DNA of 37,956 nucleotides from an uncultured virus (IMG/VR IMGVR_UViG_3300010938_000011) (Duplodnaviria > Heunggongvirae > Uroviricota > Caudoviricetes), in the IMG/VR virus record IMGVR_UViG_3300010938_000011; one strand, 5' to 3'. The translations under genes were made by a program, and so were the position numbers. The notes beneath the pieces are model-generated. The model saw only the letters and a list, made by a program, of their open reading frames with translations, did no database searches and was not told the origin of the DNA. Of this stretch, positions 1-37,956 are shown piece after piece. Each line of letters begins with the position of its first letter. Within the stretch, counting starts at the first letter, position 1.

Positions 1-2
1 CT

Positions 3-386
3 GAAGATAAATATCCTGCAGCCTCTTCTAATTATATAATAGATCTTAATGGAGATATTTATGAAATAATTCCTAAAGAAGAAGTATCTTGGCATGGAGG
101 TGGAAGATCTTATACAGATTTAGCTAAAAAATTATTTACAACTCCAAAAGGATATATAGATCCTAATCTATATTCAATAGGAATAGAAGTATGTCATCCT
201 GATGTTACAGGAAAATTTACTAATGAATCTTTAGAAGGCTTAAGAAGATTATTACTCTATTTAAGATCTATATATGGAAATATACCAATCATAAGACATC
301 ATGATATTACAGAAAAGCTATGTCCTTTATGGTTTGTCCAACATCCTGAAGAATGGAATAAATTCTTAGAAAGCTTGGAGGCTTAA
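3..386 (+). CDS. N-acetylmuramoyl-L-alanine amidase (Amidase_2-type endolysin), 5'-partial
   Basis: Manual translation of frame 3 (absent from the ORF track because it has no start): ..ASSNYIIDLNGDIYEIIP..VSWHGGG..NLYSIGIEVC..IIRHHDITEKLCP..LEA*. These are the typical Amidase_2 motifs (WH, SIGIE, H..K.CP). Confidence 0.9.
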   Translation, partial: EDKYPAASSNYIIDLNGDIYEIIPKEEVSWHGGGRSYTDLAKKLFTTPKGYIDPNLYSIGIEVCHPDVTGKFTNESLEGLRRLLLYLRSIYGNIPIIRHHDITEKLCPLWFVQHPEEWNKFLESLEA

Positions 387-387
387 T

Positions 388-858
388 ATGAGTTTAGAAA
401 AATATGTTAAGCCTAAATTGCTTAATTATTTTCTAAAAATAGTATATGCAGTATCTAATAATTCTGAATGCTTATCTAGAAAAACAGGATGTATTTTAAT
501 AAAAGAAAATACTATAATCTTAGAAGGATGGAATTCTCCTCCTTCTAAGTCTAATCCTGAAGAATGTGAAAGATGTATGTTAAAAGATAAATCTTCTATA
601 GATTATGGAATATGTACTCATGCTGAAGCTAATTTAATAGCTTCAGCTGCAAAATTTGGTATAAGAACAGAAGGATGTGTTCTATTAACTGTAACTAAAC
701 CTTGTTTATACTGTTCAGGATTAATTATTAGAGCAGGAATTTCTGCTGTTTTATATTTAGAAGGTTACAGAGGAAACTCAGAAAATCTTTTAAAAAAAGC
801 TAATGTAGAACTAATAAATTTAAAGGAGATAAATACACATGACACCTACGGTTTATAA
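388..858 (+). CDS. dCMP deaminase (ComEB/DCTD family)
   Basis: Zn-deaminase motifs THAEAN and KPCLYC, plus SECLSRKTGC and GWN. Confidence 0.93.
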   Translation: MSLEKYVKPKLLNYFLKIVYAVSNNSECLSRKTGCILIKENTIILEGWNSPPSKSNPEECERCMLKDKSSIDYGICTHAEANLIASAAKFGIRTEGCVLLTVTKPCLYCSGLIIRAGISAVLYLEGYRGNSENLLKKANVELINLKEINTHDTYGL

Positions 859-1519
859 TAATTTAGATGAAGTTTTTATTCAAATGTACGAAAAAGGTTA
901 TTTCCTATCAAAAAGAGGAATAAAGTACAAATGCTTGTTTAATCCTATAATTGTCCTAAAACCAGGAGTTATAAAAACCTATAAAAGCAGACCTTTAAGT
1001 ATACAATATTTGATAGATGAATTGAGGTGGTATTTGAATCCTAATGAAGAAAATACTGAAAGAATTAAAAAATATAAAATATGGAAAGAGTATTTTGATG
1101 GAGGAAAAATATTTTCAAATTATGGTGAAAAAGCTTTAAAACAATTACCTAATGTAATTAAGGAATTACAAAATGATATGTTTACTACTAGAGCTATAAT
1201 TTATTATGGTTCTATAGAAAATTTAGGTATTATACAAAATGGAGAATCTATAGATATGGTATGTACTATCGCTATGCAATTTTATTTTACTTTAGATAAT
1301 TTCTTAAATGCTACAATTTATATGAGATCTAATGATTTAATATTTGGATTTTTTTATGATTTTATATGGGCTTCTTTGTTATTTGAAAAAGTATTAAAGA
1401 ATTTTCCTAAAGCTAAAACTGGAAATTTAACTTGGATTGTTACCAATCTTCATGTTTATGAAAAAGACTTTAAAAAATTAGAAGAGATTTATTTTGAAAT
1501 AAAAGGAGGTTTAAAATGA
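839..1519 (+). CDS. Thymidylate-synthase-family enzyme, most likely dCMP hydroxymethylase (T4 gp42-like)
   Basis: Contains ELRWYL, SNYG, TRAII, catalytic DMVCT, MRSNDLIFGFFYD and NLHVYE. There is Asp at the position that is Asn177 in E. coli ThyA and Asp179 in T4 gp42. It has MRSND rather than QRS.D and lacks the PCH motif. Confidence 0.8.
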   Translation: MTPTVYNNLDEVFIQMYEKGYFLSKRGIKYKCLFNPIIVLKPGVIKTYKSRPLSIQYLIDELRWYLNPNEENTERIKKYKIWKEYFDGGKIFSNYGEKALKQLPNVIKELQNDMFTTRAIIYYGSIENLGIIQNGESIDMVCTIAMQFYFTLDNFLNATIYMRSNDLIFGFFYDFIWASLLFEKVLKNFPKAKTGNLTWIVTNLHVYEKDFKKLEEIYFEIKGGLK

Positions 1520-2226
1520 AAGCTTGTGTTTTTATTTTAAATGGATATACAGATTTTTATCCTATAACTAAAGAATCCTTTAAAAGAAGTTTTCCTAATT
1601 TAGATATATATAGAATAGAAGGACCTACTGAAAAATCTTACTATTCAAAAGATACTATACTTTATTTTGATGATTTAGATTTAGAACATAAATTTTATGT
1701 AAGCTATTTCCATCCTAGTACTTTTAAATTAGTTCTAATGATTCATGAAGAAATCAATAAGATTATTGAACATTACGATAGAATTATAATTTCTGATGAT
1801 GATATTTATTTCTTTAGAGGATTTGATTTAAAAGAATATGAATTAGCAGCTGTAAGAGATCCTTTTAGTAGAAATACTTTCTCTAAAGTTTTTAAAGTAT
1901 TTAATTGCTTTAATTTTGGATTTTCTATTTACTCTAAAGAATATTTTAAGAGAGCTAAAGAATTTGTTCAAAATGAGATTTTTAATAAAAAAATTAAAGA
2001 ATTTTTTGATAGACCTCTTATATTAGAAAAAGAAATACATTTCTTCGATCAATGGTCTATTTCAGAATTTTTCTTTGAGCATTCAGCTAAGAATATTTCT
2101 GATAAATTATTTTTAGGTCTTAATGAACCTACAGAAGATTTAGTAAAATTTGCTAAAAAATATTTTTGTGGTATACATTATATTAAAAATAAAAAAGAAT
2201 GGTTATCATTAATTTTAGGAGGTTAA
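1516..2226 (+). CDS. GT-A fold glycosyltransferase, GT8-like; candidate DNA/nucleotide glycosyltransferase
   Basis: GT8 motifs appear in order: YDRIIISDDDI (DxD), LAAVRD, FNFGF (cf. FNSG), FDQ, IHY...KEW (cf. IHY.G..KPW). ATGA-coupled to the upstream gene. Confidence 0.8.
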   Translation: MKACVFILNGYTDFYPITKESFKRSFPNLDIYRIEGPTEKSYYSKDTILYFDDLDLEHKFYVSYFHPSTFKLVLMIHEEINKIIEHYDRIIISDDDIYFFRGFDLKEYELAAVRDPFSRNTFSKVFKVFNCFNFGFSIYSKEYFKRAKEFVQNEIFNKKIKEFFDRPLILEKEIHFFDQWSISEFFFEHSAKNISDKLFLGLNEPTEDLVKFAKKYFCGIHYIKNKKEWLSLILGG

Positions 2227-2233
2227 AAAATAT

Positions 2234-2932
2234 ATGGAATACACAATTTACTATAGAGAAGTCGACCCATCAATTTCGGAAAAAGCTTTTTTATATTTAT
2301 TATTAGACAATTTAAGCCTATTTCCTCCAAAAATTCTTTTTTTAGAAAAAGTTCCTTATATAGAAAAAGGCTATTTAGAATTTGATAGATATAAATTTTT
2401 TTTTAAAAATAAAATAGATTTCAAAGACGTTCCTATTTTGCTAAATAATTTAATTGTATCTAAAAATATAAAGTATCTATTTGTAGATGGACCTAATAAA
2501 GTAGGAAAAAGTACTATTCTAAAAAATTTAAAAGCTTTAAATAAAAATTATTTTTTACCTGTTAGACTAAATAGAAAAGATCCTATAAGATATGATTCTT
2601 CTTTCTTCAAATATAATTTAGAACTTTTTATAGAATTTTATAATAATTATGGAATGGTAGAAGGACATACTCTCTTACTAGATAGATTTTTTATTTCTCA
2701 ATTTGTATATCATCCAGAATATAAAATAGAAGATTATTTAGTGGAAATAAGCCAAATTTTTAGCTTAGAAGGATCTTATTTTTTACTACTATTGCCTAAA
2801 AATTATAAAGAAGTATACTCTAATAATTCAGAATTATATGATAGGTATATTGAAATAGCTTCTAATATAAATAAAAAATTTTATAAAAAAATAAAGTTTT
2901 TTGATATATATGATATTCAACTTATCAAATAA
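2234..2932 (+). CDS. Thymidylate-kinase-like dNMP kinase with ~75-aa N-terminal extension
   Basis: P-loop FVDGPNKVGKST and TMK-type LLLDRFFISQFVY motif. Confidence 0.8.
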   Translation: MEYTIYYREVDPSISEKAFLYLLLDNLSLFPPKILFLEKVPYIEKGYLEFDRYKFFFKNKIDFKDVPILLNNLIVSKNIKYLFVDGPNKVGKSTILKNLKALNKNYFLPVRLNRKDPIRYDSSFFKYNLELFIEFYNNYGMVEGHTLLLDRFFISQFVYHPEYKIEDYLVEISQIFSLEGSYFLLLLPKNYKEVYSNNSELYDRYIEIASNINKKFYKKIKFFDIYDIQLIK

Positions 2933-2981
2933 TTTTTTTTTATATTTTTAAAAAAATTTTTTATAAAATAAATAAAAGGAG
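2931..2981 (+). promoter_or_regulatory. All-A/T intergenic element with phased T/A tracts (putative phage promoter), followed by SD
   Basis: aatttttttttatatttttaaaaaaattttttataaaataaataaaaggag; similar blocks occur at ~28926, ~32736, ~36622 and ~37331. Confidence 0.55.
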
Positions 2982-2987
2982 TAAAAT

Positions 2988-3602
2988 ATGGTTTTACAAA
3001 AAACTAAAAATTTAATTTTACCAGAAAAAGCCGCTAGTGATGAAACTTTTTGTTTAGTAGCTTTACCTTCTGAAAAACATCCTTTCATACAAAATTTCTT
3101 TTTTACACCAGAAAAATTAGATAAAGTTTTAGATTTTGCTAAAGAATATCCTAATTTATGTGTAACTTTAAATTCCTATAAAGACTCTTCTTCTAGGTCT
3201 ATAGATAATATCTATAAATTCCATAGAATCTTATTAGATATAGATACTTTAATTTCTGAAGAAAGATTAAAAGAAATAATTAAAAAGCTTGAAGAATTTT
3301 TTATATCTGAAGATTCTTTAGATATTTGTTTAAGAGAAATAAAACCTAACCAATATAGAGCTCATATAGTAGTAAATTTTCTACCTTTAGATCTAACTAA
3401 ATTTAGTGAAAAAGGTCTTTTAGATTTAAGATACTTAGTTAAAGGATTAATTTATTCTATAAAGACGGAAATTCCAGAAATAGATTCTAAAGTTAATGAT
3501 TTGACTAGAATATGTAGATTGCCTAATTTTGAATATGAAGGAACTAATTCTTATTTTATTTATAAAGAGCATACTAATTTAATTGATTTAAATCAATTAT
3601 AA
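2988..3602 (+). CDS. Stand-alone AEP/RepB'-type primase catalytic domain
   Basis: Motif I LLDID, motif II RAHIVV and motif III region DSKVNDLTRICRLP. No helicase domain is attached. Confidence 0.7.
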   Translation: MVLQKTKNLILPEKAASDETFCLVALPSEKHPFIQNFFFTPEKLDKVLDFAKEYPNLCVTLNSYKDSSSRSIDNIYKFHRILLDIDTLISEERLKEIIKKLEEFFISEDSLDICLREIKPNQYRAHIVVNFLPLDLTKFSEKGLLDLRYLVKGLIYSIKTEIPEIDSKVNDLTRICRLPNFEYEGTNSYFIYKEHTNLIDLNQL

Positions 3603-3618
3603 AGGAGGAAACTTAAAA

Positions 3619-3897
3619 ATGATTTCAAAAGTTTTAGACAGTATAGCAAAACTTTTAATTAAAAAAGGTAATTCACCTTTAAAAGAAGGTTCTATGAAGG
3701 CTAATATTAAAGAATCTAAGCCTTCAGAAGAACCTAAAAAACCACCTAAACCAATAATAAATGGAGGAGATAAGAAGATGGCTATTAAGAAAACAGCTAA
3801 GAAAAATACAACTACTAAAGCTAAAAAAACTGCAACTAAAAAATCAGAACCTAAAGCTAAAAAAGTAGCTAAGAAAACTCCTAAGAAAAGGAGCTAA
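3619..3897 (+). CDS. Lys/Ala/Thr/Pro-rich histone H1-like DNA-binding protein; internal in-frame start at 3778
   Basis: The C-terminal segment MAIKKTAKKNTTTKAKKTATKKSEPKAKKVAKKTPKKRS has its own GGAGG at 3763-3767. Confidence 0.65.
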   Translation: MISKVLDSIAKLLIKKGNSPLKEGSMKANIKESKPSEEPKKPPKPIINGGDKKMAIKKTAKKNTTTKAKKTATKKSEPKAKKVAKKTPKKRS

Positions 3898-3900
3898 CAA

Positions 3901-4848
3901 ATGAAAAATAAAGTACATCTCCTTGTAAAAAATCAAAATCTTTTAAAAGATCTTGATTCTATTTATGGACCTTATGAAGATAAGGTCCTTTCTTCCTTTT
4001 CTCCTATGGTTTCTTTAGTAGAATTTGCTGGAAGAATATGTTATAATTCTGGAAGACCTAATTCTAAAAATAGGCCTACTGTAGAATATTTTAAACATAT
4101 TATAGAATCTAAGCATTATTCTATCTTTGGCCATTGGATGAAATTTTTCAGAATTAAAAATATGAAAAATTTTTTAAATTATATAAGCGTTCATAAACGA
4201 ACTTATTTAAGACAAGACCCTAATAAGAATTTTTATGTTATTCTTAGCTTAAGACATTTAATAGAAAATTTAGAAAACGATACTATAAGTGAAGTAACTA
4301 GAGATTTAGCCTTAGCTTATAAAGAATTTGGAATAGAGGCTAAATACAATAAATTATTAGAAATCATACCTGATAAATATTCTGTAATTGAACCTTATAA
4401 TTTTTTAGAGAATATTTATTCTTTTTTTATACAAACTTCTAGAAGAACTTCTTTAGAATTATTAAGACATAATACTGAATATTGTGTAAGTCAAGAATCT
4501 ACTAGATATGTCTCTAAAGGAGAATCAAAATTAGTAAATGAGGCTATGCCTATAAAGCTTAATCCTTTAGATAAAATTCTACTTAATATTGTACATAATT
4601 TAAGCTTGTATGCTTATAATTATATATTAAATTCTTATAAAACTAAAGATCTTTTAGAGAAAAAAACTTTAAGAGGATTTTTATCAGGTTATTTGCTACA
4701 AGATACAGATACAGTTTTAGTATATACTTGTACTGAATATCAATTTAATTGTATAAAAGAACAAAGATTAAGTCAATATGCTGATCCAAATATCAGAGAT
4801 TTAGTTGAAAAAATGAGTAAGGAGGTTGAAAAATATGGAGATGCCTAA
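3901..4848 (+). CDS. thyX: FAD-dependent thymidylate synthase
   Basis: EFAGRICY, HYSIFGH, SRRTSLELLRH..SQESTRYV and RLSQYADPNIR match ThyX motifs. The signature is a variant (RHN-x8-S instead of RHR-x7-S). Confidence 0.88.
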   Translation: MKNKVHLLVKNQNLLKDLDSIYGPYEDKVLSSFSPMVSLVEFAGRICYNSGRPNSKNRPTVEYFKHIIESKHYSIFGHWMKFFRIKNMKNFLNYISVHKRTYLRQDPNKNFYVILSLRHLIENLENDTISEVTRDLALAYKEFGIEAKYNKLLEIIPDKYSVIEPYNFLENIYSFFIQTSRRTSLELLRHNTEYCVSQESTRYVSKGESKLVNEAMPIKLNPLDKILLNIVHNLSLYAYNYILNSYKTKDLLEKKTLRGFLSGYLLQDTDTVLVYTCTEYQFNCIKEQRLSQYADPNIRDLVEKMSKEVEKYGDA

Positions 4849-7480
4849 TTGTAAATGTGCTATTCATTCAAAAGCAATGATGAGATATACTGTTGAGAAC
4901 GGGTTCTTTTATATAAAAGATTTAGGTTCTAAGAATTTCTCAGTAATTAGAGAAGAAAATTTGCTTAATAAAGAAATTGATATAGTTTTACTTTTAGGAT
5001 ATTATTATCCTAAAGAGATTTTTTCTGAATTTATTTTAAAGCTATTTAAGGAAGTAGAAGAAACCTTTATAGCTAAAGGAAAATCTATTTTGATTATTCC
5101 TTATTTAGGCTGTACTCCTACTAAATTTTCCTTAAAAGGAATAAGTGGTACAATACAATCAAAATGTTTCTCTATTAATACGTTTAAGATTTTACAAAAA
5201 GTAAATGTTAAAACTATTATAGCTACATCTTTATTTTCTAGCAAAATATTAGGAGTATCTTTTAAAGACCATATAGCTTTATCTGATTATTCTAATTTAA
5301 GAAATTTCTCTTTTTGGTGGACTGAACTTAAAACTAGAGTTTTTCTTATGGAAGAACCTTTATTCTTTTTAGAAAAAGAAGAAGAACATTTTTTAAATAG
5401 ATTTTTTAGAAAAGTTTTATTTTCAGCTTTAAGTTATGTTCATAATCAAATGCATATTGTAGAAAGAGTAGAATCTGAAAAATTAATTGAAATAATAGAT
5501 ATTACTTCAGATGAACAGCTAGATGAAATAACAAATGATTCAAATAGAGAAGTATTTTCATTAGATATAGAAACTACATCTTTAAATTTTAAAGACGGAG
5601 AAATTTTGTCTATCCAATTTTCAGATCATCCTCATAAAGCTTATTTTTTGTATTTAAAAAATACTAAAGTAAGCAAAGAGGCTATAAAAAGATTTCTTAA
5701 ATCTAAAAGATTTATATTTCATAATGGATTCTTTGATATTAAATTCTTATTAGAAAAAGAATTTTTTGAAAAAGGAAATTTTGAAGTAGAAGGAGATACT
5801 TTATTAGCTAAGTATTCTTTAGAACCTAATTTTAGATATTCTTTAAAAACATTAGCTTATTTTTATACCTATTATGGAGGATATGAAAGAGATTTAAAAG
5901 AAGAATTAGAAGAAAAATCTTCTTTTGGAGATATAGGTTATGAGACTTTTAGACAATATGCTGCTTATGATGCAGCGATTACTTTTCAAATTTGGTCTTT
6001 TCTTAAAAAAGAAATATCAGAAGATAAAAATGTGGAAAAACATTATAAGAATTTCTATATACCTTGCGTAAAAACTATTCCTTCAATAGAAAGAGAAGGT
6101 ATAAAAATAGATACAGATTATTATAGATCTTTTTCTATTGAATTAGCTAAATACCTAAAATGGTTAGATGAAAATTTATATAAAGAATTAGGAGAAATAA
6201 ACTTTAGATCAGCTAAACAATTAACTGAAGCTATATTAAGTAGATATCCTGAAATAAAAGATAAACTAAAATTTTCAGAAAAAACTTCTCAAATCTTAAT
6301 AAATTCAGATACTTTAGAACAATATGAAAAAACATTAAACTTACCTTTCGCTAAATATTTAGCTAAAAGGAATAGATTATTAACTCTACTTAGCCATATG
6401 TCTATTTCTGATATATATTCTCTCTTTTATAAAGAATCTAATATAGATTCTGAAAAATTAATAGATTTATTACAAAGGATAGATATTTTTGATAAAAAAA
6501 TCTATACTAAGTTAAATAAAGGACTATTAACTACTTATGAAGATGGATACGTATATGTAGCTACTTCTTTATTTAAAACAATTTCAGGAAGAATGGCTTC
6601 TGCTAAATCTTTAAGAGGAAGTGTGAATTTCTTAGGACTTCCTAAATATAAAGACTATAGAAAAATTTATACTTCTAGATTTGGAAAAGATGGATTTTTA
6701 TTAGAAATAGACTTTGATTCTATGGAAATTTTAATATTAGCTCATATAGTTGGAGAAGGACCTTTATATCAAGTTTTAAGAGATGGAATGGATATTCACT
6801 CTTATTTTGGTTATAAGCTTTGGAATAAGCTAAAAGGTGAAATAACTTATGAAGAATTTTATCAAAAAGCTAAATTAGAAGGAGTTCTTGAATTTGCTAA
6901 ATTTAGAGGATTATGTAAGAATGTTTCATTTACTGCTCAATATGGAGGTTCTTATAAAGCAGTAATGGGTGTAACAGGAATTTCTAAAGAAGAAGCTCAA
7001 CAAGTTTTAGAAAATTATTATGACACCTTTCCAGAAATTTATAGCTATATGAAAAAGATAGAATTAGATGCAACTAATGGTATTCCTATCTATTCTTTAT
7101 TAGGAAAAAGACTTTACATGAGAAGCTTAAAACATTCTTTATCTAAATATTTAGATAAGCCTTCTTTAATAAGAACTTGCATAAATTTTCCAGTACAATC
7201 TTCTGCTTCTAATATTACCATTTTAGCTTTTATCAATATATATAATTCTCTAAGAAGGTCTAAAGCTTTATTGTCAGTTCATGACTCTATCTTATTTGAC
7301 TTTTATAGAGAAGATTATGAACAAGATTTAGAAATTATTAAAGAATATACAACTAATATTAATCATTATATAGAACCAAAAATAGACTTACCTTTAAAAT
7401 GTTCAGCTAAGAAAGGTCTTTCTGAAGAAGACTTAGGCTTTTTTGAAAAGAATATGCCTAATATCATTAGTTACGAATAA
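4835..7480 (+). CDS. polA: Family A DNA polymerase with N-terminal UDG-like domain and 3'-5' exonuclease
   Basis: Exonuclease motifs SLDIETT, FHNGFFD and YAAYDA; polymerase motifs TISGRMAS, A (EIDFDSMEILILA), B (RGLCKNVSFTAQYG), NFPVQS and C (VHDSI). The N-terminal CKC..GCTP..KCF..KTIIA pattern resembles family-4 UDG. The likely start is ATG 4835 after AAGGAGG (the track gives TTG 4826). Confidence 0.95.
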   Translation: MEMPNCKCAIHSKAMMRYTVENGFFYIKDLGSKNFSVIREENLLNKEIDIVLLLGYYYPKEIFSEFILKLFKEVEETFIAKGKSILIIPYLGCTPTKFSLKGISGTIQSKCFSINTFKILQKVNVKTIIATSLFSSKILGVSFKDHIALSDYSNLRNFSFWWTELKTRVFLMEEPLFFLEKEEEHFLNRFFRKVLFSALSYVHNQMHIVERVESEKLIEIIDITSDEQLDEITNDSNREVFSLDIETTSLNFKDGEILSIQFSDHPHKAYFLYLKNTKVSKEAIKRFLKSKRFIFHNGFFDIKFLLEKEFFEKGNFEVEGDTLLAKYSLEPNFRYSLKTLAYFYTYYGGYERDLKEELEEKSSFGDIGYETFRQYAAYDAAITFQIWSFLKKEISEDKNVEKHYKNFYIPCVKTIPSIEREGIKIDTDYYRSFSIELAKYLKWLDENLYKELGEINFRSAKQLTEAILSRYPEIKDKLKFSEKTSQILINSDTLEQYEKTLNLPFAKYLAKRNRLLTLLSHMSISDIYSLFYKESNIDSEKLIDLLQRIDIFDKKIYTKLNKGLLTTYEDGYVYVATSLFKTISGRMASAKSLRGSVNFLGLPKYKDYRKIYTSRFGKDGFLLEIDFDSMEILILAHIVGEGPLYQVLRDGMDIHSYFGYKLWNKLKGEITYEEFYQKAKLEGVLEFAKFRGLCKNVSFTAQYGGSYKAVMGVTGISKEEAQQVLENYYDTFPEIYSYMKKIELDATNGIPIYSLLGKRLYMRSLKHSLSKYLDKPSLIRTCINFPVQSSASNITILAFINIYNSLRRSKALLSVHDSILFDFYREDYEQDLEIIKEYTTNINHYIEPKIDLPLKCSAKKGLSEEDLGFFEKNMPNIISYE

Positions 7481-7523
7481 GAGATACTATAATATTATAT
7501 AACTGTTATAAGGGTCATAAAAT

Positions 7524-10500
7524 ATGAAAAGTAGACTGTATTTGCCTAAAAATCTTTTAAATTTAGTCCATAATTTAGACTTGCAAGATTCTGAGGTAAT
7601 TAACAGAATATCAGAAATTTCTTCTGAAGAAGTAATTGTTCAAAAATCTCTTTTATCATCTTTATTAACTACAAATCTACAAGAAAAATTAAATTTAAGC
7701 AATGAGAAATTTTTATCTTCATCAGTTCCTTATTATGCATTTTATTTAGCAGGATCTCTAATTCCATACGAAAAATTTTCTCAATTAGAAAATACTCTTA
7801 TATCTAAGATAGAAGGTGTAGTATTACATACAGCAATAAATTCTTTATCTAAAGACATTTCCGAAACTGAAACCAAAAAAGAACAAATAGTATTAAATTT
7901 AAGTACTAGCATAAAAGAAAATTATTACAAAACTATTCCTACAGAAGATGTACTTGAAGCTTATAATAAAATTAAAAATGAAACTATATCTGAAAATAGA
8001 GATTATATTAAAGAATTAGAAGAAAAATTTATAAATCCATTAACAATGGAAAAGATTAGTTCTGATGATGACGAGTTTGATGATTTAGATGCTTCTAAAT
8101 TACTATCTAAAAGAAGATACTTACATATACCAGATTCTATTTTTTCTTTAGCTCTACTAAAATTAGGTATCATACTTCAATATTTCGCTACTACAGATGA
8201 AGATCCAGTAAAAAAATTAGAAATAGAAGATTCTTCTTTCTTTTTTAAAGTTTTAATTTTTAATTTGAAAAAATTCTTAAGGAAATTAGATATAAAAGCT
8301 CCTACTTCTGAAGACACTCCATTATCTTCTGTATCTTATATTTCTAACTTAAAGAAATTTCTTCTTTATGATTTTAGAGAGGATATTCCTAAAATAGAAT
8401 CTTTATATTCTGGAATCAAGGATAATCAACAATTTTATGAATTAGAATACAAATATAATTCTACTATTAGGTCTTTAATTGGTAAAAATATTTATGAAGA
8501 TAGTACTTCAGGACCTAAACTTTTTAGGTATCACATGTATTTATTACATAATTTAGCTTTATCTTCTTTAGATTATTTGGAATCTATTTTAAAGAAATCT
8601 TCTAATATTTTTGATGTAGAATCCTATATATCTAAAAAATTAGAATATCCTTTTACTAAAGAAACCGACTCTAAAAGAATTCCTTCAAACCCTCTTTTAA
8701 TTTTTGAAAAATCTTCAAATCCTTTAGAAGTAAAATTAGAAGTTATAAATGAGCTTAAGCAAAAAATTAAAGAACAACTTTCTAAAAATAAAACTGCTAT
8801 AAAGAAATTTTTAGAAAAAGAAGATCAATCTAAAAGTGAAACAAGAAAATCTACTAAAGGACAAACTATAGTCGTAAATGTTTTTAAGGAAGAAATAATT
8901 TTTGCTTTACAATATTCTGTTCCTCTAATAGAATTAGCTTTAAATTTTAGTCTATTATTTAAACCTTTTACCAAATCAGTAAGATCAAAAAAACGATTAG
9001 AAGAACTTAAAGATATTCTCATAAAGAACATTTCTGTTCATTTTGAAACTTCTAATATTTCTTCTAAAGAAATAGAAGATATTGTTGAAGGCTTTATTGT
9101 AGCGGCTTTTAATAATAATGAATTTGATGAAGAAAAATTAGAAGACCTTATTTCTCTTAATTTAAAAAGAATAGATTCTTTAATCAATGATCCAAATTTT
9201 TCTGAATTTCTTTTAAATATAAAAGATTCTATTTCAGAATTTAGAAATTTGGATATATCTTTTTCAGATAATCTTTTTGAAAGAGCAGACCTTTTAGTAA
9301 AAAAACTTTATAACATAATAGATACATATATAAAAGCTTTTAAAATAGCTTTTATTAGTCCTATATTTTTAAATCTTTTACAATTTATACAAAAGGAAAA
9401 CAATATTTTACAAGTTGATTTTAAGGCTATTGAAGAATTATTGAATGAGGCTGCTGAGAATTCTTTAAGAGATAAACAAAATCATACATATTTAATAAAT
9501 GAGATTACAGAAGTTTTAAAAGATTATTTTTCAGATCCAGAAGTACGTAATAAGCTTTTAGAATTTTTTAAAAATTCGTTTTTCGTATATGAAAGAAAAT
9601 CTAGTATTAGGCCCTCTGATTTAGAAATAAGTGAGAGAGAATTATTTGAGCAATTAAACAATCCAAAATTTTTAGACTTATTAAAAAATAATTTAAACCA
9701 AAAAGACTTTAAAGTTCTTGATGAAGAGGTAAAAAATATTTATATTAAGATATTATCTTTAGCTTCTAATAAATTATCTAGTTCTGATTCAGAATCTTTA
9801 GAACAAATTCTAAATCATATATTTGAAGACTCTATAAAAAAATTCATAATAGATTTACTTAATCTCTTTCCTACAGAAGAAAATATGAAGAAATTTATAG
9901 AGAATCCTACAGAAAAACCTAAAGAAGATCCTGTAACAAAATTCTTAAAGAAATTAAGATTCTATTTAGATTTAGCTTCTAATAAAGTAGAATCACTTTC
10001 TTCAGATGATATGACTAGATTAATATTAGCAGTTGCTAGAAATTACTTAAATTATTTAGCTACTAATTCTATTCTTGAGAAAAAATATCCTATTGCTTTT
10101 GAAATTATTAATTTAATTAGAAAAAATAAAGATCTTTATAATGAGGCTGTTTATTTTGCTGTAACTGAAAATTTAACACCTACGACTTCTAAAATGTTCG
10201 TATGCACCACAAAAGCTTTAAGAGATACATTTCTATTTATAAATAAGCATTTGAACAATTATATTACATTAAAAGCTAGAAAACTTAAAAACTCTAAAAA
10301 TGAAGAAGATCAAAAACTTTTTGAGATTTATAAGTCTGTTTCTAGTAATGTTTATTACCTTAAATCTTTTAGAATTTTTCAGTATTTGGAAATTTATCTT
10401 TTAGAATTCCTAGAAGTAATAGAGAATTTTAGTTCATTTGAAGATACTTTAGTAAAATCTTATAATAGTTTTGAATCAACAGTACGTACTGAAAATTTTA

Positions 10501-13220
10501 GTAATGTTAAAGTAAAGGTAGGTGCTTCTAAATCAGCTGCTAAAATAGAAGAAGTAGATCAAATGTCTTCAGATGAGGTAGAAACAGAAGAAGAAAGAAA
10601 TTTAAAAGAATTTATAGAAAGAAGAGCTTTAGAAGAATTTAGTAATTTAATTTCAAAATTTGAATACTTAGTTATATCAAATTTTTCTTTTTATAAAGAT
10701 CATTTAGGTATTACAAATTTAGGAGAACTTTTAGATATTAATATCAAAGGTTATGATAAATTTATAAAGGATAAAGCTAAATTTTTTATAGAAAAAATAA
10801 AATCTAAAGCTGAACTTTTTAATGAAATATTAGCTATAGCTATAAAGAAATTCTTATTAGGAGAAGATTTCTTTAAGCTTAAGGATAAAGATGAAGAGGC
10901 TAAGAAGTTAGTAGTAAATATTCAACTAAATTTTTCAAAAATTCTTAAAGAAGATAAATATTTAGCTTATTCTATTTCTACAAAATTAAGCACTGATTCA
11001 AAATTCTTTTATTTTTTTAAATCAGAAAATATTAAGGATGCAGCTTCTCAAGAGCTTCGTTATTTTTCTAATTCTAATATAATAGATAAGGATGGAAATT
11101 TAAATATATCTCTTTTAGATAAAATTTTAGATTCAAATTTTAGTATGATTTCTAAATATTTAAGAAACAAAATCTCTTCCGCTAAGGATACAGAAGAAGC
11201 TAAAAATTTAGAAAGAATTTTAGACAAATATACAATTAATTATGATACAGCTAAATTTTATTTAGAAATTCTCAAAAAAATCTTAAATAAAAGAATTGTA
11301 TTTTATTTGAGTCCTAATTTAGACTCTAGAACTTTTGCTTCAGATATAGTAATTCCAGAAAGAAATTATATATTCTCTTTATTTAGAGATTCTGTAATAC
11401 AACAATTTCTTTCTCAGTTTGATCCTATACATGGTACTAGAAGAAAAGAAGTAATATATAAACCAAATTTAACTTATTTAATTCTTCAAAATATGTTTAA
11501 TGGATACTTTGAAAGAAAATTAAATTCTCAATTTTCTAAGCAATCAATGAAATCTTTACTTTCTTTATTAAATTCTTCTTTAGAAGGAAATCGTATAGAT
11601 TATAAAAATCTTAATAGAGATTTACGCAATAGCCTAATTGATGATAATTTTATTACTTTACTTCTCAAAAAATTCTTAGCTAATATTTATTATTCTATAT
11701 TCAAAAATGCTGAATACATCAAAGTAGCTTCTTTTGAAGGAAAAGATCTTGATGAGGTTCTAAATAAATATAAAGGCTTTTACAAAGCTTCTATTATAGA
11801 AAAACTCAAAAACGAGAACAATCCTTTTGTTGTAGAATTTTATTCTACAGGAAAAATTGTTAACTTAGTAAAAAAAGAATTTTATATAATATTTTTACAC
11901 TATCTTATCTTCTTACTAAGAAGATCAATTGAGAATGGAGAGGTTAATCCTAGAGTTTTAGATTTTATTTTACATTATTTAGGTATTCCTAAAAATGATA
12001 AAGATTTTAGAAATACTTTACAAAATTTGGCTACTTCTAATGAGTATACAGAAAGTCTAGAAAATTTAGATAAGAAATTTTTATATTATGAATCTGTATA
12101 TAGAACATTCAATAAAACATTTCATTCTGTCCAAATAAATTCTTTCTTCTCATTATTTGTTAAGAATAAAGACTTATATAGAATGTTATCTGTTATAGGA
12201 GTAGAAGATATTACTAAAACTATTTCTCATAAAGATAAAGAATTTGAAGCTGAAGTAGTTTCTGATGAAACAGCTCAAGAAATAGCTGGTACAGAAGAAA
12301 CGTATGAACCAGAAAAAGTTGAAGTTCCTTCTATAATAAGTAGAGAATTTTATGCAATTTTGATGCAGATAGGTGCTGGAGCTAATAAAGATCTTTCTAG
12401 CGATACCATATCTCTTATTGAACAAATAGTAGAGAATGCAACTAGTTCAAAAAGTGTAAAAATACTTTCTTCTATTATACCTACTATTTTACAAAGATGG
12501 AAAGTAATAGGATTAACTACTATAGATATACCAAATGCTTTAATTTTATTAGCTTTAGAATTAGGATTATTAGATCCTTCTAATAATAACATATTGAAAA
12601 ATAATCCTATCTACCTCTATTATTTAGCTAATTCTATAGCTTCTATATTTTCTTCTGAAAAGAATATTTCAATAGAAGATAACTTTATTGTAAAAAGATT
12701 ATTTAATGTATTTCTTCCTAATGAAAAAGTTAATTCTGAATTTGTAACTTTTGCTTTAAATATTTCTACTTATTTTACTCATACAGTTTCAGGTAATGGC
12801 ATGTTTGGTATAGCAATTAAACAAAAAACTCATTTTATAACAAAATTATTTAGCAATGATATATCTTTTATAGATCAAAAAAGTATAGGAAAATTTGAGT
12901 TTTCAAATATTTCTATGAAAGATATGACTGAAAATGAGTTTTATACTATAAAAGGATTACTAAATAGCAAAGAATTAGGAGAAGATTTTAGATCTTTTGC
13001 TTTAAGAAATGGTTTTTCTTTTAATTTAGCTAGACTAAGAGATTTATTAACTATTCAAGAAGATAATGACCTATATAAATTTTCTAAATTAGTAATAAGA
13101 GCTATAGTAGAAAATAAACATATAGTTTTCGAAAAGAATACAAAAAATGGAATGTACATTCCAAAATTAGTAGATAAATTTAATACAAATGATATTCTAA
13201 TTACTGATATTAGAAGATAA
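7524..13220 (+). CDS. Giant 1898-aa hypothetical protein, predicted mostly helical
   Basis: Long uninterrupted ORF with genome-typical codon use and no recognisable catalytic motif; no SD upstream. Confidence 0.85.
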   Translation: MKSRLYLPKNLLNLVHNLDLQDSEVINRISEISSEEVIVQKSLLSSLLTTNLQEKLNLSNEKFLSSSVPYYAFYLAGSLIPYEKFSQLENTLISKIEGVVLHTAINSLSKDISETETKKEQIVLNLSTSIKENYYKTIPTEDVLEAYNKIKNETISENRDYIKELEEKFINPLTMEKISSDDDEFDDLDASKLLSKRRYLHIPDSIFSLALLKLGIILQYFATTDEDPVKKLEIEDSSFFFKVLIFNLKKFLRKLDIKAPTSEDTPLSSVSYISNLKKFLLYDFREDIPKIESLYSGIKDNQQFYELEYKYNSTIRSLIGKNIYEDSTSGPKLFRYHMYLLHNLALSSLDYLESILKKSSNIFDVESYISKKLEYPFTKETDSKRIPSNPLLIFEKSSNPLEVKLEVINELKQKIKEQLSKNKTAIKKFLEKEDQSKSETRKSTKGQTIVVNVFKEEIIFALQYSVPLIELALNFSLLFKPFTKSVRSKKRLEELKDILIKNISVHFETSNISSKEIEDIVEGFIVAAFNNNEFDEEKLEDLISLNLKRIDSLINDPNFSEFLLNIKDSISEFRNLDISFSDNLFERADLLVKKLYNIIDTYIKAFKIAFISPIFLNLLQFIQKENNILQVDFKAIEELLNEAAENSLRDKQNHTYLINEITEVLKDYFSDPEVRNKLLEFFKNSFFVYERKSSIRPSDLEISERELFEQLNNPKFLDLLKNNLNQKDFKVLDEEVKNIYIKILSLASNKLSSSDSESLEQILNHIFEDSIKKFIIDLLNLFPTEENMKKFIENPTEKPKEDPVTKFLKKLRFYLDLASNKVESLSSDDMTRLILAVARNYLNYLATNSILEKKYPIAFEIINLIRKNKDLYNEAVYFAVTENLTPTTSKMFVCTTKALRDTFLFINKHLNNYITLKARKLKNSKNEEDQKLFEIYKSVSSNVYYLKSFRIFQYLEIYLLEFLEVIENFSSFEDTLVKSYNSFESTVRTENFSNVKVKVGASKSAAKIEEVDQMSSDEVETEEERNLKEFIERRALEEFSNLISKFEYLVISNFSFYKDHLGITNLGELLDINIKGYDKFIKDKAKFFIEKIKSKAELFNEILAIAIKKFLLGEDFFKLKDKDEEAKKLVVNIQLNFSKILKEDKYLAYSISTKLSTDSKFFYFFKSENIKDAASQELRYFSNSNIIDKDGNLNISLLDKILDSNFSMISKYLRNKISSAKDTEEAKNLERILDKYTINYDTAKFYLEILKKILNKRIVFYLSPNLDSRTFASDIVIPERNYIFSLFRDSVIQQFLSQFDPIHGTRRKEVIYKPNLTYLILQNMFNGYFERKLNSQFSKQSMKSLLSLLNSSLEGNRIDYKNLNRDLRNSLIDDNFITLLLKKFLANIYYSIFKNAEYIKVASFEGKDLDEVLNKYKGFYKASIIEKLKNENNPFVVEFYSTGKIVNLVKKEFYIIFLHYLIFLLRRSIENGEVNPRVLDFILHYLGIPKNDKDFRNTLQNLATSNEYTESLENLDKKFLYYESVYRTFNKTFHSVQINSFFSLFVKNKDLYRMLSVIGVEDITKTISHKDKEFEAEVVSDETAQEIAGTEETYEPEKVEVPSIISREFYAILMQIGAGANKDLSSDTISLIEQIVENATSSKSVKILSSIIPTILQRWKVIGLTTIDIPNALILLALELGLLDPSNNNILKNNPIYLYYLANSIASIFSSEKNISIEDNFIVKRLFNVFLPNEKVNSEFVTFALNISTYFTHTVSGNGMFGIAIKQKTHFITKLFSNDISFIDQKSIGKFEFSNISMKDMTENEFYTIKGLLNSKELGEDFRSFALRNGFSFNLARLRDLLTIQEDNDLYKFSKLVIRAIVENKHIVFEKNTKNGMYIPKLVDKFNTNDILITDIRR

Positions 13221-13224
13221 AAAT

Positions 13225-14040
13225 ATGCCATACAAACAAAAAGACTTTATAATACAATTTTTAAAGAACTATTTTAAAGATGGAATTTCTACCTTTTCAA
13301 AGTCTCATGTATTCAAATGTCAAATATGTAATCATATTTTTACTATAGAAGATACTGAAAAATGGGTATCCGAATATGCCTCTTGTCCAAATTGTAAAAA
13401 TTGGTTTTGTATTTTAGAAAAAGATTCTAATGAAAGAACTTTAAGAATTCTTCAAGAGAAGCTTTATAAAAATTTAGGTAAAGAAGATATTCTATTAACT
13501 AAAATGTATAATGAAATAACTTCTTACTCTAAAAATATTTTAAAGTCTTATCTTAAAAATAAGAAAGCTTCTCTTTTAGAAGATGAAGAATTTTTAGATG
13601 ATGTTTCTAAAGAAGTAGCTATAATTTTTTTAGAAAGAATAAAAAAGAGAGAATTATATATAGCTAGAAGCTTTGGAAGCTTTATAAAATATAAAATCAT
13701 TCAAATTCTCTATTCTAATAAAAATATAAAATTTGAATATTTATCTGATAATTCTCAAGATGAAAAATTAGATTCTAGAAAGATAGATAAAATTTTCTAT
13801 AGAATAGAATGTAATAAGACTTCTAAATTCTTTAATAAAATTGAAGTAGAAAATATTCTAAACAATTATATAGATTTTTTTAGAGGATCTGAATTTTTAC
13901 CTACTTTTCTTTTATTAATAATAATTTATTTTTCTACCAAAAACATTCACAAAGTGAAAAGTTTTATAGAAGGAGATCCAAAAAAAATAATTCCTTATTT
14001 AATTTTTAAAAAATTCTTAAAAGGAATTGAGGAGGTATAA
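13225..14040 (+). CDS. Zn-ribbon protein with sigma-70 region 2-like segment (putative phage sigma factor)
   Basis: CQIC..CPNC zinc ribbon; LDDVSKEVAIIFLERIKK..RSFGSFIKYKI resembles sigma region 2.2-2.4. Confidence 0.5.
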   Translation: MPYKQKDFIIQFLKNYFKDGISTFSKSHVFKCQICNHIFTIEDTEKWVSEYASCPNCKNWFCILEKDSNERTLRILQEKLYKNLGKEDILLTKMYNEITSYSKNILKSYLKNKKASLLEDEEFLDDVSKEVAIIFLERIKKRELYIARSFGSFIKYKIIQILYSNKNIKFEYLSDNSQDEKLDSRKIDKIFYRIECNKTSKFFNKIEVENILNNYIDFFRGSEFLPTFLLLIIIYFSTKNIHKVKSFIEGDPKKIIPYLIFKKFLKGIEEV

Positions 14041-14042
14041 AA

Positions 14043-14483
14043 ATGGAAGACAAAGAAATTATAAGCAAAACAAAAGAGCTTATAGAAAAAGATTCTGAAA
14101 ATTTAGAAAAATATTTAAAGGTTTTAGCTTTGTATATTTTATCTAAAGAAAACGAAAATATTTCAGATGGATTTTTCTATTTAGCAAATTTATTAGACTT
14201 AAATAAATTAGAAGAATTTATTACTATCTTCTCAGGAAAGTTTATAAAAGTTCCTCCTAAAAAAGATTATATAGAAGCTACAATAATTTCTTTTATTATT
14301 TTATTAGAATATAAAGGTCATTCTTTTAATGAGGCTGTAAATATTATTAAGAAAAGAATACCTGAAAATTATGTCTTTTTATTAAAGCATAGAAATTTAT
14401 CTTTAATTAGAGAAAAAGTCTCTAAATTTAAAGAGGAACTAGATTTAGAACTTTGGAATTTTCTTATTGAAAAAATAGAATAA
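14043..14483 (+). CDS. Mor-family-like transcription regulator
   Basis: LANLLDLNKLEEFITIFSGKFIKVPP resembles the Mor/C signature (l...fgG..iyiP), followed by a helical HTH-like segment. Confidence 0.5.
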   Translation: MEDKEIISKTKELIEKDSENLEKYLKVLALYILSKENENISDGFFYLANLLDLNKLEEFITIFSGKFIKVPPKKDYIEATIISFIILLEYKGHSFNEAVNIIKKRIPENYVFLLKHRNLSLIREKVSKFKEELDLELWNFLIEKIE

Positions 14484-14504
14484 TTATTTAAATTAAAAAA
14501 GGAA

Positions 14505-14915
14505 TTGCTTATGGATAAAGAAATTAACATAAAACCTAAAGACAATTATGAAGAAAACTATAAGAAAACTTTAACTAATTTTTTAAATTTAATAAAAGAA
14601 GATTTAACTTCAAGATCTATTATAAAGCAAAAATTATTGCTTTTAATAGAAGATAAAATTGATAACCAAGGAGAAGAGCTCTCCTTAAGAGAAATAGCTT
14701 ATATTTATAAAGTATTAGCAGAAGCAGATTCTAATTTATTAACACCTATCTTTTCTTCTCAAAGAGGAATTACTGTAAATCAAGCTACTTTAATAAAAGA
14801 AGATAAAACTCCTTCTATTAAAACTATAGAGGCTCAAAAGGAAGCTTTGGAAGATAAAACTATAGATTATAGTAAATTATATTCAAAATTAATTTTAGAA
14901 GATTCTAATGAGTAA
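14505..14915 (+). CDS. Hypothetical protein
   Basis: ORF fills the operon gap; ATG 14511 is an alternative start. Confidence 0.75.
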   Translation: MLMDKEINIKPKDNYEENYKKTLTNFLNLIKEDLTSRSIIKQKLLLLIEDKIDNQGEELSLREIAYIYKVLAEADSNLLTPIFSSQRGITVNQATLIKEDKTPSIKTIEAQKEALEDKTIDYSKLYSKLILEDSNE

Positions 14916-14943
14916 TACTTTTAAAATATTTTAGGAGGAAAAA

Positions 14944-16293
14944 ATGACTAATGAAGAAAAGCTTATACCTTATGTACTTCAAGATCATGAGATAGCTCAT
15001 AAAATAAATTTAAATTTCATTAAAAATAAGCGAATCAAAGAGCTTTTACTAACAATAAAAGAATCTAACACTAATGACTTAATTCTTTTAACTACTAATA
15101 CAACTTATTCTTTAGAAGAATTAGAAAAATTCTATAAAACAAAAGTAGATATAAAGCAATTTGATAAGATTTTAGAAGAAGTATATTTAGAATATTTCAA
15201 ATCTGACTTGGCTTATAGATTAATAAGCTCTAAATCTTTAAAAGAATTTAGAGAGATTTTAAATGAAAAATATAGAGAAAACCTTTCTATAGATAAAAAA
15301 GCTGAAGAAGATTTTTCTTTTAAAACATTAGAAGAAATGATTTTAGAATTAGAAAAACATAAAAAATATACTAAGCTATCTTTTGGACTAGACAAATTAG
15401 ATAAACTAGTTACATCTCCTTTAGAACCTGAAGAAATTACTATATTAGTAGGTCAGAAAGGAATGGGTAAATCTTCTGTAATTAAGAATTTAGAAATAAA
15501 TTTAGTAAAGCAAAAAATACCTGTTCTTTCTTTTAATTTAGAAATGAGCTTAAGATCCAATGTTTGTAGAATATTATCTATCTTTACTGGCATTCCTTTC
15601 TTAAAAATCCTTTATAAATATACTAATGAAGAGGAAAATAAAATTTTAGAAGAAGCTAAAAGAGAATTAATTTCATTACCTTACTTATATAATGGTCAAG
15701 AATTTTTAAATTCTTATTCTTTATTCTCTTTAGTAGAAAAAGGAAAGGAAATTTTAAAGAAGAGAGGTTTTAAAACAGATAGAGTAATAGTATTTGTAGA
15801 CTCTTTAGATATGTTAGAAGGATTTACTTCTCCTTCTTTTATAAAAGAACAAATGGAAATTTTACATTCTTTAGTAAGAAAACATAAAGTACATTTAGTA
15901 GGTACAGTACAAGCTAATGAAAATAAATTAAGAGGAGGAAACTTTAAAAATCCTGAAGAATTTGATAATTTTTCTGTTACTAAATATGATATTTATGGAA
16001 GTTCTTATTATGCAGCTAGAGCAAGATTAGTTTTATTTATAAATAGACCTTTAGTTTATAAGAAAGAATTCTTTGGACAAAACTTAAAATTTGATATAAA
16101 AGAAGAGGAAGACTTAATTTATTTTAATATTGTTAAGCAAAATGATGGAGATTTAGGAACAGCTATATATAGATTTAATTCCTCTAATTTTAGAATAGAA
16201 GAATATGATGAAGAAGATCTAGTTAGAAAAGAAGAAGAAATATTTGAGGATTTAGAAAAAAGCTTTGAGCGATTATATTCCAGTAAAAATTAA
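14944..16293 (+). CDS. dnaB: Replicative SF4 DNA helicase (DnaB-like)
   Basis: Walker A GQKGMGKS, FNLEMS (H1a), VFVDSL (Walker B), TVQAN (H3) and IVKQNDG. Confidence 0.92.
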   Translation: MTNEEKLIPYVLQDHEIAHKINLNFIKNKRIKELLLTIKESNTNDLILLTTNTTYSLEELEKFYKTKVDIKQFDKILEEVYLEYFKSDLAYRLISSKSLKEFREILNEKYRENLSIDKKAEEDFSFKTLEEMILELEKHKKYTKLSFGLDKLDKLVTSPLEPEEITILVGQKGMGKSSVIKNLEINLVKQKIPVLSFNLEMSLRSNVCRILSIFTGIPFLKILYKYTNEEENKILEEAKRELISLPYLYNGQEFLNSYSLFSLVEKGKEILKKRGFKTDRVIVFVDSLDMLEGFTSPSFIKEQMEILHSLVRKHKVHLVGTVQANENKLRGGNFKNPEEFDNFSVTKYDIYGSSYYAARARLVLFINRPLVYKKEFFGQNLKFDIKEEEDLIYFNIVKQNDGDLGTAIYRFNSSNFRIEEYDEEDLVRKEEEIFEDLEKSFERLYSSKN

Positions 16294-16302
16294 GGAGGAA
16301 AT

Positions 16303-16545
16303 ATGAGAAAAGCTTATAAGCCAGTTAAATGTAAATATTGTTCGAAATACACAGTCATAGAAATGACTACTAAAACTTTTACTTGTCAATATTGTAATAA
16401 AAAACAAAAGAGGCCTAAAAATCATATTCCTAAAGGCCCTTTAATTCAAAAAGGCTGTACTGATGAATTAGGAATTTATCATAGAGCTAGTTCTTCTCCT
16501 AGAAAACCTGGCTACTATGGAGTTGAAAATTCTATTTGGATCTAA
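16303..16545 (+). CDS. Small zinc-ribbon protein
   Basis: CKYC...CQYC; strong AAGGAGG SD. Confidence 0.75.
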   Translation: MRKAYKPVKCKYCSKYTVIEMTTKTFTCQYCNKKQKRPKNHIPKGPLIQKGCTDELGIYHRASSSPRKPGYYGVENSIWI

Positions 16546-16548
16546 AAT

Positions 16549-16995
16549 ATGAATCCAAAAAGGAAAGGAAATCAATTTGAAAGAGAATTAGCTAAAATAT
16601 TATCTAAATGGTATTTTAAAGATGAAAAAGCTAAAGACTTAATATTTTGGAGAGATTTAGGATCTGGTACTACTTATCTACATAATAAATCTTCTAAGCT
16701 TTGTGGAGATCTAATTTGCTTTTTAGAAGATCCTAGGATAGATTCTCTCTATATAGAAGCTAAATATTATTCTAATTTTACTTTAAATGATCTTAATACT
16801 TTAGAAAAAATAGTAAGCAAACTTCCTGAAGATAAAAATTCTTTTTTCTTTATAAAATGTAAAAAAGGGATATTTATAGGAACAAAAAGACATCTTTCAA
16901 AAAATGATTTTTTTATTTATATAAAAAAATATTATGTTTATTTCTTAAAAGAAGTAAGAGCTAAATATTCATTTGAAGAAATTTTTTTAAATTAA
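16549..16995 (+). CDS. Holliday junction resolvase (Hjc-like PD-(D/E)xK nuclease)
   Basis: KRKGNQFERELAKIL, GDL and YIEAK motifs. Confidence 0.85.
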   Translation: MNPKRKGNQFERELAKILSKWYFKDEKAKDLIFWRDLGSGTTYLHNKSSKLCGDLICFLEDPRIDSLYIEAKYYSNFTLNDLNTLEKIVSKLPEDKNSFFFIKCKKGIFIGTKRHLSKNDFFIYIKKYYVYFLKEVRAKYSFEEIFLN

Positions 16996-17008
16996 GGAGG
17001 ATTAAAAA

Positions 17009-17983
17009 ATGATTTTAATATTTGGAGACTTACATTTGCCTAAGTATTTGCACAAAAACAATTATAGTTTAGCTATATTAGAATTCTTAAAATGGTTAGA
17101 AGAAAATTATGCTAATGATAAAAATATAGTAATCTTTTCTGGAGATGTTTTAGATTCTCCTAATGATTTTAATTTTTTCTTTATAAAAGAATTTTATAAA
17201 GTTCTTTCTAAATTTAAAGAAGTATATTTAGTAACAGGAAATCATGATAAAAATTCTAAAGGAAATGCTTTAACTATTTTTGAACCTTTAAAAAATGTTC
17301 ATATAATAGAAGAATTATCTTTTATTGAAATAGAACATAATTTATTTGGCTTCTACCCTTTCTTAGATAGAGAAAAATATTTAGATTATATTCCTAAAGA
17401 AATACCTAATTTTATTTTAGGTCATTATGCTTTTGTAGGTTCTAATTTTGGTCAACCAGACGAAATTCAACTTCCTTATACTCCTAAAAGCTTAGAAATA
17501 ATAGGACATATTCATAATTCTTTCTTTGTTCCTAAAGATAAAAAATTATGTTTAGGTTCTGTATTACCTACTAGATTTGGAGAACATACTACTAGAAAAT
17601 ATTACTTAGAAATAGAAGATGGAAAGTACGAAGTAAAAGAAATACCAGAATTCTTAAAGTATGTTCCTATAGATTATAAAGATTTAGATCAAGTAAATAA
17701 AGAAGAACTAAATATTTATTTAGTTTATAATTGTCCTAATCTTATAGAAGCTAAAGAAAAATTACAAAAATTAGGAGTAGAATATAAAATAATAGAATCT
17801 ACAATTAAAAAGAAAGAAATGGAACTAAATGTAAATATAGATTCTTCTACTTTTCAAAATATGAATTTAGAAAAAATATTTTTAGAAAAATTCTTAACAA
17901 AAGAATTAGAAAAGAAATATGGTTTAATTTTAGAGGAGGTAAAAGATGCATTTAGGCAATTATATACAATTAGCGAAGAATAA
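17009..17983 (+). CDS. sbcD: Mre11/SbcD-like nuclease subunit
   Basis: Metallophosphoesterase motifs GDLH, GDVLD, GNHD, GH and GHIH. Confidence 0.9.
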   Translation: MILIFGDLHLPKYLHKNNYSLAILEFLKWLEENYANDKNIVIFSGDVLDSPNDFNFFFIKEFYKVLSKFKEVYLVTGNHDKNSKGNALTIFEPLKNVHIIEELSFIEIEHNLFGFYPFLDREKYLDYIPKEIPNFILGHYAFVGSNFGQPDEIQLPYTPKSLEIIGHIHNSFFVPKDKKLCLGSVLPTRFGEHTTRKYYLEIEDGKYEVKEIPEFLKYVPIDYKDLDQVNKEELNIYLVYNCPNLIEAKEKLQKLGVEYKIIESTIKKKEMELNVNIDSSTFQNMNLEKIFLEKFLTKELEKKYGLILEEVKDAFRQLYTISEE

Positions 17984-18839
17984 AAATTTAAAAATAGGTA
18001 AAATATATGAAGACTATTTTGAAGTCTTATGCCCTTTTCATAATGATAGAGAATTTGGTAATGCTTTTATTTTTATATCAGAAGATTCTTCTGCTAATTT
18101 TAAATGTTTTTCTTGTGGTAAATTTGTACCTAATTTTCTTTTTAAGCAAGGTTCTTTTAGAAAAATCTTTTTAGATAAGACTAAAAATGTAATTCCTTTT
18201 AAACCAAAAATAGATTACTTTAAATATCCATACGTAAATCCAAATAGCTTTGAATATTGTATTAAGAGAGGATGGACTTTACCTTTTGTAAGAAATTTTA
18301 ATATTAGATTATATACTAGAAAAGAAGGATATTGTATTATTCCTTTACCTAAAGATAATTATGAGCTAAGAAAAATAAAAGAAGTTCCTTCTAATAGAAA
18401 TCAGCCTAAAGTTCTTTATCCAAAAAATATGGAAAAAGATTTTATTTTTAATCAAGAAAATCTAGATTTCTCTAAAGAACTATATGTAAAAGAAGGAATT
18501 TCAGGAATAGCTAAAATATGGAATCACATTTCTAAAAATGTTACTGCTACATTAAGTAGTAATGTAACTACCGAACAGTTTAAAATACTTTCTAAATTTA
18601 AAAGAATTATATTGGTTCCTGATTTAGATGAAGCTGGAAAGAAAATGATTTTAAATTTTATAAAAAATATAGAGGAGGAAAAATTATATTTTGTAATTTC
18701 AGTAGATGATTCAGAAGAAGACTTTTTAAAATACTTTAATAGAATTTACTCCTTTAAAGAAATATATCCTATTCTCCTTGAGAACTCTCTGAAGAAGTTA
18801 CTATTCCTTCAGGAGAAGGAATTAAAGAAATATTACTAG
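17946..18839 (+). CDS. dnaG: DnaG-type DNA primase
   Basis: CHC2 zinc finger CPFHND..FKCFSCG; TOPRIM motifs VKEG and PDLDEAG. Confidence 0.88.
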   Translation: MHLGNYIQLAKNKNLKIGKIYEDYFEVLCPFHNDREFGNAFIFISEDSSANFKCFSCGKFVPNFLFKQGSFRKIFLDKTKNVIPFKPKIDYFKYPYVNPNSFEYCIKRGWTLPFVRNFNIRLYTRKEGYCIIPLPKDNYELRKIKEVPSNRNQPKVLYPKNMEKDFIFNQENLDFSKELYVKEGISGIAKIWNHISKNVTATLSSNVTTEQFKILSKFKRIILVPDLDEAGKKMILNFIKNIEEEKLYFVISVDDSEEDFLKYFNRIYSFKEIYPILLENSLKKLLFLQEKELKKYY

Positions 18840-19350
18840 AACTAATCTTAATAGCTGAAGGTACTTTATTTTTATCAAATTTAAAAGTATTATCTGTTAA
18901 GCTAAGAGTTAAATATAATTTATAAGAAATATGAATTGAATTTATTTCAGAACTAATTTTCTTAAGATTAGTTCCTAATCTAGTCATAGAAGCATGAAAT
19001 GGTAATGTATAAGGATCTGGTTTCTTTAAAGATTCTTCTTCCTCTTTTATAATTTCTACTAAAGTTTTTAATAATTTAGAAGAATAGAATTCATAATCAC
19101 CAAAAGGAATTTCTTCTTGTTGTATAGTATAATATTCCATATGAAGAGTACCGTAGTGAGTTTGAAAAAATTCATCTTTAAATATAAGTCCATAAAGAAT
19201 ATCAGGTCTAGGATAGACTAAAGATAAGGCTTCATCAAATCCTTTTAAAATTAATTTAGCTTCTTTATCTGTACTAAAAACATATAAAATTTTTTTAGTT
19301 ATGGCTTCATGTTCAAATTGTTTTGTATGTACACTGTATTTATTATTCAT
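18769..19350 (-). CDS. Hypothetical protein; the only credible minus-strand gene
   Basis: The 193-aa ORF fills a 550-bp gap that has no + strand ORF. It lacks an SD and has a TACTAT-N4-TATATAA motif just upstream. Confidence 0.8.
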   Translation of the reverse strand: MNNKYSVHTKQFEHEAITKKILYVFSTDKEAKLILKGFDEALSLVYPRPDILYGLIFKDEFFQTHYGTLHMEYYTIQQEEIPFGDYEFYSSKLLKTLVEIIKEEEESLKKPDPYTLPFHASMTRLGTNLKKISSEINSIHISYKLYLTLSLTDNTFKFDKNKVPSAIKISSSNISLIPSPEGIVTSSESSQGE

Positions 19351-19390
19351 ATTATATACTTAATAGTAAAGTTTAGGAGGATAAAATTTT

Positions 19391-21544
19391 ATGTATATAA
19401 AAAGTTTAGAAGTAAAAAACTTTAAAAGCTTAGATCATATTAAATTAAATTTTGACCATATAAATATAATAAAAGGACCTAATGGTTCTGGAAAATCTTC
19501 TTTAATAGAAGCTATAAAAATAGCTTTATTACCTAATTCTTCTACTTCTTTAACTGAATATATAAAGAAAGGAAAAAGATTTTTAGAAATAATTTTAGAA
19601 TATGAAGTTCCATCAGTTGGTCCTATAACTTCTAGAATTTATGTAGATTCTTCCAATAAGGAAGTAGAATTGAGACTAAAGAATAAAACTCTTACAAAAA
19701 AGGCCGAGATTTATGAGTATTTAAATTCAATTGGATTAGAGAAAGATATTTTCTTAAATTCTTGTATTTCTTTACAACATAGAAGTACTGATTTTATCTT
19801 TTCTTCAGATGCTACTAAAGCTAAATTATTAAGAGATCTATTTAGAATAGAAAAGCTAAGGCTATTAGAAAATCTTTTAAAGGACAAAGCTAAAGAATTT
19901 TCTGATAATATAAAAGTTCTTATTGAAACCAATAAAGTTTATGAAGTTTCTTTAAATAATTTTTCTTCTGTAGAGAAAAAACTATCTAATATAGATTCTA
20001 AAAAAATAAGAAAAGCTAAAAAGATTTATAATAAGCTTAACCAACTTAAACAAAAATATGAAGAAGATTTAATTAAATACTTAGAAGAAGTAAATCTAAT
20101 AGAAAAGAAAAAGAGATTAGAATCAAAAAAAGAAGAATTAAATGAAAAATTAGTTTCTATTAAAGCCAAAAAATATTATAAAGAAAAAATAGAAAGATTA
20201 TTTTCTTTAATAGAACAAAAAGAAACTGTATTAAATTCTAATCTTCTTTTAATTAAGGACCAATTAAAAGATCAAAATGAAAATCTATTATTAGCTAAAG
20301 AAAAAATAACTTTATTTAAGGAATATATGTCTTTAAAATCAAAAAGAAGTTCTATAAGAAAGCATTTTAAGGAATTTGAATCTTTCTCAAAAGAAGGTCT
20401 AAAAGATATAGAATCTTCAATAATAAATTTAGAAAAGAAAAAATCTTCCTTACAATATAGCTTAGAAAAGAATGCTAATCAAAAGAAAGCAGCTGAACTA
20501 GGAGAATGTTTTGTTTGTGGTTCGAAATTTCATACTAGCTTAGATCATTTAATTCAAGAAGAAAAGAAATTAAAAGAAGAATTAGAAACTCTTTCTTTAA
20601 GATTAGAGGAAAAAAGAAAATTAAAAGCTACTTATGAAAAAGCTTTAGCTAAAAAAGAATCTTTAGAAATAGACTTAGAAGATAAAAATAAAGAAATTTC
20701 TGCTCTTAAAGAAAAAATTCTTTCTATAAAGCCTAAGTATGATAAAAAGCTTCTAAAAAAATTAGAATTAGAAAAAAGTAATATAGAAAGAAAATTAGAT
20801 AGATTTAAGATTTTAAAAACTAGATTGAAATCAGCTTTATTATATACTGAAAACTTTCTAAAAGAAGAATCTTCTATAAGAGAAGAATATGAAAAAACTT
20901 TAAAAGATTTAAAGGCGATTCCTTCTAATTTAAAAATAAGAAATAGACCATCTTTTACTAAAGAAAAATGGATTAAAGATATTTATGAGAAGTATATATC
21001 TAAAGAAAATCTTTTAGCTGAATTAAAAGAAAATTTTAAAAAGATAAATGAAATAAAAACTATTATGGAATCTAATACTACAAACATAGGATTATTAGAA
21101 ACTAAAATTTCTTTAATTAAGGATTTTATAAAATATGCTTTAGGAAATTTTTCTGCTTTTATTTTACAAGAAGGAATAACTGCTATAGAAACTATAGTAA
21201 ATTCTTTTCTAGAAGAAGTATATCCTAAATACAAAATAAAAATAGAATACGAAAATAATACCTTAAAGATTTATTATTTAGATTCTAATAATCAATATGT
21301 TTCTATAGATTTAGCTTCTGGATTTGAATTGCAATTATTATCTTTAGCCTTAAGAGCTAGCTTTTCTAAATTCTATAATTATAATTTGCTAATATTAGAT
21401 GAAGCTGATGAATCTGCCTCTGAAGATAATTCAGAAAAATTATTTGACTTTTTAACTAATTTAAAAGAGTTTCAAATATTCTATGTTTCTCATAAAAAGT
21501 ATTTGGATAGTAATAAGTATATAGCAAATTTTATCTTACTATGA
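19391..21544 (+). CDS. sbcC: Rad50/SbcC-like SMC ATPase
   Basis: Walker A GPNGSGKSS, coiled coil with CFVCG zinc hook, signature ASGFE, Walker B LLILDE and H-loop VSH. Confidence 0.92.
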   Translation: MYIKSLEVKNFKSLDHIKLNFDHINIIKGPNGSGKSSLIEAIKIALLPNSSTSLTEYIKKGKRFLEIILEYEVPSVGPITSRIYVDSSNKEVELRLKNKTLTKKAEIYEYLNSIGLEKDIFLNSCISLQHRSTDFIFSSDATKAKLLRDLFRIEKLRLLENLLKDKAKEFSDNIKVLIETNKVYEVSLNNFSSVEKKLSNIDSKKIRKAKKIYNKLNQLKQKYEEDLIKYLEEVNLIEKKKRLESKKEELNEKLVSIKAKKYYKEKIERLFSLIEQKETVLNSNLLLIKDQLKDQNENLLLAKEKITLFKEYMSLKSKRSSIRKHFKEFESFSKEGLKDIESSIINLEKKKSSLQYSLEKNANQKKAAELGECFVCGSKFHTSLDHLIQEEKKLKEELETLSLRLEEKRKLKATYEKALAKKESLEIDLEDKNKEISALKEKILSIKPKYDKKLLKKLELEKSNIERKLDRFKILKTRLKSALLYTENFLKEESSIREEYEKTLKDLKAIPSNLKIRNRPSFTKEKWIKDIYEKYISKENLLAELKENFKKINEIKTIMESNTTNIGLLETKISLIKDFIKYALGNFSAFILQEGITAIETIVNSFLEEVYPKYKIKIEYENNTLKIYYLDSNNQYVSIDLASGFELQLLSLALRASFSKFYNYNLLILDEADESASEDNSEKLFDFLTNLKEFQIFYVSHKKYLDSNKYIANFILL

Positions 21545-21558
21545 TTATATAAAGAACA

Positions 21559-22380
21559 ATGAGTAGGCATGAACTTTTATTATATTCTCCTGCTATAAAA
21601 GTAGGCGATATAATGACCCAACATTTTGAAGAATCATTTCCTCACTTACATTTTAGAATAAAGTTTAAAACTAAGAAGGATCTTAAATTTGATGTTTTTT
21701 TAGATGCAGCTATTTATTTGACAGAAAGAGGAGAATATTTTTTAAAAGAAAAGAAATATTTAGATTATTACAAAAAATTTCTATATGCTGGAAATAAATT
21801 TAATCTTACTCTTTCTTTACTTTTCTTAAATAAGAAAGAAGAAAATACTGATTCTAGGCCATTCGAAACTTATATTCCTTTTGCTAGTACTTTAAATTTA
21901 GAAGATTCTAATGTAGGAAGTATTACTCTTGAAAAAATATTTAAAGATCGTAGAAAATTAATTTTCTCTATAAGTATTCCTTCTTTAAACTTCTACTTAT
22001 TTAGAGTGGCTTTTTTCAATAATTTTCTTAAAGTTTTAATATATCTTCCTGATGAATTATTAGAATTCTTAGATACTGATAAGACTTCTTTAAGATTTAA
22101 TGATGATGATTTTGAAGAATATATGAAAACTTATTTAGAGCATTTTTCTTTTAACAAAGAGCTAAATAAAGTTATAAAAATTTTTAAAGATACTAATGAT
22201 AGGTGGATTCCTAATTTCTTAAATAAAGAAAATTATAGAACTTTTTTACTATCTTCTCTTAGAAATCTTTTTTCTTATGTAGCATTAAATCATTTTAAAA
22301 AAAGAAATTTAATGGAAGGAGATGATTTAACTTACCTTTTACTAAAAAAGAGAATTCTTTACAATTTAGAATTGATATGA
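21559..22380 (+). CDS. Hypothetical protein
   Basis: 273-aa ORF with no SD and no motif recognised. Confidence 0.8.
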   Translation: MSRHELLLYSPAIKVGDIMTQHFEESFPHLHFRIKFKTKKDLKFDVFLDAAIYLTERGEYFLKEKKYLDYYKKFLYAGNKFNLTLSLLFLNKKEENTDSRPFETYIPFASTLNLEDSNVGSITLEKIFKDRRKLIFSISIPSLNFYLFRVAFFNNFLKVLIYLPDELLEFLDTDKTSLRFNDDDFEEYMKTYLEHFSFNKELNKVIKIFKDTNDRWIPNFLNKENYRTFLLSSLRNLFSYVALNHFKKRNLMEGDDLTYLLLKKRILYNLELI

Positions 22381-22423
22381 TAGATTTATCAAATTATAAA
22401 GAAATAGCTTTTGAGGACTTTTT

Positions 22424-23581
22424 ATGATTAAAGCAAAATTAACTCCAAAAATATTAGCCTCATTATTTATAGCATTGGTAAAAGGAATAAGACCACCTAC
22501 TTTCTTTTTTGTAGTAAAAGATAATGTTCCTTTCTTTTTAATTTCTTATAAGACTATAGAAATAGCTATATTTTTTGAATACGAAATTACTTCTAATATT
22601 CCTGATTTAGCTTATGATATTGTTAGTCCTTTTAAATATCTAAAAGCTATAAGAGAACATAAGCTAAAAACTCTTAATGTAGAATTTGAAATTACTAAAG
22701 AATTCCTAATTACTAAGTTTATAGATATTAATTTAGTTCTGAAGGATAATATAAAAGAAAATAGCCTAGCTTATATTAATTTTGACAGTATAAAATCTAT
22801 AGTAGAAAGTAAACCTTTTACAAAAATATATTCCATTCCTGTAGCTAATATAGCTTCTTCTTTATTCTTTTTAGATCTTAGCCATAAAAATTATGAAGGC
22901 CTTATGAAAGAGAATCTATTAATCTATCAGAAAGGAAATATGAAATTTAAGTTTACTTTACCTTCAGAAATAGAAAGTCCTTTTTCTTTCAATTTAGAAG
23001 TTTTATATTTATTAGCTAAATATTTTTATTTATCTGTAGATGGATGGAAATTAAGATATGACCATAATAGATTTAAAATAAGAGGATTTAAGATAAAAGA
23101 TTATTATTTTGATGTTTTTGAAAATGAAACTTATTTTATGGTAAATCCTTCTTTTTGTAGGAATGTAATGTTTTATAGCTTAAAACCATCTAATATTATT
23201 TCTTTTGAAAATGAAGACTTTAAATATAAGAGTGTATTTCGTGATCCAACAGAGTTTATTAATTTCTTAAAATTTTCTTTAAGAACATTTTCTACTAGAA
23301 AGAACGATCTTATAAGTTTAAAGTTTTTTGATAAGTATATTTATATGGTAGTAGATTTAGAATCCTATACTATGGAAAGATATATTGAAAATGCTTATTC
23401 TACATTTAAAGAATCTATTGCTGTAAATATTCCTATGTTTATTTTATCATATATAGCTCATCTAAAAAATATGTCTTTTTTAGAAATAGGAATTTCTGAA
23501 AAAGATAATTTCTTAGTAAAAGGAAGAATAGAATTAGCTAAAGAAGTTTATTCAGATTTTGAAAATTTAATTTTACTATAA
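22424..23581 (+). CDS. Hypothetical protein, possibly a highly diverged sliding clamp (DnaN-like)
   Basis: 385 aa with an alternating beta/alpha pattern; the C-terminal IAVNIPMFILSYIAHL..LEIGI resembles the beta-clamp C-terminus. The similarity is weak. Confidence 0.35.
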   Translation: MIKAKLTPKILASLFIALVKGIRPPTFFFVVKDNVPFFLISYKTIEIAIFFEYEITSNIPDLAYDIVSPFKYLKAIREHKLKTLNVEFEITKEFLITKFIDINLVLKDNIKENSLAYINFDSIKSIVESKPFTKIYSIPVANIASSLFFLDLSHKNYEGLMKENLLIYQKGNMKFKFTLPSEIESPFSFNLEVLYLLAKYFYLSVDGWKLRYDHNRFKIRGFKIKDYYFDVFENETYFMVNPSFCRNVMFYSLKPSNIISFENEDFKYKSVFRDPTEFINFLKFSLRTFSTRKNDLISLKFFDKYIYMVVDLESYTMERYIENAYSTFKESIAVNIPMFILSYIAHLKNMSFLEIGISEKDNFLVKGRIELAKEVYSDFENLILL

Positions 23582-23589
23582 TAAAATAT

Positions 23590-23940
23590 ATGTTTAAAAA
23601 ATTAGAAAATTTATTATTTTTTGATGAAAGAGTAAATAATAAGTCTTACACTAAAGGATTAGCCCTATTAAGCTTAATTTTTTTTAGCATTGCAATAATT
23701 ATTTATTTCGCCTTTCTAATAATTTTTTTATTTATTATTATAAATAAAAATTTTATAAATATTGATGTAAATCAAATGAATTCTCTATTGGAAAGAGCTT
23801 TAGATTTAATAGAGGTTCTAATCTTTAATGTAGTAGGAAGTTACAGTCTTTATCAAGTTAGAGAATTTAGAAGAGTAAAAAATCAAGAAGGAGGAACAAA
23901 TGGAACAACAAGTACAAACTCAGAATTTGGTATTCAATAG
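23590..23940 (+). CDS. Small membrane protein (holin-like topology possible)
   Basis: Long hydrophobic stretch LALLSLIFFSIAIIIYFAFLIIFLFIII, a second hydrophobic segment and a polar tail. Confidence 0.6.
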   Translation: MFKKLENLLFFDERVNNKSYTKGLALLSLIFFSIAIIIYFAFLIIFLFIIINKNFINIDVNQMNSLLERALDLIEVLIFNVVGSYSLYQVREFRRVKNQEGGTNGTTSTNSEFGIQ

Positions 23941-24574
23941 GTTCGAACAGGATAAGGTAGAAAATCTAGTAGAAAAATATATTTTACATCTACCTCTTCC
24001 TATCATAAAGGAAAAACCTCTACTTATTTTATCTAATTATAAGTTTAATTATATAAATCCTTTAAAGTATGTAGATTCTTTAGATGATATAAAAATCTTT
24101 ATAATGTATAAGTTCTATCCATTCTTTCCTGAAGTACATTTTAATTATAATCTAATTCTAACAGAAAATTTACAAATTAGAAAAGCTAAAATTGATAGAA
24201 TTTATCTATTAGAAGATATATTTAGACTAAATATAAATGATGGAGAAACAATACTTTTATTTGCAGCTAAAAAGCCTTTATCTTCTCTCTTAAGAGAATC
24301 TAGAAAAAAAGACTATACTTTAGAAATTAATCATACTAATGCTTTTTTTATAGGAGAAAAATCCTTTTCTACAATAGTAAGAAAAGATCCATCCTTCTTT
24401 TTGAATTACTTACTAAAGATGAATTCCAATACTATTCTATATGATAAAGAGAATAAAATTATAAAAATCTATCCTTATACTATAAAATTTATAAATGATT
24501 TTAACTTAGAAAACTATTTAAAAGAGGTACTAAAAGATGAAAGACCAATTAAATATACAAGAATTGAAAGCTAA
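23900..24574 (+). CDS. Hypothetical protein
   Basis: ORF preceded by an AGGAGG SD. Confidence 0.8.
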   Translation: MEQQVQTQNLVFNRFEQDKVENLVEKYILHLPLPIIKEKPLLILSNYKFNYINPLKYVDSLDDIKIFIMYKFYPFFPEVHFNYNLILTENLQIRKAKIDRIYLLEDIFRLNINDGETILLFAAKKPLSSLLRESRKKDYTLEINHTNAFFIGEKSFSTIVRKDPSFFLNYLLKMNSNTILYDKENKIIKIYPYTIKFINDFNLENYLKEVLKDERPIKYTRIES

Positions 24575-24953
24575 AATTAAAGTAGACAAAGAGCAATTGT
24601 TATTATTAGAAGCTTCAAGTGAAGAACTTTCTGATCTTTTTAAATCAAAAAAACAGGATACTTATATATCCAATTCCTACATAAAGGATATTATAGAAAA
24701 ATTAGCTAAAATATATGAATCTTCAAGAGGTAATCCTATTACTTTAGCTAAACAAGTAGATTTAATTTTATCTAATTTTTTAGATCTTATTTTGGAAGAT
24801 TGGATTTCTAAGAAAAATATAAAACTTATAGCGTCTGAAGAAGAAGATTCTTCTGAAAATTCTAAAAAAATAGAGGAAGCTAAAGATTTTATAATTACTT
24901 TTATAAAAACTTTAGTCAAATCACTAAATTTATATAAATCTAATTTACAATAG
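24537..24953 (+). CDS. Hypothetical protein
   Basis: ORF preceded by a GAGGT SD. Confidence 0.75.
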   Translation: MKDQLNIQELKAKIKVDKEQLLLLEASSEELSDLFKSKKQDTYISNSYIKDIIEKLAKIYESSRGNPITLAKQVDLILSNFLDLILEDWISKKNIKLIASEEEDSSENSKKIEEAKDFIITFIKTLVKSLNLYKSNLQ

Positions 24954-24999
24954 GACTAATATAAATAATTTGATAAAAATTAATTAGGAGGTAAAATTT

Positions 25000-25947
25000 A
25001 TGAATGAGGACTTAAAAAATCTATTAAAAAAGAAGTTTCCTAACTCTATAATAGATTTTCAGAATCCTGAAAAAAACCATCTTCAGATAGAAACTATTAG
25101 TACAAAATTAGCTAATTTAGATTGGGTTTTAGGAGGAGGAGTTCCTTTCGGAAGATTAATAGAAATTTATGGAGCACCTTCTTCAGGAAAAACTTCTATA
25201 TGTTTACAAATAGCTAAATCTTTTAAAGAATCAGGATATCCAATTCTTTATATAGATGCAGAACATGCTTTAGATTTAGATTATTTAAAAGTCTTTAATG
25301 TAGAAGATCAAATCTTTGTTCAACCTACTTATGGAGAAGAAGCTCTTAATATTGTGAGAGAAGCTATAGGAAAAGTGGGATTAATTATTGTAGATAGCGT
25401 TGCAGCTTTAGTTCCAAAAGCTGAAATAGATGGAGATATTGGAGAAGCTAATATTGGATTACAAGCTAGAATGTTAGGACAAGCTTTAAGAATTTTAGTT
25501 CCTCAATTAGGAAAAGAGAAAACTAGTTTAATTTTTATTAATCAAACTAGAAGCTCTATAGGAACTTATGGATCTCCAGAAATTACTCCTGGAGGAAATG
25601 CTTTAAAATTCTATTCTTCTATTAGACTTTCAGTAAAAAGAAGAAATTTAATAGCCTCAGAAGATAGTTCTTTATATAAAGGATTTGAATTAGAAGTAAA
25701 AGCAGTAAAAAATAAATTAACTATACCTTATAAATCTTGTTCTCTAATTTTAATTCCTACAGAAGGATTTGATGAAATCCATTCTTTATTCTTTGGAGCT
25801 ATAGAATTAGGTGTAATTACTAGAGAAGGAAATTCTTATTTCTTTGAAGGACAAAAATTAGGAGGAAATAGACCAGCTTCTTTACAAACTGTAATAGAAA
25901 ATCCTGACTTACAAAAAGCTATCTATTCAAAAATCTTAGAATTATGA
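25000..25947 (+). CDS. recA: RecA recombinase
   Basis: GGVPFGRLIEIYGAPSSGKT, IDAEHALD, IVDSVAALVPKAEIDG, GLQARML, FINQ and PGGNALKFYSSIRL. Confidence 0.97.
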   Translation: MNEDLKNLLKKKFPNSIIDFQNPEKNHLQIETISTKLANLDWVLGGGVPFGRLIEIYGAPSSGKTSICLQIAKSFKESGYPILYIDAEHALDLDYLKVFNVEDQIFVQPTYGEEALNIVREAIGKVGLIIVDSVAALVPKAEIDGDIGEANIGLQARMLGQALRILVPQLGKEKTSLIFINQTRSSIGTYGSPEITPGGNALKFYSSIRLSVKRRNLIASEDSSLYKGFELEVKAVKNKLTIPYKSCSLILIPTEGFDEIHSLFFGAIELGVITREGNSYFFEGQKLGGNRPASLQTVIENPDLQKAIYSKILEL

Positions 25948-26342
25948 GTTCTTTAAAAGATTTAAGAAAAGAATTAGCTATAGCTCTTTTTGGGACTGAA
26001 TATTTAGATCCTAAGAAATGGAAAAAATATTGTTTTGTATGGAACTCACTTACTGAAGAAGAAAAGAAAAGAGTTCGTAAAGATGTATTATATTTAAATT
26101 CAACAGCTATAGATCTAGCTCATATATTTAGTAGATCTACTCATCCTGAACTAAAATTTTCTATGGAAAATGTAGTATTTATAGCTAGAGGATTTCACTC
26201 CTTTCTTACTAATAAAAAAAGTTTTTTCAAAGGAGAAGAAAATATTTTTTTAGCTCCTAATGAGGTATATTTATTTTACCTCAGAGCTAACTCACTAAAA
26301 GAATATAAACTAAGGAGACACTTATGGACCAAAATCAAATAA
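25944..26342 (+). CDS. HNH/NinG(Rap)-like endonuclease lacking Zn-binding cysteines
   Basis: LAHIFSRSTHPELKFSMENVVFIARGFH fits the H..(lrf)..N..H pattern. Confidence 0.6.
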   Translation: MSSLKDLRKELAIALFGTEYLDPKKWKKYCFVWNSLTEEEKKRVRKDVLYLNSTAIDLAHIFSRSTHPELKFSMENVVFIARGFHSFLTNKKSFFKGEENIFLAPNEVYLFYLRANSLKEYKLRRHLWTKIK

Positions 26343-27178
26343 ATTTGCTAATAAAATACGTAGAAGATTTAGAAAAAGGTAACGAAGCAAAAAGAGACGC
26401 TCAAGTTGAGTATAGTTGGATTGGCTTAAATGAAGGACCAGTAGTGGTCAGATTGTATGCCAAAGAGCTGCCTGAATTTTCCTTAGAACCAGAAAGCCCA
26501 AAATTTATCTTCTTTTCTAGAGTAAAAAATAAAGATGGAAGATTAGTTAGAGTGTATTGGCCTAAAGTTAAAGGAAAGGGAATGAGACCAGAAGTAGATA
26601 AATCTTTTATCTTATATAAAGCTTTACAAACTATTAGACAAACAGATCCATCTCATCCTATCTTAGCTAATAATAAGAATGAAGGATCTAAATTTAATAT
26701 AAATCCTTTTCCTAAAATGAGAGTAGTATTTAATGCTTATGATAGAGTTAAGCAAAAAGTAGGTATTCTATGTGAAAAAACTTTTACTACTCCAAGTGGA
26801 GATGTAATCTCTATGGATTTAGGAATTTCGGAAGCTCTTTATGATAGATTAATCGCTGAAGTTCTAAAATTTAATAGAACTTTAGATATAGATATCTATA
26901 TTCATAGGGTAGTAAAAGGTACAAAAGTAGAATACTTAATAAGAGATTTTTCTGAAACTAAAAAGCCTGATTTACTAATTAAATATGGATCTGAGGAACC
27001 TCCTTCATTTGAAGGCCTTTATAATTTAGATGAATTCTTTGCTCCTATTACTGAAGATCAAGTTTATGAATTATTTCCTCATATCATAGAAGCGACAGAA
27101 AGTATGGGTCTTTCTAAAGAAGGATCTTCTGATCTTAAATCTAAATATAGAAGCGGCAGAAAGTATGGGTCTTTCTAA
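26324..27178 (+). CDS. Putative gp32-like single-stranded DNA-binding protein; C-terminus altered by a tandem duplication
   Basis: GPVVVRL, PKMRVVFNAYDR and GTKVEY resemble gp32-family blocks; located between recA and a ninB-like gene. Confidence 0.5.
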   Translation: MDQNQINLLIKYVEDLEKGNEAKRDAQVEYSWIGLNEGPVVVRLYAKELPEFSLEPESPKFIFFSRVKNKDGRLVRVYWPKVKGKGMRPEVDKSFILYKALQTIRQTDPSHPILANNKNEGSKFNINPFPKMRVVFNAYDRVKQKVGILCEKTFTTPSGDVISMDLGISEALYDRLIAEVLKFNRTLDIDIYIHRVVKGTKVEYLIRDFSETKKPDLLIKYGSEEPPSFEGLYNLDEFFAPITEDQVYELFPHIIEATESMGLSKEGSSDLKSKYRSGRKYGSF

Positions 27179-27209
27179 AGAAGGATCTTCTGATCTTAAA
27201 TCTAAATAT
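27086..27209 (+). repeat. Tandem duplication, 61-bp period, two copies, one mismatch
   Basis: atagaagcg(a/g)cagaaagtatgggtctttctaaagaaggatcttctgatcttaaatctaaat at 27086 and 27147. Confidence 0.97.
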
Positions 27210-27262
27210 TCAGATCTCTCTAAAGAAGAACTTAAATTATTAAAAGAACATTTAAGTAAAAA

Positions 27263-27661
27263 ATGATAAAAGGAAGAATAATTAGGAGGATCTCTGAAGC
27301 CTCCTATGAATTGGAAATTGAAGGAATGGACCATAAATTGGAATCCATTATAAATAGAGAGGTTTATGTATTTCCTAAAGATAAAGTTCCAAAAACTGTA
27401 GAATTAACAGGTCAATTCTTTTCTTTAGCTAAAAAAATATTATTTGCTATTCATTCTCCATATTATAGTAGAGATGAAATTTATGAATTATTTTATGGAG
27501 ATTTTATAGAATATCTAAAAGCACATTACTTACCAGTAATGGTAAATGAAACAGGAACATTTGTAAAATCTCTTCAATATTGTACAGAAGAAGAACTTAA
27601 AGAAGCTATAAATAGAATTAAAGCAGATTTTGCTAGTTCACCTTATAATTTAGAATTGTAG
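27263..27661 (+). CDS. NinB/Orf-like recombination mediator (putative)
   Basis: YLKAHYL...VKSLQYCTEEELKEAINRIKADFA resembles the NinB/DUF1367 C-terminal pattern (St..l...e...yie.i.a.a). Confidence 0.5.
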   Translation: MIKGRIIRRISEASYELEIEGMDHKLESIINREVYVFPKDKVPKTVELTGQFFSLAKKILFAIHSPYYSRDEIYELFYGDFIEYLKAHYLPVMVNETGTFVKSLQYCTEEELKEAINRIKADFASSPYNLEL

Positions 27662-27670
27662 GAGGTATAA

Positions 27671-28108
27671 ATGAATAATAATACTAAAATAAAAAACTTT
27701 CTTCAGCTTTTGAAAAATTACTCTACTATTTATATTTATACCAAAGATGAAAATTTTTTAGAAAGTGAGATTATGAATTCTATCTTTAGAATATATGAAG
27801 AAAAGAACTTAAAATATAAAATTCTTACACAAATAGAATATATGCAAGATGTTTCTATAGATTTTAATTATTTAGAAAAATATTCTCTTATAGTTATAGA
27901 TTTTAGGATATCTATCTTTCCAGCTTCAGAAGCTCAAAAAAATTATTTTATATATAAGTTTATGGATCTAATAAATCTTTTAAAAACTTTCAAGTCAAAG
28001 AGAGTTTTATTTGTTTCAGATAAGTCTGAGAATGAAACCTTTTCAAAACTACCTGAAATTTTAAAATTATTAAAAGTACATTTATATATGCCAATAATAA
28101 AAATTTAA
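27671..28108 (+). CDS. Hypothetical protein, possibly a degenerate DnaC/IstB-like fold
   Basis: YLEKYSLIVIDF resembles a Walker B strand; no Walker A is present. Confidence 0.4.
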   Translation: MNNNTKIKNFLQLLKNYSTIYIYTKDENFLESEIMNSIFRIYEEKNLKYKILTQIEYMQDVSIDFNYLEKYSLIVIDFRISIFPASEAQKNYFIYKFMDLINLLKTFKSKRVLFVSDKSENETFSKLPEILKLLKVHLYMPIIKI

Positions 28109-28127
28109 GTAAGGAGGAATACTTAAT

Positions 28128-28796
28128 ATGAGAAATCAAAAATCTTTAATAGAAAGAAGAGTTCAAAAATTTAAGCAAATTTTACTAATAATAAGATTAG
28201 GTATTGTAGGAGTAATACTTTCAAGTTTGTACCATCTAAAGTATATGTTTTCTACAGCTGAAAATTCTGAAAGTGGTTTAGTGCCTTGGATGTTAGCTAT
28301 TACTATAGATTTAGTCTTTCCTGCTATAGCTTATGGTATTTCTGAATATAAAAAATCAAAAGAAAAACCTACTTTACTTTATATAGCTTTAGCATTTTTC
28401 TTTGTTATTACCCTTTATGGTAATACTTATTATGCTATTTCTAAATATTTAGGAATATTTCATTTAGAACTATCTAATATTTCTATGTTAGATCCTTTAG
28501 TTGTTTTAACTTTTATTATTAGTAGTTCCTCTATTCCTATTATAGCTCTTACTTTGGTTAGTTTAAATTCTTTACTTACTTTAAAATTAGAAAAAGAAGA
28601 AGAAAGATTAGCTTATTATGAAGATAAAGAAGAATCTATGAAACAAAAAGAAGAGGCTAAAGCTAAAGGATCTACAAAAGAAAAAAGTACAGTAAAAGAA
28701 CTTCCTAAAGAAGAGAAACCCACTTCTGAAAAAATAGAAGAACCTCAAAATATAGAAGAAGCTAAGGAAGAAGAAGATAAAAAAAAAGCGGTATAA
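28128..28796 (+). CDS. Four-TM membrane protein (DUF2637/Spd-like) with charged tail; the -1 frame continues to 28912
   Basis: Four hydrophobic segments with SSLYHL, WMLAITIDL and LYGN motifs; K/E-rich tail; A9 run at 28779-28787. Confidence 0.6.
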   Translation: MRNQKSLIERRVQKFKQILLIIRLGIVGVILSSLYHLKYMFSTAENSESGLVPWMLAITIDLVFPAIAYGISEYKKSKEKPTLLYIALAFFFVITLYGNTYYAISKYLGIFHLELSNISMLDPLVVLTFIISSSSIPIIALTLVSLNSLLTLKLEKEEERLAYYEDKEESMKQKEEAKAKGSTKEKSTVKELPKEEKPTSEKIEEPQNIEEAKEEEDKKKAV

Positions 28797-28985
28797 ATAA
28801 TATTAGTGAAAGAAAGCCTTCTGCAAAACAAAAGAAATTACCTTCAGGCCCTCTTACTTCTACTGAAATTAATAAGAAAGTAATATTTGTAGATGCTAAA
28901 GATAAAACATAACTTCTTATCTAAAAATTTATTTTTTTATTTTTTTAAATATATTTTAAATTTTAAAAAATAAAGGAGAATAAAA

Positions 28986-29510
28986 ATGATTTTTATAAAG
29001 AGAGAAAATTTTGAAAAAATTGCTTTTGATAAAAATGCTTTTTTAGTAAATTATTTAAATACAGATAAGCACTTATCACAGAACTTAAAAATATCTTATA
29101 AAGAAGGAAAACCTAATTTAGAAATTGATATAAAAGCTGAAAAAGTTCGTTCAGAAATAGGAGAAAAAACTTTTGATTTCGCTAAGAATTTTTTAGCTTA
29201 TTATTTTAATTTAGAAAATTATATTGGTTTAAGCTCTACTAAGACTTATGAAAAAGATTCTATTCATATAGAAAGTTATTATGAATATGAAATTTTATTT
29301 AGTAGAAAAGTATTTGGGCCTTTAAAATATAAGTTTATAATATCTGTAGTAAGCTTATATAATAGTCTCCTATTTTCAAGTAGTAAAATTCTTTCTATAG
29401 AAATAAATGGAGCTAGAAATGTTAATTTACATAAGGAATTATTTGACCATTATTGGTCTTTAATTTGGAAAAAAGCTTATTCACACAAAAATAAAGGAGG
29501 TAAACAATGA
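28986..29510 (+). CDS. Hypothetical protein
   Basis: AAGGAG SD, downstream of an AT-only element. Confidence 0.8.
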   Translation: MIFIKRENFEKIAFDKNAFLVNYLNTDKHLSQNLKISYKEGKPNLEIDIKAEKVRSEIGEKTFDFAKNFLAYYFNLENYIGLSSTKTYEKDSIHIESYYEYEILFSRKVFGPLKYKFIISVVSLYNSLLFSSSKILSIEINGARNVNLHKELFDHYWSLIWKKAYSHKNKGGKQ

Positions 29511-30067
29511 TTATAGATATTTCAAATCACTTAGAACAATCACCTACACTAAAATTACTTCAGCATAGAATAAATGATGATTACACTTTATGGTGTAATT
29601 ATTTTTTCTTTGAAGGAAATAAACATTCCTTTTATGTTCTTTCAGATTTAATGATTTCTAATGGAGGGTTTGGTTTTGTACTACTTGAACCATTCGCAGG
29701 ATTGACAACTGGATTCTTTTTAGATTCTTCTAAAATAGATACACCATTAAAGTATGGTACTTTAATAAATAAAGAAGTATTGTACCAATTACATACTATT
29801 TTTACTTTTGCTGAAATGGATGGTATAAATCCAATTCTATCTTTTGGAGGAAGGAATGAACATGAAAATCTTTCTAAAATTAATGTAGAAATTAATAATC
29901 ATTTGTTTTTAACTTCAATTCCTTCTAATATAGAGCTATTAAAAGAATATACTATAAGTGAAGAAAATTTAGATAAATTTAGAAAGGAATTTATTGTACC
30001 ATTCTATGCTTCTTATATTTCTATAATAGCAAACAATACAATTTATACAATTCGCTATTTAGTTTAA
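29507..30067 (+). CDS. Hypothetical protein
   Basis: AAGGAGGT SD, ATGA-coupled to the upstream gene. Confidence 0.8.
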   Translation: MIIDISNHLEQSPTLKLLQHRINDDYTLWCNYFFFEGNKHSFYVLSDLMISNGGFGFVLLEPFAGLTTGFFLDSSKIDTPLKYGTLINKEVLYQLHTIFTFAEMDGINPILSFGGRNEHENLSKINVEINNHLFLTSIPSNIELLKEYTISEENLDKFRKEFIVPFYASYISIIANNTIYTIRYLV

Positions 30068-30086
30068 AAATAAAAGGAGATAAACT

Positions 30087-30710
30087 ATGATATTAGAATT
30101 AGATAATAAAAATAGACATGATACTTTTTTCGAGAAAGAGGATAACATTATAATAGTTGGAAGATTAGAAGAATTTAATCTTAATTTAGGTAAAAAAGTA
30201 ACATGCTTATTTCCAGTACAAACTTTAATTTCATTTGGAAATTTAGGTGTATTCTTTCCTACTATATTATTTCCAGACAATTTTCATATATCTGGTGAAG
30301 ATCCTAAATTAGTTTTATTTATAGATACTTCTTCAGTAGAAAAAACAGAAAAAGATTTTTTAGAATTTTCTGAAAATTTAGCTTCTAAATTAGAAGAATA
30401 TGTAGAATATATACAATCTCTTCCATCAGAAGATGAAGGAGAATTTCCTACAGGAGTTAGAAATTCTTTAGCAATAAGCCAAAATACTTTAAATGAGCCT
30501 TTAATAGCTATTAGTTCTACAATATTTCTTCCTAAATCTCATGCACTTTCCTATAAAAATATACAAAAAGCTACTAAGAAAATATATGGAAAGAAATATA
30601 TAGCAACAGAAAGTCTCTTAAGAAATGTAAAAGCTAATAAATATTTAATGTCTGAAGTAGTAAAGCTACTTATAGGTGAAAATACATGGAGCTCTACATT
30701 TTTCTTCTAA
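30087..30710 (+). CDS. Hypothetical protein
   Basis: AAGGAG SD. Confidence 0.8.
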   Translation: MILELDNKNRHDTFFEKEDNIIIVGRLEEFNLNLGKKVTCLFPVQTLISFGNLGVFFPTILFPDNFHISGEDPKLVLFIDTSSVEKTEKDFLEFSENLASKLEEYVEYIQSLPSEDEGEFPTGVRNSLAISQNTLNEPLIAISSTIFLPKSHALSYKNIQKATKKIYGKKYIATESLLRNVKANKYLMSEVVKLLIGENTWSSTFFF

Positions 30711-30720
30711 GGAGGATTAT

Positions 30721-30786
30721 ATGGATTTTGGTTGGTGGTATTTTTTTGTTTTCTTACCACTTATTATTTTTTTAACAAAATTTGGG
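30721..30786 (+). pseudogene. Small membrane-peptide gene interrupted by the IS remnant
   Basis: AAGGAGG followed by MDFGWWYFFVFLPLIIFLTKFG, which then runs into the IS left end. Confidence 0.55.
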
Positions 30787-30981
30787 CAAGAAGTCTCCAT
30801 CTTCTACAGGGTGGAAATGAATTGCCACTTGACGAAATGCAAAATAAGGAGTATACTCTATATTGCTTAGCGATAGCCAAGCTAAGTGTAGGACTGGAAC
30901 AGTCCGAACTTATGCCTGTGGAGGAGCGGGTAGCTCAGATGAAGCAGGAAGCTTCATGCTCTATAGCGTAGAGTGGTTCAC
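30787..30981 (+). mobile_element. Non-autonomous IS200/IS605-family mini-element (left-end hairpin, promoter, tnpB 3' tail/omega-RNA, right end)
   Basis: A GC-richer island. Left end CAAGAAG-hairpin(tccatctt/agggtgga)-ATGAATTG. The translated tail GLEQSELMPVE..MKQEA is typical of tnpB 3' ends. Right end GAAG-hairpin-GGTTCAC. Confidence 0.85.
30829..30857 (+). promoter_or_regulatory. sigma-70-type promoter inside the IS remnant
   Basis: TTGACG-17 nt-TATACT. Confidence 0.8.
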
Positions 30982-31001
30982 TGTATTCTATAATTTTTGA
31001 T
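30864..31001 (+). ncRNA. Putative TnpB omega-RNA (reRNA) scaffold plus guide
   Basis: Starts downstream of the promoter; contains stems cttagc/gctaag and ggactg/cagtcc; the scaffold ends at TCAC 30981, so the flank tgtattctataatttttgat would be the guide. Confidence 0.6.
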
Positions 31002-31032
31002 GATGAAGACTAAAAAAGGAGGTACTAAAAAA

Positions 31033-32736
31033 ATGACTAAAAAATATAGAGTTCTTTCTGATGTAGAACATGTTTTATTAAGGCCTACAATGTATGTAGG
31101 CGAAACTTCTCCTATAAATATAGAAACTTTTGTATATGAAAATGAAAAGCTAATTCAGAAAAAAATAAATTTAGAAATTTTCATTTATAAAATGTTTGAT
31201 GAGATCCTAACTAATTCTATAGATGAAAGTAAGAAAAATCCTAAGCTAAATAAAATAGAAATAACAATAGATTCTCCTCTTATAGAAATAAAAGATAATG
31301 GAGGAATAGAAGTTAAGAAATTTATAGATAATAAATATCTTCCTGAAGTCTTATTCTCTTATTTAAGAGCTGGTAGTAATTTTGATAATCAAGAACAAGA
31401 AGTAACTGGAATGTATGGAGTAGGAGCTTCTTTAGTAAATATTTTCTCTAAGTATTTTAAAGTAGAGACTGCTTTAAATGGAAAAAGATTTATAGGAGAA
31501 TGGAGAAATAATTCTTTAGAAAAAGATATAAAAATAGACAATTGTAAAGAAAATTATACAAAGGTTAGCTTTATATTAGATGAAAGTAAAATTCCATACG
31601 AATTTAATTTAGATACGAAAAACTTCTTAATTAGAAGAATTATTGATTTTACTTATCAAGCTAACCATATACAATTCTATTTAAATGGAAAGGCTTTACC
31701 TAAAATTACTTCATTTGAAAAATATTGTAAATTATATTCAACTCATATAGATAAAATTTATGAGACTAAAAAATTAAGCTTTTGTTTATTCGATCCTTCT
31801 GAAATAAAGATAAAAGAATCTTTTGTGAATGGAAATTTAACTTTAGAGCATGGATATCATGTAAATTTTCTTTTAAAAGAATTGTCTTCTAGAGTAAGTG
31901 AAGATTTACAGAATTTGCTTAAAAATAATTTAAGCTTTTTGCTTATTCTAAATACTAAAGAACCAAAATATTCTTCTCAAGATAAATACAAATTTATAGG
32001 AAAAGACTTTTCTAACCTTTATATTAATAAAGCTTTTATAGAAGAATCTAAAACTTATCAGTATTTATTAGATTTAAGAAATGTAGCTAATAAGAAAGAA
32101 ATAGAAAAGGAAATTAGAAAGATAAAAAGATCTTCTATACCTCATTACTTTGAAGCTACTTCTAAGAAAGATAAAATCCTATTTATTACTGAAGGAGAAT
32201 CAGCTGCTTTAGCTGGTAAATCTGTAAGATCTTCCAATATGGCTTTTTATTCATTAAGAGGTAAATTTATTAATGTTACAGCTCCTACCAATAAACTAAA
32301 TAAAAATGAAGAATTCAAAAATCTTTCCTATATTCTTAAGAATGAAACTTTCGATAAAATAGTTATTATGTCTGATTTAGATTATGATGGTAATGCTATT
32401 GCTGCTTTATTAATAAATTTCTTTTATTCTTACTTTCCAGAAATTATTAAGGAAGGAAAGCTGTATAGATTTGTATCTCCATTAATTAAAGCAGACAATG
32501 AATTCTTTGCTTCAATAAAAGAATTTCAAGCTTCTAATAAAAAATATAAAGAAGTAAAATACTGTAAAGGATTAGGTTCTTTTACCATGAAAGACTTTAA
32601 AATATTCTTTTCTAATTTAGATAACTACTTAATGGTTTTAGAATATACAAAAGATACTCCTGTATGGTTAGAAAGATTATTTTCTAAATCTCATGAGAGT
32701 ATAGAATGGAGAAAGCAATGGCTTCAATACAAATAA
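31033..32736 (+). CDS. Type IIA topoisomerase large (ATPase+TOPRIM) subunit, T4 gp39/60-like
   Basis: EHVLLRPTMYVG, FDEILTNSIDE, DNGG, GSNFD, GMYGVGASLVN, ITEGESA, LRGK, MSDLDYDG and KGLGS. The true start is ATG 31033 after AAGGAGGT (the track gives 30997). Confidence 0.95.
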   Translation: MTKKYRVLSDVEHVLLRPTMYVGETSPINIETFVYENEKLIQKKINLEIFIYKMFDEILTNSIDESKKNPKLNKIEITIDSPLIEIKDNGGIEVKKFIDNKYLPEVLFSYLRAGSNFDNQEQEVTGMYGVGASLVNIFSKYFKVETALNGKRFIGEWRNNSLEKDIKIDNCKENYTKVSFILDESKIPYEFNLDTKNFLIRRIIDFTYQANHIQFYLNGKALPKITSFEKYCKLYSTHIDKIYETKKLSFCLFDPSEIKIKESFVNGNLTLEHGYHVNFLLKELSSRVSEDLQNLLKNNLSFLLILNTKEPKYSSQDKYKFIGKDFSNLYINKAFIEESKTYQYLLDLRNVANKKEIEKEIRKIKRSSIPHYFEATSKKDKILFITEGESAALAGKSVRSSNMAFYSLRGKFINVTAPTNKLNKNEEFKNLSYILKNETFDKIVIMSDLDYDGNAIAALLINFFYSYFPEIIKEGKLYRFVSPLIKADNEFFASIKEFQASNKKYKEVKYCKGLGSFTMKDFKIFFSNLDNYLMVLEYTKDTPVWLERLFSKSHESIEWRKQWLQYK

Positions 32737-32797
32737 ATTTTTTATTTATTTATAAATAAAATTTTAATTAAATTAAAAAATTAAAGGAGGTTTAAAA

Positions 32798-33170
32798 ATG
32801 ATTTATATAACTCCTGTTTCTGAAGTAAAAAAGGATTTTATGTTAAGGAAGGAATTAGTTTTAGAAAGAGTAATGAAAAAACCAATCTTTATAAATTATA
32901 AAAATTCCTATTATATTTATGTTAAGAAGAAAGATTGGCCTTATCTATTTAGAGTTCTATCTATCTTACCAAACAAACCAACTTTAGTTAATTTGCTTAT
33001 AAGATTAAAAAAGAGTATGTTCTGAAATCCATTTAGATTATAAGCTTAGAAATTTTATAGACTTAGAAGGATGTCAGCCTAAGTCTGATGAAACTGTAGA
33101 GGTTGAAATTGATTATTTTGAATCAGGTAAATATCATACTAATATTATAGCAGTTTTTAATAAAAACTAA
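32798..33170 (+). pseudogene. Paralogue-array gene 1, +1 frameshift at A6 (33007-33012)
   Basis: The track ORF stops at 33025; the +1 frame continues RVCSEIHLDY..VEVEIDYFESGKYHTNIIAVFNKN* to 33170, abutting the next SD. Confidence 0.7.
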
Positions 33171-33183
33171 AAGAGGTAAAAAA

Positions 33184-33402
33184 ATGATTATATAAAAGGA
33201 GATAACAATATTTTCATTTTAAATGAGAGATTTAGAATTTCAGTAGAACTTAAAAATAGAAAGTCTTTAATATATTATCTAAAAAGAGGAAGATGTAGTA
33301 ATTCAAAAAGAACCTTTGAGTACTTCAAATTTAGAATCAGAAATAAACAATCTTTCAAAAATGAAAAGCAACGAAGAATTCCTAAGAAGTATTTTTGACT
33401 AA
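33184..33402 (+). pseudogene. Paralogue-array gene 2, two frameshifts
   Basis: GAGGT SD + ATG ATT, then the -1 frame reads YIKGDNNIFIL..YYLK, then frame 0 resumes after A5 (33281-33285) as EEDVVIQKE..RSIFD*. Confidence 0.55.
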
Positions 33403-33427
33403 AAGAAAATATTAAGGAGAGGTAAAT

Positions 33428-33844
33428 ATGATATCGATTTATGAAAAAGGTAAGCTTAAAAATATTGTTATATATAAAGATTTAGAAACAACCTTTTTTA
33501 GTAAAAGTAAAAAGATTGCTCTTAAATTTAAAAAATTAAATATGGAAATGGAGTTAAGGACTCATTCTTTTTTACCTTACGCAGATATTTTTATAGAAAA
33601 GTTTTATCCTTGTAAGGATGTAGACGAAATAATAGAAGAGTTAAAGGAATATAGCACCTCTATTTATTTTTATAATAAGAACAATGCAATTCGTTATAAT
33701 GGAAGAGTAAATCATCTTTCAAAAGAAGACGAAATACTCTCTATTTCTCTATTTATAGAAAATTTAAGTTATGATTATTCCTTTATAACTAGCTTTTTAC
33801 TAATAAACAAACTAAAAGAAGATATTAAGGAGAAAAACATATGA
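33428..33844 (+). CDS. Paralogue-array gene 3 (intact), hypothetical
   Basis: SD; MISIYEKG start; 138 aa. Confidence 0.75.
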   Translation: MISIYEKGKLKNIVIYKDLETTFFSKSKKIALKFKKLNMEMELRTHSFLPYADIFIEKFYPCKDVDEIIEELKEYSTSIYFYNKNNAIRYNGRVNHLSKEDEILSISLFIENLSYDYSFITSFLLINKLKEDIKEKNI

Positions 33845-34245
33845 TTCATGTAAAAAAAGATGGAATATATTATATGTTTTTTACTAAAGAAATTTCAACT
33901 TGGTTTAGTCAGTACACTCCAAAATCTATTATTTATCCTATAAGAGGAAGAGATATTAATTTTCATACAGAAAATGATATTGAGAAAAGTCTCTTTAGAA
34001 ATATTATAGAATTTGTAGGAAATAATTTAGAAAAGCTAACAAACTTAAATGTAGCTTATGAGTATTTAAAAGATTTTGCTTATTATTTAGCTATAGAAGA
34101 TTATGCTAATCCTATTTCTACAGAAAAAGAACCTTATCTAAGAAGTCCTGGAGAGAATTGCATTACCTTTTCTATATTCTATGAAAAGGAAGGAGTTAAT
34201 CTAGTTGGAGTAATTCATAAAGATTTTTTAACAGAAAGAGCTTGA
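33841..34245 (+). CDS. Paralogue-array gene 4 (intact), hypothetical
   Basis: SD; MIHVKKDG start; 134 aa. Confidence 0.75.
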   Translation: MIHVKKDGIYYMFFTKEISTWFSQYTPKSIIYPIRGRDINFHTENDIEKSLFRNIIEFVGNNLEKLTNLNVAYEYLKDFAYYLAIEDYANPISTEKEPYLRSPGENCITFSIFYEKEGVNLVGVIHKDFLTERA

Positions 34246-34246
34246 T

Positions 34247-34665
34247 ATGATATCAATTAAAAAAACTTCTGATGAAATATACTTATTAACTTTTAATAGA
34301 ACTGTTTTTTATGATTCTTCTATTTACTATGAGATCAAAAAGATTAATATTATTGAAGAAAAAGTTTCTATAGAACTTTGTTTAGGAACTCCTATAAATA
34401 AAATTGATTTATTAATAAAGACTTTTCAAGAGCTAAATTATGAAAAAAGTAATTTATATAAGTTATACAATCTTTTATATAAAGTTTCTATTGATATAGG
34501 ATTATATTCTCCTTCAAAAATACCTTTTAAAGTTTTGGAGGATGTAAATGAGAAAAATTATCCTATTGGTAACTTTTCTTCCTACTTTAAAATAATATTT
34601 TAGGAGGAGATTGGATAATAAAAGGAACTTCTAGTCCTGAGCTTTTAGAAAAAGCTAAATTGTAA
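34247..34665 (+). pseudogene. Paralogue-array gene 5, -1 frameshift at T6 (34596-34601)
   Basis: The track ORF stops at 34603; the -1 frame continues LGGDWIIKGTSSPELLEKAKL* to 34665, where the stop overlaps the next SD. Confidence 0.7.
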
Positions 34666-34677
34666 GGAGGAATCTTT

Positions 34678-35107
34678 ATGATATACATATCAAAATATTT
34701 AGACATAATATGTTTTGAGAATCCAACTTTGCTTATTTATGATATAAAAAACAATAAAGAGCGCTTTATCTATTTATGCTTCATTAAAAATGAAAGATAA
34801 AATTTCTATGGTAGAATTCTTCCTTCGCTTAAAAAATTTATCTATTCAACAGATATTTGAAGTTCTTAAATCATCTAGTAAGGATCTACACCTATTTGAA
34901 GATGAAGAAGGAAGCTTCTTACCAACTATGCCAAAATCCTATAAAACAAAAAAGAACTTGGCTAATCTATTTGAAGTCAGAATTCTGCTTAAAGATTTTA
35001 CATCAAGGAGCTTTGTAATAAAAGGTATTTTATCAGAAGACTTAATAAAAAAGGAGGTAACTAATTATGATAAAAACCATACCAAAATTTCTAAACGAAG
35101 AATATAA
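34678..35107 (+). pseudogene. Paralogue-array gene 6, +1 frameshift near A5 (34786-34790)
   Basis: AAGGAGG + MIYISKY.. stops at 34800; the SD-less track ORF 34790-35107 is its +1 continuation. Confidence 0.65.
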
Positions 35108-36293
35108 GGAATTCTCGCTTTATAATAATAAGAGAATGATTCCATCTATAATAGATGGATTTAAGCCAGTCCAAAGAAAGATAATATATTCTTTATCAGA
35201 ACGCCCTAATCAGCTTATAAAAGTAACTCAATTAGCTGGTTATGTAATAGCTGAAACAGATTATATTCATGGAGAATCTTCTCTACATCAAGCTATAATT
35301 TCAATGGCTAGAGATTATGAATTCATTTATCCATTACTCATAGCTGAAGGCCAATTTGGAACTAGATTAGAAAGTTCTTCGGCTGCTCCAAGATATCTCT
35401 ACACCAAGCTTAATAAAGAATTATTCTATAGAATCTTTCGAAAAGAAGACGAAATAATATTAAACTATACAGAAGAAGAAGAACCAGAACATTATTATCC
35501 AATTATTCCTTTAGTATTATTACAATCTCAAACAGGATTAGGAGTAGGATTTAAATCCTCCATGACACCATACTCCGCTAAATCTATTATTGAATATATT
35601 CTATCCTATCTAGATGGAAACCCTTCAACTAATATAAAATTAGAAAAGCAATTTCCTTATTATAAAGGAAAAATAGAGCAACTAGAGCTTAATAAATATA
35701 GATATCATTCAGTAATTTCAAAATCAAAAGACGATACTTATATAATAGAAGATCTACCACCTACCTACTCTCTACTAAAAATAAGAGAAAAACTCCTAGC
35801 TTATAAAGAATTAGGATTAATACAGTCCTTTGAAGATCAATCTTCAGAAAACCAATATCATATCATAGTAAGAGGCCTAAAAGATCCATCTATCTTGAAC
35901 ATCGATTCAACAATAACCGACTCGCTTGTATTTTTTGATACAAAAGATACCCTAAAAGAATATTCCTCTGTATACGAAATATTAGACGAATTTATCTCCT
36001 TCCGCTTAAATAAGTATGAAGAAAGAATCAAAAAACAAATCTCTATATTACAAGAAGAGATCTCCTCGCTTAACAAAAAATTAGAAATAATAACCAAAAT
36101 CCTACAAAATCCTAAAGAAATAGATAAAATAGAAGATAGTATATTAAGCCAAATCTCGCTTAACGAATTAAAAAGGTCCAAAATAGAAGACCTAAAATCG
36201 CTTATACAAAATAAATTAAATCAATTAGAATCCTTAAAGAAAACAAAACCTACTATATTATATAAGAAAGAATTACAGGAATTATCATATTGA
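35067..36293 (+). CDS. Type IIA topoisomerase breakage-reunion subunit, T4 gp52-like
   Basis: RMIPSIIDGFKPVQRK, YIHGESSL, GQFGTR, catalytic AAPRY, PIIPLVL and GLGVGF; no GyrA-type C-terminal domain. Confidence 0.95.
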   Translation: MIKTIPKFLNEEYKEFSLYNNKRMIPSIIDGFKPVQRKIIYSLSERPNQLIKVTQLAGYVIAETDYIHGESSLHQAIISMARDYEFIYPLLIAEGQFGTRLESSSAAPRYLYTKLNKELFYRIFRKEDEIILNYTEEEEPEHYYPIIPLVLLQSQTGLGVGFKSSMTPYSAKSIIEYILSYLDGNPSTNIKLEKQFPYYKGKIEQLELNKYRYHSVISKSKDDTYIIEDLPPTYSLLKIREKLLAYKELGLIQSFEDQSSENQYHIIVRGLKDPSILNIDSTITDSLVFFDTKDTLKEYSSVYEILDEFISFRLNKYEERIKKQISILQEEISSLNKKLEIITKILQNPKEIDKIEDSILSQISLNELKRSKIEDLKSLIQNKLNQLESLKKTKPTILYKKELQELSY

Positions 36294-36310
36294 ACCTCTC
36301 TTCTTTATTG

Positions 36311-36343
36311 ACCAGCCTTACAAAAAAGGCTAGTACTTTTTTT
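36311..36343 (+). terminator. Rho-independent terminator 1
   Basis: Stem accagcctt/aaggctagt (one mismatch) followed by T7. Confidence 0.65.
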
Positions 36344-36369
36344 ACCCATCCTACGGACCCTCTACTTTA

Positions 36370-36401
36370 ACCAGTCTCTCTATGAGACTGGTATTTTTTT
36401 T
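36370..36401 (+). terminator. Rho-independent terminator 2
   Basis: Perfect 9-bp stem accagtctc/gagactggt followed by T8. Confidence 0.8.
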
Positions 36402-36546
36402 CCTTATAACTTTTGTCACTAATAAATAATTTTTTTAAAAAAAAAATTAATCTATTCTTGAGTAATACCCTCTGAAGGAGATTTTTCTACTGGCAGCCTT
36501 CTCTCAATGGCCTATGAGCCTATGCTTAAGGATGGCCTTCTTCTGA

Positions 36547-36613
36547 CAGCCTGTACCTATATACCTGACAAACTTTCTTTTCCTACCAGCCTATATCTAT
36601 ATACCTGACAAAC
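36547..36613. repeat. Two 27-bp direct repeats, 40-bp period (iteron-like)
   Basis: cagcct(g/a)ta(c/t)ctatatacctgacaaac at 36547 and 36587; 25 of 27 bases identical. Confidence 0.9.
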
Positions 36614-36663
36614 GGGCCTGTAATTTTTTTTAATTATATAAAATTTAATTTTATAAAATTAAA

Positions 36664-36700
36664 ATAGAAAAGTAAGGGCCTTTTGTCCTTACTTTTCTAT
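36664..36700. promoter_or_regulatory. Perfect 14-bp inverted repeat (operator or 5'-UTR hairpin)
   Basis: atagaaaagtaagg-9 nt-ccttacttttctat, immediately before the SD of ORF 36718. Confidence 0.65.
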
Positions 36701-36717
36701 ATAAAAGGAGAAAGACT

Positions 36718-37197
36718 ATGACCGAGAAAACAACAAACTTACAACCAAATCAAGAAGAAGCTGTTAATAAAGAAGAAGCTGTTAATAAAGAGGAAACTGT
36801 CAATAACGAAGAAGCCGTCAATAAAGAAGAGACTTTCAATAAAGAGGAAGCTTTAGAATATTTACTATGGAGCACACTCTTAAATGTAGATAAATTTAAG
36901 AAGATTTCTTTTGTAAGCTTATACAAAACGTTACACCTTACATCTTCTGAGATTTCGGTCGGACCCAGAATATGCTGGATCTGCGCCCAATCTCCAGAAT
37001 TTGAAAAGCTGTTACAGAAAAAAGGACGTAGTTCATATCAAATCTCAGAATATGGAAAGGAACTTTTAGACATATTATCTAAAAAATATGGTAACCAGTT
37101 CACAGTAGAAAACGCTAACAAACTCTACGAAGTTTCACAAAAAATTTCCGTCAAGGAATTAAAAGAATATGCAAAATCTATAAGTGAGGAGGCATAA
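36718..37197 (+). CDS. Protein with N-terminal (EEAVNK)n repeats and a winged-helix-like C-terminus
   Basis: Five hexapeptide repeats; LLQKKGRSSYQISEYGKELL resembles a wHTH wing (y.lT..G..ll). Confidence 0.6.
   Translation: MTEKTTNLQPNQEEAVNKEEAVNKEETVNNEEAVNKEETFNKEEALEYLLWSTLLNVDKFKKISFVSLYKTLHLTSSEISVGPRICWICAQSPEFEKLLQKKGRSSYQISEYGKELLDILSKKYGNQFTVENANKLYEVSQKISVKELKEYAKSISEEA
36754..36852 (+). repeat. Coding 18-bp tandem repeat, 5.5 copies
   Basis: gaagaagctgttaataaa and degenerate copies. Confidence 0.92.
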
Positions 37198-37213
37198 ATG
37201 CCTCCTCTTTTTT
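37186..37213 (+). terminator. Rho-independent terminator
   Basis: Stem gaggaggca/tgcctcctc followed by a T run. Confidence 0.85.
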
Positions 37214-37459
37214 TATTTTTTTTAGGCCATCTTTCTTTAGAGGAGGTCTGATAAGGACGGCTGCTAAGACTGTTTTAGGAGGACTGGTACGAAGAAAAGA
37301 TAGATCGATAATAGATCCAACTTTTCATAAAATTTTTTTTTTATTTTTATAAAATTTTTTTATAAAAATAAAAAAAAGAAAGAAAATAAAAATTAAAATT
37401 AAAGAAATTTAGCTTCCATTAAGGAATGAATGGAAAAATCAAATTTAGGAGGTTTAAAA

Positions 37460-37660
37460 ATGCTTACGTTAGAAAAGACTAAAAAGATTTTAGAAAAATT
37501 AGCAAATAGTAAGAGCTTAACGATTGTGGTGGATCAAAACTCCAATTTGAAAATAAGAAAATGGAAGAATATCATAAAGGTTGAAGGATTGATTGAAACA
37601 GATAAAGAATATCTTATTGAAACGATACAATTTGGTCTACCTTACTTAAAGATTAAGTAA
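37460..37660 (+). CDS. Small hypothetical protein (66 aa)
   Basis: AGGAGGT SD before ATG 37460 (the track gives 37430). Confidence 0.75.
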   Translation: MLTLEKTKKILEKLANSKSLTIVVDQNSNLKIRKWKNIIKVEGLIETDKEYLIETIQFGLPYLKIK

Positions 37661-37749
37661 GGTAGATAGAACAGCCTCCTATCTAATAGGAGGTAGGAGG
37701 CGGCCTCTAGCCTTTCTTTTTTGTTTTTAGAAATAGTAGGAGGTCCATT

Positions 37750-37818
37750 ATGGAAAAATATGTTTTATTACTAGCAATCATTTCAGCATTAAGTGAAGTA
37801 ATTCTTTATTTATTGTAG
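37750..37818 (+). CDS. 22-aa hydrophobic peptide, type I toxin-like
   Basis: AGGAGGT SD + MEKYVLLLAIISALSEVILYLL*; below the ORF-track length cutoff. Confidence 0.6.
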   Translation: MEKYVLLLAIISALSEVILYLL

Positions 37819-37824
37819 TTCTAC

Positions 37825-37870
37825 CTTCCTACCTATTAGTTAAAAGCTAATAGGTAGGAAGTCTTTTTTA
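37825..37870 (+). terminator. Long terminator hairpin
   Basis: 15-bp stem cttcctacctattag/ctaataggtaggaag followed by T runs. Confidence 0.85.
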
Positions 37871-37902
37871 TTTTTTTTATTTAGCGTACCTAAGAGGAAT
37901 GT

Positions 37903-37938
37903 CTGATCTATGTTGAATTTCGGTTCAATATAGATCAG
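37903..37938 (+). other. 15-bp hairpin with a G-U pair and UUCG loop
   Basis: ctgatctatgttgaa-t(ttcg)g-ttcaatatagatcag. Confidence 0.7.
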
Positions 37939-37956
37939 CTTAATAAAATTTAAGAG

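Follow-up and report, generated by a model that had tools for sequence, protein, structure and literature searches.

Glycosylated hydroxymethylcytosine protects the DNA of phages against restriction enzymes as well as against some CRISPR systems, and the enzymes that make it also serve as epigenetic-sequencing tools. In T4, the pathway comprises the gp42 dCMP hydroxymethylase, the gp1 dNMP kinase, the dCMP deaminase cd, the gp56 dCTPase and alpha- and beta-glucosyltransferases. A sequence-only reading of the DNA analyzed here (the window, 37,956 nucleotides of the uncultured virus record IMGVR_UViG_3300010938_000011) proposed that four genes at 388–2932 form a new cytosine hypermodification pathway in a phage that uses a family A DNA polymerase (PolA). 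Does this block make 5-hydroxymethylcytosine (5hmC) and place a sugar on it, and how much of such a pathway would be new? Our analysis suggests that it most likely makes 5hmC nucleotides and then sugar-coats the DNA, a known anti-restriction strategy, and that the locus represents a case beyond the T4 family, i.e., an A+T-rich PolA myovirus with a gp42-type enzyme.

Gene block and nucleotide supply

The four genes at 388–2932 are closely packed on the plus strand, as the sequence-only reading had observed, and the thymidylate synthase (TS) motifs that it quoted are all present. Of their open reading frames (388–858, 839–1519, 1516–2226 and 2234–2932), the first and second share 20 nt, the second and third share 4 nt, and a 7-nt gap precedes the fourth, with a Shine–Dalgarno site (GGAGG or AAGGAG-type) upstream of each of the four starts. 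The products are a dCMP deaminase (156 aa), a TS homologue of the T4 gp42 type (226 aa; a predicted dCMP 5-hydroxymethylase), a near-orphan protein (236 aa; a candidate GT-A/GT8-like glycosyltransferase) and a TMK-like P-loop nucleotide kinase (232 aa). Further along the plus strand lie genes for a divergent ThyX-like protein (3901–4848; 315 aa) and for a family A DNA polymerase with a 3'-5' exonuclease (4826–7480; PF00476, 4.4e-40; PF01612, 3.1e-18), so that the description of a PolA phage holds. The genome is that of a tailed phage and is 77% A+T. The source phage was termed a PolA-using myovirus, outside the T4 family.

A sister record (G001; 99% identical, CheckV completeness 27%) extends 13 kb upstream, bringing the total sequence seen (window plus the upstream part of G001) to 51 kb. 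A promoter and terminator scan of positions 1–5000 gave signals no higher than shuffles, a tRNA scan found none, and blastn of positions 1–8000 of the window against 50,697 phage records gave no match. An open reading frame at 2988–3602 was considered as a second modification enzyme and rejected, its ESM-Atlas lead being RepB_primase (18% of one cluster's members).

The deaminase (388–858) is clearly assigned by profile (PF00383, 5.5e-17, score 62 bits, cut-off 25; phrog_174 dCMP deaminase, 4.4e-33) and has both zinc motifs, an HAE at position 78 and a PCLYC at position 105. In T4, cd feeds dTMP synthesis. The deaminase of this phage had been counted as part of cytosine modification; because a ThyX-like gene lies 1 kb downstream and the genome is so rich in A+T, it more probably supplies dUMP for dTMP synthesis. 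The ThyX-like protein (PF02511, 8.1e-16; TIGR02170, 2.5e-13, under its cut-off; PDB ThyX 3ge9, 3.7e-10) has RHN where RHR is expected, and is likely the enzyme that turns dUMP from the deaminase into dTMP—context for the block, outside cytosine modification. A dUTPase gene of the ordinary trimeric type lies just upstream of the block in the sister record, and together the deaminase, the ThyX-like protein and this dUTPase would provide dTTP for the A+T-rich genome.

That dUTPase-family gene was also considered as a gp56-like dCTPase and rejected, its product being a standard trimeric dUTPase with no relationship to gp56. A dCTPase and NDP-sugar genes, for which the sequence-only reading had suggested searching the rest of the genome, were recognized neither in the window nor in the 13 kb upstream in G001 (51 kb in all, the sister record being 27% complete by CheckV). 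With no dCTPase in that sequence, replacement of cytosine may be no more than partial.

The thymidylate synthase homologue

The second gene (839–1519) encodes a TS-family protein (PF00303, 3.1e-16, score 59.8 bits, cut-off 24.3) whose top-scoring PDB entry is 1b49, T4 deoxycytidylate hydroxymethylase (4e-14, residues 16–213), followed by the MilA CMP hydroxymethylase (5e-8), with true thymidylate synthases ranking lower. It matches 816 phage records at E ≤ 1e-6, and the matches listed are mostly annotated as dCMP hydroxymethylase or thymidylate synthase. Its motifs include SNYG, MRSND....GFFYD and VCT where ThyA has PCH. When aligned with references of known product, it shares 16 of 17 active-site positions with T4 gp42, 10 of 17 with Escherichia coli ThyA and 8 of 17 with the RB69 5hoC synthase.

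Previous work has identified residues that are diagnostic for substrate and product in this family (PMC13326640). Aspartate at the ThyA N177 position signals dCMP rather than dUMP as substrate, an acidic residue at L143 gives water access and a hydroxymethyl rather than methyl product, and D169N is the signature of all tested 5hoC synthases, such that the residues at L143 and D169 separate hydroxymethylating enzymes from methylating and hydroxylating ones (PMC13326640). In the 839–1519 product, L143 is replaced by Asp (as in T4 gp42), N177 is replaced by Asp, D169 is kept (the aligned residue of RB69 gp48 is Asn), and a Cys aligns with ThyA C146 and the catalytic Cys of gp42. Because it combines Asp at L143 and N177 with a retained Asp169 and 16 of the 17 gp42 positions, we regard the enzyme as hydroxymethylase-type: its signature fits synthesis of 5hm-dCMP, not of 5-hydroxy-dCMP or dTMP, in keeping with the dCMP-specific, hydroxymethylase-like enzyme first proposed. 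An assignment as a 5hoC synthase was considered and rejected on the retained Asp169.

A different C5 product, be it 5-methyl-dCMP, 5-hydroxy-dCMP or 5hm-dUMP made from the deaminase's dUMP, strikes us as very improbable. Product specificity is not provable by sequence, the gene directly follows that of a dUMP-making dCMP deaminase, and the diagnostic residue rules rest on a limited set of tested enzymes (PMC13326640). Yet Asp at N177 argues for dCMP over dUMP as substrate, Asp at L143 speaks for a hydroxymethyl rather than a methyl product, and the kept Asp169, unlike the D169N of every tested 5hoC synthase, accompanies a nearly complete gp42 active site.

A candidate glycosyltransferase in the third position

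The third open reading frame (1516–2226) overlaps the stop of the TS homologue by 4 nt (ATGA) while having its own Shine–Dalgarno site, and as judged from the DNA it is translationally coupled to 839–1519. Its relatives among 1.84 billion representatives amount to its own cluster (P0001) and one distant relative (P0002; 6.7e-20, about 30–32% identity). No library or structure search identified it. Pfam gave no match to it or to P0002 even at E 10, including the GT8 profile PF01501 (which also had no match in the sister record), and PHROG, NCBIfam and PDB-sequence searches gave no match, nor did tblastn against 50,697 phage records. A PDB profile search with its alignment (A1) returned chance ribosomal-protein matches only (E 0.29 or worse), and pairwise comparison with T4 beta-GT, EcS1 gp036 and a kinase-fusion protein (L026) found no similarity. 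AF2 models were unusable (pLDDT 33 from the single sequence; pLDDT 41, pTM 0.43 from a two-sequence alignment): Foldseek with the model found nothing in the PDB at E ≤ 0.001 (best E 0.51, polymerase eta, meaningless), and a wide VIA search peaked at Z 2.9, with nucleotide-sugar folds in 4 of 12 rows, all at noise level.

What suggests a glycosyltransferase is a series of motifs: DDD at 94–96, FNFG at 132, DQW at 178 and HYIKNKKEW at 221, of which D94–D96, N133, G135, Q179, H221, K227 and W229 are all invariant in P0002. The DxD follows a hydrophobic strand (RIIISDDD) and aligns with LYLDAD of WaaJ, and the C-terminal H-x5-K-x-W (IHYIKNKKEW; H221, K227, W229) aligns with IHYTGATKPW. In GT8 enzymes, the residues of this C-terminal motif are metal and diphosphate ligands. 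When A1 was compared with a custom nine-sequence GT8 alignment, hhalign scored 23.9 (P 0.015, probability only 3%), above all 200 column shuffles (maximum 23.3), with the DxD, FNxG and H-x5-K-x-W motifs in register with the WaaJ and WaaO references and the DQ motif out of register. A custom GT8 HMM ranked the protein first among 78 sequences (77 six-frame open reading frames of at least 60 aa from the window, plus P0002; E 0.027). Among its ESM-Atlas feature neighbors, which include nucleotide-diphospho-sugar transferase and GT8 clusters, 8 of 30 clusters carried PF03407 or PF01501 and none carried another family. The GT8 motif series originally reported is thus in the sequence, while the family assignment drawn from it fared less well, with no Pfam match at E 10 and the 3% hhalign probability. 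We infer fold and function from the motifs, the weak profile evidence and the position of the gene, and regard the protein as the best glycosyltransferase candidate of the block, with a GT8 assignment that is weakly supported—i.e., as an unusually divergent putative transferase, unproven as such.

These data bear on whether the protein is a DNA glycosyltransferase at all. The phage could make 5hmC DNA, with full or partial substitution, while the third gene encodes an unrelated protein or a non-sugar decorator, leaving 5hmC bare or otherwise derivatized; we consider this unlikely, though a serious alternative. It would account for the empty searches and the low hhalign probability, and in phage Xp15 a "carbamoyl transferase" gene lies ~1 kb upstream of an Asp/Asp/Asp TS homologue, which suggests that other derivatizations of 5hmC exist. 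Against it, DxD, FNxG and H-x5-K-x-W are collinear, invariant in P0002 and in GT8 register, the hhalign score exceeds every shuffle, the Atlas neighbors are sugar transferases only, and the gene fills the slot that RB69 and EcS1 give to their first glycosyltransferase.

Classical GT8 acceptors are LPS, glycogenin and capsid proteins. The protein might accordingly be a GT-A glycosyltransferase with a non-DNA acceptor, such as a virion protein (as for some giant-virus GT-A enzymes) or a host surface polymer, and stand in a nucleotide block by chance. About 65% of viral contigs with glycosyltransferases have no base-modification gene nearby, and the two GT8-like phage enzymes of Pyle et al. have the PBCV-1 capsid-protein glycosyltransferase as their best PDB match (bioRxiv 10.1101/2023.12.21.572611). 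However, the gene is coupled to a dCMP hydroxymethylase homologue, is followed 7 nt on by a kinase gene and occupies the position of the DNA arabinosyltransferase gene in RB69 and EcS1, and we consider a non-DNA acceptor improbable.

The kinase, the cassette and the proposed pathway

The kinase gene that had been reported to follow the transferase gene (2234–2932) is indeed TMK-like. Its product matches phrog_761 thymidylate kinase (6.4e-7) and, by BLASTP, EcS1 gp035 (5e-9; 27% identity over 122 aa) and RB69p045 (7e-5), and has a P-loop (GPNKVGKS at 86) and a DRF motif (at 150) that are both invariant in its alignment (A2). The kinase domain spans residues ~80–200, and the N-terminal ~78 residues have no recognizable relatives. 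The Pfam thymidylate kinase profile gave no match, and phmmer against all PDB sequences, which include T4 gp1 (1dek/1del; PMC13326640 Table 1), found nothing at E ≤ 1, such that similarity to gp1 was not seen. On these matches the kinase is homologous to the TMK-like kinases of the RB69 and EcS1 arabinosyl-5hoC modules. The kinase alignment recovered seven viral loci, one of them the sister record, and all seven have a TS homologue within 4 kb.

The order TS homologue, candidate transferase, TMK-like kinase is a recurring cassette. RB69 (TS p048, GT p047:046, kinase p045) and EcS1 (gp037, 036 and 035) have the same order in the direction of transcription, and the TS-GT-kinase genes of DLP3 (078–080) and RL38J1 (214–216) bear consecutive locus tags (PMC13326640 Table 1). 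In contrast to the present enzyme, the TS homologues of these four phages carry D169N and make 5-hydroxy-dCMP using flavin (PMC13326640), their transferases are GT-B-like (PMC13326640 Table 1)—EcS1 gp036 has no sequence kinship with the protein studied here—and no NDP-arabinose or other sugar-nucleotide genes were seen in our 51 kb. At this locus, the transferase slot is occupied by a protein that no library recognizes.

We lean toward a pre-replicative 5hmC pathway with a post-replicative sugar step. The gp42-type enzyme would convert dCMP and methylene-tetrahydrofolate to 5hm-dCMP, the TMK-like kinase would make the diphosphate, host NDP kinase would yield 5hm-dCTP, and the phage PolA would incorporate it; the product of 1516–2226 would then move sugar from a host UDP-sugar onto 5hmC in DNA. 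Glycosylation at the nucleotide level, also raised initially, is without support. Were the protein a true GT8-like (retaining) enzyme, it would probably form an alpha linkage. The phage would likely gain protection from restriction enzymes and from other defenses that target DNA.

A pathway of hydroxymethylcytosine plus sugar is plausible, but its designation as new was overstated. Besides the triads above, TS-GT clusters, a dCMP deaminase neighbor, TS-linked GT-A enzymes and even two family-8-like DNA glycosyltransferases are already in print (bioRxiv 10.1101/2023.12.21.572611; PMC13326640). Phage GT-A-fold enzymes glycosylate 5hmC in DNA, GT-A HMM matches are associated with TS homologues and dCMP deaminase, and GT14I and GT43I structurally resemble WaaJ/WaaO (GT8), the references that aligned weakly with the 1516–2226 product (Pyle et al., bioRxiv 10.1101/2023.12.21.572611). 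However, the main GT-A class of that study is JGT/TarP-like (motifs R...DDD...EDY/F), and its two GT8-like enzymes add secondary sugars in methyltransferase/5mYOX pathways (bioRxiv 10.1101/2023.12.21.572611). The 1516–2226 product is the only transferase seen and stands in a pre-replicative (TS) pathway, and would therefore add the first sugar. A literature search found no paper joining phage hydroxymethylcytosine with "glycosyltransferase family 8" by name.

We tentatively propose, as a possibility rather than an expectation, that the protein and P0002 constitute a GT8-like (retaining) family, new and extremely divergent, whose members add the first sugar directly to 5hmC in DNA in a pre-replicative PolA-myovirus pathway, and that the TS/GT/TMK-like kinase triad is portable, with a transferase slot that takes unrelated folds, namely GT-B in Straboviridae and GT-A in this phage, and a kinase dedicated to modified dCMP. 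Confirmation of the transferase would establish its sequence family as a new one among DNA glycosyltransferases, whose sugar or linkage might be new as well; otherwise, the locus would be an ordinary hydroxymethylcytosine nucleotide-metabolism block.

Relative to T4, this phage differs in having a TMK-like rather than gp1-like kinase, a candidate transferase that is unlike beta-GT and looks GT-A/GT8-like rather than GT-B, ThyX-like rather than ThyA-type dTMP synthesis, a family A polymerase and no dCTPase in the sequence seen. It shares with T4 16 of the 17 gp42 active-site positions and a dCMP deaminase, and in T4, too, a glucosyltransferase gene lies directly downstream of gene 42.

Cytosine hydroxymethylase signature and cassette order

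The sequence-only reading had placed four tightly packed genes at 388-2932, and this arrangement was borne out. All lie on the plus strand—a dCMP deaminase gene (388-858) overlaps a thymidylate synthase (TS) homologue (839-1519) by 20 nt, the latter overlaps the candidate transferase (1516-2226) by 4 nt, and 7 nt separate this from a TMK-like kinase gene (2234-2932)—and a ribosome-binding site of the GGAGG or AAGGAG type stands ahead of each start. The TS homologue, a PF00303 protein in Pfam (3.1e-16), had been read as dCMP hydroxymethylase-like, with T4 gp42 as the comparison to make. Searched against all solved structures, it found T4 deoxycytidylate hydroxymethylase first (4e-14) and the CMP hydroxymethylase MilA second (5e-8), with genuine thymidylate synthases ranking below both. 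It matched 816 of 50,697 phage records at E <= 1e-6 (identity 27–35%), and the matches listed mostly bear a dCMP hydroxymethylase or thymidylate synthase annotation, with a few hypothetical or lacking annotation.

Residue comparison strengthens the hydroxymethylase-like reading. The window homologue was aligned with E. coli ThyA, T4 gp42, RB69 gp48 and three further phage homologues from annotated records. We included R21, E58, R166, H207 and Y209 on the basis of what is known of ThyA. Together with 12 positions from the list in the available part of PMC13326640, these gave 17 positions, at which T4 gp42 is the same as the window protein in 16 (the sole mismatch being A142), E. coli ThyA in 10 and RB69 gp48 in 8. 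According to that paper (NAR 2026; positions numbered as in E. coli ThyA), C146 serves as the catalytic residue, N177D makes dCMP the substrate, an acidic residue at L143 accompanies hydroxymethyl rather than methyl products, and D169N marks flavin-dependent 5-hydroxy-dCMP synthases, with 9 of 9 tested D169N homologues giving 5hoC. The window homologue has Asp at both L143 and N177, along with Cys146 and Asp169; this set is the signature of a 5hm-dCMP synthase, an activity predicted from the residues. Identity as a 5hoC synthase was considered and is excluded by the D169N criterion, Asp169 being present.

The gene order is likewise that of known modules. RB69 transcribes p048 (TS homologue), p047:046 (arabinosyltransferase 1) and p045 (TMK-like kinase) in that order, EcS1 has gp037, gp036 and gp035, and the window runs the same way, from TS homologue through candidate transferase to TMK-like kinase. 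In DLP3 (078-080) and RL38J1 (214-216), genes for these three functions bear consecutive tags, and the middle genes of the Straboviridae module resemble GT-B enzymes (PMC13326640, Table 1, as available); in T4, gene 42 is followed directly by beta-gt. Between the Straboviridae module and the window, the outer genes (TS homologue and kinase) are homologous, whereas the middle gene is not. The window candidate occupies the transferase position in a cassette that is otherwise described from Straboviridae and Pootjesviridae. On the simplest reading, the cassette is conserved and an enzyme of another fold has taken the place of its transferase.

The kinase (P-loop GPNKVGKS and DRF motifs) gave a PHROG thymidylate-kinase match (6.4e-7) and neither a Pfam thymidylate-kinase nor a PDB sequence match, and is therefore not gp1-like. 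Among phages, tblastn returned a single match (E 0.07), on a "thymidylate kinase" gene of Escherichia phage EcS1; pairwise BLASTP gave 5e-9 against that EcS1 protein and 7e-5 against RB69p045, both of them TMK-like "nucleotide kinases" of arabinosyl-5hoC clusters (PMC13326640, Table 1, as available). A three-kinase alignment recovered seven viral loci—the sister record (n = 1), T4-like genomes with an RB69-type TS (n = 5) and L026, a high-GC PolA contig (n = 1)—and a TS homologue lies within 4 kb in all seven. L026 (3539-6106), an unrelated contig, encodes a dUTPase_2-family protein and a dCMP deaminase together with a kinase fusion and a TS homologue. Its fusion is a 313-aa protein joining a TMK-like kinase to a ~180-aa C-terminal domain without assignment; its TS homologue has Asp at N177 and, by eye, Thr in place of an acidic residue at the third position before the catalytic Cys, and may make a different C5 product. 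The window kinase has an N-terminal extension of ~78 residues (2234-2470, +), absent from the RB69 and EcS1 homologues and with zero detectable relatives.

The candidate transferase

Exhaustive phmmer against 1.84 billion representatives recovered, for ORF 1516-2226, a single relative, P0002 (32% identity, 6.7e-20), besides the cluster of the ORF itself, and word-indexed searches using the ORF, the pair alignment or P0002 gave zero further relatives. There were likewise zero matches in Pfam (up to E 10), PHROGs, NCBIfam and a PDB profile search; AlphaFold reached pLDDT 33 and 41 in two models, and fold searches with the better one stayed at noise level. The motifs that the sequence-only reading described as a GT8/GT-A series are present and invariant between the ORF and P0002, which align at only 30% identity: D94-D96 following a hydrophobic strand, FN-G at 132-135, Q179, and H221-x5-K227-x-W229. 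Assignment to the family is weakly supported. A GT8 alignment was assembled from WaaJ and WaaO of E. coli, one Salmonella homologue and six matches of WaaJ in viral records (nine sequences). Against it, hhalign scored the pair at 23.9 (P 0.015), above 200 of 200 column-shuffled controls (maximum 23.3), at a probability of just 3%; under relaxed settings, the DxD, FNxG and H-x5-K-x-W motifs fell in register with WaaJ and the DQ motif fell out of register. An HMM of the same alignment ranked the ORF first (E 0.027, 5.5 bits) and P0002 fourth among 78 sequences, i.e., the 77 six-frame window ORFs of at least 60 aa plus P0002.

Feature neighbours in the ESM-Atlas offer a lead only, which points to nucleotide-sugar transferases: of the 30 nearest clusters, 22 are unnamed viral, six carry PF03407 Nucleotid_trans (22% share in the one shown), and the remaining two carry GT8 at 99% and GT8 plus PF03407 at 31% each, with no third family among the 30. 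Judged by motifs, profile scores, Atlas neighbours and gene position, the ORF probably has a glycosyltransferase fold.

Proposed pathway and its precedents

In the pathway we propose, the gp42-type enzyme, whose signature is observed, would convert dCMP to 5hm-dCMP, the TMK-like kinase would phosphorylate this product, host NDP kinase would finish the triphosphate, and PolA would put the modified nucleotide into DNA. ORF 1516-2226 would then transfer a sugar from a host UDP-sugar to 5hmC on DNA; in the literature covered, the sugar is added on DNA in all characterised phage systems. The pathway as first drawn stands in part: the gp42-type signature, the TMK-like kinase and the RB69/EcS1 order support it, whereas the dCMP deaminase (HAE and PCxxC intact) belongs more plausibly to dTTP supply, a role in keeping with a genome of 77% A+T, and would work there alongside the upstream dUTPase and the ThyX-like enzyme. 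Pyle et al. (bioRxiv 10.1101/2023.12.21.572611) describe dCMP deaminase as typically found next to TS-type pathways.

The kind of pathway, which the sequence-only reading had called a candidate new one by comparison with T4 (GT-B enzymes and a family B polymerase), is already known. Pyle et al. describe ~25,000 viral contigs with a GT, in which GT-A-fold enzymes form the majority and divide between 5mYOX and thymidylate-synthase neighbourhoods, and a structural likeness of GT14I and GT43I to WaaJ/WaaO, i.e., family 8; TS-GT-kinase clusters are documented in PMC13326640 (available part); and the matches listed in our phage-record search place gp42-like genes in many non-T4 phages, among them phages of Bacteroides, Xanthomonas, Pelagibacter and Chryseobacterium. 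Particular to the window is a transferase candidate missed by all profile libraries searched, with one relative found. The GT8-like enzymes in the published text available add later sugars, whereas ORF 1516-2226, if GT8-like, would add the first, and a literature search for hydroxymethylcytosine, phage and "glycosyltransferase family 8" returned zero papers within a reach that excluded subscription journals and the Pyle et al. supplements. The significance is modest, and would be greater if the candidate is shown to represent a new family of DNA glycosyltransferases.

In Bacteroides phage BF486P2 (L018), Asp occupies the positions L143 and N177 in each of two TS homologues (3159-3920 and 5992-6672). 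In Xanthomonas phage Xp15 (L019, 2375-6311), an Asp/Asp/Asp TS homologue adjoins a dCMP deaminase, and an annotated carbamoyl transferase lies ~1 kb upstream of that homologue.

Genomic setting

The fragment has 23% G+C, and all its large ORFs lie on the plus strand. Its sister record, G001 (45.6 kb, 99% identity), adds 13 kb of upstream sequence, with a trimeric dUTPase just ahead of the endolysin, a family-4 UDG-like gene, and tail tube and sheath genes; because of these tail genes and a CheckV completeness of 27%, we take the virus to be a large myovirus seen in part only (~1/4 of the genome). The UDG-like protein (PF03167, 2.9e-14) and the dUTPase are encoded at 3385-4026 (-) and 1175-1678 (-) of L006, from the sister record G001, with ORFans of 140 and 398 aa between them, just upstream of the window start. 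Neither of the gene kinds to be sought beyond the block, a dCTPase and NDP-sugar synthesis genes, was found in 51 kb (the window plus the upstream part of G001, with ~3/4 of the genome outside). The upstream dUTPase-family protein was considered as a dCTPase and rejected, being an ordinary trimeric dUTPase (best PDB matches 1e-13) with zero similarity to T4 gp56.

A 5'-cut amidase endolysin gene (3-386) precedes the block. Downstream, the family A polymerase gene (4826-7480) is followed directly by a 1898-aa ORF (7524-13220, +) with zero Pfam or PHROG matches, and farther on by DnaB-like helicase, primase, SbcCD-like, UvsX/RecA-like and split topoisomerase II genes with many ORFans between; the topoisomerase large subunit (phrog_543; 30997-32736, +) and subunit A (PF00521; 35067-36293, +) are separated by ~2.3 kb of small ORFans. 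The ThyX-like protein (3901-4848, +) is atypical, with the signature RHN-T... and one extra residue in place of RHR, ~95 residues (82-177) inserted between two conserved stretches, and a TIGR02170 score of 50 bits, below the cut-off of 87.9; it may represent either a divergent dTMP synthase or an enzyme whose chemistry is altered. For the 204-aa ORFan at 2988-3602 (+), the sole lead is its ESM-Atlas neighbours (RepB_primase in 3 of 30 clusters, 18% share in the one shown), which suggests a role in replication, not modification. A 92-aa lysine-rich protein (3619-3897, +), encoded after the nucleotide block and before the ThyX-like gene, has a long C-terminal Lys/Ala/Thr-rich tail of the histone-H1-like kind and may be a DNA-binding protein.
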